A stretch of 64,000 bases of DNA from Arcobacteraceae bacterium (GCA_963662945.1 OY759974.1:1312001-1376000), one strand, 5' to 3'; counted from the first letter of the stretch, positions 1 through 64,000 are shown. A program made the numbers and translations. The notes: a model not told the origin generated them from the sequence alone.

Positions 1-1
1 T

Positions 2-247
2 TTTAATCAAGTAAATATAAATAAAAACTCTAAATTGTTTTTAGAACTAGAAGACAAAAGTGATTTTTATTTTACCCATAGTTATAAAATGTCTACAAAA
101 AAAGATATTAATGAATCAACTTGTGTATATGGAGATAATTTTGTTGCAGCCTTTGAATATGGTAATATTTTAGGTACACAATTTCATCCGGAGCTGAGTC
201 AAACTAATGGCTTACAAATATTAAAAAACTTTATTGAGAAATTTTAA
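2..247 (+). CDS. HisH-like glutamine amidotransferase of a glycan locus (5'-truncated by the window edge)
   Basis: Frame is open from base 2 (FNQVNINKNSKLF...); has YFTHSY and the GTQFHPELS catalytic His-Glu motif; directly upstream of a HisF paralogue. Confidence 0.85.
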   Translation, partial: FNQVNINKNSKLFLELEDKSDFYFTHSYKMSTKKDINESTCVYGDNFVAAFEYGNILGTQFHPELSQTNGLQILKNFIEKF

Positions 248-1018
248 ATGTTACGAAAAAGAATTATATTCTCACTCATTTATGAAAATGGTATTTTTAA
301 TCAAAGTCGAAATTTTCGATTACAAAAAGTAGGAAATATTCAATGGCTAGAAAAAAACTATAAATTTCAAGAGATAGCTTTTTCATTAGATGAACTAATC
401 GTTTTAAATGCATCCAAAAATAAAAAAAACATGCAAGAATTTGGTCAAACTTTAAGTGCATTAGTAAATGATGTTTTTATTCCTATAGCAGCTGGTGGTG
501 GTATTAGAACAATTGAAGATGCACAATACCTATTTCAAAATGGTGCCGATAAATTAGTCATAAATACTATTCTTTATCAAGATCCAAACTTAGTAAAAGA
601 ATTAGCTAAAATATATGGCTCTCAAAGCCTTGTTGCAAGTATTGATTATAAAATCATTGATAATTTACCAAAAGTATTTATTCATAATGGAACAGAACCA
701 CTTGATATCTCTTTAAAAGAATATTTAGAATATATTCAAGAACTAAATATTGGTGAAATTTATTTGAACTCAATAGATAAGGATGGGACTGGATTTGGTT
801 ATGATTTTGATACAATACAAAATATAAAAGATGTTATTGATGTTCCTCTAATTATTGCCGGTGGAGCAGGTAATGAAACTCACTTAAAAAGTGGACTAGA
901 ACTAGAATATGTAAGTGCTGTTGCAACAGCTAATCTGTTTAACTTTATAGGAAACGGCTTACCTAATGCAAGAAAAAGTATTTTAAAAGAAGGGTTAAAT
1001 ATATCAAAATGGATGTAA
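248..1018 (+). CDS. HisF-like cyclase paralogue (WbuZ/AglZ type, glycan amidination accessory)
   Basis: MLRKRII start, IPIAAGGGIRT, SIDKDGTGFGYD, IIAGGAG; the housekeeping hisF is elsewhere (50613). Confidence 0.85.
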   Translation: MLRKRIIFSLIYENGIFNQSRNFRLQKVGNIQWLEKNYKFQEIAFSLDELIVLNASKNKKNMQEFGQTLSALVNDVFIPIAAGGGIRTIEDAQYLFQNGADKLVINTILYQDPNLVKELAKIYGSQSLVASIDYKIIDNLPKVFIHNGTEPLDISLKEYLEYIQELNIGEIYLNSIDKDGTGFGYDFDTIQNIKDVIDVPLIIAGGAGNETHLKSGLELEYVSAVATANLFNFIGNGLPNARKSILKEGLNISKWM

Positions 1019-1989
1019 AACAAACTACAGTATATGAATATGCATTAATAACAGATAAAATAGTATTTGCCGACGGTATCTCAAGAACTGGTAAAGCAAT
1101 GATTAGTAACCTATTACTTGGTTTTGACAAAATGTCAAGTGTACAATTTATTAATCCATTTGAACAACTTATGCCAATGTACATGCATAATAAAATTACA
1201 AAAGATGCGATGTCTGGGTTTCTACGTCTTTTTTTTAACGAAAATTTTTATAATTATAAGTTATCAAGAAATATAAATTTTAGATATGATGATTTAACAA
1301 GTATTTACAATACAAATAATCCCATAGAATTTCACAAAAACTTATCTAAAAAAGATGGTGATGCAATCATAAATGAACTACTAAATGAAACACTATATTT
1401 TCAATTTCAAACACATGACTTACTAACTCATTATTCAAAGTTTCTTGAATTAAATATAGATGCATATGTCATTGAATTACTAAGGAATCCTATTGATACT
1501 GTACATTCTTGGCATAAAAGAGGATGGGGTACACGATTTGATCAAGTAGATCCAAGAAGTGGTACAACATTATTTCAATATAAAAATAAAACTATTCCGC
1601 ACTATGCTATTGGGAATGAAGAATATTACTTAAAATTAAATCCTATGGAAAAATGTGTATTTATGCATAATTCCCTACAAAAAAAATCTATTTTTGAATA
1701 TAAAAAATTAACTGCTGAACAAAAAAATAAAATTTTACTTATTAAGTATGAAGATATGATTGATGATCCAAATCTTCAACTTAATAAAATATCAGAATTT
1801 TTAAATCTTAAAATAACTTCACACATGACAAAAATGATGAAAGATGCAAAAGTTCCAAGAATAATTAATACACAAGATAGAAATATTAAACTTGAAGAAA
1901 TTAAAAACAATGTTTCTCAAGATATTTATGATGATTTACTCAAATTAGCATATGAATATGAAACAAACTTTTACACCCTAAATCCGTAG
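1009..1989 (+). CDS. PAPS-dependent sulfotransferase
   Basis: 5'-PSB-like loop GISRTGKA, 3'-PB motif LLRNPIDTVHSW, IKYEDMIDDP; sits in a PAPS synthesis cassette. Confidence 0.75.
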   Translation: MDVKQTTVYEYALITDKIVFADGISRTGKAMISNLLLGFDKMSSVQFINPFEQLMPMYMHNKITKDAMSGFLRLFFNENFYNYKLSRNINFRYDDLTSIYNTNNPIEFHKNLSKKDGDAIINELLNETLYFQFQTHDLLTHYSKFLELNIDAYVIELLRNPIDTVHSWHKRGWGTRFDQVDPRSGTTLFQYKNKTIPHYAIGNEEYYLKLNPMEKCVFMHNSLQKKSIFEYKKLTAEQKNKILLIKYEDMIDDPNLQLNKISEFLNLKITSHMTKMMKDAKVPRIINTQDRNIKLEEIKNNVSQDIYDDLLKLAYEYETNFYTLNP

Positions 1990-1997
1990 GAAACTAG

Positions 1998-2711
1998 ATG
2001 GATATTTATCTTTTACTTACTATTATAATTACGGCAGCTATACAATCTTTATTTGGTGTTGGAGTATTGCTTTTTGGTACTCCAATTCTCCTACTATTAA
2101 ATTATGAATTCTTTGATGCTTTAATAATACTCCTTCCCATATCAGCATCAATCAACTTAATGCAAGTTATTAAAGGCTATAAACAAATTGATTTTGATAT
2201 CTATAAACATATATTATTCATTTCAGTACCTTTTATTATTTTAACATTATATCTTCTTTCAAAATTCACTATACATATAACCGTATACATAGGCTTATTA
2301 CTAATGATTATTGCACTCAAAGAGTATGTAAGTGTTATACAAAATTTTATCAATAAATTATTATCATACAATAACTTTTTTTATGTAATTATGGGATTAG
2401 TTCATGGTATGACAAACTTAGGTGGGGCGCTGCTAACTGCCAAAATTTTTAATACTAACTTAGATAAATATCAAAAAAGAAGTACTATTGCGATATCGTA
2501 TATGACATTTGCTTTATTTCAAATAGTTACAATTTTACTTTTAACATATGAATATAATATTTTCAATCTTTTATTTATTTTAATTGGACTAAGTGTTTAT
2601 ATATTAGTAAATAAAATATTTTTTTATAAAATTACAAATAATAAATATGATAGACTATTTGCAATATTTTTATTCACATCTGGATTGACACTAACTTTAA
2701 AAGGATTATGA
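1998..2711 (+). CDS. TauE/SafE (TSUP) family sulfur-oxyanion transporter
   Basis: Multi-TM protein with IQSLFGVGVLLFGTP and GLVHGMTNLGGALL repeats typical of TauE. Confidence 0.75.
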   Translation: MDIYLLLTIIITAAIQSLFGVGVLLFGTPILLLLNYEFFDALIILLPISASINLMQVIKGYKQIDFDIYKHILFISVPFIILTLYLLSKFTIHITVYIGLLLMIIALKEYVSVIQNFINKLLSYNNFFYVIMGLVHGMTNLGGALLTAKIFNTNLDKYQKRSTIAISYMTFALFQIVTILLLTYEYNIFNLLFILIGLSVYILVNKIFFYKITNNKYDRLFAIFLFTSGLTLTLKGL

Positions 2712-3205
2712 TGGTAATTTGGTTAATTGGTATATCAGGAGCGGGCAAAACAACATTAGGGAATAAAATTCATAATCATTATGTAAAAAAAAATCAAAAA
2801 TCTTTTATCATTGATGGAGATATTGTAAGAAGTTTTTATAATAACGATTTAGGATACACAAAAGAAGATCGAATAGCAAATATAAAAAGAATAATGCTAT
2901 CAGCTTATGTTTTAGAAAAGAATGGTATTATCCCAATTGTATGTAACATCTCTCCTTTTGAAAATTTACGAAATTTTGCTAGAGAAAAATTTGAGAATTA
3001 CCAAGAAATATATTTAAAAAAAAATATACAAGATGCCAAAAGTAATGATGTTAAAGAGATATATAAAAATAATCTTCATAAAACAGATTTAGTTGGAATC
3101 GATATGGTTTTTGAAGAACCACAATATAGTAATTTAATTTTAGAAGTTGATAAAGAAACTGAAGAAGCGTCGTTTAATAAAATAATTTCACATTTAGAAA
3201 GTTAA
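2708..3205 (+). CDS. cysC: Adenylyl-sulfate (APS) kinase
   Basis: IWLIGISGAGKTT P-loop, IDGDIVR, DLGYTKEDR, VGIDMVFEEP. Confidence 0.85.
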   Translation: MMVIWLIGISGAGKTTLGNKIHNHYVKKNQKSFIIDGDIVRSFYNNDLGYTKEDRIANIKRIMLSAYVLEKNGIIPIVCNISPFENLRNFAREKFENYQEIYLKKNIQDAKSNDVKEIYKNNLHKTDLVGIDMVFEEPQYSNLILEVDKETEEASFNKIISHLES

Positions 3206-3211
3206 AATAGT

Positions 3212-4279
3212 ATGTCAGTAAAATATAATTTAAATGAAGAATCACTGCAAGATTGTATCAATATAGCTACAGGTTTATTTTATCCACTAACAGGATTTAT
3301 GTCATCAACAGATTATCATAATGTTGTTATAAATATGAAACTTAGCAACCAACAAATATGGACTATTCCTATTAGTTTAGATATAGACTATGCCACATAT
3401 ATGGAAGCTGTTGAATCTACAAAATTAGACCTTTTATTTGATAATAACTTAATTGGTTTTATGAAAATTGACGATTGCTATATTGTTGACCAAAAACAAG
3501 ATATAAAATCTATTTTTGGGACAGATGATCCTAATCATCCTGGTGTTTCAAAAGAATTATCAAGAGAAAAATATAGAGTAGGTGGAGAGATAACAATTAC
3601 CAATCAATCCATATTAAATGATTCATTAAACCCAAAAAAAACTAAAGCTTATTTTAAAAGTCAGAATTGGAAAACAATTGCTGGTTTTCAAACTCGAAAT
3701 CCTGTTCATAAAGCACATGAACATTTACAAAGGATAGCTCTTGATATCTGTGATGGATTATTTATAAATCCACTAGTAGGATGGAAAAAAGTAGGTGACT
3801 TTAGTGAACAAGCAGTTATAGATGGTTATAAAGCTATGATTACAGAATACTATGCTGGTTTAAATGTTTACTTTGAAAGTTTAAAAACACCTATGCGATA
3901 TGCTGGTCCAAGAGAAGCTATTTTTCATGCACTTATAAGAAGAAATTTAGGCTGTACCCATTTTATAATTGGACGAGATCATGCCGGCGTTGGAGATTAT
4001 TATGGAAAATATGAAGCACAAGAACTTGCTAGAGAAATTCTTAAAGACAATGATTTAGGTATTGAACTTCTTCTTCTCAGTGAACCATTTTATTGTCATA
4101 AATGTGACCAAATTGTTTCAGATAAAACTTGCCATCACGATGACCAATATATAGAAAAAATAAGTGGTACAAAGATCAGAGCAATGCTTGCTGAAAATAA
4201 AAGACCAAAAGAATTGTATATGAGAAAAGAAATAGCTGATGCTATTATAAAATTAAATGATGATAAATTTATAAGATAA
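3212..4279 (+). CDS. sat: Sulfate adenylyltransferase (ATP sulfurylase)
   Basis: GFQTRNPVHKAH, MRYAGPREAIFHA, THFIIGRDHAG, ISGTKIR. Confidence 0.95.
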   Translation: MSVKYNLNEESLQDCINIATGLFYPLTGFMSSTDYHNVVINMKLSNQQIWTIPISLDIDYATYMEAVESTKLDLLFDNNLIGFMKIDDCYIVDQKQDIKSIFGTDDPNHPGVSKELSREKYRVGGEITITNQSILNDSLNPKKTKAYFKSQNWKTIAGFQTRNPVHKAHEHLQRIALDICDGLFINPLVGWKKVGDFSEQAVIDGYKAMITEYYAGLNVYFESLKTPMRYAGPREAIFHALIRRNLGCTHFIIGRDHAGVGDYYGKYEAQELAREILKDNDLGIELLLLSEPFYCHKCDQIVSDKTCHHDDQYIEKISGTKIRAMLAENKRPKELYMRKEIADAIIKLNDDKFIR

Positions 4280-4292
4280 TAAGAGGTAAAAA

Positions 4293-5273
4293 ATGAAAAA
4301 ACTAATTGCTACAGTAGGTCCATCTTTATTGAAAACACTACCATTAAATACAATACATGATGAAAAAAATATTTATAGAATAAATGGTGCCCATGGGACA
4401 ATAGAAGATATTGAGAATTATATCTTAGAAATAAGAGCTCAAGAAAAAGATGCTAATATATTAATGGACTTGCCAGGAAATAAAGTACGAACAGCAAATT
4501 TAAATGGTGGCTTTATTGATATCAAAGAAAACGAAGAGTTTTCTCTCTTATTTAGTCAAATGAATTACAAAGAATTTTTTAAGCATATTAAGGTAGGAGA
4601 TACTGTTTGGGCAAATGATTCAATCTTTAAATTTACTGTAAAAAGCATTCATATTGAAGCAATGGAGATTAAATTTATTTCACATTCTACAGGAAGATTA
4701 CTAAATAATAAAGGAATGCATATCCGAGGTATTCATGAACATATTCCCTTTCTATTTGATAAAGATAAAGAACTCATTAAATTAGCAAATAAATATAACT
4801 TAGCTTATGTAGGATTGTCTTTTGTTCGTACACGAAGTGATGTTTTAGAAGCAAAACAACTCATTAACGAAAATATCAAAATAATTTCAAAAGTAGAAAC
4901 AATTGCAGCAGTTGAGAATTTAATAGATATTCTAAAAGAAGTTGAATATATTTTAATTGATAGAGGTGATTTATCTACGGAAATAGGATTAGAAAAAGTA
5001 CCCGCTTACCAAAAATATATTATTGATAAAGCCATTTTTTATGGTACTAAAGTATTTTTAGCAACACAATTTTTAAAAAGTATGGAACACAATCCGATTC
5101 CAACAATTCCTGAAGTTATAGATATGTATAACACATTAAAAAGTGGAATTTATGGTATTCAACTTTCAGAAGAAACAGCCGTTGGAAAATATCCTAAAGA
5201 ATGTTTAAATACTATAAATAAACTATTAGAAGAAATAGATAATGAGAGACTTACCAACAAAATAACATGTTAA
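4293..5273 (+). CDS. Divergent pyruvate-kinase-like protein (A and B domains only, no C domain)
   Basis: ATVGPS, RINGAHG, SFVR, SKVE, DRGDL, ATQFLKSM, LSEETAVGKYP; only 326 aa. Confidence 0.8.
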   Translation: MKKLIATVGPSLLKTLPLNTIHDEKNIYRINGAHGTIEDIENYILEIRAQEKDANILMDLPGNKVRTANLNGGFIDIKENEEFSLLFSQMNYKEFFKHIKVGDTVWANDSIFKFTVKSIHIEAMEIKFISHSTGRLLNNKGMHIRGIHEHIPFLFDKDKELIKLANKYNLAYVGLSFVRTRSDVLEAKQLINENIKIISKVETIAAVENLIDILKEVEYILIDRGDLSTEIGLEKVPAYQKYIIDKAIFYGTKVFLATQFLKSMEHNPIPTIPEVIDMYNTLKSGIYGIQLSEETAVGKYPKECLNTINKLLEEIDNERLTNKITC

Positions 5274-6016
5274 ATACAATTGATATAAATCTCATCAAAA
5301 ATATTGCAAGTGATGCCGGAAAAGCTATTATGGATATTTATGTTAAAAATTTTGCAATAAGTTATAAAATGGATAATTCTCCTTTAACAGAAGCAGATAT
5401 ACTAGCAAATGAAATTATATGTAATCAACTTCAATACTATTATCCTTCAATTCCCATACTTTCAGAAGAGAATAAAGAAATACCCTATGTAGAAAGAAAA
5501 GATTGGGAATATTATTGGTGTATTGATCCAATTGATGGAACAAAAGAATTTATAAAAAAGAATGGTGAATTTACTGTAAATATTGCACTTATTCATAAAA
5601 ATCGTCCTATATTAGGAGTAGTATTATCTCCAACAACAAAAGATATTTTTTATGCAAAAAAGGGCTTTGGAGCATTTCAAAATAATACTAAACTACCAAT
5701 TGATTTAAACAAAAAAGAATTTGTGATTGTTGCTAGTAAATCTCACTTAACTAATACAACTACAGAATATATAGACTCTATAAAAACGTCCAAATTCAAA
5801 AAACTAATCTCTATTGGAAGCTCATTGAAACTATGCCTTGTCGCAAGTGGATTAGCTGATATATACCCAAGATTTGCTCCTACAAAAGAATGGGATACAG
5901 CTGCTGCTCATGCAATTTTATTAGAATCTGGAAAAAATATATTTCAAGCTAATAGTAATGATGAACTTGAATATAATAAAAAAAATCTTACTAATCCAAG
6001 CTTTATTGCAAAATAG
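5267..6016 (+). CDS. cysQ: 3'(2'),5'-bisphosphate nucleotidase (PAP phosphatase)
   Basis: SPLTEAD, ILSEE, IDPIDGTKEF, GSSLKLCLVA, EWDTAAAHA. Confidence 0.92.
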   Translation: MLNTIDINLIKNIASDAGKAIMDIYVKNFAISYKMDNSPLTEADILANEIICNQLQYYYPSIPILSEENKEIPYVERKDWEYYWCIDPIDGTKEFIKKNGEFTVNIALIHKNRPILGVVLSPTTKDIFYAKKGFGAFQNNTKLPIDLNKKEFVIVASKSHLTNTTTEYIDSIKTSKFKKLISIGSSLKLCLVASGLADIYPRFAPTKEWDTAAAHAILLESGKNIFQANSNDELEYNKKNLTNPSFIAK

Positions 6017-6017
6017 A

Positions 6018-7973
6018 TTACTTAACAGCTTTCTTCAAATCTTTAAATAATTCAATAACCGCGATTGACCACAGTTTTGCTACATCATTAATTACTTTTT
6101 TGGAATGTAAATCTTTTTGTTTTAAATTTAAAATAAAATTTACATAAATATCTGCCAATGCAGTAAAATGTAAAAAGATATCAGAAAATACATGATGAGA
6201 ATCATTTTTTAATATTTCTAATATCCAAATCATAATATCTAATTTATGTTGTAAAAAGTCATCTTTTGATTTATATTCTTTAGTGTTAAATCTTTTTGCT
6301 CTATTTAATATTGTATTAATTACTTGAATATCTTTTTGAAATTCTAAATTATCTACAACTACAGAAATATTATTTATTGCTTCAATGCTAGAAAACTTTA
6401 TATCATCAAATTTTTGAGCCTTTTTATTAAATTCTTCATAATTTAATGGTTCTAATCCTTCTATGTATGCTCCGTCTGAAAGATTATATGCTTTATAGTT
6501 CAAATGAGTTAAATCTCTCATCGCCATTTTATAATGATCGATAAAAATTATTAACTCTCTATTTGTTTTAACTGTTTCTCTAAAATTTCCCTTTACTGTA
6601 AGAACATCTGAATTTGAAACTCTATTTTTATCTTCGGATTCTTTTAAAGTATGCTTAATTATATTCTTACAATCTGTAGCATAATTTTGTCCTGTTTCCT
6701 GATGAAATGCGGCATCATTTCCTATAAGATATAATTCTTCTGCACCTAAATGTACAGATACTAAAAATGCATAAGTACCTACATTAGGAACAGACCCTAA
6801 ATAACCAAGACTCTCAACTAAGGGTAAAACTTGTGCAAAATAATAATGCTTGTCTCCAATTATATCAAATACTCCAGAATCTTGTTGTGTTAAAAATATA
6901 ATAGCAGTGTTATTTAAAAAATTAGGATCTTGTGTAGTTAAATGTAAAGCAATTCTTGGCGAAGGATCAATTGAGAATATTATATCTGGTATAATTTTAT
7001 GCTTTTCTAATTTTGAAACCATTGTATCTACAGAAACAATAATAAATTTATTCTGATTTTCAACTATCCACTCTATATAACTATCAAGAGAGGGACCAGC
7101 ACTAATCATCAATAATTTTTTCCCTGTTAATACTTTTTTTTCATATGCTAATGGTACACTAATAAATTTTTCTTTCTTTTTGATAAAATCAACAATTTTA
7201 TGTAAATTATCTACTACCATTTTATAAGGAAATGTTATTACAGAGTTTTCAGCAAAAAAATCAACTAATTCATCCTTGATATATGCATTTGAAGTAACTA
7301 AGTTGTAATATTTTACATTATAGTTCATATATTGGTGATGAGAAGAAAAATCATCATATACAATTTGTCTTTTGTTTTTATCTTGCCCTACGCTTAAAAA
7401 TAAAGTTCTATTCCCTTTTGCAAACTCTGAATAGTCTGTTGTAAATAAAGATAATCTAAAAATTTCTAACTCTGGTTCTATTATTAATGTAGTGTACGAT
7501 TGAATTTTGGAATCAATTTCTTGAATATGAAAACCTAATCCTGTTCCAATAAAAACAAATTTATATATTTTCTGATACTCCACATTTTCTAAATCAACAT
7601 TTTCATTGATATAATTAACTATAGGCATTACATCTTTATAAATCTCACCTGATACTAATTTATTTGTATAAGGATTCTTTCTTAATAAATCTAAAGAGTT
7701 ATTATTGGTAAAATCTACATATTTTTTTCTTTCTTCAGCATCTTTATAACTATCTGTAAAATAATACATTCCATTATTTTCATGATTTAATATATCAAAA
7801 TAACCATCTACATATTCTAAAGTATATTGCTCTTTCTTATTTCCTACTGCAATTTCATGAGACAAGTTCTTTACATCTTCATATATATCATAAAAGTTAT
7901 CCTTTAAAAAAGATAAGTTTTTATGATATATACTAACTGCCAACTTATTCAACTCTTCTACATTTACATTCAT
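6018..7973 (-). CDS. maf: Motility-associated factor (Maf) flagellin glycosyltransferase, MAF_flag10/DUF115 type
   Basis: FIGTGLGFHI, IIEPELEIF, ISAGPSL, IIPDIIFSIDP, YLIGNDAAF; directly downstream of the flagellins. Confidence 0.85.
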   Translation of the reverse strand: MNVNVEELNKLAVSIYHKNLSFLKDNFYDIYEDVKNLSHEIAVGNKKEQYTLEYVDGYFDILNHENNGMYYFTDSYKDAEERKKYVDFTNNNSLDLLRKNPYTNKLVSGEIYKDVMPIVNYINENVDLENVEYQKIYKFVFIGTGLGFHIQEIDSKIQSYTTLIIEPELEIFRLSLFTTDYSEFAKGNRTLFLSVGQDKNKRQIVYDDFSSHHQYMNYNVKYYNLVTSNAYIKDELVDFFAENSVITFPYKMVVDNLHKIVDFIKKKEKFISVPLAYEKKVLTGKKLLMISAGPSLDSYIEWIVENQNKFIIVSVDTMVSKLEKHKIIPDIIFSIDPSPRIALHLTTQDPNFLNNTAIIFLTQQDSGVFDIIGDKHYYFAQVLPLVESLGYLGSVPNVGTYAFLVSVHLGAEELYLIGNDAAFHQETGQNYATDCKNIIKHTLKESEDKNRVSNSDVLTVKGNFRETVKTNRELIIFIDHYKMAMRDLTHLNYKAYNLSDGAYIEGLEPLNYEEFNKKAQKFDDIKFSSIEAINNISVVVDNLEFQKDIQVINTILNRAKRFNTKEYKSKDDFLQHKLDIMIWILEILKNDSHHVFSDIFLHFTALADIYVNFILNLKQKDLHSKKVINDVAKLWSIAVIELFKDLKKAVK

Positions 7974-8002
7974 AATATACTATCCTTTTCTAATATTCTA
8001 GC

Positions 8003-8037
8003 AAAAAAAAACCCAAGTTAAAGTTAACTTGGGTTTT
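8003..8037 (-). terminator. Intrinsic terminator after flagellin 1
   Basis: ACCCAAGTTA-AAGT-TAACTTGGGT stem; the A-run on + gives a U-tract on -. Confidence 0.8.
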
Positions 8038-8063
8038 CCATAATTTAATTATCTTAAAGAAAA

Positions 8064-8945
8064 CTATTGAAGTAATCTTAAAACATTTTGACTTGTAGCA
8101 TTAGCTTGACTTATTGCATAAGTACCTGCTTGTGCTATAATGTTTTGTTTATTAAAGTTTGCAGATTCTTGTGCATAATCAACATCTCTAATAACTGACT
8201 CAGCAGCAAGAGTATTTGTAACTTGAGTCATCATATTTCTAATACTTGACTGTAATTGATTTTGAGTAGAACCAATATCTGCTCTCCATCCATTTAATTG
8301 TGTTAATGCACTATCTAGAGCTGCAATATATGTTCTTGCAATCGCTTGAGCTGATGCTGCTGTTGTAGTCGCAGCTGCAAGAAATGCACTTCCTGCTTTA
8401 ATCATTAGTGCTGACATTTTGTTTAATCCAGTTGTATTAGCTTGAATACCAGAACCTAGTGTAATTAAATCAGCTGATGTTGAACCCATTTGGAATGTTA
8501 ATTTTACTGATGCACTTGCACCTGCAGCACTTCTTTGTAATAATGTTGTACCATTATATGTTGTTTGTTGTGCAATATTATTAACTTGTTCCAATAGTTT
8601 TTTAATATCTTTACCAATTGCTTCAATACCATCTAATGATGTTGTAGCTGTCGATGCCTGAATTAATTTTTGTTTTACGATATCTAAAATATTAGATGTT
8701 TCTGCCATCGCTTTATCAGCAATTTGTGTTAATGAAACAGCTGAATTACCATTTGCAACAGCTTGATTCAATGAACTAGCTTGTGTTCTTAGTTTATCAG
8801 CAATTGCTAAACCAGATGCATCATCTGATGCTTTATTAATTCTATAACCTGTAGATAATTTTTCTAGTGAACTAGATATATTATTATTTGTATTTGCATT
8901 CGCTTCTTGAGCTATTAGTGAGCTCACATTTGTATTTATTCTCAT
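8064..8945 (-). CDS. Flagellin 1 (short, 293 aa)
   Basis: MRINTNVSS, LEKLSTGYRINKASDDASGL, IRDVDYAQES, NVLRLLQ. Confidence 0.97.
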   Translation of the reverse strand: MRINTNVSSLIAQEANANTNNNISSSLEKLSTGYRINKASDDASGLAIADKLRTQASSLNQAVANGNSAVSLTQIADKAMAETSNILDIVKQKLIQASTATTSLDGIEAIGKDIKKLLEQVNNIAQQTTYNGTTLLQRSAAGASASVKLTFQMGSTSADLITLGSGIQANTTGLNKMSALMIKAGSAFLAAATTTAASAQAIARTYIAALDSALTQLNGWRADIGSTQNQLQSSIRNMMTQVTNTLAAESVIRDVDYAQESANFNKQNIIAQAGTYAISQANATSQNVLRLLQ

Positions 8946-9065
8946 AATTTATCCTTTTAAATTTATGACACATTGTAATCAAATTGATTACGACGAAAAA
9001 CATTCTCATTCTATCTCTATCCTGAGCATAGGGACTTTCACCCTTCGGTATCAATTGATACCTAT
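8706..9065. repeat. 360-bp direct repeat, copy A (flagellin 5' part plus 120-nt upstream element)
   Basis: Base-by-base identical to 9785-10144 on visual comparison. Confidence 0.9.
8946..9065 (-). promoter_or_regulatory. Structured flagellin upstream element or leader, copy 1
   Basis: Hairpins GGG-TGAAAGT-CCC, CTATGCTC-AGGATA-GAGATAG, GTAATCA-ATT-TGATTAC, AATTTA-AAAGGA-TAAATT and palindrome GGTATCAATTGATACC. Confidence 0.7.
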
Positions 9066-9117
9066 AAATTAAATCTCAAAAATAAAATCAATAACCTCAT
9101 TTTTAAAATCTAATCAT

Positions 9118-9143
9118 AAAGCTACACAATTCAGTGTAGCTTT
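9118..9143 (-). terminator. Hairpin after flagellin 2 (weak U-tract)
   Basis: AAAGCTACAC-AATTCA-GTGTAGCTTT. Confidence 0.55.
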
Positions 9144-9154
9144 ACTTTAGAAAA

Positions 9155-10024
9155 CTATTGAAGTAATCTTAAAACATTTTGACTTGTAGCATTAGCTTGA
9201 CTTATTGCATAAGTACCTGCTTGTGCTATAATGTTTTGTTTATTAAAGTTTGCAGATTCTTGTGCATAATCAACATCTCTAATAACTGACTCAGCAGCAA
9301 GAGTATTTGTAACTTGAGTCATCATATTTCTAATGCTTGACTCTAATTGATTTTGAGTAGAACCAACGTCTGCTCTCCATCCATTTAATTGTGTTAATGC
9401 ACTATCAATTTTAGCAATGAATGTTCTTGCGTATGTTTGCCCAGAAGTTGCTCCCATATTTGCAAAACCACTTAAACCAGCTAATTTTAATGCTGACATA
9501 CCATTCAATCCTGTTGTATTTGCATGTACACCAGATGCTAATGAAATTAAGTCAGCTGATGTTGCACCCATTTGGAATGTTAACTTCGCAGCAACTACAC
9601 CAGCACTAGCACCTTCAAGTAATTGAATACCATTGTATGTAGTTTGAGATGCTATATTATCAATTTGATCTAACAATTTATTAATATCTTTACCAATTGC
9701 TTCAATACCATCTGCAGATGTAGTAGCAGTTGCAGCTTGAATTAATTTTTGTTTTACGATATCTAAAATATTAGATGTTTCTGACATCGCTTTATCAGCA
9801 ATTTGTGTTAATGAAACAGCTGAATTACCATTTGCAACAGCTTGATTCAATGAACTAGCTTGTGTTCTTAGTTTATCAGCAATTGCTAAACCAGATGCAT
9901 CATCTGATGCTTTATTAATTCTATAACCTGTAGATAATTTTTCTAGTGAACTAGATATATTATTATTTGTATTTGCATTCGCTTCTTGAGCTATTAGTGA
10001 GCTCACATTTGTATTTATTCTCAT
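9155..10024 (-). CDS. Flagellin 2 (289 aa)
   Basis: Same conserved termini as flagellin 1, different central domain. Confidence 0.97.
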   Translation of the reverse strand: MRINTNVSSLIAQEANANTNNNISSSLEKLSTGYRINKASDDASGLAIADKLRTQASSLNQAVANGNSAVSLTQIADKAMSETSNILDIVKQKLIQAATATTSADGIEAIGKDINKLLDQIDNIASQTTYNGIQLLEGASAGVVAAKLTFQMGATSADLISLASGVHANTTGLNGMSALKLAGLSGFANMGATSGQTYARTFIAKIDSALTQLNGWRADVGSTQNQLESSIRNMMTQVTNTLAAESVIRDVDYAQESANFNKQNIIAQAGTYAISQANATSQNVLRLLQ

Positions 10025-10144
10025 AATTTATCCTTTTAAATTTATGACACATTGTAATCAAATTGATTACGACGAAAAACATTCTCATTCTATCTCTATC
10101 CTGAGCATAGGGACTTTCACCCTTCGGTATCAATTGATACCTAT
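9785..10144. repeat. 360-bp direct repeat, copy B
   Basis: Identical to 8706-9065. Confidence 0.9.
10025..10144 (-). promoter_or_regulatory. Structured flagellin upstream element or leader, copy 2
   Basis: Identical to 8946-9065; preceded on - by TATAAT (10143-10148) and TTTAAG (10171-10176). Confidence 0.7.
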
Positions 10145-10182
10145 TATAATAAAATTATTCCGTAACAATTCTTAAAATTAGT

Positions 10183-10383
10183 TTAATTTAAAGTTTCTTC
10201 TAATTTTTTTATTGTTTCTATAGTTTTAATATTACTATTAACACGTTTTTGCATTGCATGTTTCTTAATATGTTTCGCAAGAATTTTTTTATACTTCATA
10301 TAATTTCTTGAATCTATTTCATATCCACACAATTTCTTTTGAATTTTTAAAATATCACTAGGTATAGAACTCATATTTTCCAT
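10183..10383 (-). CDS. Small basic hypothetical protein (about 66 aa) inside the flagellin array
   Basis: ORF with GGAGG SD before ATG at 10383; Lys-rich SIPSDILKIQKKL...KKILAKHIK. Confidence 0.7.
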   Translation of the reverse strand: MENMSSIPSDILKIQKKLCGYEIDSRNYMKYKKILAKHIKKHAMQKRVNSNIKTIETIKKLEETLN

Positions 10384-10449
10384 TTTACCCTCCAAGATAT
10401 TAAAATTATTACATAACATTTCTTAAATTTAGATTAATTTTAAGAAAGT

Positions 10450-10488
10450 TATAAAAAAACCTAAGCTATTACACTTAGGTTTTTTATA
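10450..10488 (-). terminator. Intrinsic (bidirectional-type) terminator after flagellin 3
   Basis: AAAAAAACCTAAG-CTATTACA-CTTAGGTTTTTT. Confidence 0.75.
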
Positions 10489-10500
10489 TACTAATAAAAT

Positions 10501-11382
10501 CTACTGTAATAATCTTAAAACATTTTGTTGTACATTATTAGCTTGACTTATTGCATAAGTACCTGCTTGAGATATTATATTTTGTTTATTAAAATTTGCA
10601 GATTCTTGTGCATAATCAACATCTCTAATAACTGACTCAGCAGCTTTTGTATTAGTTACTTGAGTCATCATATTTCTAATACTTGACTCTAATTGATTTT
10701 GAGTAGAACCAATATCTGCTCTCCATCCATTTAATTGTGTTAATGCACTATCTATTGATGAAATATATGCTCTTGCAATCGCTTGAGCTGATGCTGCTGT
10801 TGTAGTCGCAGCTGCAAGAAATGCACTTCCTGCTTTAATCATTAGTGCTGACATTTTGTTTAATCCAGTTGTATTAGCTTGTACTCCTGAACCTAATGTA
10901 ATTAAATCAGCTGAAGTAGTACCCATTTGGAATGTTAATTTTACTGATGCACTTGCACCAGCTGCACTTCTTTGTAGCAAAGAAATCCCATTATACGTAG
11001 TTTGTGAAGCTATATTATTAACTTGTTCCAATAGTTTTTTAATATCTTTACCAATTGCTTCAATACCATCTAATGATGTTGTAGCTGTCGATGCCTGAAT
11101 TAATTTTTGTTTTACGATATCTAAAATATTAGATGTTTCTGCCATCGCTTTATCAGCAATTTGAAGCAATGAAACAGCTGAATTACCATTTGCAACAGCT
11201 TGATTTAATCCACTTGCTTGTGTTCTTAGTTTATCAGCAATTGATAAACCAGATGCATCATCTGATGCTTTATTTATTTTAAGACCAGTAGATAACTTTT
11301 CTAAAGAATTAGAAAGAGTAACATTTGTTTGTGCATTTGCTTCAAGTGCAGTAAGTGAAGAAACATTTGTATTGATTCTCAT
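10501..11382 (-). CDS. Flagellin 3 (293 aa)
   Basis: Flagellin N- and C-terminal motifs; termini differ from flagellins 1 and 2. Confidence 0.97.
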   Translation of the reverse strand: MRINTNVSSLTALEANAQTNVTLSNSLEKLSTGLKINKASDDASGLSIADKLRTQASGLNQAVANGNSAVSLLQIADKAMAETSNILDIVKQKLIQASTATTSLDGIEAIGKDIKKLLEQVNNIASQTTYNGISLLQRSAAGASASVKLTFQMGTTSADLITLGSGVQANTTGLNKMSALMIKAGSAFLAAATTTAASAQAIARAYISSIDSALTQLNGWRADIGSTQNQLESSIRNMMTQVTNTKAAESVIRDVDYAQESANFNKQNIISQAGTYAISQANNVQQNVLRLLQ

Positions 11383-11510
11383 AATTTATCCTTATTTCCA
11401 ATAGGTTGTATATGTTTTATTGACACATTATATTTGAACAAATCTTAATTTAAGCTTAAATGTATAGCTTTTAATGACCTTTATTCCCTTTATTTATGGG
11501 ATTTGTATTC

Positions 11511-11554
11511 CAATTCTTAATTTGAGATTAACAATAATCTTAAATTAAGAATTG
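11511..11554. repeat. 20-bp inverted repeat (1 mismatch) between hom and flagellin 3
   Basis: CAATTCTTAATTTGAGATTA-ACAA-TAATCTTAAATTAAGAATTG. Confidence 0.8.
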
Positions 11555-11580
11555 TAAATCACTATAATTCTACCTTATAA

Positions 11581-12849
11581 TTAATCTTCGATTCGAATCA
11601 TGATAGGTGTAGTTTTTACAACTCCTGAATCTTCCAATTTTTTTAATGCAATTTTAATATCTGATTCTTTACACACATGTGTTGATAAAAGTAAACTAGC
11701 ACTTTGATCATTTTGTTCTTTTTGTATCATTGTTTTTATAGAAATATCTTGTTCTCCAAGTATTGTTGCTACTTTTGCCAATACTCCACTTTTATCTTCT
11801 ACATTTAACCTTATGTAATACTTTGTATAAATATCATCACTTGATGCTAGTGTTAAACTACCTGTTTCCATAGGTTTTGTAAATCCTAACATTGGCGAAC
11901 CTTTTCCTCGCCGTGCGATATCTACAAGATTTGCTATTACTGCACTAGCTGTTGCATCTCCTCCAGCTCCTGGTCCTATATAAAGAGTTTCGCCTACTTT
12001 ATCACCTAAAACACTAATTCCATTCATCACACCATCAACTTTTGCTATCATATCTTGATTACTAATTAATGCTGGGTGAACTCTTAATTCAACTTTACCA
12101 TCTTTGTTTTTCTGAGCTATTGCTAAAAGTTTAATTGAATAATTTTGTTCTCTTGCAAAATAGATATCATCTGCAGAAATATTTTCAATCCCTTCTATAA
12201 GAATATCTTCCGGTTTAGCATCTATCCCATAAGCAATACTTGCTAAAATTAGAAGTTTATGTGCTGCATCAAAACCACCAACATCAAATGTTGGATCTGC
12301 TTCGGCATATCCTAACTCTTGTGCTTCTTTCAAAACATCTTCGTAAGCAATACCCTCATTAATCATCTTAGTTAACATATAATTACAAGTACCATTTAAA
12401 ATACCCCAAATAGAAACGATATGATTTGCACTTAAACCATCCCTTAAAGCATTAATTATAGGAATTCCTCCAGCAACTGCCGCCTCAAATTCAAATGGAG
12501 TATTTCCTGCACACTCCTGTAGCTCATATCTATGATAAGCCAAAAGTGCTTTATTTGCTGTTACTACTGCTTTTCCTTTTTCAAGAGCTTTTTTTACTAC
12601 TGCATAAGGTTTTTCAACACCACCCATAAGTTCTACTACAATATCAATTGAATCATCATCTAAGATATCATCTGGGTTATCGGTAATTTTTATAGATACA
12701 TCTCTTTTTTTAGAAAGATTATTTACAACACCCGCAACAGGAACAATTTCAACTCCTGCACGTGCTGTAATAATATCTTTATTATCTTCTAAAATTTGGC
12801 ATACGCTTGTACCTACAGTTCCAACTCCAATGATACCTACTTTTAACAT
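11581..12849 (-). CDS. hom: Homoserine dehydrogenase with C-terminal ACT domain
   Basis: GIIGVGTVG, VVELMGG, VVTANKA, EAAVAGGIP, GYAEADPTFDV. Confidence 0.95.
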   Translation of the reverse strand: MLKVGIIGVGTVGTSVCQILEDNKDIITARAGVEIVPVAGVVNNLSKKRDVSIKITDNPDDILDDDSIDIVVELMGGVEKPYAVVKKALEKGKAVVTANKALLAYHRYELQECAGNTPFEFEAAVAGGIPIINALRDGLSANHIVSIWGILNGTCNYMLTKMINEGIAYEDVLKEAQELGYAEADPTFDVGGFDAAHKLLILASIAYGIDAKPEDILIEGIENISADDIYFAREQNYSIKLLAIAQKNKDGKVELRVHPALISNQDMIAKVDGVMNGISVLGDKVGETLYIGPGAGGDATASAVIANLVDIARRGKGSPMLGFTKPMETGSLTLASSDDIYTKYYIRLNVEDKSGVLAKVATILGEQDISIKTMIQKEQNDQSASLLLSTHVCKESDIKIALKKLEDSGVVKTTPIMIRIED

Positions 12850-14094
12850 TTATTTTTCCTCATCCTCTGATTCTGGAATTTCACATCCATCATATTGTTT
12901 TAAAAATCTTTTTATATTCTTTGCAGCTTGTCTAATTCTCTTATCATTTTCAATTAATGCAATTCTTACGTAGCCTTCACCATAATCACCAAAACCAATA
13001 CCTGGTGCAACTGCAACATCTGCTTCCACTAATAGTTTTTTAGAGAATTCTAAACTTCCAAGATGTTCTACACATTTTGGTATTTTTGCCCATACAAACA
13101 TACTTGCTTTATTTTTTCGCAAAGGCCATCCAGCATTGTTAAAAGCCTCAATAAGTACATCTTGCCGATGATCATATTTATCTATAATATCCTTTACACA
13201 TTGTTGATCTCCATTAAGGGCAACTGTCGCTGCTACTTGAATAGGAGTAAACATCCCATAATCAAGCCAAGATTTAATTTTTTGTAAAGCTCCTATAAGC
13301 TTTTTATTCCCAACAAAGAAACCAACTCTCCATCCAGCCATATTATATGATTTACTCAATGTAAAACTTTCAACCGCCACATCAAGTGCCCCTGGCACCT
13401 CAAGGATTGAAGGAGTTTTGTATCCATCAAAAGTGATATCACCATAGGCAATATCCGAAATTACATAAAATCTCTCTTTTTTTGCCATCGCCACAAGTCT
13501 TACATAAAAATCTGGAGTCACTGTCGCCGTACTTGGATTATGCGGAAAATTTACTACTACATATTTTGGTTTTGGACTTGCTTCTTTAAAAACTCTCTCT
13601 AAATCTTTAAAAAATTGATCTTCATCAACATTATAGTCCTCATCAAATACTAATCCAAATTTATGGACATTTCCTCCTGCTAATATAAACGCATAAGAGT
13701 GTATTGGATATGTTGGATCTGGTACCACTGCCACATCCCCTGGATTAGTAATAGCATACGCAAGATGTGCATATCCCTCTTTACTCCCAATCGTTGCCAC
13801 ACATTGAGTTTGTGGATCCACAATTACATTGTATTTTCGTTTATACCAATCTGCTATTGCTTGTAAAAGTTTAGGAATCCCTTTTGAGGAAGAGTATCCA
13901 TGCGTTTTTGTTTTTTGCGCAGATTCTACTAATTTTTCACGAATATGCTCTGGAGTATCTCCATCAGGATTTCCCATAGAAAAATCAATTACATCATGCC
14001 CTGCTCTTCTTTGAGCCATTTTTAACTCATTTACTTCTGCAAACACATATTTTGGTAATCTTTCAATTCTATCAAACTTTATCTCATCAAACAT
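12850..14094 (-). CDS. Class I PLP aminotransferase (AlaC/LL-DAP aminotransferase-like)
   Basis: DFSMGNPD, NFPHNPS, SDIAY, TLSKSYNMAGWRVG. Confidence 0.85.
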   Translation of the reverse strand: MFDEIKFDRIERLPKYVFAEVNELKMAQRRAGHDVIDFSMGNPDGDTPEHIREKLVESAQKTKTHGYSSSKGIPKLLQAIADWYKRKYNVIVDPQTQCVATIGSKEGYAHLAYAITNPGDVAVVPDPTYPIHSYAFILAGGNVHKFGLVFDEDYNVDEDQFFKDLERVFKEASPKPKYVVVNFPHNPSTATVTPDFYVRLVAMAKKERFYVISDIAYGDITFDGYKTPSILEVPGALDVAVESFTLSKSYNMAGWRVGFFVGNKKLIGALQKIKSWLDYGMFTPIQVAATVALNGDQQCVKDIIDKYDHRQDVLIEAFNNAGWPLRKNKASMFVWAKIPKCVEHLGSLEFSKKLLVEADVAVAPGIGFGDYGEGYVRIALIENDKRIRQAAKNIKRFLKQYDGCEIPESEDEEK

Positions 14095-14113
14095 TGTTTC
14101 TCCTTTATCTTAC

Positions 14114-14929
14114 TCATCTAACTATGATGGTAAGTCCCCTTTTAATATTAATTAAATTATAAAGGTCTGTAACCTTTACATATCTCGTACCTTCTGGTAC
14201 TTTTGTTTTTATCCCTTTATACTCTCTATCTTTTTTAATTACACCTAATACTTGTAAATCTTTATCAAAAAAGACAATATGAGGATACCAATTATTTAAA
14301 TTTCTACTAATTACTTGTAATTCTTTTATATCATCAACTTGTAAAAAAAATGCTCTTAAAGGCTTTTGAAACCTTACTTTTTCATTTTTTTCTATCTTTA
14401 TAGCTTTGCTTAATCTTGAATTATCAAACTCTATTTCATAATACCAATTATTAGCATCTTTTACGACTAAATCATTTACTCTACAATTATTCAGTCGTAA
14501 CTCTTTTATAAAGATAACTGGATCTAACATATATTCAGCTTTAAATACTACATTCCACAATAATTCGTCTTGTGTATTTAAACTCATACTACTTGTAAAA
14601 AAATATCTATAACCAAGTGATTGTAAAGTATCATTTAATATTTTATAGGCTTTAATGTTCTTACCTAACATTTTAAATTCTATTTTTATATCCGTAGGTT
14701 GGTTTAATCGTAAATTTAAAAGTCCATTTTGTTGTAATACCTCAAAAAGCTTAAGATATTCTATTTTATCATTATGCAAAAATTTTTTTTCATCTTTCAA
14801 TAAAAGTTCAATAAGACCTTTATGTACTTGAAAATTTTGATTTCCAACAATCGATTGCACTTTTTCTTCTAATAAAGTTGCATTAAGCGTTAATGATAAT
14901 ATAAATGAATAGACTAATATTTTAAACAT
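14114..14929 (-). CDS. Hypothetical exported protein
   Basis: Signal peptide MFKILVYSFILSLTLNA; in an operon with its neighbours. Confidence 0.7.
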   Translation of the reverse strand: MFKILVYSFILSLTLNATLLEEKVQSIVGNQNFQVHKGLIELLLKDEKKFLHNDKIEYLKLFEVLQQNGLLNLRLNQPTDIKIEFKMLGKNIKAYKILNDTLQSLGYRYFFTSSMSLNTQDELLWNVVFKAEYMLDPVIFIKELRLNNCRVNDLVVKDANNWYYEIEFDNSRLSKAIKIEKNEKVRFQKPLRAFFLQVDDIKELQVISRNLNNWYPHIVFFDKDLQVLGVIKKDREYKGIKTKVPEGTRYVKVTDLYNLINIKRGLTIIVR

Positions 14930-14932
14930 TTT

Positions 14933-15616
14933 CTATTTTAACTCATAAATTAATATGCCAGCTGCCACGGATACATTTAAACTATCAAAATTATTTTCCA
15001 TATTTATTGATACTTTTAAATCAAGTTTTTTCTTTAATTTATTTGATAGTCCTTCAGATTCATTTCCTAAAAATAATGCGGTTTTTTGACCACTTTCTCT
15101 AGTTATAGATTTTACTTCATATCCATCCATATCAGCACCAACAAGACTAAATCCAACTTGTTTTAACTCATTTGCAAGATCATAACTACTTTGTGTAGTT
15201 GCTACTGGCATATCAAGCATTGCTCCACTACTAGTACGAATAACTGGTGCTGCATTAAAGTTTTTTAAACCACATACAACTACACTATCCACACCCAGTG
15301 CATAACAAGTTCTTACAATTGCCCCAATGTTTCCAACATCGCTTAATCCATCAAGAACAACTATAAATTCACCTTGTTTTATATCTTTTATTTGAGTAAA
15401 TTCAAACTCTTCAATATCTAGCAAAAATCCTTGATGGTTTCCACCACGAGCCAAACTTTGTGCTTTTTTACTGTCAGGTCTTATTATCTTTACACCAATA
15501 TCCATAAATTTTTTAAACAGTTTTGGTTCTATCTCTTTTGTTAAATAGATCTGTTTTATCAATTTTGGATGATGTTCTAAAATATAAAATACTATTTGTT
15601 TTCCGTATACTATCAT
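14933..15616 (-). CDS. rlmB: TrmH/SpoU family 23S rRNA methyltransferase (RlmB-like)
   Basis: GGNHQG, LDGLSDVGNIGAIVRT, LGNESEGL, FDSLNVSVAAGI. Confidence 0.85.
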   Translation of the reverse strand: MIVYGKQIVFYILEHHPKLIKQIYLTKEIEPKLFKKFMDIGVKIIRPDSKKAQSLARGGNHQGFLLDIEEFEFTQIKDIKQGEFIVVLDGLSDVGNIGAIVRTCYALGVDSVVVCGLKNFNAAPVIRTSSGAMLDMPVATTQSSYDLANELKQVGFSLVGADMDGYEVKSITRESGQKTALFLGNESEGLSNKLKKKLDLKVSINMENNFDSLNVSVAAGILIYELK

Positions 15617-15671
15617 CTTGGGATTTTATCAAAATACAACTTAAATGTTGTATTGATTTTTGTAGTTTATT

Positions 15672-16073
15672 TTATTGGCACTTTTTACAAGTTCCAGAGA
15701 TAACAACATCACTTTGAGATACTGTAAAATCGTATTTTTTTGCAATATCTCTAGTAATATTTTCTGTCTCTACTTGTATATCTATAACTTCTCCACAAGA
15801 ATTACATAAAAGATGTGAATGTTCCTCTTTTATAATCTCATATACTGACTTTTCATTTGGTAATTTTACCTCTTGTAAAAGTAAGTTTTTTGTCATCGCG
15901 TTTATATTCTTATATATAGTTGCTAGGGAAATTGAATCAAACTTTTGTTTAACCTCATCATAAAGTTTGTCAATATTAATGTGTCCATATAAAAATATAC
16001 TCTCTAAGATAGCTAACCTTTGTGGGGTTGCTTTTAAATGGTGTTCTCTTAATATATTTGTAAAATCTTTCAT
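15672..16073 (-). CDS. perR: Fur-family regulator, PerR-like
   Basis: LKATPQRLAIL, SLATIYKN, HSHLLCNSC, CKKC; divergent from peroxide-defence genes. Confidence 0.75.
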   Translation of the reverse strand: MKDFTNILREHHLKATPQRLAILESIFLYGHINIDKLYDEVKQKFDSISLATIYKNINAMTKNLLLQEVKLPNEKSVYEIIKEEHSHLLCNSCGEVIDIQVETENITRDIAKKYDFTVSQSDVVISGTCKKCQ

Positions 16074-16116
16074 AATGTTATTATACTGTAACTTTTCTAT
16101 AATTTTATTTTTAATT

Positions 16117-16132
16117 AATAATAATTATTATT
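16117..16132. promoter_or_regulatory. Candidate Per/Fur box
   Basis: Perfect palindrome AATAATAATTATTATT in the perR / ferritin-like divergent spacer. Confidence 0.55.
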
Positions 16133-16224
16133 TACATATTTCATTTTATTTTTATATAAGATTTATTGCCCTACAATTTCTTTATGGAAAAAAATTATCC
16201 ATTAGAAAATCAAAAGGAGACATT

Positions 16225-16740
16225 ATGGCTAGAGTTGGCAATTCAATAATCAAAGGATTAGAGATACAAGAGATTATAAATCTTTTGAATAAAGCTTATG
16301 CAGATGAGTGGTTAGCATACTATCAATATTTTATTGAGGGTAAAGTTGTAAAAGGTATAATGAAAGATGCAGCAATTGCAGAGCTTACACAACATGCGAC
16401 AGATGAACTAAGACATGCTAATATGATTGCAGATAGGATTTTACAACTTGGTGGAACACCTTTACTGCACCCCAATGACTGGATGAAATACACAAATTGT
16501 GGTTATGAAGCTCCAAATAATTTTGATGTAGTAAGTATTTTAAATGATGCTATCAAAGGGGAACAATGTGCTATTAAAACTTATAGTAGTATAGTTGATC
16601 TTACAAAAGATAAAGATATTGTGACTTATGATATAGTAAGTCAAATACTTGCCGATGAAGTAGAACATGAGGAAGATTTACAAGCTCTTCATGATGATAT
16701 TACAGAATTTGTCAATGATTTGAAAAAAAATATGCAATAA
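16225..16740 (+). CDS. DpsL / bacterioferritin-like di-iron protein (171 aa; true start after AAGGAG SD)
   Basis: LNKAYADEWLAYYQY, DELRHA, RILQLGGTP, EQCAI, ADEVEHEEDL; the longer ORF-track start runs into perR. Confidence 0.85.
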   Translation: MARVGNSIIKGLEIQEIINLLNKAYADEWLAYYQYFIEGKVVKGIMKDAAIAELTQHATDELRHANMIADRILQLGGTPLLHPNDWMKYTNCGYEAPNNFDVVSILNDAIKGEQCAIKTYSSIVDLTKDKDIVTYDIVSQILADEVEHEEDLQALHDDITEFVNDLKKNMQ

Positions 16741-16756
16741 ACAAAAGGAAAAATAG

Positions 16757-17416
16757 ATGAAAAAATATGAAACGTATAAATGTCCTAAGTGTGGAAATGA
16801 AGTTGAATTACAAGTAGTTGGTGGTGGGAAGCTAGTTTGTTGTGGTGTACCTATGGAATGTATCACAGAAAATCTTACCGCTGTTAATCTAATGAAAGCT
16901 TTTGCAGGAGAATCTCAAGCAAGAAATAAATATGAATTTTTTGCAGATATAGCTTTCGAAGAGGGTTATCACAGAATTGCAAGATTTTTACAAGAAGCCG
17001 CTGACAATGAAAAATACCACGCAATGGCAGAATATACAGCATATAACAAATTAGTACATGATTTTGAATTTGATTCAACAGCTAAAAACCTTGTTTATGC
17101 AGCTGAAGGTGAGAAATATGAGCATGAAATTATGTATCCTGAATTTGAAGAGATTGCAAAAGAAGAAGGATTAAAAGAGATTGCAAGAATGTTTAAAGCA
17201 ATTGGGAAAGTTGAAGTTGAGCATGAAAAAGAATATAGAGAATTACTTGAAGAATTAGAAAAAGAAGGATTCTTTGGCAGCGATGAAGATGAAGAATGGG
17301 TTTGTGAAGTGTGTGGTCACGTACACAAAGGGAAAAAACCTCCAGGGGCCTGTCCATTATGTAAAGTAGATAAAGAATACTTCAAAAAAAGATCAAAAGA
17401 TGTAACAATAGGGTAA
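16757..17416 (+). CDS. Desulforubrerythrin (desulforedoxin-rubrerythrin-rubredoxin fusion, Rrc-like)
   Basis: N-terminal CPKC...CCG, KAFAGESQARNKY, EKYH and EVEH di-iron motifs, C-terminal CEVC...CPLC. Confidence 0.9.
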   Translation: MKKYETYKCPKCGNEVELQVVGGGKLVCCGVPMECITENLTAVNLMKAFAGESQARNKYEFFADIAFEEGYHRIARFLQEAADNEKYHAMAEYTAYNKLVHDFEFDSTAKNLVYAAEGEKYEHEIMYPEFEEIAKEEGLKEIARMFKAIGKVEVEHEKEYRELLEELEKEGFFGSDEDEEWVCEVCGHVHKGKKPPGACPLCKVDKEYFKKRSKDVTIG

Positions 17417-17453
17417 TAACTTTTACTCAATAATCACTGTAAAGGTGCTATAA

Positions 17454-18299
17454 ATGGAAAATTTAACTTTAAACAATTATCTAATAGCATTTTTACTGAC
17501 ACTTTTTGCAGGACTTAGCACTAGTATTGGTGCTATACTTGCATTTTTTTCAAAAGAAAAAAATTATACTGTTCTATCTATAGGTATGGGATTCTCTGCT
17601 GGCGTTATGATATATGTTTCTTTTATAGAGATACTAAAAAAATCACAAGATGCCTTTACCTCTATATTTCAAAATGAAATTACAGGGGAAACTGTAGCCC
17701 TTATTTGTTTTTTTCTTGGAATAGGACTTAGTGCTTTAATAGATAGGCTTATCCCTGATGATGTAAATCCTCATGAAACAAAAAGCTATAAAGAACTTCA
17801 AGAACTAAAACCTCATAATAAAAACTCTGTACTAAAAAATAGCTCTTTACACAGAACTGGTATTTTTACAGCACTTGCTATTGGAATACATAATTTTCCA
17901 GAAGGATTTGCAACTTTTATATCAGCACTTGATAATATTACTTTAGGAATAACTATAGCCCTTGCTATTGCAATCCATAATATACCTGAAGGTATGGCCG
18001 TTTCTTTGCCTATTTACCATGCAACAGGGAATAAGAAAAAAGCATTCTGGTATGCGACACTTTCAGGCTTGGCAGAACCAATTGGAGCATTATTAGGATT
18101 TTTTTTATTATTACCTATTATGGGAGAAGCAACTCTAGGAATTACCTTTGGTGTAGTTGCAGGTATTATGATATATATCTCTTTTGATGAACTTTTACCT
18201 TCTGCTAGAGTTTATGGAAATGCCCATACAACTATTTTAGGATTAGTATTGGGTATGTTAATAATGGCAAGTAGCTTAATTCTCTTCAAATTTATTTGA
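17454..18299 (+). CDS. zupT: ZIP-family metal transporter
   Basis: GFSAGVMIYVSF, AIGIHNFPEG, IHNIPEG, SGLAEPIGA. Confidence 0.92.
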   Translation: MENLTLNNYLIAFLLTLFAGLSTSIGAILAFFSKEKNYTVLSIGMGFSAGVMIYVSFIEILKKSQDAFTSIFQNEITGETVALICFFLGIGLSALIDRLIPDDVNPHETKSYKELQELKPHNKNSVLKNSSLHRTGIFTALAIGIHNFPEGFATFISALDNITLGITIALAIAIHNIPEGMAVSLPIYHATGNKKKAFWYATLSGLAEPIGALLGFFLLLPIMGEATLGITFGVVAGIMIYISFDELLPSARVYGNAHTTILGLVLGMLIMASSLILFKFI

Positions 18300-18420
18300 A
18301 ATTTCTATATAAAAATATTATAAAATGAATCTTAAAGGAAAAAGTTTATTACTTAATTATGTGTTAACTTAAACTTTTTTCGTTACAATTCTCAAAATAA
18401 AAATTTAAAAGGAAATAAAT

Positions 18421-19017
18421 ATGTTAGTAACAACAAAAGCTCCAGATTTTACAGCAACAGCTGTACTTGCAGACGGTCAAATAGTAGAAGATTTTAATTT
18501 AATGAAAAACTTAGGTTCAAAAGGTGCCGTATTATTTTTCTACCCATTAGACTTTACATTCGTATGTCCATCAGAAATTATTGCATTCTCTCACAGAATT
18601 GAAGAGTTTACTTCAAGAGGAATTAATGTAATTGGTGTATCTGTAGATTCACAATTCTCACACTTTGCATGGAGAGAAACTCCAATTGAAAAAGGTGGAA
18701 TTGGAAGAATTAAATACCCACTAGTTGCTGACTTAAGTAAACAAATTTCAAAAGACTATGATGTATTATTTGGAGATTCTGTTGCTTTAAGAGGATCATT
18801 CTTAATTGATGCTGATGGTACAATTAGACATGCAGTTATCAATGACTTACCTCTAGGAAGAAACATTGATGAGATGATTAGAATGGTTGATACAATGTTA
18901 TTTACAAACGAGCATGGTGAAGTTTGTCCTGCAGGTTGGACAAAAGGTGACGAAGGTATGAAAGCTTCAACAGAAGGTGTTGCTGCATACTTAGAAAAAA
19001 ATGCTGAAAAATTATAA
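18421..19017 (+). CDS. ahpC: Peroxiredoxin (alkyl hydroperoxide reductase C)
   Basis: FFYPLDFTFVCPSE, GEVCPAGW. Confidence 0.96.
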   Translation: MLVTTKAPDFTATAVLADGQIVEDFNLMKNLGSKGAVLFFYPLDFTFVCPSEIIAFSHRIEEFTSRGINVIGVSVDSQFSHFAWRETPIEKGGIGRIKYPLVADLSKQISKDYDVLFGDSVALRGSFLIDADGTIRHAVINDLPLGRNIDEMIRMVDTMLFTNEHGEVCPAGWTKGDEGMKASTEGVAAYLEKNAEKL

Positions 19018-19039
19018 TAATTAATTCATTTTAATCTTT

Positions 19040-19071
19040 AAGGGGAGATGTGAAAACATCTCCCCTTTTTT
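19040..19071 (+). terminator. Intrinsic terminator after ahpC
   Basis: AAGGGGAGATG-TGAAAA-CATCTCCCCTT followed by a T-run. Confidence 0.85.
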
Positions 19072-20188
19072 ATGGATGGATTACTATTTCGGTAATCTCA
19101 GAAGTAGCACCTAATCGCATAGGTGGTCCCCAAAAACCTGTTCCTTTATTTACATAAATTTGTAAATTTTCATTATGTTGATGTAAACCTTCAATATAAG
19201 GTTGAACTATTTTAACCAAAAATCTAAATGGATAAAGCTGTCCACCATGCGTATGCCCACTTAACATCAAATCAACTTCCTCTTTAACTTCATCTATAAA
19301 TTTTGGCTGATGGGCTAAAAGAACTGTAGGAGAATTTTTTTCTATATTTAAAAGAGCTTTTTTAATATCTGGTATATATCTATTGATCCTATATCCAAAA
19401 ACATCATAAACTCCTGCAAGATTAAATCCTTTATCTTTTTCTCCTATATAAATATTTTCATTTTCTAATACCGTTATCCCTAATGATTTAACAGTAGCTA
19501 CAATTTCTTCAATTCCATGAAAATACTCATGATTTCCTACTATAAAATAAGTTCCATAAGAAGATTTTAATTTTATAAATTGCTCCAAAGCTTTTTTTGC
19601 TGAACTTATTTTTATATCTATTAAATCTCCAGTGATAACAACTAAATCTGGCTTTAATTCATTTACCTTATTAACAATATCTCCAATAAATTTTTCATCT
19701 ATAAGTCCACCAATATGAATATCACTCAACTGTACTATTTTATATGGTTGTTTTAGATTTTTTAATTTTATATCTACTTTTTCAATTTTTACAAACCTCG
19801 CTTCGTATAAAGCCCTCCCACTTAAAGCAACTGCTCCAAATAAAGAAAATATATCAAGTGATTTTTTTAAAAACTTTCTTCTTGAGGATTGAAGTGGTAT
19901 ATTCTCTATAGTGACTCTAGCGATATCATAAATTACTGCCGTACAAAAAAGTAAAAACAATACACCTATAGGAAGTGAAAATAAAAAATAAAGAGTATTA
20001 GGGATATTTGCATAATATCTCCCACTTAAATATCCAATAATCCCTATAAAATTTATCACTAAGAATATATTAAAATACTTTTTATACTTTCTATTGATAT
20101 CTAGTTTTTCTATAAACCTTTTAGATACATAAAAACTTATCAGCACAAACACAATCAAAAAAATTATCATAAATATTGTTATTCTCAT
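19070..20188 (-). CDS. Membrane-anchored calcineurin-like metallophosphoesterase (YkuE/YaeI type)
   Basis: QLSDIH, ITGDLID, GNHEY, LAHQP, LSGHTHGGQ; N-terminal TMs. Confidence 0.9.
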   Translation of the reverse strand: MRITIFMIIFLIVFVLISFYVSKRFIEKLDINRKYKKYFNIFLVINFIGIIGYLSGRYYANIPNTLYFLFSLPIGVLFLLFCTAVIYDIARVTIENIPLQSSRRKFLKKSLDIFSLFGAVALSGRALYEARFVKIEKVDIKLKNLKQPYKIVQLSDIHIGGLIDEKFIGDIVNKVNELKPDLVVITGDLIDIKISSAKKALEQFIKLKSSYGTYFIVGNHEYFHGIEEIVATVKSLGITVLENENIYIGEKDKGFNLAGVYDVFGYRINRYIPDIKKALLNIEKNSPTVLLAHQPKFIDEVKEEVDLMLSGHTHGGQLYPFRFLVKIVQPYIEGLHQHNENLQIYVNKGTGFWGPPMRLGATSEITEIVIHP

Positions 20189-20226
20189 AACTAAAAGTAT
20201 ATACTTAATTTGCTATAATCCACTTT

Positions 20227-20445
20227 ATGGAAAATAATATAAAAATAGAACTCAATTCACATATTGTACAAGATCTTCAAGTATTTTCTGAAATTTTAGG
20301 AAAAACACCAAGTGAAATTATCAACACAGCATTAAAAGATTATTTTGAAAAAGAACAAGAGAAATTAGATGCAGATACTTTAGATATGGATAATGGTATG
20401 TCAAAGATGGACTTCAATGAATTTTGGGATGGTGTAGATATATAA
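20227..20445 (+). CDS. Small hypothetical protein (possible ribbon-helix-helix N-terminus)
   Basis: 72-aa ORF; KTPSEIINTALKDYF; acidic tail FNEFWDGVDI. Confidence 0.65.
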   Translation: MENNIKIELNSHIVQDLQVFSEILGKTPSEIINTALKDYFEKEQEKLDADTLDMDNGMSKMDFNEFWDGVDI

Positions 20446-20569
20446 CACGAGATTTTTTACTTGTTTTTATTAAATATCCCATATAAGAAAAAGTAAATAA
20501 AACTTAGATATAATCAAAATTAAAATCAAATAGGGGTATTTTTATCCTAAATAAAATAGTATAAGGTAA

Positions 20570-21919
<1,350 letters not shown>

Positions 21920-21944
21920 AACTATAGATTTTTAATCTATAGTT
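21920..21944 (+). terminator. Hairpin after thiC
   Basis: AACTATAGATT-TTT-AATCTATAGTT. Confidence 0.5.
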
Positions 21945-22035
21945 GAATAGTTATTCACTTTTAGTTTTTTTAATTAAGACTATTTTTATCTTATTTAGAT
22001 ATACTCAACCTTAGATATTAATTAAGGATATAATT

Positions 22036-23094
22036 GTGACTACAGAAGAGATAATCTTTGCTCTTATAAGCTTATCTATAGGAATAGCATATGGAGTTAT
22101 TGCTCAAAGAGAACAATTTTGTTTTAGTGGTGGTATAAAAGATTTAATACTTTTCAAACATACAAGAAGAACAGCTTCACTTATAATAGCGATTACAACT
22201 GCCATCGTTTTTACTCAAATATTTTCTGGGATTTATAATGTTGATTTAACCCAAACTAGATATTATCTCAATGTAAATTACTTATTTATAATCATTGGTG
22301 GTGCAATGTTTGGTTTTGGAATGATGATTAGCGATGGTTGTAGTTCAAGACATTTAATAAAATTTGCACAAGGGGATATGGACTCATTACATATCCTTAT
22401 CTCTCTTGGAATATTCTCTTTTCTAACCTACACTATTATGGGATATTTTTCTACTAGCATCTATTCAAGTGACATTATAGCTAGTGCTCAAATACAAAAA
22501 TCAATACATATACCTATATATATTATGGGAATTATTTTATTATTCTTACTTTACAAAAGTTTAAAAAAATGTAGAAATATTTTTCAAACGTGGGATGGTT
22601 TTTTAATTGGATTATTAATAACAGCTGGTTGGTATCTTACTACTATAGTTGCTGATAACTATTTTTTAACACAATCTAAACAAAGTTTATCTTTTGTCTA
22701 TCCTTTGGGGAAAATTGTTGAATATGTACTAAGTGGTTTTAGTAGTAATATATTAATATTTTCTGTTCTTGCTATGGTGGGTGTAGTAATTGGTGCTTTT
22801 ATATCTTCAAAATTTAATAAAAAATACTCATCAAAATTTATGTGTAACAATTCACAACAAAATCCTCCTAAACTTTTTGAAAAAATAGTTGGTGGTGCAT
22901 TTATGGGAATAGGTGGTATACTTGCTATAGGATGTACTGTAGGGCAAGGACTTAGTGGACTTTCCACTTTATCGTTTGCTTCACTTCTTGCAATTGGTTC
23001 AATTTATATATCTGCATATCTCACTGCACTTTATATGAAAAAGAAAAATGCACTTATAGCATGTTTTGTTTTTGATTTTGAAGAGAAAAAATAA
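22036..23094 (+). CDS. YeeE/YedE family sulfur-compound (thiosulfate) transporter
   Basis: Three conserved Cys motifs QFCFSGG, SDGCSSR, IGCTVGQGLSG; multi-TM. Confidence 0.85.
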   Translation: MTTEEIIFALISLSIGIAYGVIAQREQFCFSGGIKDLILFKHTRRTASLIIAITTAIVFTQIFSGIYNVDLTQTRYYLNVNYLFIIIGGAMFGFGMMISDGCSSRHLIKFAQGDMDSLHILISLGIFSFLTYTIMGYFSTSIYSSDIIASAQIQKSIHIPIYIMGIILLFLLYKSLKKCRNIFQTWDGFLIGLLITAGWYLTTIVADNYFLTQSKQSLSFVYPLGKIVEYVLSGFSSNILIFSVLAMVGVVIGAFISSKFNKKYSSKFMCNNSQQNPPKLFEKIVGGAFMGIGGILAIGCTVGQGLSGLSTLSFASLLAIGSIYISAYLTALYMKKKNALIACFVFDFEEKK

Positions 23095-23164
23095 GATAGT
23101 TCTATTAAGACTAAATTTATCTTAATTGGTTAGAATTTGAAAAATTTAAATAAGGATTAAAAAT

Positions 23165-24373
23165 ATGGCAAATATAGATGATATAAAAGAAAAATTAAAA
23201 TCTGTTGCATATCCTGGATTCACAAAATCTATAATAGATTTTGGTTTTGTAAAAGATATCGAACTCAATGGAAATGATGTAATAATTGATTTAGAAATCA
23301 CTTCAAGTGCTCAAGAAGTTGAGGATACCTTAAAAGATGATATAACAAAAGAATTAAAAGTTTTAGGACTTCAAAATATTCAAATCATAGTAAAAAAACC
23401 AAGCGCACCAAAACAACAAAGTAACAGTGTAAGTGGAAAAAATATAGCACCACAAGTAAAAAACTTTGTAATGGTTAGTTCAGGAAAAGGTGGTGTTGGA
23501 AAATCAACAACATCAGTAAACTTAGCAATTGCTCTTGCAATGCAAGGGAAAAAAGTGGGACTACTTGATGCAGATATCTATGGTCCAAATATTCCAAGAA
23601 TGGTTGGATTTGAAGGGCAAGAACCAGAAATCGTTGGAAATAAAGTAATCCCTTTTAAAGCATACGGTATTGAGATGATGTCTATGGGAAGTTTAATAGA
23701 TCAAGGACAAGCTTTAATGTGGAGAGGTGCAATGGTTATGAAAGCTATTACACAGCTTTTACAAGATATCGCTTGGGGTGAATTAGATGTATTAGTTATT
23801 GATATGCCACCAGGAACTGGTGATGCACAATTAACTCTTGCACAATCAGTTCCAGTAGCAGCTGGAGTTAACGTAACAACTCCTCAACATGTGGCACTTG
23901 ATGATTCAAGAAGAAGTTTAGATATGTTTAAAAAACTTCATATTCCAGTAGCTGGTATAGTTGAAAATATGTCTGGGTTTGTTTGTCCAAAATGTGGTGA
24001 AGAATCTGATATCTTTGGAGCTGGAACTTGTGAAGATTTAGCAAAAGAATATGGTACTAAAGTTATTGCAAATATTCCTATTGAACCAAGTATTAGAGTT
24101 GGAGGAGATGAAGGAAAGCCAATAGTTTATTTCTATCCAGATAGTGCAAGTGGAAAAAGATATTTAAAAGCGGCAGAAGCTTTATGGGAAAATATTCAAG
24201 AATCACATAAAGAGGGAAAAATAGGTAATGAAGCTATTCAACCAACAATGCCAGCTGGAGTAAGTGCTTGTAGTACAGAAGGTCAAGCACATAAAGCAAA
24301 ACAAGAAGCTACTAAAAGTGGTGGTTGTGGATCTCATGGTGGTGATGGACAAGGTGGATGTGGTTGCCACTAA
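23165..24373 (+). CDS. mrp: Mrp/ApbC Fe-S cluster carrier ATPase with Cys/Gly-rich tail
   Basis: SGKGGVGKST, DADIYGP, IDMPPGTGD, VENMSGFVCPKC. Confidence 0.93.
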   Translation: MANIDDIKEKLKSVAYPGFTKSIIDFGFVKDIELNGNDVIIDLEITSSAQEVEDTLKDDITKELKVLGLQNIQIIVKKPSAPKQQSNSVSGKNIAPQVKNFVMVSSGKGGVGKSTTSVNLAIALAMQGKKVGLLDADIYGPNIPRMVGFEGQEPEIVGNKVIPFKAYGIEMMSMGSLIDQGQALMWRGAMVMKAITQLLQDIAWGELDVLVIDMPPGTGDAQLTLAQSVPVAAGVNVTTPQHVALDDSRRSLDMFKKLHIPVAGIVENMSGFVCPKCGEESDIFGAGTCEDLAKEYGTKVIANIPIEPSIRVGGDEGKPIVYFYPDSASGKRYLKAAEALWENIQESHKEGKIGNEAIQPTMPAGVSACSTEGQAHKAKQEATKSGGCGSHGGDGQGGCGCH

Positions 24374-24395
24374 AAAGTAACCATATAAAAAATTT

Positions 24396-24429
24396 AAAAG
24401 CTTGTAAGTTTATCTTACAAGCTTTTTTT
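24396..24429 (+). terminator. Intrinsic terminator after mrp
   Basis: AAAAGCTTGTAAG-TTTAT-CTTACAAGCTTTT plus T-run. Confidence 0.85.
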
Positions 24430-24463
24430 ATATAATACTAAAATTAAATCCCAAAGGAAAAAT

Positions 24464-25144
24464 ATGAAAGTAGATTTATTACAACACAGTAGTTTAGAAG
24501 TTTGTGCACATGCTATTAGAACTTGCTGGCAAAGTTTTGACAAAAGTGATGATGGCGGTGAAAAAGATAAAGAACTTATCAACAGAGTTGGAAATAAATT
24601 TAAACATGCTTCAACATTAGAACATCTTTCATATACCTTTTATATCAGTGGAGTAAGTCGTGCACTACTTCAAGAATTAGCACGTCACAGAATGGCAAGC
24701 CCAAGTGTAAAAAGTACACGATATACATTAAAAGAATTAAAAGATGAAGCATCTTTTACAGATGGTGCTAGTATGATTGAACTAAAAGCTAAATATACAA
24801 ATCCAACTGAAGTTTATGCAGATAAACATATGATTCGAGCTAGTAAATATCTTGTTTGGACAGGGGAGCTTGGTGTTGATTTTTCTTCAATTGTAGCTTT
24901 AGAAAATTTACGATTAATGTTAATAGATGGTATTGCAAACGATAAAGCAAAATATTGTTTACCAGAAAGTTATAAAACTGAACTTACATGGAGTATCAAC
25001 GCAAGAAGTTTACAAAACTTTATCTCTTTACGTAGTAGTAAAAGTGCTTTATGGGAAATAAGAGACTTAGCAAAATTATTATTTGAATCACTCCCTGAAG
25101 ATCATCAATATCTCTTTAATGATTGTATTTTAAGTGAACATTAA
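24464..25144 (+). CDS. thyX: FAD-dependent thymidylate synthase
   Basis: HASTLEH, QELARHR-x7-S, NARSLQNFISLR, WEIRDLA. Confidence 0.93.
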   Translation: MKVDLLQHSSLEVCAHAIRTCWQSFDKSDDGGEKDKELINRVGNKFKHASTLEHLSYTFYISGVSRALLQELARHRMASPSVKSTRYTLKELKDEASFTDGASMIELKAKYTNPTEVYADKHMIRASKYLVWTGELGVDFSSIVALENLRLMLIDGIANDKAKYCLPESYKTELTWSINARSLQNFISLRSSKSALWEIRDLAKLLFESLPEDHQYLFNDCILSEH

Positions 25145-25205
25145 TAGTTTCATTTAAGTTTAATATAGTTATAATGGACATAATTTATGCGAGGTAAGTT
25201 TTAGA

Positions 25206-25595
25206 ATGAATATAGAATTAATAAAAACTTTAAAAGTGTTATATGTAGAAGATGAAATTATCTTGAGAGATACAACATGTAATTCTTTAAATTCTATACT
25301 AAAAGAAGTTGTTGTAGCTGATAATGGTAAAGAAGGTCTAGAAAAATTTAAAAATGATAAATTTGACTTGATTATAACTGATTTATCAATGCCTGTAATG
25401 TCAGGAACTGAAATGATTATGGCAATTAGAGAAATTGATAAAACTATACCTATTATTATAACAACAGCATATGGTAGTCAGAACATTGAAGTTCAAGAAT
25501 TATCTAAAATAGGTATGACTGACTATGTTATGAAACCTGTTGATGTTATGAAACTTGTTGAAACTATAGATAAAGCAGTATCTACTAATTCTTAG
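25206..25595 (+). CDS. Single-domain response regulator (CheY-like)
   Basis: [30 protein letters not shown]. Confidence 0.9.
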
Positions 25596-26073
25596 AACGA
25601 AACTTCACTCTTTGTGCATGAGTGAGTGAAACAGCAATTGCATCAGTAATATCAAGAGGTTTAATCTCTTGTTTTATCCCTAAAAGTCTTTTTACCATAA
25701 ATGCAACTTGTTCTTTTGTAGCTTTTCCATTTCCAACAACTGCCTTTTTCACTTGTAAAGGTGTATATTCACTAAAATTACCAAGTTCTTGAAGTATTTT
25801 TAAACTTAATGCTCCTCGAAACTGTGCCAACTTTATAACAGACTTAGGGTTAAAAGCAAAAAACATATCTTCTATAGCAACTTCATCTATTTTGTTATTT
25901 TTCAAAATTATGTCTATTCCTTCTATTAATTCAACAATTTGTTCTTGTAAAATTCTACTTTTTATTTTAATAAGTCCCGCTTCAATCAATTTTGGTTTAT
26001 TCACATTTTCACTTAACTCTAAAACCGCATAACCACAGTTAATTGTCCCAGGATCTATACCTAATATTTTCAA
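25585..26073 (-). CDS. ruvC: Holliday junction resolvase (probable TTG start at 26073)
   Basis: [37 protein letters not shown]. Confidence 0.93.
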
Positions 26074-26115
26074 CTTTTCACACCTTTTCACAATATAAAT
26101 CAATAGTATTTCACA
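26074..26115 (+). promoter_or_regulatory. oriC1 DnaA-box cluster
   Basis: CTTTTCACA (26074, 26084) and TATTTCACA (26107) between ruvC and dnaA. Confidence 0.7.
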
Positions 26116-26227
26116 TATATTTACTATTATATCCATATATTCTTACTTTTTATTTTTTACTTTTTACTTTTTTTAGATATAATAAGAGAATTTACATTAA
26201 AAGATATATTAATTAGGATTATATAAT

Positions 26228-27547
26228 TTGACTACAAAAGAGATATTATCACAACTACAAGAAGAAGTATCAAAAAATGATTTTGATAGATACCTAAAAC
26301 AACTTGTATATAAGAAATCAAGTTCAAGTGATGAAATAGCTGTTTTTGAAGTAAACAATAAATTTATTGCAAATTATATCAAAACAAAATTTTCTTCTGT
26401 TATTCAAGATGTTTTTGAAAAAAATGCAGAAGCAAAACCATCTATTGAAATAAAAGTAACTGGAGAAAGAAGAAGAACAACAAAAGAGATACTCAATCAA
26501 AAAATCTCAAATGATAGTTCTGAAAGTACTATTTTAAATCAATCATATACCTTTGAATCATTTGTTGTTGGAAACTCTAATAAAATGGCTTACACAGCTT
26601 CGAAAGCAGTTGCAGAAAAACCTGGTGTTCAATATAATCCATTGTTTTTATATGGTGGAACTGGTCTTGGTAAAACACATTTACTACAAGCTATTGGTAA
26701 TGATGCTATAGAAAAAGATAGAAATGTGATCTATGTAACTGTTGAACAGTTTATGAATGATTTTTTATTTAGTATGAAAAATAAAAATTTGGAACATTTT
26801 AAATCTAAATATAGACAATGTGATCTTTTACTTATAGATGATGTTCAATTTTTAAGTGGAAAAGAGACAACTCAAGAGGAGTTTTTTCACACTTTCAATG
26901 AACTTCATAATGCAAATAAACAGATAGTTTTAACAAGTGACAAACTTCCATCACAAATTGCTGGTCTTGAAGAGAGATTAAAAAGTAGATTTGATCATGG
27001 ATTAAAATCACATATTCAACTTCCAGAACTTGAAACTAAAATTGCAATTATTGAGAAAAAAAGTGAATTAAATGGTATTCATCTTAATAAAGATATTGTA
27101 CACTATATAGCAACAAATCTTGGTAATTCAATACGAGAAATTGAAGGTGTACTTATTCAAATAAATGCAAATGCAAATTTAATAGGTGGTGATATTAATA
27201 TAGATCTTGTAAAACGAGTTTTAAAAGATCAAATTAAAGAAACAAAAGAAAATATAAAACTTATTGATATTATTAATGTTGTTTCAAATGAATTAAATAT
27301 AAAACCATCAGATCTTAAATCATCAAAAAGAACAAAAAATGTTGTTGATGGAAGAAGAACTGTAATTTATCTAGCACGTGAGCTTACACATAACTCTATG
27401 CCAGATATTGCAAAGTTTTTAGGTATGAAAGATCACTCTAGTGTATCAAAAAATATTTCTAAAGCAAATGAACTTATAGAAACAGATGAAAATTTTAGAT
27501 TAAAACTTGAAAATCTAAAAAATAAAATTATAAATAAGGACTATTAA
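26228..27547 (+). CDS. dnaA: Chromosomal replication initiator (TTG start)
   Basis: YNPLFLYGGTGLGKTHLL, LLIDDVQF, QEEFFHTFN, KDHSSV. Confidence 0.98.
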   Translation: MTTKEILSQLQEEVSKNDFDRYLKQLVYKKSSSSDEIAVFEVNNKFIANYIKTKFSSVIQDVFEKNAEAKPSIEIKVTGERRRTTKEILNQKISNDSSESTILNQSYTFESFVVGNSNKMAYTASKAVAEKPGVQYNPLFLYGGTGLGKTHLLQAIGNDAIEKDRNVIYVTVEQFMNDFLFSMKNKNLEHFKSKYRQCDLLLIDDVQFLSGKETTQEEFFHTFNELHNANKQIVLTSDKLPSQIAGLEERLKSRFDHGLKSHIQLPELETKIAIIEKKSELNGIHLNKDIVHYIATNLGNSIREIEGVLIQINANANLIGGDINIDLVKRVLKDQIKETKENIKLIDIINVVSNELNIKPSDLKSSKRTKNVVDGRRTVIYLARELTHNSMPDIAKFLGMKDHSSVSKNISKANELIETDENFRLKLENLKNKIINKDY

Positions 27548-27557
27548 GATATGTAAA

Positions 27558-27685
27558 TGTGAATAGATGTGAACAAAATATCTTTATTTGAAACAAAAAA
27601 TTTGCTTTAAATAAAGGCTTTATAAGTTGTTTTCATCTATTCACACCTACTACTGCTAATACTACTTATTTAATAATATAATAAA
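27558..27685 (+). other. oriC2: DnaA boxes, DnaA-trios and AT-rich unwinding element
   Basis: TGTGAATAG (27558), TGTGAACAA (27568), CTATTCACA (27637), then CC, TAC TAC TGC TAA TAC TAC and an AT-rich stretch. Confidence 0.85.
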
Positions 27686-27695
27686 AGGGGAAAAA

Positions 27696-31104
<3,409 letters not shown>

Positions 31105-31112
31105 TTCTAATG

Positions 31113-31140
31113 AAGATAAGAAGTAACAACTTCTTATCTT
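31113..31140. terminator. Hairpin between convergent gyrB and the lipoprotein gene
   Basis: AAGATAAGAAGT-AACA-ACTTCTTATCTT. Confidence 0.6.
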
Positions 31141-31658
31141 ATACATTCTTTAAATTTAGGATCTTCAAATATTTTTTCAATATTTAATTTTATAACTTCA
31201 TTTAGACTTCCAAATACATTAGAAAATTTAGGGGTTCTTTTCTTAATTTGCTGAGATTTATTATAACAATTATCAATTTTGTAAGTAATATCTAATGTCC
31301 AATCAATATTATAACCTAAATCATCAATTATAAATTCATTTATATCACCATGGATTGTTTTATTAGAATTCTCATCAATATTGATACCTACAAATCTTGA
31401 TTCAGCAAATATAGCATTTTCTATATAAGTGTTAATATTTTTTTCAAAATAAATTGAACCCATTGCAGTGTTTTTAATTTGATTGGCTTTTACTATATTT
31501 TTTTCAGCGGGTAAATAATTAAAGTCTCCTACATTCATTGAACCTTTTACAGTTTTTAAAGAACTAGGTGCATAGTTAATTATATGCTCTTTTTGAGCAC
31601 AACCTGTTAATCCAAGAACAATAAATATTCCTACAAGACTTAAATACATTTTTTTCAT
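31134..31658 (-). CDS. Lipoprotein of unknown function
   Basis: Lipobox LTG-C after a hydrophobic signal; AAGGA SD. Confidence 0.8.
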   Translation of the reverse strand: MKKMYLSLVGIFIVLGLTGCAQKEHIINYAPSSLKTVKGSMNVGDFNYLPAEKNIVKANQIKNTAMGSIYFEKNINTYIENAIFAESRFVGINIDENSNKTIHGDINEFIIDDLGYNIDWTLDITYKIDNCYNKSQQIKKRTPKFSNVFGSLNEVIKLNIEKIFEDPKFKECIR

Positions 31659-31751
31659 TTTTATCCTTTTCTATTAAATTAGATTATTATATCAAAAGAA
31701 TGTCACATCTAATGTCACATTTTTAGTTTATTATATCTATCATATAGTGAT

Positions 31752-32234
31752 TTATTTAAAATACTTAACAACAATTTCTTCTATAGGTTCCCATAGACTC
31801 ACTTGTCCATTTTTTTCATTAAAAACTTTACCATGATTTTTTTCTGATATAGTTTTTAATAGATTATAATTTGATAGAAATACTTTAGGATCAAGATTAC
31901 TATGCATTTCGAGTAATCTTGTACTTATAGTGTGCTTATTGTTATTTGATAGACTCATAAATGTATTTAATATTTTGTAATTATATTGATTTTGTTTTTT
32001 TAACCACAAAGGCACTTTCCTTTTTACTTTTTCAATTTCTAGTGCCTCTGTATTTTCATTGAGTTTGTATCTTTTTTTCTTTTTTAATTTAACAGTTTCT
32101 AACTCATTTAATAATAATTTTGTATTTGCCATAATTGAAAGGAGTTTATCCTCGATTATTTTATTTTCAATTAGTATGCTTTCTTTATAGGCTAATTTAG
32201 TTTCTTCTAAAATACTGTTCATTATATCTTTCAT
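31752..32234 (-). CDS. Hypothetical protein (about 160 aa), possible DNA-binding C-terminal domain
   Basis: AAGGA SD before ATG at 32234; basic patch then KVKRKVPLW...KNHGKVF...VSLWEPI. Confidence 0.7.
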   Translation of the reverse strand: MKDIMNSILEETKLAYKESILIENKIIEDKLLSIMANTKLLLNELETVKLKKKKRYKLNENTEALEIEKVKRKVPLWLKKQNQYNYKILNTFMSLSNNNKHTISTRLLEMHSNLDPKVFLSNYNLLKTISEKNHGKVFNEKNGQVSLWEPIEEIVVKYFK

Positions 32235-32391
32235 AAGTATCCTTTTTGTAAGCAATATTTTATAATAAGAAAACTTATTAATATATAAGTTCTTATAAGT
32301 TTCTTATTAGAAACTTATAATTAAGTATATTATAATATTATATTTTGCCTATTTTAATAGATAAAAAATTATTTATTTCATTTTAGGAAAT

Positions 32392-32424
32392 AAAAAAAGG
32401 TTACCATTGTCTGGCAACCTTTTT
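32392..32424 (-). terminator. Intrinsic terminator after DAHP synthase
   Basis: AAAAAAAGGTTACCA-TTGTC-TGGCAACCTTTTT. Confidence 0.75.
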
Positions 32425-32444
32425 AATAATTTTTGAGGAGAAGT

Positions 32445-33800
32445 TTATTTATTAGCTTCTTTTAATGTATCTGCAATCATAAATGCTAATTCTAATGATT
32501 GATCAGCATTTAATCGTGGATCACATTGTGTATGATATCTACTTGATAAAGATTCTTCAGTAATAGCACTACTTGTACTTCCTGTACACTCTGTAACATC
32601 TTGTCCAGTCATTTCTAAGTGAATACCACCTGCAATACTTCCTTGTGCTTTATGGATTTGGAAAAATTGTTTTACTTCACTTAAGATATTAGCAAAATCT
32701 CTTGTTTTATATCCATTTGATGTTTTTTCAACATTTCCATGCATTGGATCACAGCTCCAAACAATCTTTTTCCCTTCAGATTCTACTTTTTTAAGAAGAT
32801 TTGGAAAATAGTCAGCTATTTTATTAGCTCCCATTCTTACAATAAGATTTAATCTTCCAGCTTCATTTTCTGGATTTAATTTATCAATAAGTTTGATTAA
32901 TTCATCTTCTTTCATAGTAGGACCTACTTTACAACCTATTGGATTTTTAATACCTCTAAAAAATTCTATATGTGCTTCATCTAGTCCTCTAGTTCTATCT
33001 CCAATCCATAGCATATGCGCACTACAATCATACCAATCACCAGTTAAACTGTCTTTTCTAGTAAGTGCTTCTTCATAATTTAAAAGAAGTGCTTCATGTG
33101 AAGTATATAATGTTGTTTGTGCTAATTGTGCTGTATTTTGTGATGTAATACCACAAGATTCCATAAATTTTAAAGATTCAGATATTTTTGTAGCTAATTC
33201 TTCATATTTTTCACCTAAAGCATGATTTCTCATATAGTTTAGATTCCAGCTATGAACTTTATGTAAATCAGCCATACCACCTCTTGCAAAGGCTCTTAGA
33301 AGGTTAAGTGTTGCTGCACTTTGATTATATGCTTTAAGAAGTTTTTTTGGATTTGGTATTCTAGCTTTTACATCTGCTTCAATGTCATTTACAATATCAC
33401 CTCTGTAGCTTGGGTATTCAACTCCATCGATAATCTCTGTATCGCTTGATCTTGGTTTAGCAAATTGTCCAGCAATTCTTCCAACTTTTACAACAGGTTT
33501 TCCACCACTAAAAGTCATTACAACGGCCATTTGCATCATAACTTGGAAAAGTGATTTAATATTTTGAGCATTAAAAGCATTAAAACTTTCTGCACAATCT
33601 CCACCTTGTAGTAAAAATGCTTTTCCATTTGCTACATCTGCTAGTTGTTCTTTTAAACTTCTAGCTTCTTGAGCAAAAATTAAAGGAGGATAAGTACTAA
33701 GTTCTTTTTCAACTTTTTTAACTTTTTTCATATCTTCATAAATTGGCTGTTGCTTGATTGGGAAATCTCTCCAACTACTTGGCGTCCAAATATTACTCAT
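32445..33800 (-). CDS. Class II DAHP synthase
   Basis: [42 protein letters not shown]. Confidence 0.95.
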
Positions 33801-33812
33801 TTTTTTATCCTC

Positions 33813-34805
33813 TTATAATTTTACTTTTTTTAATAGTTCTTGAAATGATACCTTAAAGGCACTCAATCCATCTTGAAGTAGTTCATTATAAACTTTTTCA
33901 ATATCAATTTGATGACTTTTTAAAATTTCAAAATACTTAATACAATCATCTCTATCAATAATTTCAGATGGCTCTTTTTTCCCATTTTTTAACCAAGCAT
34001 TTATAGTATCTAATGGTGCTGTATTAACCGAATTAGGGAAAATTAATTCATCGATGTAATAACTTGGAACTAAATCATTCCCTTTTACACCTGTACTTGC
34101 AAAGAGTGTTCTGATATTTTTATTTGCAAGTGTTTCAACTTCATGATAACAAAGAGTTGCATTTATAATTCCAGTTTTTCCAGTTTCTAGGTCAAGTGTT
34201 CTTAATTTATCATCAAGAGCTCTATCAAATCTACTTACAAAAACAGAAACAACACCTTTTGTGTCTTTTCCACTTTTTTTAATTCCATTATGAAGAGCCG
34301 TTGCAGATTTTAGAGCTTGTTCAGGAGAAAATATTAATGTCGCATTTACACTTATTCCTAATGAAGTAAGATGTTCCATAGCGCCATATCCTGCTTCTGT
34401 AGCTGGAATTTTTATCATAACGTTATCGTAACCGATTTGATTATGTAATCTCGCTCCCTCTTCTATAGTTCCCATCATATCATCACATAAAGTTGGGTCA
34501 ACTTCCAAGGAGATAAAACCATCATTTGCATTTTTATCAAAAAGTGGTTTTAAAAGTTCAGCTGCTCTTTTAATATCTGTTATAGCTAACTCTTCATATA
34601 TTTTTTTATTATCATTTGCTTGAAGCATATTAATTTGTTGAGTGTAAGCTGTTGAGTTGTTAATAGATTGTTGAAATATAGCAGGATTGCTCGTAGCACC
34701 TTTAATTGTTTTATTGTTTATTAACTCTTGAAATTCATTTTCTAAAAAATTTCTCTCAACAAAGTCACACCAAATTGAATAATTTATTTTACTATTTAAA
34801 CTCAT
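33813..34805 (-). CDS. tal: Transaldolase (probable start at 34805)
   Basis: WCDF, GATSNPAIF, ISLEVDP, MIKIPAT, NATLIFS, SVFVSR, LFASTGVK. Confidence 0.92.
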   Translation of the reverse strand: MSLNSKINYSIWCDFVERNFLENEFQELINNKTIKGATSNPAIFQQSINNSTAYTQQINMLQANDNKKIYEELAITDIKRAAELLKPLFDKNANDGFISLEVDPTLCDDMMGTIEEGARLHNQIGYDNVMIKIPATEAGYGAMEHLTSLGISVNATLIFSPEQALKSATALHNGIKKSGKDTKGVVSVFVSRFDRALDDKLRTLDLETGKTGIINATLCYHEVETLANKNIRTLFASTGVKGNDLVPSYYIDELIFPNSVNTAPLDTINAWLKNGKKEPSEIIDRDDCIKYFEILKSHQIDIEKVYNELLQDGLSAFKVSFQELLKKVKL

Positions 34806-34812
34806 TTTTTTC

Positions 34813-35142
34813 CTATTTGTCAATTTTTTGACATATTAAATCTTTGTCAACATTTTGTTTAAAGTCTTTTAAAATAAAGCCTTTACATTCTTCATTTGTA
34901 TCTAGATTTGTAAAACTTACAGTGTATTTAAAGCCATTTACATTAATATCTTCTCTTACAAACTGATGATTTGCATATACTTTTACATTAGATACGTTCT
35001 TATATCCAAGTGTATTTAATATTTTTGTTGCCTTTACTGATTGTCCATAAGCCACAGCAATAAACCATATTAATCCTAATAGACCTAAAATTATCATAAT
35101 AATTATTGTTTTTTTAGGCAGTTTTCTTACTTCATTTTCCAT
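34813..35142 (-). CDS. Hypothetical membrane-anchored protein
   Basis: 109 aa, single N-terminal TM, two Cys. Confidence 0.7.
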   Translation of the reverse strand: MENEVRKLPKKTIIIMIILGLLGLIWFIAVAYGQSVKATKILNTLGYKNVSNVKVYANHQFVREDINVNGFKYTVSFTNLDTNEECKGFILKDFKQNVDKDLICQKIDK

Positions 35143-35204
35143 TTGTATCCTTAAAAGGTTGATATTTTACCATAAATTAGATAATACTTGCTATAATAAT
35201 ATTT

Positions 35205-36647
35205 ATGAAAAATGTACTTGTAATACTAGATGGAAAAATCGCGAAATATCTAGTGAAAAAAATGGTTGATTTAAATAATAATCTCAACCGATATGATATT
35301 GTTTATACAGATGATAAAATTTTACCAAAAGATATACCATCAAATTTTACTTTTTATAAATTTGACCCAACTAGCTTCTCAAAGTTAAAATTTATACTTG
35401 ATAAGTCTTTATATCAAGATGCTTTAATAGCCTTAGATACAAAGGAAGACACTTTAGCAGTTGTTTATAACATAAGGGTAAAATTTAAAGAGTTAAACTT
35501 TACAGTTTATGATCAGTGGGGATTGGATTTAAAAGATAAAAACATCCAATATTATAGAGGAAATGATATTATCTCCAATGGATTGATAGAACAATTGCCA
35601 AACATACCAGTTTTTGCTCAAAATATAGGTTTAAGACAGGGTGAAATTATGGAGATTAAAGTTCCATTTGGAAGTACTTATGCTTATAGATATATTGGAA
35701 GTATTGGACAAAAAGATTGGAAAATTGTTGCTCTATATAGAAATGGAAAACTTATTAATATAAAACCATCATTGATTATAAAACCAAATGATGTAATTAT
35801 TATTATAGGAAAACCAGATGTATTAATCCAAGTGTATAATGCAATTTCAAAATCTAGTACACAGTTTCCAATGCCTTTTGGTAAAAATATTTATCTTTAC
35901 ATTGATATGTTTGTTCAAGAGGAAGAAGAGATATTGAGTGCCATTGAAGATGTGAAAATTTTACATCAAAGGATGAAAAACAATCTCTTAGTTGTAAAAA
36001 TAACACGACCAACAACAGTAGTTTCTCTTAATAAAATAAAATTTAATTTAAGTCGGATTCCTGATATGAAGTTAGAAATAGATTATCATAATACTGGAAT
36101 ACATACAATATTAAAAGAGGATAAAATACGATTTGATATTGGACTTTTGGTTTTAACAAAAAGTATTTTACGACATAAAGAAGCTATTAAAAATGTAATA
36201 CTCTTAAAATTACCAATTTTTAAAGTAGGGAGTGAAAATATTTCATCGCTAAAACATACGCTAGTTTTATTAAATGATGAAAGGTTGTATGAACAAATAT
36301 CACCTACACTTTTTGATATCTCTTCACAATTAAAAATTAAGTTAAAAGTATTAGATATGGATCCAATTGGGGATAAAAAAAGAGAAGGTTTAATAGCTCA
36401 CTTAAATAATTTATCGAAGATATTTGTACAAAATATTATTTTAGTACAAGAAGAAGCTAATCCGATAAAACGACTAAATAAAGAGCATAACATATTACAA
36501 GTTCTCCCTTTAAAAGAGAGTATGTTTCAAAAAAGAATTATTAAATTTTTTACAATTGATAGTGATTTACTTTCATATGATAACAATAAGTTTAACCAAA
36601 TTTTAATGCCAGTTATTGAAGATATAGAGTCAACGAAAATTATTTGA
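35205..36647 (+). CDS. TrkA-C/RCK-C domain protein (COG3400-like)
   Basis: FDPTSFSKL, GLRQGEIMEIKVPFGSTYAYR, IVALYR, QFPMPFG. Confidence 0.75.
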   Translation: MKNVLVILDGKIAKYLVKKMVDLNNNLNRYDIVYTDDKILPKDIPSNFTFYKFDPTSFSKLKFILDKSLYQDALIALDTKEDTLAVVYNIRVKFKELNFTVYDQWGLDLKDKNIQYYRGNDIISNGLIEQLPNIPVFAQNIGLRQGEIMEIKVPFGSTYAYRYIGSIGQKDWKIVALYRNGKLINIKPSLIIKPNDVIIIIGKPDVLIQVYNAISKSSTQFPMPFGKNIYLYIDMFVQEEEEILSAIEDVKILHQRMKNNLLVVKITRPTTVVSLNKIKFNLSRIPDMKLEIDYHNTGIHTILKEDKIRFDIGLLVLTKSILRHKEAIKNVILLKLPIFKVGSENISSLKHTLVLLNDERLYEQISPTLFDISSQLKIKLKVLDMDPIGDKKREGLIAHLNNLSKIFVQNIILVQEEANPIKRLNKEHNILQVLPLKESMFQKRIIKFFTIDSDLLSYDNNKFNQILMPVIEDIESTKII

Positions 36648-36691
36648 TACTTAAATAAGACTTTTTAATTGTATAATTGTAGAAGTATAAG

Positions 36692-37801
36692 GTGAATATT
36701 TTGGAAAATAATAAAGATACAATTTTAGTAGTTGATGATACAGTAACTAATATTGATATTCTTTTAGATTTGCTGAAAGAGTATGATATAGTTGTTGCTA
36801 TGGATGGTGAATCCGCTTTAGATACATTGGAAAATGATGATAATATAGATTTAATATTATTAGATATAATGATGCCAAGTATGGATGGTTTTGAGGTTTG
36901 TAAAAAAATTAAACAAAATAAAAAAACAAGGGATATCCCAGTTATATTTCTTACTGCAAAATCTGACGATGATTCTATAAAAACAGCATTTGAAGTAGGT
37001 GGCATTGATTATATTACAAAACCATTTAGACCAATTGAATTAACTTCTAAAATTAAAACACATTTACAACTTGTATCTCATCAAAAAAAAGTTATTGAAA
37101 ACAATAGACATATTGTTTTAGAAGAACTTATTAATAATATTGCACATCAATGGAGACAGCCTTTATCAATAATTTCAACTCAAGCAAGTAGTATTATACT
37201 TCAAAAAGATTTGGGAATGATATCCGATGAAGAGATTGATAATAGTTGTAATTCGATATTAAAAAGTACAGAATTTTTGTCAAATACAATAGACAATTTT
37301 AAAAAAATACTTATACATGATTCAAAAAATGAACAATTTAACTTACAAGATGTAATCAATGATAGTTTGTCTTTGCTAGAATATGCAAATGATGATAAAA
37401 ATAATCAATTATTTATCAATATTCAACATAATATTTATATAAAAGGTTCAAAAAACGAGTTTTTACAAGTTCTTTTGCATATTATTGATAATGCAAAAAG
37501 TATAGATTGTCCATATGATAAGAAATTAATTTTTTTAGATGCAAAAACACATGAAAATAAAGTGATTATTACCATAAAAGATAATTGTGGTGGAATAGAA
37601 AATACTATTATTGATAAGATTTTTGATCCTTATTTTACTACAAAACACAAGTTTGTTGGAACAGGGCTTGGATTATATATAGTATATAATATTATAAAAA
37701 ACTCTTTTTTAGGAACCGTAAAAGCTACAAATATTACCTTTGAATATAAAAATGAGAAGTATAAAGGTGCGAACTTTGAAATCCAAATTCCACTTAGTTA
37801 A
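36692..37801 (+). CDS. Cytoplasmic REC-histidine kinase hybrid
   Basis: ILVVDD, LLDIMMP, YITKP; H-box IAHQWRQPL; DNCGG, FDPYFTTK, GTGLGL. Confidence 0.9.
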   Translation: MNILENNKDTILVVDDTVTNIDILLDLLKEYDIVVAMDGESALDTLENDDNIDLILLDIMMPSMDGFEVCKKIKQNKKTRDIPVIFLTAKSDDDSIKTAFEVGGIDYITKPFRPIELTSKIKTHLQLVSHQKKVIENNRHIVLEELINNIAHQWRQPLSIISTQASSIILQKDLGMISDEEIDNSCNSILKSTEFLSNTIDNFKKILIHDSKNEQFNLQDVINDSLSLLEYANDDKNNQLFINIQHNIYIKGSKNEFLQVLLHIIDNAKSIDCPYDKKLIFLDAKTHENKVIITIKDNCGGIENTIIDKIFDPYFTTKHKFVGTGLGLYIVYNIIKNSFLGTVKATNITFEYKNEKYKGANFEIQIPLS

Positions 37802-40800
37802 TTTTTTTATATTTATTTTCTTTTTAATCAATCTTAGTGCAAATAATAATCTAACAAAAGTATCAGTACAATTAGAGTGGAAACATCAATTTGAATTTGC
37901 TGGATTTTATGCCGCTTTGGAAAAAGGTTACTATCAAGACATTGGACTTGATGTAGAACTAAAAGAGTTTCATGAAGGTATACATCCTTCAGATGATGTT
38001 TTGAGTGGTAAATCTACATTTGGTATCTCTTCATCCTCTTTAATTTTAGAAAAACTAAAAAATAAGCCCGTTGTTCTTTTAAGTTCTTTTTTTAAACAAA
38101 ACGCTTTGGCTATAGTTGCACAAGAAGATATAAAAACAATAGAACAGTTAAAGGGTAAAAAACTTATGGCTGTAGATTGGGAAATAGAACATACTAGTAT
38201 TGGTTTAATGTTAAAAGATAAAGGTTTAAAGTCTTCGGACTTCACACTTGTTGAGCATGATTTTAATGTTGATAAATTTATCAATGGTGAAGTTGACGCA
38301 ATGAGTGTTTTTTTAACTAATCAGCTTTATGAACTTAATCGTGCAGGGATAAAATATAATATTTTAAATCCTGCAAATTATGGTATATTTTCTTATGATG
38401 TTGAGCTATTTACAAGTGAAAATTTTATCATTCAAAATCCTAAGCTTGTAAAAGAGTTCATTGATGCCACTAACAAAGGTTGGAAATATGCTTTTGAGAA
38501 TAAAAGAGAAATAGTAGATTTAATATATCAAAAATATACAAAACAGAAAACTAAAGAATCTTTGATGTTTGAAGCAGAAGAAACGGAGAAGTTTTTTAAA
38601 ACAAATATTTTTACAGTAGGTTCGCTTGTTCCTGAGTTGATAAAATTGAATGTTGATATGTATGTGAAATTAGGTTTAGCAGATCCTAATTATGATATTG
38701 TAAAATTATTTAGGGATTATATTTATAATGATAGTAACTATATAAATCAATTTATAAATTTAACCCAAGAAGAAATAAAATATATCAAAGAACATCCAAC
38801 AGTAACAATTGCAATGTTAAATAATTTTAAACCATTTTCTTTTATTCAAAATGATACTCATCAGGGATTAACAAATGATATATTACAAGAGATATCTAAA
38901 ATCAGTGGCTTAAAATTTGAAAAAGTTATTGGAAAATGGGATGAAGTTTTAAAAAGATTTCAAAATAAAGAAGTGGATATGATAAGTGATATATCATTCA
39001 CAACACAAAGAGAACAGTTTACCTTTTTTACAAAACCATTTTTTGAAATCCCGTCGTATGTATTTGGATTAAAAAGTGATAATTCTTACAAAAATATCGA
39101 AAGTCTTAAGGGGAAAAGAGTAGCAATAACGAAAGATATATTTTATAAAGATACTTTAAAGAATATTGGTGCAGAAATTGTTGAATTAAGGGAAAATGAT
39201 GAAAAAGTGGATGCATTAGTATTGAATAAAGTAGATTATTTTATAGCTGCTTATACTTCTGGACAAAAAGCTATAAATAGCAAAGCCATCACAACAATAA
39301 AGCCTATTGTCGAGTTGTCTGCTATCAAAAAAGAGGATTTACGTTTTGGTATTAATAAAGATAAACCAATTCTCTATAATATAATAAAAAAATCAATGGA
39401 TAAGATAGATGCTTTGGAGTATTCAAGATTAATCAATAAATGGATGATGAATTTAGACACTGTTGATTTTTCAAAAAAACAAAGAGTAGTGTTAAGTCAA
39501 GAAGAGCAAAAGTATTTAGAAAGAAAACGTGAAATTCATTATTGTGCCGACCCTGCATGGATGCCATTTGAGGAGATAAAAAATGGAAAGCATTATGGTA
39601 TAGCTTCTGACTATGTAAAATTGTTTAGTGAAAATCTAAATATACCTTTTAAATTAGTGCCAACAAGTTCTTGGACCCAAAGTATAGAATATGCAAAAAA
39701 TGGAAAATGCGATATTTTATCTTTCTTAGCAATGGAAACACCAAATAGAAAAAACTATATGAATTTTACTAACCCTTATGTAAAAGTTCCTTTAGTTATT
39801 GCAACAAAATTAAATGTAACATTTATAACAGATTTTCTTAACTTAGATAGTAAAAAAATAGGTATTCCAAAGGGATATGCTTTTTATGAAATCCTTAAAA
39901 GAAAATATCCAGAAATTAATTTAGTGGAAGTTAAAAATACTGAAGAAGGACTTACCAAAGTTAAAAATGGAGAACTCTTTGGTTTTATAGGAACACTCGC
40001 AAGTGTAGGACATCTTTTTCAAACAAAATTTGTTGGAGAATTAAAAATTGCGGGAAAATTTGATGAAAATTGGGAATTATCTATAGCTGTTAGGAAAGAT
40101 AATCAAATGTTATTAAATATTTTACAAAAGACCTTAGATTCTATTGATGAAGTAGCACATAAAAAAATTTTTAATAAATGGATTGCAATAAAATATGAAA
40201 ATAAAACAGATTATCAGTTGCTATGGGAGATAATTTTTATTGCGTTAGTTATTCTTGTGATTTTCATTTATTGGAATAGAAAATTAAGAATTATTAATAG
40301 TGAATTGGAATTTCAAAAAAATAAGTCACAAGAAGCATTAAAAGTGAAATCAAATTTTTTAGCAAATATAACTCATGAGATAAGAACACCAATGAATGTT
40401 ATATTAGGAATGACATATTTATTACAAAAGTCTACTCAAAATCAGATGAGACAAGAACAATTGAAGAATATAGAAAGAGCTACAACGTCACTGTTGCGAT
40501 TAATAAATGATATATTAGATAGTTCAAAAATAGAAGCTGGAAAGTTAAGAATAGTGAATAATAATTTTAATATGCTTGCATTATTGGAAAACATAAAAAC
40601 GATTGCTACATCAAATATGGAAGGAAAAGAGATCTCTTTTGAGATTAGTTATGATGATAAATTACCAATTAATTTTTGTGGAGATAGCTTAAGAATTGAA
40701 CAAGTTTTAACAAACTTAGTGAGTAATGCTATAAAATTTACACAAAAAGGATATGTGCGACTTATAATAGAAAATAGAAAATATAATACATATAGATTTT

Positions 40801-41315
40801 GTGTAATTGATACAGGAATTGGAATATCAAAAGAACAGATGGAAAAGATTTTTGAACCTTTTACTCAAGCTGATGATACAATTACAAGAAAATATGGAGG
40901 TACTGGACTTGGACTTTCAATATCCAGACAACTTGTTGAGTTAATGGGAGGTTCTTTAACTATGACAAGTAGATTAGATCAAGGTACAGAGATTTATTTT
41001 GACATTGATTTATTTGAAGTTGTTGAAAATGAATTTTTAGATAATACTTTTACAAAAAATGATAATAAAAATAGATATTTTAATTTTTATAAAAAAAGAG
41101 ATACAATAGATACGGATGAAGAAGAAAAACTTATTATAAAATTGAAAGAAGCTGTAAATAGAAAAAGACCGAATTTATTGACACCAATAATTGAAGAACT
41201 GGAGAAATATACTTTACAGATATTAGATGAAGAAGATTTTAAAAATATTAAAGCATATATTAAAAAATATATGTTTCAAGAAGCAAGTGAGATATTAAAT
41301 AAATATGAAAAATGA
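37776..41315 (+). CDS. Membrane sensor histidine kinase with NMT1/THI5-like and two family-3 solute-binding domains (probable TTG start)
   Basis: QLEWKHQFEFAGFYAALEKGYY, two PBPb-like repeats, TM, THEIRTPMN, NLVSNAIKFT, DTGIG, GGTGLGLSI. Confidence 0.9.
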   Translation: MKSKFHLVNFFIFIFFLINLSANNNLTKVSVQLEWKHQFEFAGFYAALEKGYYQDIGLDVELKEFHEGIHPSDDVLSGKSTFGISSSSLILEKLKNKPVVLLSSFFKQNALAIVAQEDIKTIEQLKGKKLMAVDWEIEHTSIGLMLKDKGLKSSDFTLVEHDFNVDKFINGEVDAMSVFLTNQLYELNRAGIKYNILNPANYGIFSYDVELFTSENFIIQNPKLVKEFIDATNKGWKYAFENKREIVDLIYQKYTKQKTKESLMFEAEETEKFFKTNIFTVGSLVPELIKLNVDMYVKLGLADPNYDIVKLFRDYIYNDSNYINQFINLTQEEIKYIKEHPTVTIAMLNNFKPFSFIQNDTHQGLTNDILQEISKISGLKFEKVIGKWDEVLKRFQNKEVDMISDISFTTQREQFTFFTKPFFEIPSYVFGLKSDNSYKNIESLKGKRVAITKDIFYKDTLKNIGAEIVELRENDEKVDALVLNKVDYFIAAYTSGQKAINSKAITTIKPIVELSAIKKEDLRFGINKDKPILYNIIKKSMDKIDALEYSRLINKWMMNLDTVDFSKKQRVVLSQEEQKYLERKREIHYCADPAWMPFEEIKNGKHYGIASDYVKLFSENLNIPFKLVPTSSWTQSIEYAKNGKCDILSFLAMETPNRKNYMNFTNPYVKVPLVIATKLNVTFITDFLNLDSKKIGIPKGYAFYEILKRKYPEINLVEVKNTEEGLTKVKNGELFGFIGTLASVGHLFQTKFVGELKIAGKFDENWELSIAVRKDNQMLLNILQKTLDSIDEVAHKKIFNKWIAIKYENKTDYQLLWEIIFIALVILVIFIYWNRKLRIINSELEFQKNKSQEALKVKSNFLANITHEIRTPMNVILGMTYLLQKSTQNQMRQEQLKNIERATTSLLRLINDILDSSKIEAGKLRIVNNNFNMLALLENIKTIATSNMEGKEISFEISYDDKLPINFCGDSLRIEQVLTNLVSNAIKFTQKGYVRLIIENRKYNTYRFCVIDTGIGISKEQMEKIFEPFTQADDTITRKYGGTGLGLSISRQLVELMGGSLTMTSRLDQGTEIYFDIDLFEVVENEFLDNTFTKNDNKNRYFNFYKKRDTIDTDEEEKLIIKLKEAVNRKRPNLLTPIIEELEKYTLQILDEEDFKNIKAYIKKYMFQEASEILNKYEK

Positions 41316-42441
41316 AGATATTCCAACAATATTAATTGTTGATGATAATGAAATAAACATTGATGTTTTATTAGGTGCCTTGAGTAATTATGATTTAATT
41401 CCTGCACTTAGCGGTAAAGCGGCATTGGAGATAATAGAAGAAGAAAAGGTTGATTTAATATTATTGGATATTATGATGCCTTCTTTAGATGGTTTCCAAG
41501 TTTGTAAAAAAATCAAAAATAATCCAAAATACTCTAATATACCTATAATATTTTTAACGGCGAAAAATAATACAGAAGATATTAAAAAAGGATTTGAGTA
41601 TGGGGCAATAGATTATATTACTAAGCCATTTAATCCAATCGAGTTAAATATTAGGATAAATACACATATAGATCTTATTAGCTACAAAAATAATCTAGAA
41701 AAGAGAGTTACTCAAGAGATTGAAGCAAATAAAATACAACAACAAATCTTATTTCAGAAATCAAAACAAGCAGAAATTGGTGAATTATTAATGCATATTT
41801 CACACCAATGGAAACAGCCTTTGAGTGAGTTAGGAAGTATCAATACATTTCAAGTAGGAAAACTAGAATATAACCCATCTGTAGATATTGATGAATATAA
41901 AGGTTATTTAGCAAAGAATGCACAAATCATCTCTTTTATGTCTGATACAATGGAAACATTCCAAAATTTTTATCAACCAAACCAAGAAGCACAATATTTT
42001 GATTTGAATAAGGCCGTTGATATTGCAGTAAATATTGTGGCGGCAACTTTTGATTACAATAATATAAATCTAGATATAGTTAGAGATAAAAAAGAGTATA
42101 AAATTTATGGTATTATTAATGAATATGCGCAAATAATACTGTCAATTTTAAATAATGCAAAAAATATATTTATAAAAAGAGAGGTTAAAAATCCTAAAAT
42201 TACTATTTTTATTCAAGAAGATAATAGTGATATCGTAGTCACTATAGTTGATAATGGTGGCGGTATACCTAAAAGTAATAATGATATTTTTTCTCCATTT
42301 GTAAGTTATAGTGATAGTACAGGTATAGGATTATATTTAGTAAAAGCAATTTGTAAAAAAAATGCATGGAAAATTGAAGGGAAAAATTATAAAGATGGTG
42401 CAAAATTCATTTTAACAAGCAAATGGGGAGAGTATAAGTGA
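41305..42441 (+). CDS. Cytoplasmic REC-histidine kinase hybrid
   Basis: ILIVDD, LLDIMMP; H-box ISHQWKQPL; DNGGG, STGIGL. Confidence 0.9.
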   Translation: MKNEDIPTILIVDDNEINIDVLLGALSNYDLIPALSGKAALEIIEEEKVDLILLDIMMPSLDGFQVCKKIKNNPKYSNIPIIFLTAKNNTEDIKKGFEYGAIDYITKPFNPIELNIRINTHIDLISYKNNLEKRVTQEIEANKIQQQILFQKSKQAEIGELLMHISHQWKQPLSELGSINTFQVGKLEYNPSVDIDEYKGYLAKNAQIISFMSDTMETFQNFYQPNQEAQYFDLNKAVDIAVNIVAATFDYNNINLDIVRDKKEYKIYGIINEYAQIILSILNNAKNIFIKREVKNPKITIFIQEDNSDIVVTIVDNGGGIPKSNNDIFSPFVSYSDSTGIGLYLVKAICKKNAWKIEGKNYKDGAKFILTSKWGEYK

Positions 42442-43100
42442 ATAATTTAAAAAATTTTAAAGTGTTATTTTTAGAAGATAATCAAACTTTTGCAGAGCAT
42501 ACAATTTACTTTTTAGAGTTATATCTTAAAGAGGTAATACATTGTGTTTCTATGAAAGAAGCTTTAGAAAAGTTTCAACAAAACGAAATTGATATTATCA
42601 TTAGTGATTTAAAAGTTAAAGATGGATTGGCATTAAGTTTTATAGAACAAATTAGAAGTATAAATAAAGAGATACCAATTGTTGTTTTAAGTGCACATAA
42701 AGATGAAGAGTTTTTATTAAAAGCAATACCTTTAGGATTAACATCTTATGAAATTAAACCTATTAATTTTTCAGATTTTAAAAATGTTCTCAACAAATGT
42801 GCTAAAACAATAAATGGTAATAGTTTAGTGTTTTTAAAAGAGGATATTTTTTATGATTATAATAAAAAATCAATTTATAAAAATGAACAAGAGATAATTT
42901 TAAGTAAAAAAGAATCTCTCTTTGTTGAATTACTTGTCAAAAATAAAAATAGTGTTACTAGTAAAGATGATATTAATAATTTTATATGGGAAAATGAATT
43001 TATGAGCGAATCTGCATTGAAAAATTTTCTCTTAAGAGTAAGAAAGAAAGTTGGGAAAGACTTTTTTTATACGATTCAGAATATTGGGTATAGATTATAA
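42438..43100 (+). CDS. OmpR-family response regulator
   Basis: LFLED, IISDL, LSAH, IKP; wHTH LSKKE...LRVRKK...IGYRL. Confidence 0.9.
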   Translation: MNNLKNFKVLFLEDNQTFAEHTIYFLELYLKEVIHCVSMKEALEKFQQNEIDIIISDLKVKDGLALSFIEQIRSINKEIPIVVLSAHKDEEFLLKAIPLGLTSYEIKPINFSDFKNVLNKCAKTINGNSLVFLKEDIFYDYNKKSIYKNEQEIILSKKESLFVELLVKNKNSVTSKDDINNFIWENEFMSESALKNFLLRVRKKVGKDFFYTIQNIGYRL

Positions 43101-43102
43101 TA

Positions 43103-43669
43103 TTAGTGTAAAATTGTAAAAGTTTTTATTTCTTTAAATCCAATCATTGCATTTAAAAGGGCAATTTTGGATGCTGATTTTAAATCTTCTACTGTTAAAT
43201 TTGCTTCAGATAATACCTTTTCTTCCAACAGTCTTGCTCTGGTTGTCCCTTCTAATAATGGTTCTTTTGGTGTAAGCCATTTATTTTCTTTAAAAATTGC
43301 AATATTTGCTATTGATGTATCAGTTAGTAATCCATTTTTAACTATTAAAATTTCGTCAGCTAAACCTTTTTTCATATAAAGTTTCTCTATATCTTCTCTG
43401 TCTAAATATTTATATTTATAGCTGATATCATTATTTTCAATAACTTTTAATATTTTAATATCTTTTGGTGTATATTTGAAATAATCTATTTTTTCTATAC
43501 CATTTTGAGAATAGATTACTTTTACTCTAAAAAGATGATCTGTAGGTGGATAAATATACTCATGTAAGTCAATATTAAGACCAATAGTTTTTGAGAGTCT
43601 TTGATTATGATAATGTAAGTTAAAAACTTCAAAATCTTCACATTTTATTGTTTCAAAAAAATAATTCAT
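43103..43669 (-). CDS. pabC: Aminotransferase class IV / 4-amino-4-deoxychorismate lyase-like
   Basis: FFETIK, YHNQRL, TDTSIANI, LLEGTTRARLL; next to pabB. Confidence 0.8.
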   Translation of the reverse strand: MNYFFETIKCEDFEVFNLHYHNQRLSKTIGLNIDLHEYIYPPTDHLFRVKVIYSQNGIEKIDYFKYTPKDIKILKVIENNDISYKYKYLDREDIEKLYMKKGLADEILIVKNGLLTDTSIANIAIFKENKWLTPKEPLLEGTTRARLLEEKVLSEANLTVEDLKSASKIALLNAMIGFKEIKTFTILH

Positions 43670-44604
43670 GGAATATACACCTTATCAAGCATCTCTTGGT
43701 ACTCTTTTTTAGGGTCACTATCGCAAGTAATTCCACCGCCACTTTTATAGATTAATTTATCATTTTCCTTTTGAATAAATCGTATCATTACAGCACTGTC
43801 TAAACTTTTTCCATCAAATACTCCAAAAATGCCCGTAAAGTACCTTCTTTCATATTTTTCTACTTTATTGATGATTTGTATTGTTTTTTTCTTTGGAGTC
43901 CCTGTGATGCTTCCTGCTGGCAATAATGAGCTAATAATATCTCCTACTTTATTTTGCCAATTATTTTTTAGTTTTCCAGATATTTTAGAACTAATTTGGA
44001 AAAGTTCTTTTTCCCCTGCTTTTATTTTTTCACAATATCTAAATTTTTCTACTTCTACTTTTGTTGCTATAATTGATAAATCATTACGTAATAAATCTAC
44101 TACCATAGTATGCTCTGCTAATTCTTTGTAATCATTTAGGATAATCTCTTCAGCATTTGGAATATTAGCATCTATGGTTCCTTTCATTGGATATGTGTAA
44201 ATTTGATTATTTTGAATTTTACAAAAACTTTCAGGAGAAAAGCAAATGAACTCATCTTTATACAATAGTTTATATTTACCGTTTGCTACAGAGTATATTT
44301 CTTGTAAAGACAAATCAGTTTCAATTGGAGTTTGTGTTGTAAGATTTATAAGATATGTGTTTCCAGAAGCGATTTCAGTTTGAATTTGATTGAATTTTTC
44401 TAAATAATTCTCATAATTTATTGGATTTTTTTTGATTGCAATATTATTTGTATTTGATGATGATTGCGTATTTATAGAAAAATGAATATCATTTGGAATT
44501 TTATCTAATGGGATTATTTCATAATTTTTTTTATCATAACTTATCATAAAAAAAAATGGCTCTTTTTTTGAGCCATAATAATTAAGTGTTTCTTCTAGTC
44601 CCAC
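43666..44604 (-). CDS. pabB: Aminodeoxychorismate synthase component I
   Basis: FSPESF, YPMKGT, EHTMVVDLLRNDL, PAGSITGTPK, SGGGIT. Confidence 0.9.
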   Translation of the reverse strand: MGLEETLNYYGSKKEPFFFMISYDKKNYEIIPLDKIPNDIHFSINTQSSSNTNNIAIKKNPINYENYLEKFNQIQTEIASGNTYLINLTTQTPIETDLSLQEIYSVANGKYKLLYKDEFICFSPESFCKIQNNQIYTYPMKGTIDANIPNAEEIILNDYKELAEHTMVVDLLRNDLSIIATKVEVEKFRYCEKIKAGEKELFQISSKISGKLKNNWQNKVGDIISSLLPAGSITGTPKKKTIQIINKVEKYERRYFTGIFGVFDGKSLDSAVMIRFIQKENDKLIYKSGGGITCDSDPKKEYQEMLDKVYIP

Positions 44605-44613
44605 AATAAGTAA

Positions 44614-45507
44614 CTATTGATTTAAAATTAATTTTTTTAAACAAGCCATTCTAACTGCTACACCATTTCTTACTTGTTCTAAAACTTTTGAACGAGGATC
44701 ATCTAACATCTCATCACTTATATCAATATTTCTATTTACAGGACCTGGATGCATTAGAAGAATATCTCTATCTCCCATCATTTTTTTTGTGATACAATAT
44801 TTTTTGCTATATTTTTTTGTATTTTCTTCTAGCTCTTCATCTGATAATGTAAAAGTATGTCTTTCATGTTGTACTCGTAAACTCATAATAATATCAAGAT
44901 CATCTATAACTTTTTTAATATTTTTTACTGTTTTATATTGTGATACTACTCTAAATTCTTTTGGTGCTACTAAAATTGGATTTAAACCAAATCTAGGTAA
45001 TAGTTCAAGATTTGAAGAAGCAACTCTTGAGTTGAAGATATCTCCAACTATCGCTATATTTCTATCTTTTACATCATAATCAAAATGTTCCATTATAGTA
45101 AAAAGGTCTAAAAGTGCTTGTGTAGGATGTGCATTTTTACCATCACCTGCATTTAGGATAGGACAATTTACATAACTTTTTAAACTATTTGGCAAACCAC
45201 ATTCACTATGTCTTATAATAATAGCGTCTGGTTTCATAGCATTTAGATTTGCAACAGTATCTTCTACTGTTTCCCCTTTTTTAGTTGAACTTGTTTGTAC
45301 TTCCAAATTTACTACATCTGCACCAAGTCTTTTAGCAGCAATTTCAAAACTACTTCGGGTTCGTGTAGAATTTTCAAAAAAAAGAGTAACGATAAGTTTT
45401 CCCTCTAAAAGTTTATTTGAACTAAGGTCTAAAAAAAGTTTAGCATCTTCAAAAAGTTTTATGATTTCATCGTTAGAAAAGTCACTTGTTGTTATTAAAT
45501 GTTTCAT
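44614..45507 (-). CDS. pyrB: Aspartate carbamoyltransferase catalytic subunit
   Basis: FFENSTRTRSSF, NAGDG...HPTQALLD, LRVQHER, MHPGPVNR. Confidence 0.96.
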   Translation of the reverse strand: MKHLITTSDFSNDEIIKLFEDAKLFLDLSSNKLLEGKLIVTLFFENSTRTRSSFEIAAKRLGADVVNLEVQTSSTKKGETVEDTVANLNAMKPDAIIIRHSECGLPNSLKSYVNCPILNAGDGKNAHPTQALLDLFTIMEHFDYDVKDRNIAIVGDIFNSRVASSNLELLPRFGLNPILVAPKEFRVVSQYKTVKNIKKVIDDLDIIMSLRVQHERHTFTLSDEELEENTKKYSKKYCITKKMMGDRDILLMHPGPVNRNIDISDEMLDDPRSKVLEQVRNGVAVRMACLKKLILNQ

Positions 45508-45562
45508 ATATTGTCCTAAATTTATTTTAGATTATATCATAAGTTTGATTTAGAAATATCCT

Positions 45563-46747
45563 TTAAATCATTTTAATTTTTTCAAGCCATTCATTTAAAG
45601 TTTTTTCATAACCTATTTTTTTGGTTTCATAAAATTTAATATTTTTTTCCAAATATTGTTGTTCAACAAAACCTCCAAAATCATGAGGGTATTTGTACCC
45701 TATATGACTATCTTGGAGATGTTTAGGTATTGGAAGTATTTCACTGGTTTTTACAAAATTTAGTGCACTATTTATAGCAGTATATGCACTATTTGATTTT
45801 GGAGATGATGCTAAATAAATAACACATTGTGAAAGAATGATTCGTGATTCTGGATAACCTATTTTAGAAGTGGTTAGATAGGTGCTTGTAGCTAAGTTAA
45901 GTGCATTTGGATTTGCGTTTCCTATATCTTCACTGGCAAGTATTACCAATCTTCTAGATATAAATTCTACACTTTCTCCTCCATCGATGAGTCGTGCTAA
46001 ATAATATAATGCTGCATCTACATCACTACCTCTAATTGATTTGATCATCGCACTAATAATGTCATAATGACTTTGAGAGCTACTCACTCCATCACCCATT
46101 GATGTTTCTCGTAACTCTTTTAAAAGAGTTATTGTTATCTCTTTATCTACTTTAGCTGCAAAGTCAAGTAAGTTTAATAATGCTCTTCCATCACCACTAC
46201 TAGAAATTATGAGATATTCTATAGACTCTTGATTTATAGTTATATCAAGTTTTTTGATTGCTTTGTTTAGTAGTAGTTCTAACTCTTGATAATTTAATGA
46301 TTTGAATTCATAAAGAAAACTACGAGAACGTATTCCATTTGTCAAGCTAAAAAAAGGATTCTCTGTACTTGCACCTATAATAATAGCATCATAGTTTTCC
46401 ATAATAGGTAAAAGAACTTCTTGTTGTGTTTTTGTTAGTCTATGTACCTCATCTATAAAAATTAGAGGTTTTAATAATCCATTCTCATAACGTTTAAAAA
46501 TAGTTCTTAGCTCCTCTATTTTAAGACTAGTTGCATTAAGGTTATAAAAATCATAGCCACTATTTTTAGCAATGATTTTTGCTAATGAAGTTTTTCCTGT
46601 TCCTGGTTTTCCATAAAAAAAGAGATGAGGAATCTCCTTTTTTTCTGTAAGTTTATAGAGGGCTTTCCCTTTCCCTATTATATGAGATTGTCCTACAAAT
46701 TCTTCTAAATTATTTGGACGTAAAAGGTTTGCTAGATTAGTAGTCAT
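45563..46747 (-). CDS. rarA: Replication-associated recombination AAA+ ATPase
   Basis: GKPGTGKT, FIDEVHR, GASTENPFF, KSIRGSDVDAALYY, ASEDIGNA. Confidence 0.93.
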   Translation of the reverse strand: MTTNLANLLRPNNLEEFVGQSHIIGKGKALYKLTEKKEIPHLFFYGKPGTGKTSLAKIIAKNSGYDFYNLNATSLKIEELRTIFKRYENGLLKPLIFIDEVHRLTKTQQEVLLPIMENYDAIIIGASTENPFFSLTNGIRSRSFLYEFKSLNYQELELLLNKAIKKLDITINQESIEYLIISSSGDGRALLNLLDFAAKVDKEITITLLKELRETSMGDGVSSSQSHYDIISAMIKSIRGSDVDAALYYLARLIDGGESVEFISRRLVILASEDIGNANPNALNLATSTYLTTSKIGYPESRIILSQCVIYLASSPKSNSAYTAINSALNFVKTSEILPIPKHLQDSHIGYKYPHDFGGFVEQQYLEKNIKFYETKKIGYEKTLNEWLEKIKMI

Positions 46748-47576
46748 CTTCTTCAAAATCTTCTTGAGAGTTTTTTCTATTAAGTTTTGTTTGTTCTTTC
46801 ATGAAATATCTTAAGTTTTCATATTCATCACTTTCTAGATATCTTACTTTCCCTGATGGAAGATTGTTTAAATTAATCCCGCCAAAACTAACTCTTTTTA
46901 GGTCAACTATTTTAGAGCCAAAGTGTGCAAAAAATCTTCGAAGTTCCCTATTCTTTCCTTCTGCAATTGCAACTTTTAGTTTCGAATATTTAGGTGTATT
47001 TGTTTGGATTTGATAACCTATAAATGGTGCAAATTCCATACTTATTGTTTTTGTTTTATCCCAAGCACCTGCTGTTGCATCATCTAAAGTTATTCCATTT
47101 TCCATTGCACTAATCATTGCAGGAGTAACTTCCCCTTCAATTTTTATTTTATAAACTCTTTCAAGATTTGAGTTCATTAATGCTGTTGCAATAGTTGGAT
47201 CATCTGTAAGTAAAAGTAATCCCTCACTTGCAAAGTCTAGTCTTCCTATAGGGATAAAATGATTAAACTTTTTTGGTATGGTATCATATATGATTTTACG
47301 ACCTTGCGGATCATTTTTTGATACAATTTCTCCTTTTAATTTATTGTAAACAATTACTGTTGATGCTCTTTTATAATCAACTTTTACAGTTCTTCCATTT
47401 ACTTTTACGATAGTTTTGTTGTTTACCTTTGTAGATAAATCACTTATAACTTTACCATCTATTGAAACTTTTCCAGCTTTGATTAATTCATCAGCTTCTC
47501 TTCTGCTAAATCTACTATTATGTGATATAAACTTATTTAGTCTTGTTCCATTTTCATTATTGTCATTATTTCCCAT
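46737..47576 (-). CDS. rluB: RsuA/RluB-family pseudouridine synthase with S4 domain
   Basis: RLNKFIS...SRREAD, GRLDFASEGLLLLT, EGKNRELRR. Confidence 0.85.
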   Translation of the reverse strand: MGNNDNNENGTRLNKFISHNSRFSRREADELIKAGKVSIDGKVISDLSTKVNNKTIVKVNGRTVKVDYKRASTVIVYNKLKGEIVSKNDPQGRKIIYDTIPKKFNHFIPIGRLDFASEGLLLLTDDPTIATALMNSNLERVYKIKIEGEVTPAMISAMENGITLDDATAGAWDKTKTISMEFAPFIGYQIQTNTPKYSKLKVAIAEGKNRELRRFFAHFGSKIVDLKRVSFGGINLNNLPSGKVRYLESDEYENLRYFMKEQTKLNRKNSQEDFEEDDY

Positions 47577-47663
47577 GATTATTTCCTTTTGTTTTATGTT
47601 TGTATTATAACTAAATTATTTGGTATTTTAAGTTATTTTGATTTATTTATATAGTTGAAGATT

Positions 47664-47700
47664 AGAAATAAAAAGAGTCTAATTTACTCTTTTTATTTCT
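47664..47700 (-). terminator. 15-bp inverted repeat downstream of rnj
   Basis: AGAAATAAAAAGAGT-CTAATTT-ACTCTTTTTATTTCT. Confidence 0.6.
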
Positions 47701-47702
47701 TT

Positions 47703-47718
47703 TGTTCCATGTGGAACA
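47703..47718. promoter_or_regulatory. parS-like centromere site
   Basis: TGTTCCATGTGGAACA, one mismatch from palindromic TGTTCCACGTGGAACA; intergenic and near oriC. Confidence 0.8.
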
Positions 47719-47743
47719 TTCTAGTTAAAAGATATACTGTTAA

Positions 47744-49675
47744 TTATTGAACAAAAATAGTAGGAACTATCATTGGATATTTTCTATATTTTCTTATACA
47801 ATGTTTTCTTACTACTTTTCTAAGTTCTTCTTCAACAGCTCTTGTATTTTGTAAAATACCTGGTTTAATATGTTCTAGGAAGTGTTCTAAAATATCTTCA
47901 ATCTCTTTTGAAAAATGTTTTTCTTGTTTAGCATCAACGATACCAAATGAACTTACTCTTGCAGGACCTACAACTTTTCTGTCATTTTCATTGATTTGTG
48001 CTACTATCATAATAACACCTTCATTTGCCATAGTTTGTCTATCAATAATAACATCATCACCAATTTTTCTGTTTCTTTGGTTATCAATATATGTTTTTCC
48101 TGTTTTTACTGTTTTTACTTTTTTAAGATATTTTGGTGAGATTTCTACTTGTTCTCCATCACTTAAAATATATGTATTTCTTTCTAATACACCACAGTCT
48201 ACACCTGTTTGAATATGTCTTACAACGTGGTTATATTCTCCATGTATTGGTAAAAAGAATTTTGGTTTAATAAGTCTTAACATAAGTTTTTGTTCTTCTT
48301 GTCCAGCATGTCCAGATACATGAATATTATCATAATTTTGATATGCAACATGTGCTCCAGCTTTTTGTATTTGATTAATAATTTCAGATACACTCGCTTC
48401 ATTTCCTGGGATAGCTTTTGCTGATAAGATAACAACATCTTCTGGTTTGATTTTAACGTGTCTATGTTCATGGATAGACATTCTAAATAAAGCACTCATA
48501 GGTTCCCCTTGGCTTCCTGTCGTAACGATTAAAATCTCTTTGTCAAGATGTTTATTTACTTCATGTGCTTCTATAAATTTGTCTTTTGGAAATTTTAAAT
48601 ATCCTAGATTTAAAGCAATCTCTAGGTTTTTTTCCATACTTCTACCGATAACACAGATTTTTCTTCCATGATCTAATCCACATTGAATGGCTTGTGCAAC
48701 TCTATGAAGATTAGAACTAAATGTAGACATAATAACTCTACCTTTTGCTTTAGAAAAAATATTTTCAAATGTTGGTCCAACTGTTTTTTCTGTTTTAGTA
48801 TAACCTGGAGAATGAGAGTTTGTACTATCACTTAGTAGTGCTAAAACACCCTTCTCTCCATAATATGCAAGTCTATGTAAATCTGTAGGATATCCATCAA
48901 CAGGAGTATGATCTATTTTAAAATCCCCAGTATGTATGATTGTACCAGCTTCTGTTGTAATTGCCAATGCAGAACTGTCGATAATAGAGTGTGTAATATG
49001 CATCCATTCAACTTCAAAGTCACCTATTTTTATAGGTTTTCTTTTTTGAATAGCTCTAAAATAACTTCTATGTTGTTTCATTTTATGCTCATCAAATTTC
49101 GCACCAACTGATTCTAAAGGCAATGATGTTCCATAAATAGGAACTTGTAATTCTTTAAAAATATATGGCATCGCACCAATATGGTCTTCATGGGCATGTG
49201 TAATACAAATTGCAGCAATTTTACTTCTAATTTGTCTTATATATGTGAAATCAGGGATAAGAATATCAACACCATGCATTGACTCGTCTGGGAAACTCAT
49301 CCCAACATCAATAATGATAGCACTTTTATCAGTTTCAACAACCATCATGTTTCCACCAATTTCACCAAGTCCACCAAGTGGAGTTACTTTTATACTAGCT
49401 TCTGTTTTAAGGTTAAGTTTATTGTGTGGATTTAATCTATCTTTTTGGATTTTTTCATTTGCTTCAAATGCTTTTTTAAGATCATTCATCCATCCATTAC
49501 CACTTACTGGTGGTTTTTTCTTTGGAGGAATAGTTCTTCCTTTTTGATTAGGTTTTTGTTCTTCTTTGTTTTGTTGTGTCGGTTCTTGTACTGGTTTGCT
49601 ATCTATGTCTTGTGGAGTATTGTTAATAGCTGTTTGTAATGTTTCAGTTTTCTGTATAACTTTCGTTTCTTCCAT
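47744..49675 (-). CDS. rnj: Ribonuclease J with low-complexity N-terminal extension
   Basis: PLGGLGEIG, THAHEDHIG, HTGDFK, TTGSQGEP, HVSGHA. Confidence 0.95.
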   Translation of the reverse strand: MEETKVIQKTETLQTAINNTPQDIDSKPVQEPTQQNKEEQKPNQKGRTIPPKKKPPVSGNGWMNDLKKAFEANEKIQKDRLNPHNKLNLKTEASIKVTPLGGLGEIGGNMMVVETDKSAIIIDVGMSFPDESMHGVDILIPDFTYIRQIRSKIAAICITHAHEDHIGAMPYIFKELQVPIYGTSLPLESVGAKFDEHKMKQHRSYFRAIQKRKPIKIGDFEVEWMHITHSIIDSSALAITTEAGTIIHTGDFKIDHTPVDGYPTDLHRLAYYGEKGVLALLSDSTNSHSPGYTKTEKTVGPTFENIFSKAKGRVIMSTFSSNLHRVAQAIQCGLDHGRKICVIGRSMEKNLEIALNLGYLKFPKDKFIEAHEVNKHLDKEILIVTTGSQGEPMSALFRMSIHEHRHVKIKPEDVVILSAKAIPGNEASVSEIINQIQKAGAHVAYQNYDNIHVSGHAGQEEQKLMLRLIKPKFFLPIHGEYNHVVRHIQTGVDCGVLERNTYILSDGEQVEISPKYLKKVKTVKTGKTYIDNQRNRKIGDDVIIDRQTMANEGVIMIVAQINENDRKVVGPARVSSFGIVDAKQEKHFSKEIEDILEHFLEHIKPGILQNTRAVEEELRKVVRKHCIRKYRKYPMIVPTIFVQ

Positions 49676-50459
49676 TTTGTTTTACCTTTGTATAAATATG
49701 GCTATACAAAGATGCATCAACTTCATGAGGTCTTGCAGACTCATTTATATTAAGTTCATTAAAAACTGAGCTTACAATCTCTTTGCTATAAGCAGAAGAT
49801 AAATTTTTACTCAGTTTTTTTCTTGGTTGGGAAAAACACACTTTTAAAAATTTGTTAAAATCAAAATCAAGTTTTTTATCCATATCTTTTTGAATATAGA
49901 TAACTGCTGAATCCACCTTTGGTGCTGGATCAAAACTTTCAGGTGGAACAACTACTAGAGTTTTCACCTGTTTTGAAATTAACTGTGTTATTACACTTAG
50001 CGCAGAGTATTCTTTTTCTCCACACTTCGCTGTAAATTTATCCGCAACTTCTTTTTGTATCATAACGATAATATGCTCACAATTTGTATCGTTAAATGAA
50101 TTTAATATAATGTTTGTCGCTATATAATAAGGCAGGTTTGCTATTAAGTCATATCTACCATTATAAAGCGAAGAGTTTTCATCCCATTTTTCTAAAACAT
50201 CACCTAAAATGATATTTAGTTTATTGGTTTCTAACTCTTTAGAAAACTCGGTTTGCAATATAGAGTATAAATCTCTATCAACCTCATAGGCTGTTACATC
50301 TTTGCACTTGACAAGTTTTTTTGTCAAATCACCTAATCCAGGCCCGATTTCTACAATATGATTATTGTTATGGGGCATCGATTGGATGATTTTAATTAGA
50401 ACTGACTCATCTTTTAAAAAATTTTGTCCAAATTTTTTCTTTGCTTTAATGTTTTTCAT
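49644..50459 (-). CDS. rsmA: 16S rRNA dimethyladenosine transferase
   Basis: KKKFGQNFL, EIGPGLG, ANLPYYI, MIQKEVA, PAPKVDS. Confidence 0.95.
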   Translation of the reverse strand: MKNIKAKKKFGQNFLKDESVLIKIIQSMPHNNNHIVEIGPGLGDLTKKLVKCKDVTAYEVDRDLYSILQTEFSKELETNKLNIILGDVLEKWDENSSLYNGRYDLIANLPYYIATNIILNSFNDTNCEHIIVMIQKEVADKFTAKCGEKEYSALSVITQLISKQVKTLVVVPPESFDPAPKVDSAVIYIQKDMDKKLDFDFNKFLKVCFSQPRKKLSKNLSSAYSKEIVSSVFNELNINESARPHEVDASLYSHIYTKVKQNGRNESYTEN

Positions 50460-50612
50460 AATATTGGGAGAGAGTTTATCAGATTTATACTTACAAAAAG
50501 GTAATAAAGTTACAAATAATAATTATTTTTGTAACTACTATAAGTTTTATTATATCTGTATGTTTGTATTGATTTGATATAATGCTAAAATAATTAAGTA
50601 AATATAGGAAAA

Positions 50613-51377
50613 ATGATGAGTTATTTTGCAAAAAGAATTATACCTTGTTTAGATGTTGATAATGGTAGAGTTGTAAAAGGTATTAATTTTGTTGGTCTTA
50701 GAGATGCTGGAGATCCTGTTGAAGTAGCAAAAAGATATAATCAAGAGGGTGCTGATGAGATTACTTTTCTTGATATTGGTGCAAGTCATGAGGGAAGAGA
50801 CACAATCGTTGATGTTGTAAAAAAAGTTGCGCAAGAAGTTTTTATACCACTTACAGTTGGGGGTGGTATTAGAAAGCTTGATGATATTTATAATTTATTA
50901 AATGTAGGTTGCGATAAAGTTAGTATCAATAGTAGTGCAGTTACAAATCCAGATTTTATTAACCAAGGTGCAAAAAGATTTGGAAGTCAATGTATAGTTG
51001 TGGCAATAGATGTAAAAAAAGTTGCAGATGGAAGTTATCATGTTTTTGTTAAGGGTGGTAGAGAAGATACAGGTCTTGATGCTTTAGAATGGGCAAAAGA
51101 GGTTTATAATAGAGGTGCAGGAGAAATACTTCTGACATCAATGGATGCAGATGGTACAAAAGCTGGTTTCGAAACTAATATTACTGGGATGATTAGTAAA
51201 GCTGTTGAAATACCAGTTATTGCTTCAGGAGGTGCAGGGACTATGGAGCATATTAAAGATGCATTTTTATGTGGTGCAGAAGCTGCATTAGCTGCATCAA
51301 TATTTCATTTCAAAGAGATTGATATCATGGATTTAAAAAGATATTTAGCAGCAAATAATATACCAGTAAGGCTTTGA
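50613..51377 (+). CDS. hisF: Imidazole glycerol phosphate synthase cyclase subunit
   Basis: [37 protein letters not shown]. Confidence 0.96.
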
Positions 51378-51378
51378 T

Positions 51379-51921
51379 TTGATAGTTTGTGCAGGCAACA
51401 ATGAAACATTTCCTTTTGCAACTCCTATAGGAGTTGGCCTTATAGAAAGTGCAATTAACTTAACAAGATTGTGCCTTTTTGATAAGCCAGAGTATATATT
51501 ATTTATAGGAAGTGCTGGAAGTTATGGAGAGTATAATATTTTTGATATAGTAGAGAGCTCAAATGCTTCAAATATAGAGTTGTCTTTTTTTGAAGATAAT
51601 TCTTATACGCCAATTGATAATATTGTTAAATGTGAAGATTTAAAATTAGTAAGTGATACTATTGTAAACTCTTCAAATTATATTTCAACTAATGAACTAA
51701 TTACTAAAGAGTATCTGTCTTATGGAATAGGGATAGAAAATATGGAATTTTATTCAGTGGTAAAAGTTGCAAAAGAATTTGAGATAGATGTTAAAGGAAT
51801 TTTTGTAGTAACTAATTTTACAAATGAAGATGCGCATAAAGACTTTATATCAAATCATAATAAAGCCATGGATAAGTTAATAAAGCATTTAGAGATGAAA
51901 AATATTATCATAAAAAATTAA
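51379..51921 (+). CDS. Purine nucleoside phosphorylase-like protein (PNP/UDP fold)
   Basis: IGVGLIESA, FIGSAGSY, IENMEFY, VVTNF. Confidence 0.7.
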   Translation: MIVCAGNNETFPFATPIGVGLIESAINLTRLCLFDKPEYILFIGSAGSYGEYNIFDIVESSNASNIELSFFEDNSYTPIDNIVKCEDLKLVSDTIVNSSNYISTNELITKEYLSYGIGIENMEFYSVVKVAKEFEIDVKGIFVVTNFTNEDAHKDFISNHNKAMDKLIKHLEMKNIIIKN

Positions 51922-51923
51922 AT

Positions 51924-51939
51924 TGTTCCACGTAGAACA
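51924..51939. promoter_or_regulatory. parS-like centromere site
   Basis: TGTTCCACGTAGAACA, one mismatch from palindromic parS. Confidence 0.75.
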
Positions 51940-52040
51940 ATGTATTTTTTAAAAGAAGTGAAGAAAATTACTTTAGTGTATTTGAAATAGATGTAGTGAA
52001 AATTAAAGTAAAATAATCAAGCTATAATAAAGGATTTAAT

Positions 52041-53108
52041 ATAAAAACAATATACGATTATTCATTAAAAGAATTACAAGAGAAGATTAAACCATCATTT
52101 AGAGCAAAACAAATATATAATTGGATATATAAAAATTATGCTACAACATATGAAGAGATGAAAAATATTCCAAATAATCTAAAAGTTGAATTAAAAGAAC
52201 ATTATCCTATAGATATAGCAAAAATCATTAGAGTTGAAGAGAGTAGTGATGGTACGAAAAAATATCTTTTTGAGTTTAAAGATGGAAAAACAGCAGAAGC
52301 GGTTCTTCTTTTAATGAAAGAAAAACAAACAGACGAAGATGGAAATATCACGAAAAGCGAAAAATATACTTTTTGTATCTCAAGTCAAGTAGGGTGTAAA
52401 GTAGGCTGTAGTTTTTGTCTTACAGCAAAGGGTGGTTTTGTAAGAGATTTAACGGCTGGTGAAATAATAGCACAAGTAGTTTATCTAAAAAAAGAGAACA
52501 ATATAGCCCAGAATAAAGCAGTAAACCTTGTATATATGGGGATGGGAGAACCTCTTGATAATTTTGATAATTTAACAGATGCAATAAAGATTATCTCTGA
52601 TTTAGATGGCTTAGCAATTAGTACAAGACGTCAAACTATCTCAACAAGTGGAATAAGTACAAAAATAGAAAAATTAGGTAAAATGGATTTAGGTGTTCAA
52701 CTAGCTATATCTTTACACGCTGTTGATGATGAGTTAAGAACAGAACTAATTCCTATGAATAAAGCATATAATATTAACTCAATTATAGAAGCAGTAAGAA
52801 AGTTTCCTATAGATACAAGAAAAAAAGTGATGTTTGAATACCTTGTGATAAAAGATAAAAATGATGATATCAAATCTGCTGATAAACTTGTAAAGTTACT
52901 AAGTGGGATTGATGCAAAAGTAAATTTAATTTTCTTTAATCCATTTGAAGGTACAAGTTATGAAAGACCATCAAAAAATGCTATGATAAAGTTTCAAGAG
53001 TATCTTTTAAGTAAAGGATTACTTTGTACAATACGAGAGTCAAAAGGGATAGATATTAGTGCCGCATGTGGACAGTTAAAAGAAAAGGAACAAAATGGGA
53101 ACAGTTGA
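52041..53108 (+). CDS. rlmN: Dual-specificity RNA methyltransferase RlmN (apparent ATA start at 52041)
   Basis: [31 protein letters not shown]; in-frame upstream [12 protein letters not shown]...[11 protein letters not shown] after an AAGGA SD. Confidence 0.93.
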
Positions 53109-53190
53109 TATAATAATGGTTGTATTTTTAGGAATAGTTTTAGTTGGTGGTATGGCAGGATTTTTTATTTATAATAATAAAGAGGAGTAA
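53095..53190 (+). CDS. 31-aa single-TM small protein (absent from the ORF track)
   Basis: [39 protein letters not shown], overlaps the rlmN stop. Confidence 0.7.
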
Positions 53191-53195
53191 ATAAA

Positions 53196-53414
53196 ATGAT
53201 AGGCAAAAAACTTTATGAAAAAAAAGCTTTTGTTTATACAATACAAATAATTACCGTATTACTGATAATATTTGCAAAACTAGATCTAGTTTTAAAACTT
53301 ATGTTATTATTTGCTTATTTTATGTTATTTAGGCAAGAAAGATGGCATAAACATTTATTGATTATGTGTGTTATGATGAGTATTCTTTTTGCTTCAACTC
53401 AAATCTATATGTGA
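53196..53414 (+). CDS. Small hydrophobic membrane protein
   Basis: GAGGAG SD; 72 aa with 2-3 hydrophobic segments. Confidence 0.65.
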   Translation: MIGKKLYEKKAFVYTIQIITVLLIIFAKLDLVLKLMLLFAYFMLFRQERWHKHLLIMCVMMSILFASTQIYM

Positions 53415-53462
53415 AGTAAAAATATGTTATTATAAGTAATTAATAGAACAATAGGTAACAAA

Positions 53463-54410
53463 ATGGATATAAAAAAAATTGCACAAGAAGTATTTGCAAT
53501 AGAAGCAGAAGAGATAGCTAATCTATCTACTCTTTTAACTGATGATTTTGAAAAAGCTATTACTGCTGTGTTTAATACTACAGGAAAGTTTATCATATCA
53601 GGAATGGGAAAATCTGGAATTATTGGGAAGAAAATTGCAGCTACACTTGCAAGTACAGGAACACCAAGTTTTTTTCTTCATCCTGGTGAAGCATATCATG
53701 GAGATCTTGGGATGATAGAAAAGGATGATATAGTTTTACTTATCTCAAATTCTGGAGAGACAGATGAAGTATTAAAACTTATTCCTTTTTTAAAGAATCA
53801 AGGGAATATAACAATTTCTATGAGTGGTAATCCACATTCTACACTAGCTCAAAATACTAATTATCATTTAAATGTAGCGGTAGAACATGAGGCATGCCCT
53901 TTACAACTAGCACCCACAAGTTCTACAACTGCAACTTTGGTAATGGGTGATGCTATTGCTGTTGCATTAATGAAATTGAGAGATTTTAAAGATGAACATT
54001 TTGCAAAATTTCATCCAGGTGGAAGTCTAGGACGAAGACTGTTAACAAAAATTGAAAATGTTATGAAAAAAGACAATCTACCTATTATTACAGAAAATAC
54101 AAATGTAAAAGAGATTATTCATACCATTACAAATGGTAAATGTGGGTTAGTTGTTATTATAGAAGATGATAAAATAGAGGGTATTATAACTGATGGAGAT
54201 ATCAGAAGAGTTATGGAAGAACAGGAAGAACGTTTTTTTAATTTAACCGCAAAAGATATTATGAGTAACTCACCAAAGCAGATAAATCAAGATGAGAAAC
54301 TAGTAGTTGCAAGTGAAATAATGAGTAGTTATAAAATTAATTCACTATTAGTAGTTGATAATAAAAATAAATTAGTTGGAATTGTGCAAATGTACGATTT
54401 AGGTTTATAA
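53463..54410 (+). CDS. kdsD: Arabinose-5-phosphate isomerase (KdsD/KpsF; SIS plus 2 CBS)
   Basis: GMGKSG, ASTGTPSFFLHP, HGDLG, APTSSTT, FHPGGSLG. Confidence 0.9.
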   Translation: MDIKKIAQEVFAIEAEEIANLSTLLTDDFEKAITAVFNTTGKFIISGMGKSGIIGKKIAATLASTGTPSFFLHPGEAYHGDLGMIEKDDIVLLISNSGETDEVLKLIPFLKNQGNITISMSGNPHSTLAQNTNYHLNVAVEHEACPLQLAPTSSTTATLVMGDAIAVALMKLRDFKDEHFAKFHPGGSLGRRLLTKIENVMKKDNLPIITENTNVKEIIHTITNGKCGLVVIIEDDKIEGIITDGDIRRVMEEQEERFFNLTAKDIMSNSPKQINQDEKLVVASEIMSSYKINSLLVVDNKNKLVGIVQMYDLGL

Positions 54411-54421
54411 GAGGAAAATAA

Positions 54422-54991
54422 ATGATTTTAATGATTGATAACTATGATAGTTTTACATACAATATAGTTCAATATTGTTTAGAACTAGGTGCGGATTTAA
54501 AAGTTATTAGAAATGATGAATTAACCATTGAAGAGATAAAAGAGTTACATCCAGAAAAGATTATACTTTCTCCTGGTCCTGCAACACCTGATGATGCAGG
54601 AATTACATTAGATGTTATAAAAGCGTTTGGGGATACTACACCAATACTTGGCATTTGTCTTGGGCATCAAAGTATTGCACAGGCATTTGGAGGCGAAGTA
54701 ATAAAAGCACCAAAAATGATGCATGGTAAAACTTCACAAATTGAGATTCTAGAAGATGATGTTATTTTTAAAAATTTACCAAAAGTTATTACTGAAACAA
54801 GATATCATTCTTTAACGGTCAATAAAGAAAACTTACCAGAAAATATAATTGTAACTTCAAAATCTTTAGATGATCAAGAGATAATGTCTCTTAAAATAAA
54901 AGATAAAAATATTTATGGAGTTCAATTTCATCCAGAATCTGTGATGAGTGAATACGGACATGAAATGTTGGATAATTTTCTTAAACTTTAA
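54422..54991 (+). CDS. pabA: Glutamine amidotransferase, PabA/TrpG type
   Basis: IDNYDSFTYN, LSPGP, GICLGHQ, RYHSL, QFHPES. Confidence 0.85.
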   Translation: MILMIDNYDSFTYNIVQYCLELGADLKVIRNDELTIEEIKELHPEKIILSPGPATPDDAGITLDVIKAFGDTTPILGICLGHQSIAQAFGGEVIKAPKMMHGKTSQIEILEDDVIFKNLPKVITETRYHSLTVNKENLPENIIVTSKSLDDQEIMSLKIKDKNIYGVQFHPESVMSEYGHEMLDNFLKL

Positions 54992-55000
54992 AGGAAAATT

Positions 55001-56188
55001 GTGATTTTAAATAGATACAATTGGATTTTTATACTGCTACTCACTTTTCATACAGTAGTTTTATTGTATCTAACAAATGAATTTAGTATATCCTATAAAG
55101 AAGCGGATATTTTTTTTAATGGGGATATTTCACTCTTAACTTTATTGACAAATTTTTCTACGCATATTTTTGGACAAAATGATTTTGCATTGCGTATTCC
55201 ATTTATTTTATCTTATATAGGAAGTGCAATTCTTTTGTATATTATGACAAAAGATTTTTTTAAAACAGAGTTTCAAAGGCTTGTATCAGTTGCTATTTTT
55301 ATGCTTTTACCAGGGATAAATAGTGCGGCACTATTAGTCAATGAATCGATAATTGTTGTTTTTCTTACGTTACTTTATTTAACAATATATAAATACAAAA
55401 AAAGACATTGTTATGTACTTTTAATACTTTTTTTATTTGTTGATAATTCTTTTTCAATATTATTTTTAGGGTTGTTTTTTTATTCATTGGCAAAAAAAGA
55501 TAATAAACTATTGGTTGTTTCTCTTGTTTTATTTGGTATGTCTATGTCCTATTTTGGATTTGATGTAACGGGTAAACCCAAAAGTTATCTTTTAGATACA
55601 TTTGCTATATATGCAAGTATATTTTCTCCAATTCTCTTTTTATACTTTTTTTATACGATATATAGGATTGGAATTAAACAAGAAAAAGAGATTGTATGGT
55701 ACATTTCGGCAACTGCTTTGGGATTATCATTGATTTTTTCATTACGACAACATATTAAAATAGAAGATTTTGCTCCTTTTGTGGTAATAGCAATACCATT
55801 AATGGTTAAATTATTTAGTCACAGTTTAAATGTAAGATTAAAAGAGTTTAGAAAGTGGCATAATTATTTATTACGTTTAACTATTGGAATTTTAATTTTG
55901 AGTTTTTTGACTCTAGTGTTCAATAAATATATTTATGTTTTTTTAGAAAAATCAAATAGACATTTTACTTATAGATATCATATTGCAAAAGAACTATCAA
56001 ATGAATTGAAAAAAAGAGGTATTCATGCTATATATACTTCTGATTCTAAACTTGCATTGAGACTTAAATTTTATGGTATTGAGAGTTCTAAAAAATATTA
56101 TATAAGTACAAGGTTAATTAATAATAACTATAAGGTAATAGATATAGTATATTTTGATAGGATAGTAAAAAGATATTATTTATATTAA
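55001..56188 (+). CDS. Polytopic membrane protein, GT-C (ArnT/PMT-like) glycosyltransferase
   Basis: FGQNDFALRIPF motif and about 10 TMs. Confidence 0.65.
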   Translation: MILNRYNWIFILLLTFHTVVLLYLTNEFSISYKEADIFFNGDISLLTLLTNFSTHIFGQNDFALRIPFILSYIGSAILLYIMTKDFFKTEFQRLVSVAIFMLLPGINSAALLVNESIIVVFLTLLYLTIYKYKKRHCYVLLILFLFVDNSFSILFLGLFFYSLAKKDNKLLVVSLVLFGMSMSYFGFDVTGKPKSYLLDTFAIYASIFSPILFLYFFYTIYRIGIKQEKEIVWYISATALGLSLIFSLRQHIKIEDFAPFVVIAIPLMVKLFSHSLNVRLKEFRKWHNYLLRLTIGILILSFLTLVFNKYIYVFLEKSNRHFTYRYHIAKELSNELKKRGIHAIYTSDSKLALRLKFYGIESSKKYYISTRLINNNYKVIDIVYFDRIVKRYYLY

Positions 56189-56235
56189 ATGAAAAAGGCA
56201 ATAGTGTTACTAAATTAAACATAATTTATATTCAA

Positions 56236-56292
56236 AATGTTAAAAGTGTTACTTTTTGCTAACTTTTAACATTGAGTTGTTAAGATTATAAT
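56236..56292 (+). promoter_or_regulatory. aclBA promoter with dyad operator candidate
   Basis: AATGTTAAAAGT-N14-ACTTTTAACATT then TATAAT at 56287. Confidence 0.55.
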
Positions 56293-56317
56293 ATTAAAAT
56301 TCTTATAAGGGGAAAGT

Positions 56318-57649
56318 ATGGCACAAAAAGCAATACGAGAATATGATGGAAAAGCATTGTTTTCTAAACAATGGGAAAATTATTTTAGTGGATTCCATTA
56401 TGGTTTTAAATCTGTACTAGTTACAAGTGGTGCAGAATTACTAGAGATATCTAAAAAACATGGATTTGAATGGCTAAAACAAGAACCATTAGTTGCAAAA
56501 CCAGATATGCTATTTGGTAAAAGAGGAAAAAACGACTTAGTATTATTTAAAACAAATAAACCAGGTGATGTTACATTAGAAGAAGCAGCACATTGGATAG
56601 ATTCTAAAATGGTACATAATACAACTCTTTTATCTGGACAAAGTGGAGTATTAACACACTTTATTGTTGAACCATTTACACCACATACTCAAGATCAAGA
56701 GTATTATATTTCTGCAACAACTGTAGGTGAAGATGATGTATTATATATGTCAGCTGAAGGTGGTATGGAAGTAGAAGAGGGATGGGATGAAAAAGTTACT
56801 GAAGTAGCAATACCTATAACTATGAGTGATGCAGATATGGAACATGCAGTAAAAGCTAATATTCCTGCTGATATTCCAGAAAAAGATAAAAGTAAATTTG
56901 CAGCATTTGCAATTCAATTTTTTAAATTTTATAGAGATATGAATTTTGCATATTTAGAAATTAATCCAATAGTTATGCTTGATAATAATGATATGGCAAT
57001 TCTTGATTTAGTTGCAAGACTTGATGATACAGCTGGATTTATGATGAGAGATACATGGGGAGATATTGAATACCCTACAGCTTTTGGTATGGAAGATCAA
57101 TCTCCTGAAGAAAAAGCTATCGCTGATGCTGATAGTAAATCAGGTGCATCGTTAAAACTAACTGTTCTTAATCCAATGGGAAGAATTTGGACAATGGTTG
57201 CTGGTGGTGGTGCATCAGTTGTGTATGCAGATACTATTGCAGATTTTGCAGAAGCAAATGGTGGAAGTGTAAAAGATCTTGCAAACTATGGTGAGTATTC
57301 AGGTGGTCCAACAACAGGTGAAACAAAATTTTATGCTGATACTGTTATTGATCTTATGACAAGACATAAAGATCCAAAAGGTAGAGATAAAATTTTAATT
57401 ATTGGTGGAGCGATTGCTAACTTTACAGATGTTGCAAAAACATTTACAGGTATTATTCAATCATTTGAAACAAATGCAGAAAAAATGAAAGCACATAATA
57501 CAAAGATATATGTAAGAAGAGGTGGACCAAACTATGAAAAAGGTCTTAAAGATATCAAAGAAGCAGCAGATAGATTAGGGTTATACATAGAAGTATATGG
57601 ACCTGAAACACATGTTACAGATATTGTTAGAATGGCATTAGAGAAGTAG
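56318..57649 (+). CDS. aclB: ATP citrate lyase beta subunit
   Basis: AQKAIREYDGK, KPDMLFGKRGK, LEINP, MVAGGGASVVYAD, NYGEYSG, VRRGGPNY. Confidence 0.93.
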   Translation: MAQKAIREYDGKALFSKQWENYFSGFHYGFKSVLVTSGAELLEISKKHGFEWLKQEPLVAKPDMLFGKRGKNDLVLFKTNKPGDVTLEEAAHWIDSKMVHNTTLLSGQSGVLTHFIVEPFTPHTQDQEYYISATTVGEDDVLYMSAEGGMEVEEGWDEKVTEVAIPITMSDADMEHAVKANIPADIPEKDKSKFAAFAIQFFKFYRDMNFAYLEINPIVMLDNNDMAILDLVARLDDTAGFMMRDTWGDIEYPTAFGMEDQSPEEKAIADADSKSGASLKLTVLNPMGRIWTMVAGGGASVVYADTIADFAEANGGSVKDLANYGEYSGGPTTGETKFYADTVIDLMTRHKDPKGRDKILIIGGAIANFTDVAKTFTGIIQSFETNAEKMKAHNTKIYVRRGGPNYEKGLKDIKEAADRLGLYIEVYGPETHVTDIVRMALEK

Positions 57650-57658
57650 GGAGCAACA

Positions 57659-59473
57659 ATGGCACAATTATATACTAAAGATACACAAGCAATTTTTTGG
57701 AATAATAATAAATCAGCAATTCAAAGAATGCTAGATTATGATTATACAATTAAAAGAGAAACACCATCTGTTGCAGCTATAGTAGCACCAACAAGCTCTG
57801 GAAAATTTGATAAATTTTTCTATGGTCCAGATGAGATTATGATTCCATTATTCAAAAATACAGCAGATGCGAAAGAAGCACATCCTAATGCAGATGTATT
57901 ATTAAACTTTGCATCATTTAGAACTGCTTATGATGTTACAATGGAAGCATTAGAGATCGGTGGATTTAGTTCAATTATGGTTACAGCTGAGGGGATTCCT
58001 GAAAGACTTGCTAGAAAAATGAATCAAGCAGCAAGAGATAAAAATGTAATTGTAATTGGACCTGCAACTGTTGGTGGGATTAGCCCAGGTGCATTTAAAA
58101 TTGCAAATGTTGGTGGTACAATCGAAAACATTGTAAACTCAAAATTACATAGATGTGGTTCTTGTGGACTTGTAACAAGATCAGGTGGATTATTCAATGA
58201 GTTATCAAATATCATTGCATTAAATGCAGATGGTATTGCTGAGGGTGTTGCAATTGGTGGAGATAGATTTGTTGGATCTGTATTTATTGATAATATGCTA
58301 AGAATGGAAGATAATCCAGATGTAAAGTATATGGTACTTTTAGGTGAAGTTGGTGGAACTGAAGAGTATAAAATTATTGAAGCTGTAAAAGCTGGTAAAA
58401 TTAAGAAACCAATTATTGCATGGTGTATAGGTACTATAGCTAAACATTTCTCTACTGGTGTTCAATTTGGTCATGCTGGTGCAAGTGCAAACGCAGAAGC
58501 AGAAACAGCAGCAGCAAAAAATAAAGCAATGGCAGAAGCAGGTATTTTTGTACCAGCATCGTTCAATGATTTACCAGACACAATTGCTGAAGTTTACAAT
58601 AAATTAAAAGCAGATGGAATTATTGGTGAAATTGCAGAGCCAGAAATGAATGTGTGTCCACAAGTACGAAAAGCAAAAGAGTTTATTTGTACAATATCTG
58701 ATGATAGAGGTGAAGAAGCTCATTACTGTGGATATCCTATATCTTCAGTTGCAACACCAGATACTGGATTTACAGTTGGTGATGTTATGTCAATTCTGTG
58801 GTTCAAAAAAAGATACCCAAGATGGGCTGTTGATTTCTTAGAAACAGTACTTAAAACAGTTGCAGATCATGGTCCAGCAGTTTCAGGTGCTCATAATGCG
58901 AAAGTAACTGCACGAGCTGGGAAAGATGTAATATCTTCTTTAATCGCTGGTTTACTTACAATTGGTCCAAGATTTGGTGGAGCTATTGATGGTGCTGCTA
59001 AATACTTTAAATATGCAGGAGATAATAATTTAACTCCAGCAGAGTTTTTAACATATATGAAAAATCAAGGTGTTCCAATTCCAGGTATTGGTCACAGAAT
59101 TAAGTCTCTTAAAAATCCAGATTTAAGAGTTGAGGGATTAAAGAAGTTTGCAAAAGCAAACTTCCCAAGTACTCCATTACTTGATTATGCATTAACTGTT
59201 GAGCAATTAACAACATCTAAAAAAGAGAACTTAATTCTTAATGTTGATGGTACAATTGGTATTTTAATGGTTGATATGTGGAGAGCTTTAGGATATGAAG
59301 ATGATGAAATCGATGTATTTATTGAAGCAGGAGCTTTAAATGCATTCTTTATCCTTGGAAGAAGTATAGGGTTTATTGGTCATATTCTTGATGAAAAACG
59401 ACTTGCTATGCCTATGTACAGACATCCTATGACTGACATTCTTTATGATGTTAAAAAAGCGCCAGAGCTTTAA
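57659..59473 (+). CDS. aclA: ATP citrate lyase alpha subunit
   Basis: QRMLDYDY, GPATVGG, QFGHAGA phospho-His, ADHGPAVSGAHN, PGIGHRIKS, LNVDG. Confidence 0.93.
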   Translation: MAQLYTKDTQAIFWNNNKSAIQRMLDYDYTIKRETPSVAAIVAPTSSGKFDKFFYGPDEIMIPLFKNTADAKEAHPNADVLLNFASFRTAYDVTMEALEIGGFSSIMVTAEGIPERLARKMNQAARDKNVIVIGPATVGGISPGAFKIANVGGTIENIVNSKLHRCGSCGLVTRSGGLFNELSNIIALNADGIAEGVAIGGDRFVGSVFIDNMLRMEDNPDVKYMVLLGEVGGTEEYKIIEAVKAGKIKKPIIAWCIGTIAKHFSTGVQFGHAGASANAEAETAAAKNKAMAEAGIFVPASFNDLPDTIAEVYNKLKADGIIGEIAEPEMNVCPQVRKAKEFICTISDDRGEEAHYCGYPISSVATPDTGFTVGDVMSILWFKKRYPRWAVDFLETVLKTVADHGPAVSGAHNAKVTARAGKDVISSLIAGLLTIGPRFGGAIDGAAKYFKYAGDNNLTPAEFLTYMKNQGVPIPGIGHRIKSLKNPDLRVEGLKKFAKANFPSTPLLDYALTVEQLTTSKKENLILNVDGTIGILMVDMWRALGYEDDEIDVFIEAGALNAFFILGRSIGFIGHILDEKRLAMPMYRHPMTDILYDVKKAPEL

Positions 59474-59492
59474 TATTTTGTCAATTACAAAC

Positions 59493-59525
59493 AAAAGCCA
59501 TCTCAGTTTTGAGGTGGCTTTTTTT
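59493..59525 (+). terminator. Intrinsic terminator after aclA
   Basis: AAAAGCCATCTCA-GTTT-TGAGGTGGCTTTT plus T-run. Confidence 0.85.
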
Positions 59526-59527
59526 AT

Positions 59528-60136
59528 ATGAAAAAAAGTTTCTCAATTTTAGAAACTATTGTAGTTATATCGCTGATTACAGTGATATTAACAGTAGCTA
59601 TTCCAAAACAAAAAATTTCAAAATTACAATTAGCAAGTGATAAGTTATTGATATATCTTAATTTTACACGATATATTGCAATGATAGATGATAAATACAG
59701 TGTTGATGATGTAGAGTGGGAAAAGAAAAGATGGACACTAAAATTTCAAAAATGCTCAAATGCAGAAGATGGATTATATTTTGTTGTTTATAGTGATACA
59801 AGTGGAGGTACAGCACATTTTAAAAAAGAAGAAACACTTAAAGATCCTCTGAATAATAAATATCTCTATAGTGGATATGATTGTATACCTAGTGCAAATG
59901 AATCTTCTGACATATTATTAACTAAACAATATGGAATAACCGATGTTGATATAAGCTGTAATACAACATCAACAATAGGACAAATTAGTTTTGGAAATGA
60001 TGGGAAAATTTATTCACAATTAGGAACTAATATTCAAATGATTACTCAACCTTGTAGTATAAAACTTACAGATAACAAAAATAATATAAGTACAATAATT
60101 CTGGAGCCAAATACTGGTTATATACATAAGCAATAA
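59528..60136 (+). CDS. Prepilin-type N-terminal cleavage domain protein (pseudopilin-like)
   Basis: MKKS|FSILE followed by a hydrophobic helix. Confidence 0.75.
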   Translation: MKKSFSILETIVVISLITVILTVAIPKQKISKLQLASDKLLIYLNFTRYIAMIDDKYSVDDVEWEKKRWTLKFQKCSNAEDGLYFVVYSDTSGGTAHFKKEETLKDPLNNKYLYSGYDCIPSANESSDILLTKQYGITDVDISCNTTSTIGQISFGNDGKIYSQLGTNIQMITQPCSIKLTDNKNNISTIILEPNTGYIHKQ

Positions 60137-60182
60137 TTTGATATAATCGCTCTAATATACTAAAAAATAAGGTTACTTAAAT

Positions 60183-61322
60183 ATGCAATTTGAACAATAT
60201 CCTTTTGAAAAATTAGCACTTTTGCTTGATGGTTTAAAAGGAAATGAAAAATATGAACCAAGTAGTTTAACTATTGGTGAACCTCAGTTTAATACACCAC
60301 AATTTATACAAGATGAACTTGCTCATAGTGCTATTTTATTAAATAAATACCCAAAAAGTTCAGGTGAAGATTATTTAAAAGATGCCATGATAAACTTTAT
60401 ATCAAAACGATTTAATGTTTCAATATCTTATGATGAGATTATCCCAACTTTTGGAACGAGAGAAGTTTTATTTAATTTTCCTCAATTTGCATTGTTTGAT
60501 AAACAAAATCCAACAATAGCTTTCCCTAATCCCTTTTATCAAATATATGAAGGTGCTGCAATAGCTAGTAGGGCAAATGTAATCCATATGGATATGACGA
60601 AAGAAAATAACTTTTTAGTGGATTTAACAGAAGAGCAATTACAAAAAAGTGATTTAGTAATTTTAAATTATCCAAATAATCCAACAAGTGCAACAATAAC
60701 AGAAGATGAATTAGTAAAATGGGTTAAAAGAGCTTTAGAATATGATTTTATCCTTATAAATGATGAATGTTACAGTGAGTTGTATTTTGATGAAGATAAA
60801 AAGCCTTTATCATTACTAGAAGCTTGTAAAATAGCGGGAAATGATAGCTTTAAAAATTGTTTAGTATTAAATTCTATTTCTAAAAGAAGTAGTGCACCTG
60901 GCTTACGAAGTGGTTTTATTGCTGGAGATAAAGAGATTCTAAAAGAGTATTTAAAGTATAGAACATATGTAGGTTGTGCATTGCCTTTACCTTTACAAAA
61001 AACTGCAGCAATTGCTTGGAATGATGAAATTCATGTTAAAGAATTTAGAGCTAAATATAGAGAAAATTTTGAAATTGCAAGTGAGATTTTAGGTATTAAA
61101 GCACCAGAAGCAACATTTTATATTTGGTTAGAAGTTGATGATGAGTTACAATTTACAAAAGAGTTATATGAATCTAAAAATATTAAAGTTTTACCAGGGA
61201 GTTTTCTTGGTAGAAATGGAATTGGAAAAGATTTTGTACGAATTGCTTTAGTGGAAAGTCCAGAAAAAACAAGAGAAGTGATGAATAGACTAAAAGAATT
61301 CATAACTTTATATAAAGCATAA
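60183..61322 (+). CDS. dapC: Succinyldiaminopimelate aminotransferase
   Basis: YPFEKL, LTIGEP, NPFYQIYEGAA, NDECYSE, SISKRSSAPGLRSG. Confidence 0.9.
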   Translation: MQFEQYPFEKLALLLDGLKGNEKYEPSSLTIGEPQFNTPQFIQDELAHSAILLNKYPKSSGEDYLKDAMINFISKRFNVSISYDEIIPTFGTREVLFNFPQFALFDKQNPTIAFPNPFYQIYEGAAIASRANVIHMDMTKENNFLVDLTEEQLQKSDLVILNYPNNPTSATITEDELVKWVKRALEYDFILINDECYSELYFDEDKKPLSLLEACKIAGNDSFKNCLVLNSISKRSSAPGLRSGFIAGDKEILKEYLKYRTYVGCALPLPLQKTAAIAWNDEIHVKEFRAKYRENFEIASEILGIKAPEATFYIWLEVDDELQFTKELYESKNIKVLPGSFLGRNGIGKDFVRIALVESPEKTREVMNRLKEFITLYKA

Positions 61323-61338
61323 TAAAGAGGATAAATAA

Positions 61339-61917
61339 ATGAATCAAGAAGAGTTACAGGAAGCTAGAGTAAATCCTGAGTTTTTAGCTTATTTAAAAGA
61401 AAAAGAGGATGAGGTAATAGAATCAAAAAGTATTTCTGGGCTTTATGAAGTTCTTGATACGCTTCTTGTTTTAGACTTAGATGAAGAGAGAATTCATAAA
61501 GTATATCAAGAGATATTAAAAGTAGCTTTTGACACTATTGAAGAGAGATTAAAAGATTCAACTAAGTTAAGTTTGGAAAATGATGATATTTATTTTATCA
61601 GAAGTTTTTATGAACATGCCATTGAAAAATGGAGTGTATTAAATTATGATGGCGCACGAGAGTTGTTTTTTATTTTAGGACAAATAATAGAAGATAAAAA
61701 ACTAAGAGAAGCAATGCAAATTCATCTAATAGCTGCTGCAAACAACAAAGATATGGATCAGTTTTATGAAGAAGATGTACATCATTTAGATACAGTTGAA
61801 AATGAAAAATACGGATATTTTATCCATGAGTTTACATTTGATGTGGAAGAGTATTTAAGTAAAAATGCTGACTTACTTGACGAACAATATAATCAATTAA
61901 AGCACCTATTAAACTAA
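61339..61917 (+). CDS. Acidic hypothetical protein
   Basis: 192-aa ORF with GAGG SD, coupled to murC. Confidence 0.7.
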   Translation: MNQEELQEARVNPEFLAYLKEKEDEVIESKSISGLYEVLDTLLVLDLDEERIHKVYQEILKVAFDTIEERLKDSTKLSLENDDIYFIRSFYEHAIEKWSVLNYDGARELFFILGQIIEDKKLREAMQIHLIAAANNKDMDQFYEEDVHHLDTVENEKYGYFIHEFTFDVEEYLSKNADLLDEQYNQLKHLLN

Positions 61918-63215
61918 TGAGAGTACATTTTATAGGAATAGGTGGGATTGGATTATCTGCACTTGCTAGATTTTTACAGTATAGAGGCTATACAGTAAGT
62001 GGTTCAGATGTGAAGTCGACACCAATAACACAAGAGTTAGAAAAAGAGGGAATTAAAGTTAATATTCCTCAATCAGCGGATGCTATAGATGGACAAGACT
62101 TGATTATTTATAGTGCAGCAGTACAAAATCACAATGTAGAGATACAAGAAGCAAAAAAACAAGAGTTATTGCTATTACCAAGAAAAGAAGCTTTAAGTGT
62201 TATTATGCAAAAAACTACAAATTATTGTGTATGTGCAGCTCATGGAAAATCAACAACAACAGCAATATTGAGTTCTATTTTACAAAGTTCAGCAATCATT
62301 GGAGCTATTAGTAAAGAGTTTGATTCAAACTTTAGATATATTGATGAGGTTTTAGCTTTTGAAGCTGATGAGAGTGATGAGAGCTTTATCCTTTCACATC
62401 CTTACTGTTCAATTGTTATCAACACAGAACCTGAACATATGGAATATTATAACTATGATGAGAAAAGATTCTATGCAGCTTATGAAAAATTTATAGATAT
62501 AGCAAAATTAAGAGTTATAAATGCTGAAGATCCTTTTTTAGCAAATTATAAAGGGTATGCAATCAAATTGTATCCATCAAAAGATATAAAGCATATAGAG
62601 TTTATTTTAAAAGATGATGAACCATATACCAAGTTTGCTTTAAAAGATTATGGTTTCTTTGAAGTATGGGGCTTTGGTGTACATATTGCAATAGATGCTT
62701 CATGTGCTATTCTTGCTGCAAGTGCATCGATGAATATTGAAGATATAAGAGCTAATTTATCCAAATATAAAGGGATCAAAAAGAGATTTGATATTATACA
62801 AAAAGAAGAAAACTTTGTATTAATAGATGATTATGCACATCATCCTACAGAAATAGTAGCAACACTAGAATCTGTAAAAGTTTATAAAAAACAAAAAGGT
62901 TTAGAATACACAACAGTAATATGGCAACCTCATAAATACAGTAGAACAATTGATAATCTTGAATATTTTAAAACTTGTTTTAAAGGGTGTGATAAACTTA
63001 TTATTCTTCCTGTTTGGTCTGTAGCTGAAGAGATAAAAAACATTGACTTTGCAAAAGAGTTTCAAGCATATAACACAATCTTAGCAGATAAAATCAGTGT
63101 AACATCAGGTAAAATAGAGTTAATTAAAGAAGATGAGGTTTTTCATACAATTGATAATGGAATGGTTGTAGGTGTAGGTGCAGGAGATATAACTTACCAA
63201 TTAAGAGGAAAGTAG
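61917..63215 (+). CDS. murC: UDP-N-acetylmuramate--L-alanine ligase
   Basis: HFIGIGGIGLS, HGKSTTT, EADESD, DDYAHHPTEI, QPHKYSRT, GAGDI. Confidence 0.95.
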   Translation: MRVHFIGIGGIGLSALARFLQYRGYTVSGSDVKSTPITQELEKEGIKVNIPQSADAIDGQDLIIYSAAVQNHNVEIQEAKKQELLLLPRKEALSVIMQKTTNYCVCAAHGKSTTTAILSSILQSSAIIGAISKEFDSNFRYIDEVLAFEADESDESFILSHPYCSIVINTEPEHMEYYNYDEKRFYAAYEKFIDIAKLRVINAEDPFLANYKGYAIKLYPSKDIKHIEFILKDDEPYTKFALKDYGFFEVWGFGVHIAIDASCAILAASASMNIEDIRANLSKYKGIKKRFDIIQKEENFVLIDDYAHHPTEIVATLESVKVYKKQKGLEYTTVIWQPHKYSRTIDNLEYFKTCFKGCDKLIILPVWSVAEEIKNIDFAKEFQAYNTILADKISVTSGKIELIKEDEVFHTIDNGMVVGVGAGDITYQLRGK

Positions 63216-63223
63216 GGGAAAAT

Positions 63224-64000
63224 ATGGAATATGATAATTATTATGTGATAGATACAAATATAATTTTACAAGATGCGGCAAATCTTTTTAAACTATCAGA
63301 TAATAGTACAAATCTTATTATCATCCCAGAAACAGTTCTTGATGAAATTGATAGTAAAAAAAGCGGTTTTGATGAGATAAACTTTCAAGCAAGAGAGTTT
63401 GCAAGAGTTCTAGAAACAGGAATTATTCAAGATAAAAAACATATAGATAATTATACTTTAATAACAGTTGTAATTGAAGGTGTTTTAAATGCTCATATTC
63501 AAATTATTTCAAAAGAAGACTATGATGCAAATAGTAAAAATGTTCAGCTAAATATTTACAATGATAGAAAAATTTTAGAGATAGCATCTTTTGCAAAAAA
63601 ATACTATCCAAAAACGAAATTTTTATCATTGGATATTATGGCACGAACTAGGGCTATATCTTTAGATATTGATGTAGATTCTTTACGCGGAGATAGCGAT
63701 GAGTTTACTTATGAGTTTGTAAAAACAATTGATATCCCATTTGATAAATTAGATACATTACCAGATGCAGATATAACGAACTTTGATACAAACTATAATT
63801 CGTATAACTATTCGTATTGTTTTCAAGTTATCGATTCAGACCAGATGATACTTGCTAATATAGTTAATGGTAAAGTATCTATATTAGACGAAGGTGAAAT
63901 ACGAGACCAAATAATTACACCATTGAATAAAGAACAACTATTTTTTAGTAATGCGATTTTAAATACATACTATAATGTGATTATTGTAGATGCAAAAGCG
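63224..64000 (+). CDS. PIN-PhoH (YlaK-like) protein, 3'-truncated by the window edge
   Basis: MEYDNYYVIDTNIILQD...IIIPETVLDEIDSKK PIN motif, NDRKIL, and TPLNKEQ at the start of the PhoH domain. Confidence 0.8.
   Translation, partial: MEYDNYYVIDTNIILQDAANLFKLSDNSTNLIIIPETVLDEIDSKKSGFDEINFQAREFARVLETGIIQDKKHIDNYTLITVVIEGVLNAHIQIISKEDYDANSKNVQLNIYNDRKILEIASFAKKYYPKTKFLSLDIMARTRAISLDIDVDSLRGDSDEFTYEFVKTIDIPFDKLDTLPDADITNFDTNYNSYNYSYCFQVIDSDQMILANIVNGKVSILDEGEIRDQIITPLNKEQLFFSNAILNTYYNVIIVDAKA

Follow-up and report, generated by a model that had tools for sequence, protein, structure and literature searches.

A conserved element upstream of flagellin genes in Arcobacteraceae is predicted to form a four-hairpin leader RNA

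How is flagellin expression controlled in the Arcobacter family, in which regulation of the flagellum is an acknowledged open question? A 2022 comparative study (PMC9321776) describes FlgRS, FlgM and CsrA as lost, reports that no DNA-binding regulator was found close to the flagellar loci and asks for experiments. The question is raised again by the window analysed in this work, i.e. the whole stretch of 64,000 nucleotides from an Arcobacteraceae bacterium (GCA_963662945.1 OY759974.1:1312001-1376000), in which a 120-nt element stands twice immediately before flagellin genes. Genome comparison provided three handles on this question: a putative structured flagellin leader absent from Rfam, a candidate 42-nt late-flagellar promoter motif, and a small protein that travels with them. 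A published description of the leader RNA was not found in a search of the literature on Arcobacter flagellin, UTRs, riboswitches or small RNAs, in which the papers retrieved were judged by title or abstract.

The flagellin locus and the two copies of the element

Three flagellin genes, each coding for Flagellin_N and Flagellin_C domains, are arranged in tandem on the minus strand (10501-11382, 9155-10024 and 8064-8945), with a gene for a Maf-type flagellin glycosyltransferase (6018-7973) downstream of them and a small open reading frame (10183-10419, minus strand) between the first and the second. A preliminary description had placed the element at 8946-9065 on the minus strand, with an identical twin at 10025-10144 on the same strand, and both were located there. 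Counted with the start codon, copy a (8943-9065, minus strand) includes the ATG at 8945-8943 of the third flagellin gene, and copy b (10022-10144, minus strand) includes that of the second; each matched the covariance model R1 described below with 124.7 bits (E 1e-21 for copy a), and they are the only full copies in this genome. Its G+C content of 31.7%, compared to 16-22% in five neighbouring spacers and 28.3% in the window, bore out the description of the element as richer in G+C than the spacers around it.

The longest identical run at an offset of 1079 measured 360 nt (8706-9065 = 9785-10144, minus strand) and comprised the leader together with 240 nt from the start of the flagellin coding sequence, its upstream end falling exactly on the first base of the leader. 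This tract is a single duplication or gene-conversion unit and, therefore, the two copies do not count as independent evidence. Concerted evolution is seen in the tandem flagellin genes: the leader and the 5′ coding part are identical or 1-2 nt apart within a genome and differ between species, as was also observed in relatives (L009, L024 and L033).

The first flagellin gene has no leader, its upstream region being different and shorter. At 11383-11470 (minus strand), upstream of this gene, a degenerate copy of the promoter motif described below was observed (weight-matrix score 1.2), which contains a TATAAT and is followed by GTGTCAA, a sequence resembling the heptamer of the leader. Therefore, the locus comprises two classes of flagellin genes, with and without leader, and the same two-class arrangement was seen in several relatives. 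The interval that separates the first flagellin gene from the homoserine dehydrogenase gene also contains a 23-nt inverted repeat (11508-11557; 91% complementary, 4 nt between the arms), each arm of which resembles the upstream box of the flagellar promoter motif (weight-matrix score 5.8).

The region 7900-11600 was scanned against Rfam 15 by cmscan with permissive filters and a threshold of E ≤ 10. Nine matches were obtained and none of them overlapped the element, as the preliminary description had expected. The best were terminator look-alikes at 8003-8117 and chance miRNA matches inside coding sequence. A strong intrinsic terminator follows the third flagellin gene (8003-8037, minus strand) and gave weak chance matches to Spot 42, NsiR1 and VrrA, far below their gathering scores.

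Fold and distribution of the predicted leader

On comparative grounds, the element is an uncatalogued, conserved, four-hairpin structured 5′ leader RNA of Arcobacteraceae flagellin mRNAs. The leader would begin with a 5′ tail UA, continue with hairpins P1 to P4 in series, joined by conserved single-stranded junctions, and end with the heptamer GURUCAU and an open, A-rich ribosome-binding site. All its parts are given here for the minus strand. P1 (copy a 9047-9062, copy b 10126-10141) has 6 bp closed by a RAUK loop and forms a perfect 16-nt palindrome; four of its six pairs were changed on both sides, and many G.U pairs were found. P2 (9030-9044 and 10109-10123) has 4 bp and a loop variable in sequence and length; in the family alignment, all four pairs were changed on both sides and every cell (100%) was paired. 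P3 (9005-9026 and 10084-10105) has a base CUYR/YRAG, which alternates between CUCA/UGAG, CUUG/CAAG and CUUA/UAAG among relatives, and a top of variable length that in many species is a perfect stem of its own. P4 (8975-8991 and 10054-10070) has 5-7 bp and a variable loop, and its pairs were changed on both sides in three of five cases in the genus alignment made with MAFFT and in five of five in the model-fitted alignment. The lengths of P2, P3 and P4 vary between species, and the nearly invariant positions are the junctions, the RAUK loop (about 25 nt together with the junctions) and the heptamer.

In the genus alignment, which was made with MAFFT and not fitted to the model, RNAalifold predicted the four hairpins. 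Here 98.3% of 418 cells were paired, compared to 34-44% when the partners were slid, and 8 of the 19 pairs were changed on both sides, values that none of 500 shuffles reached. The family alignment (88 matches, 82 of them distinct), which is fitted to the model and hence leans towards it, had 15 of 19 pairs changed on both sides (279 cells). Alignment de novo of 48 of the 82 distinct sequences with MAFFT, followed by RNAalifold, recovered P1 to P3 with 10 of 14 pairs compensated; P4 was not recovered from this family-wide alignment because its length is too variable for MAFFT. For the single sequence the minimum free energy was −23.6 kcal/mol, no better than chance (z = −1.29), since an equally good fold was reached by 18 of 200 shuffles; the evidence for a fold beyond chance thus comes from the comparative data, i.e. 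conservation and covariation, and not from single-sequence folding.

The helix cells comprised 1446 Watson-Crick pairs, 68 G.U or U.G pairs and one A.C or C.A mismatch. As a G.U pair of the sense strand is an A.C mismatch on the opposite strand or in duplex DNA, this asymmetry is explained by sense RNA only. Therefore, selection acts on RNA of the flagellin-sense strand, and an antisense RNA was ruled out by the same counts.

The general idea of a novel cis-acting RNA before flagellin genes, as put forward in the preliminary description, was supported by conservation, covariation and the lack of an Rfam match, and the check for covariation proposed there, across Arcobacteraceae flagellin upstream regions, revealed covarying stems in P1 to P4. 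The details fared differently. Its hairpins GGUAUC/GAUACC, GGG/CCC and GUAAUCA/UGAUUAC agree with the covariation, whereas P3 (CUYR...YRAG) had been missed. The T-loop resembling that of FMN riboswitches, which was proposed for the second hairpin, did not hold: among the 82 distinct homologues the loop of P2 differs freely in sequence, and its length changes by as much as about 20 nt, so that only the P2 stem is under selection. Mutually exclusive folds had also been suggested. The long-range pairing that they require, which would compete with P4, was formed in 64.3% of cells, compared to a shuffle mean of 62.8%, with a covariation of 0.068 versus 0.066 in shuffled data, and was no better than slid controls either. 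Mutual information with APC over the 82 sequences gave no extra long-range or pseudoknot pairs, its top values being helix pairs and adjacent or nearby columns. A self-contained RNA switch is not supported by these alignments.

The whole 120 nt were detected by BLAST in 15 of the 27 other genomes of the genus, at 70-85% identity. Two covariance models, R1 built from 22 genus sequences and R2 from the family alignment, were then applied to 150 other family genomes, a sample of the larger group. R1 gave full-length matches in 103 of them, belonging to 17 of 22 genera and frequently in tandem about 1.0-1.1 kb apart, and R2 added 5 of the 36 remaining genomes with flagellin. The leader was thus detected in 108 of 150 genomes, which are 108 of the 139 with a flagellin gene and none of the 11 without one. 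All of the 88 matches taken as sequence end in an ATG that opens a flagellin, 86 of these being N-termini confirmed by BLAST; in the other two, contig ends cut the coding sequence after MRINTN and MR. Up to 10 leader copies were present per genome (G070). With both models, the leader was not found in 31 flagellin-bearing family genomes, including all nine of genera g2, g4 and g12. As the first flagellin gene of the present locus is also devoid of it, expression of flagellin as such does not require the leader.

A search of 140 genomes from 25 other families of the order yielded no credible copy. The one weak match there (G201, 34 bits) was rejected as a member because it has neither P2 nor P3 and depends on the region of the ribosome site. 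Among the genomes searched, the matches confine the leader to Arcobacteraceae. An exact degenerate core pattern was found in 81 stretches among the genomes of 185,579 species, with titles naming Arcobacter, Aliarcobacter, Halarcobacter, Malaciobacter, Poseidonibacter, Candidatus Marinarcus and metagenome bins of Arcobacteraceae or Campylobacterota, and a few bins with other labels. Exact core matches were also seen in bins labelled Colwellia, Candidatus Paceibacteria, Helicobacter and Sulfurospirillum (L154, L159, L160 and L187), with five of them lying within 5.4 kb in L154; the contigs concerned probably belong to Arcobacteraceae and were mis-binned or mislabelled.

Promoters, ribosome site and candidate factors

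A 42-nt promoter motif, represented by 55 distinct sites in relatives, consists of an upstream box with TTAAGAAWTG, followed by TGn and a −10 hexamer. The −10 ends at a fixed distance, 10-15 nt, before the UAGG of the leader, and conservation is low between motif and leader. A copy of this flagellar-type promoter precedes leader copy b (10149-10190, minus strand), with TTAAGAATTG in the upstream box (10175-10166) and AATAAT as the −10 (10159-10154); its weight-matrix score of 43.0 is the second best in the genome. The best score, 47.7, belongs to a second copy, a direct repeat of the first, which precedes the small open reading frame (10400-10441, minus strand). The four best genome-wide matches to the weight matrix lie before the small open reading frame, leader copy b, flgK and flgO, the identities of the last two being confirmed by Pfam and their sites lying outside the window, near G000:C1 1474346 (minus strand) and 1070766 (plus strand). 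Therefore, the motif was assigned to a flagellar-class promoter, and it may mark the family's late-flagellar transcription system. The preliminary description had noted a TATAAT just 5′ of copy b (10148-10143), from which a transcript would begin at the pairing strand, but this hexamer is not conserved. The conserved −10 would place the whole of P1 inside the transcript, with a predicted start near 10147-10150.

Upstream of copy a no copy of the motif was found, and this leader follows a terminator-like hairpin (9116-9145, minus strand) located past the end of the second flagellin gene. The leader of some genera comes directly after the small open reading frame, also without a promoter. P1 is thus not always at the primary 5′ end. 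In an RNA-seq library of a relative, one 167-nt contig extended from the coding sequence through the heptamer into 75 nt of leader-like sequence further up, a weak hint only, as contigs show no start and the library may contain DNA; otherwise, this library covered scattered parts of the locus only.

The preliminary description referred to a family in which A. butzleri lacks FliA and RpoN. For FliA the lack was confirmed in the family, since FliA did not exceed the cut-off in any of 151 family genomes. For RpoN it does not extend to the present genome, which encodes a sigma-54 homologue outside the window (Sigma54_DBD, G000:C1:716113-716571, in an open frame of 418 aa). A. butzleri is described as devoid of RpoN (PMC2147049), so that a lack of RpoN is not valid for every member of the family. 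As for the element itself, a sigma-54 promoter was considered by eye and rejected, as the GG-N10-GC spacing is absent and the variable length of P2 is incompatible with it.

No match to CsrA (PF02599), FliW (PF02623), FlbT (PF07378) or FlgM was found in the host genome, which is 99.99% complete. CsrA, like FliA, exceeded the cut-off in 0 of 151 family genomes; therefore, there is no complementary distribution of these proteins to compare with that of the leader. These absences agree with PMC9321776 and PMC2147049.

The heptamer GURUCAU lies 3′ of P4 (copy a 8965-8971, copy b 10044-10050, minus strand) and is nearly invariant. In one group of genera a CCC...GGG hairpin replaces P4 and carries the heptamer in its loop. 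Conservation of the heptamer in two structural settings argues for its being read in RNA rather than as a −10 box, as expected of a recognition motif. About 10 nt downstream comes an invariant Shine-Dalgarno sequence, AAAGGA (copy a 8952-8957, copy b 10031-10036, minus strand), which is predicted to be unpaired, as is the AUG, in every consensus structure.

P4 is not followed by a U-tract, and neither leader copy contains a terminator-like site, that is, the GC-rich hairpin plus U-tract before the gene that would mark an attenuator. A conserved complement of AAAGGA was not seen by eye in the leaders of relatives. The leader shares with riboswitches in general a conserved, aptamer-like fold with covariation, and an expression platform, either terminator/anti-terminator or a helix sequestering the Shine-Dalgarno sequence, was not found. 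An upstream open reading frame starting from the ATG in J2/3 was also inspected by eye and discarded: because the length of P3 varies, the frame length differs between species, as does the stop, and no Shine-Dalgarno sequence lies at a fixed distance.

Two proteins were considered as candidate factors. The small basic open reading frame upstream of copy b is 78 aa long as listed and its homologues measure 62-78 aa, so its start is probably at 10383. It has 688 homologues, all without a Pfam family, and a mean column identity of 62% over 28 sequences. It was present in 119 of the 150 family genomes, often directly upstream of the leader, and of the 103 with an R1 match, 100 encode it. Structure prediction gave a two-helix model (pLDDT 82), for which Foldseek returned no PDB match with E ≤ 0.001 (best 1.3), and the ESM Atlas offered only unnamed Campylobacterota clusters, below 0.9; prediction of a complex with flagellin, run without controls, scored 0.00 and speaks neither for nor against binding. 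The small protein is a candidate leader-binding factor, although co-inheritance among kin is weak evidence and the protein occurs without the leader too, being present in 14-19 genomes in which the leader was not found and 13-37 kb from it in several genera. The other candidate, by analogy, is an HP0958-like protein of 240 aa with a Zn_ribbon_9 domain, which is encoded in the host genome and is not linked to the flagellin locus.

Possible roles of the leader and comparison with known systems

The most likely reading, to which we would give an even chance, is that of a factor-bound leader that sets flagellin translation and/or mRNA stability. The hairpin domain and the heptamer would serve as a platform recognised by a trans-acting factor, which is most likely a protein, and the bound factor would determine how much flagellin is translated and/or how long its mRNA lasts. 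Since the Shine-Dalgarno sequence is accessible and P4 lacks the features of a terminator, the factor would exert control by occupying a site near that of the ribosome or by shielding the mRNA from RNases rather than through a self-contained RNA switch. Leader control of this kind may stand in, in this lineage, for the control that CsrA-FliW or FlbT exerts on flagellin mRNA in other bacteria. A more elaborate form of it, which we regard as rather doubtful, is a checkpoint replacing the lost sigma-28/FlgM and CsrA/FliW systems: the late-flagellar promoter would serve the flagellins, flgK, flgO and the small protein, and this protein, another factor or a second messenger would bind leader and heptamer and hold or release the translation of flagellin depending on how far assembly has advanced. 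If true, leader and partner would make up a novel RNA-protein (or RNA-ligand) regulatory pair to which no known flagellar regulator is homologous.

Dense conservation of the junction nucleotides is, however, equally typical of a small-molecule aptamer. A new class of riboswitch, whose four-hairpin domain binds a small molecule such as a motility-linked nucleotide second messenger and thereby changes flagellin expression, would account for some 25 nearly invariant nucleotides in junctions and P1 loop beside freely covarying stems, for the length variation of P2, P3 and P4, common in many aptamers, and for a family-wide distribution with strict cis position and no Rfam match. It is nevertheless unlikely, as no helix closes the junction and mutual information gave no further long-range pair, terminator and anti-Shine-Dalgarno segment are lacking while the ribosome site is unpaired, the alternative fold has no comparative support, and the gene context, with only flagellin genes downstream, suggests no ligand. 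A constitutive element for stability or processing, in which the hairpins, with P1 near the 5′ end, protect the mRNA from 5′-end-dependent RNases or mark a processing site without any regulatory input, is rather doubtful. Expression of flagellin is very high, the ribosome site stays open throughout, and the promoter geometry predicts a start 3-8 nt before UAGG, which would put P1 near the 5′ end; but a simple stabiliser would not need four stems plus invariant junctions and heptamer across about 18 genera, P1 is away from the primary 5′ end in copy a as well as in several genera, and the leader is missing from the first flagellin gene.

Three further explanations carry much less weight. It is very unlikely that the leader also acts in trans, as a small RNA derived from the 5′ UTR or as a sponge in which several leaders titrate a regulator. 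The number of copies, up to 10 per genome and nearly identical within it, suits titration, for which PMC4894983 gives a precedent in Campylobacter jejuni, where flaA mRNA titrates CsrA. Against this, no terminator or defined 3′ end lies between leader and coding sequence, the identity within genomes is explained by conversion tracts that include coding sequence, and there is no known target or partner. Action at the level of DNA, with the palindromes as operators of a dimeric transcription factor, or with the box after P4 as the real promoter and the 120 nt as upstream promoter DNA, is highly improbable: P1 is a perfect 16-bp palindrome and P4 one of 17 bp, with similar half-sites, and the sequence after P4 resembles an extended −10 and also the −10 region of the upstream promoter, yet the excess of G.U (68) over A.C (1) and the free change of stem sequences with pairing kept point to RNA, stems differ in length and spacing by as much as tens of nucleotides, unlike a fixed operator geometry, and the genera with the CCC...GGG hairpin keep the heptamer but no −10-like hexamer. 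A minor proximal promoter, from which a short transcript would arise, is possible. Least probable of all is an RNA thermometer for flagellin translation. The hairpins are rich in A and U, and many family members live at variable temperatures, but neither the Shine-Dalgarno sequence nor the AUG lies in any conserved helix, as it would in ROSE or fourU elements; the UCAUAA box could pair weakly with UUAUGA at the start codon, but the invariance of both sides leaves no covariation.

The leader can be compared with several known systems. The GGG-UGAAAGU-CCC hairpin of the host copy resembles the T-loop hairpin of the FMN aptamer (RF00050), but the element did not match that model at E ≤ 10, its loop is not conserved and the six-stem architecture is absent. 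Conserved structured RNAs in cis to flagellar genes include the flg-Rhizobiales motif and the c-di-GMP riboswitches before Clostridia flagellar operons, some of them without known function; the present leader differs from these two in lineage and fold and in having no Rfam match. In Caulobacter, FlbT and FlaF couple flagellin synthesis to assembly, the protein acting on the structured 5′ UTR of the flagellin gene fljK, whereas the host genome has no FlbT homologue and the RNA is unrelated. For HP0958 of Helicobacter pylori, a member of the same phylum, we know of no defined RNA motif, and its Zn_ribbon_9 family also occurs in non-flagellated bacteria among the control genomes. HP0958 is described in PMC3417511, citing Douillard 2008, as a zinc-ribbon protein that modulates the flaA mRNA available for translation.

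The other comparison is with the CsrA-FliW leaders of Bacillus subtilis hag and Campylobacter jejuni flaA (PMC4894983). The Arcobacteraceae leader differs from them in being much longer, in its four predicted covarying hairpins without similarity to known families, and in a host that encodes neither CsrA nor FliW as far as the genome search could detect. CsrA-binding leaders have at least two conserved GGA, in the Shine-Dalgarno sequence and in a hairpin loop, whereas here only the GGA of the Shine-Dalgarno sequence is conserved, an AGGA in the P3 loop of the host genome being absent from most relatives. What both share is a position directly before the ribosome site of flagellin, the tandem arrangement of the flagellin genes and, in a related lineage, the use of the flagellin 5′ leader as a site of post-transcriptional control, the role that the present leader may also have.
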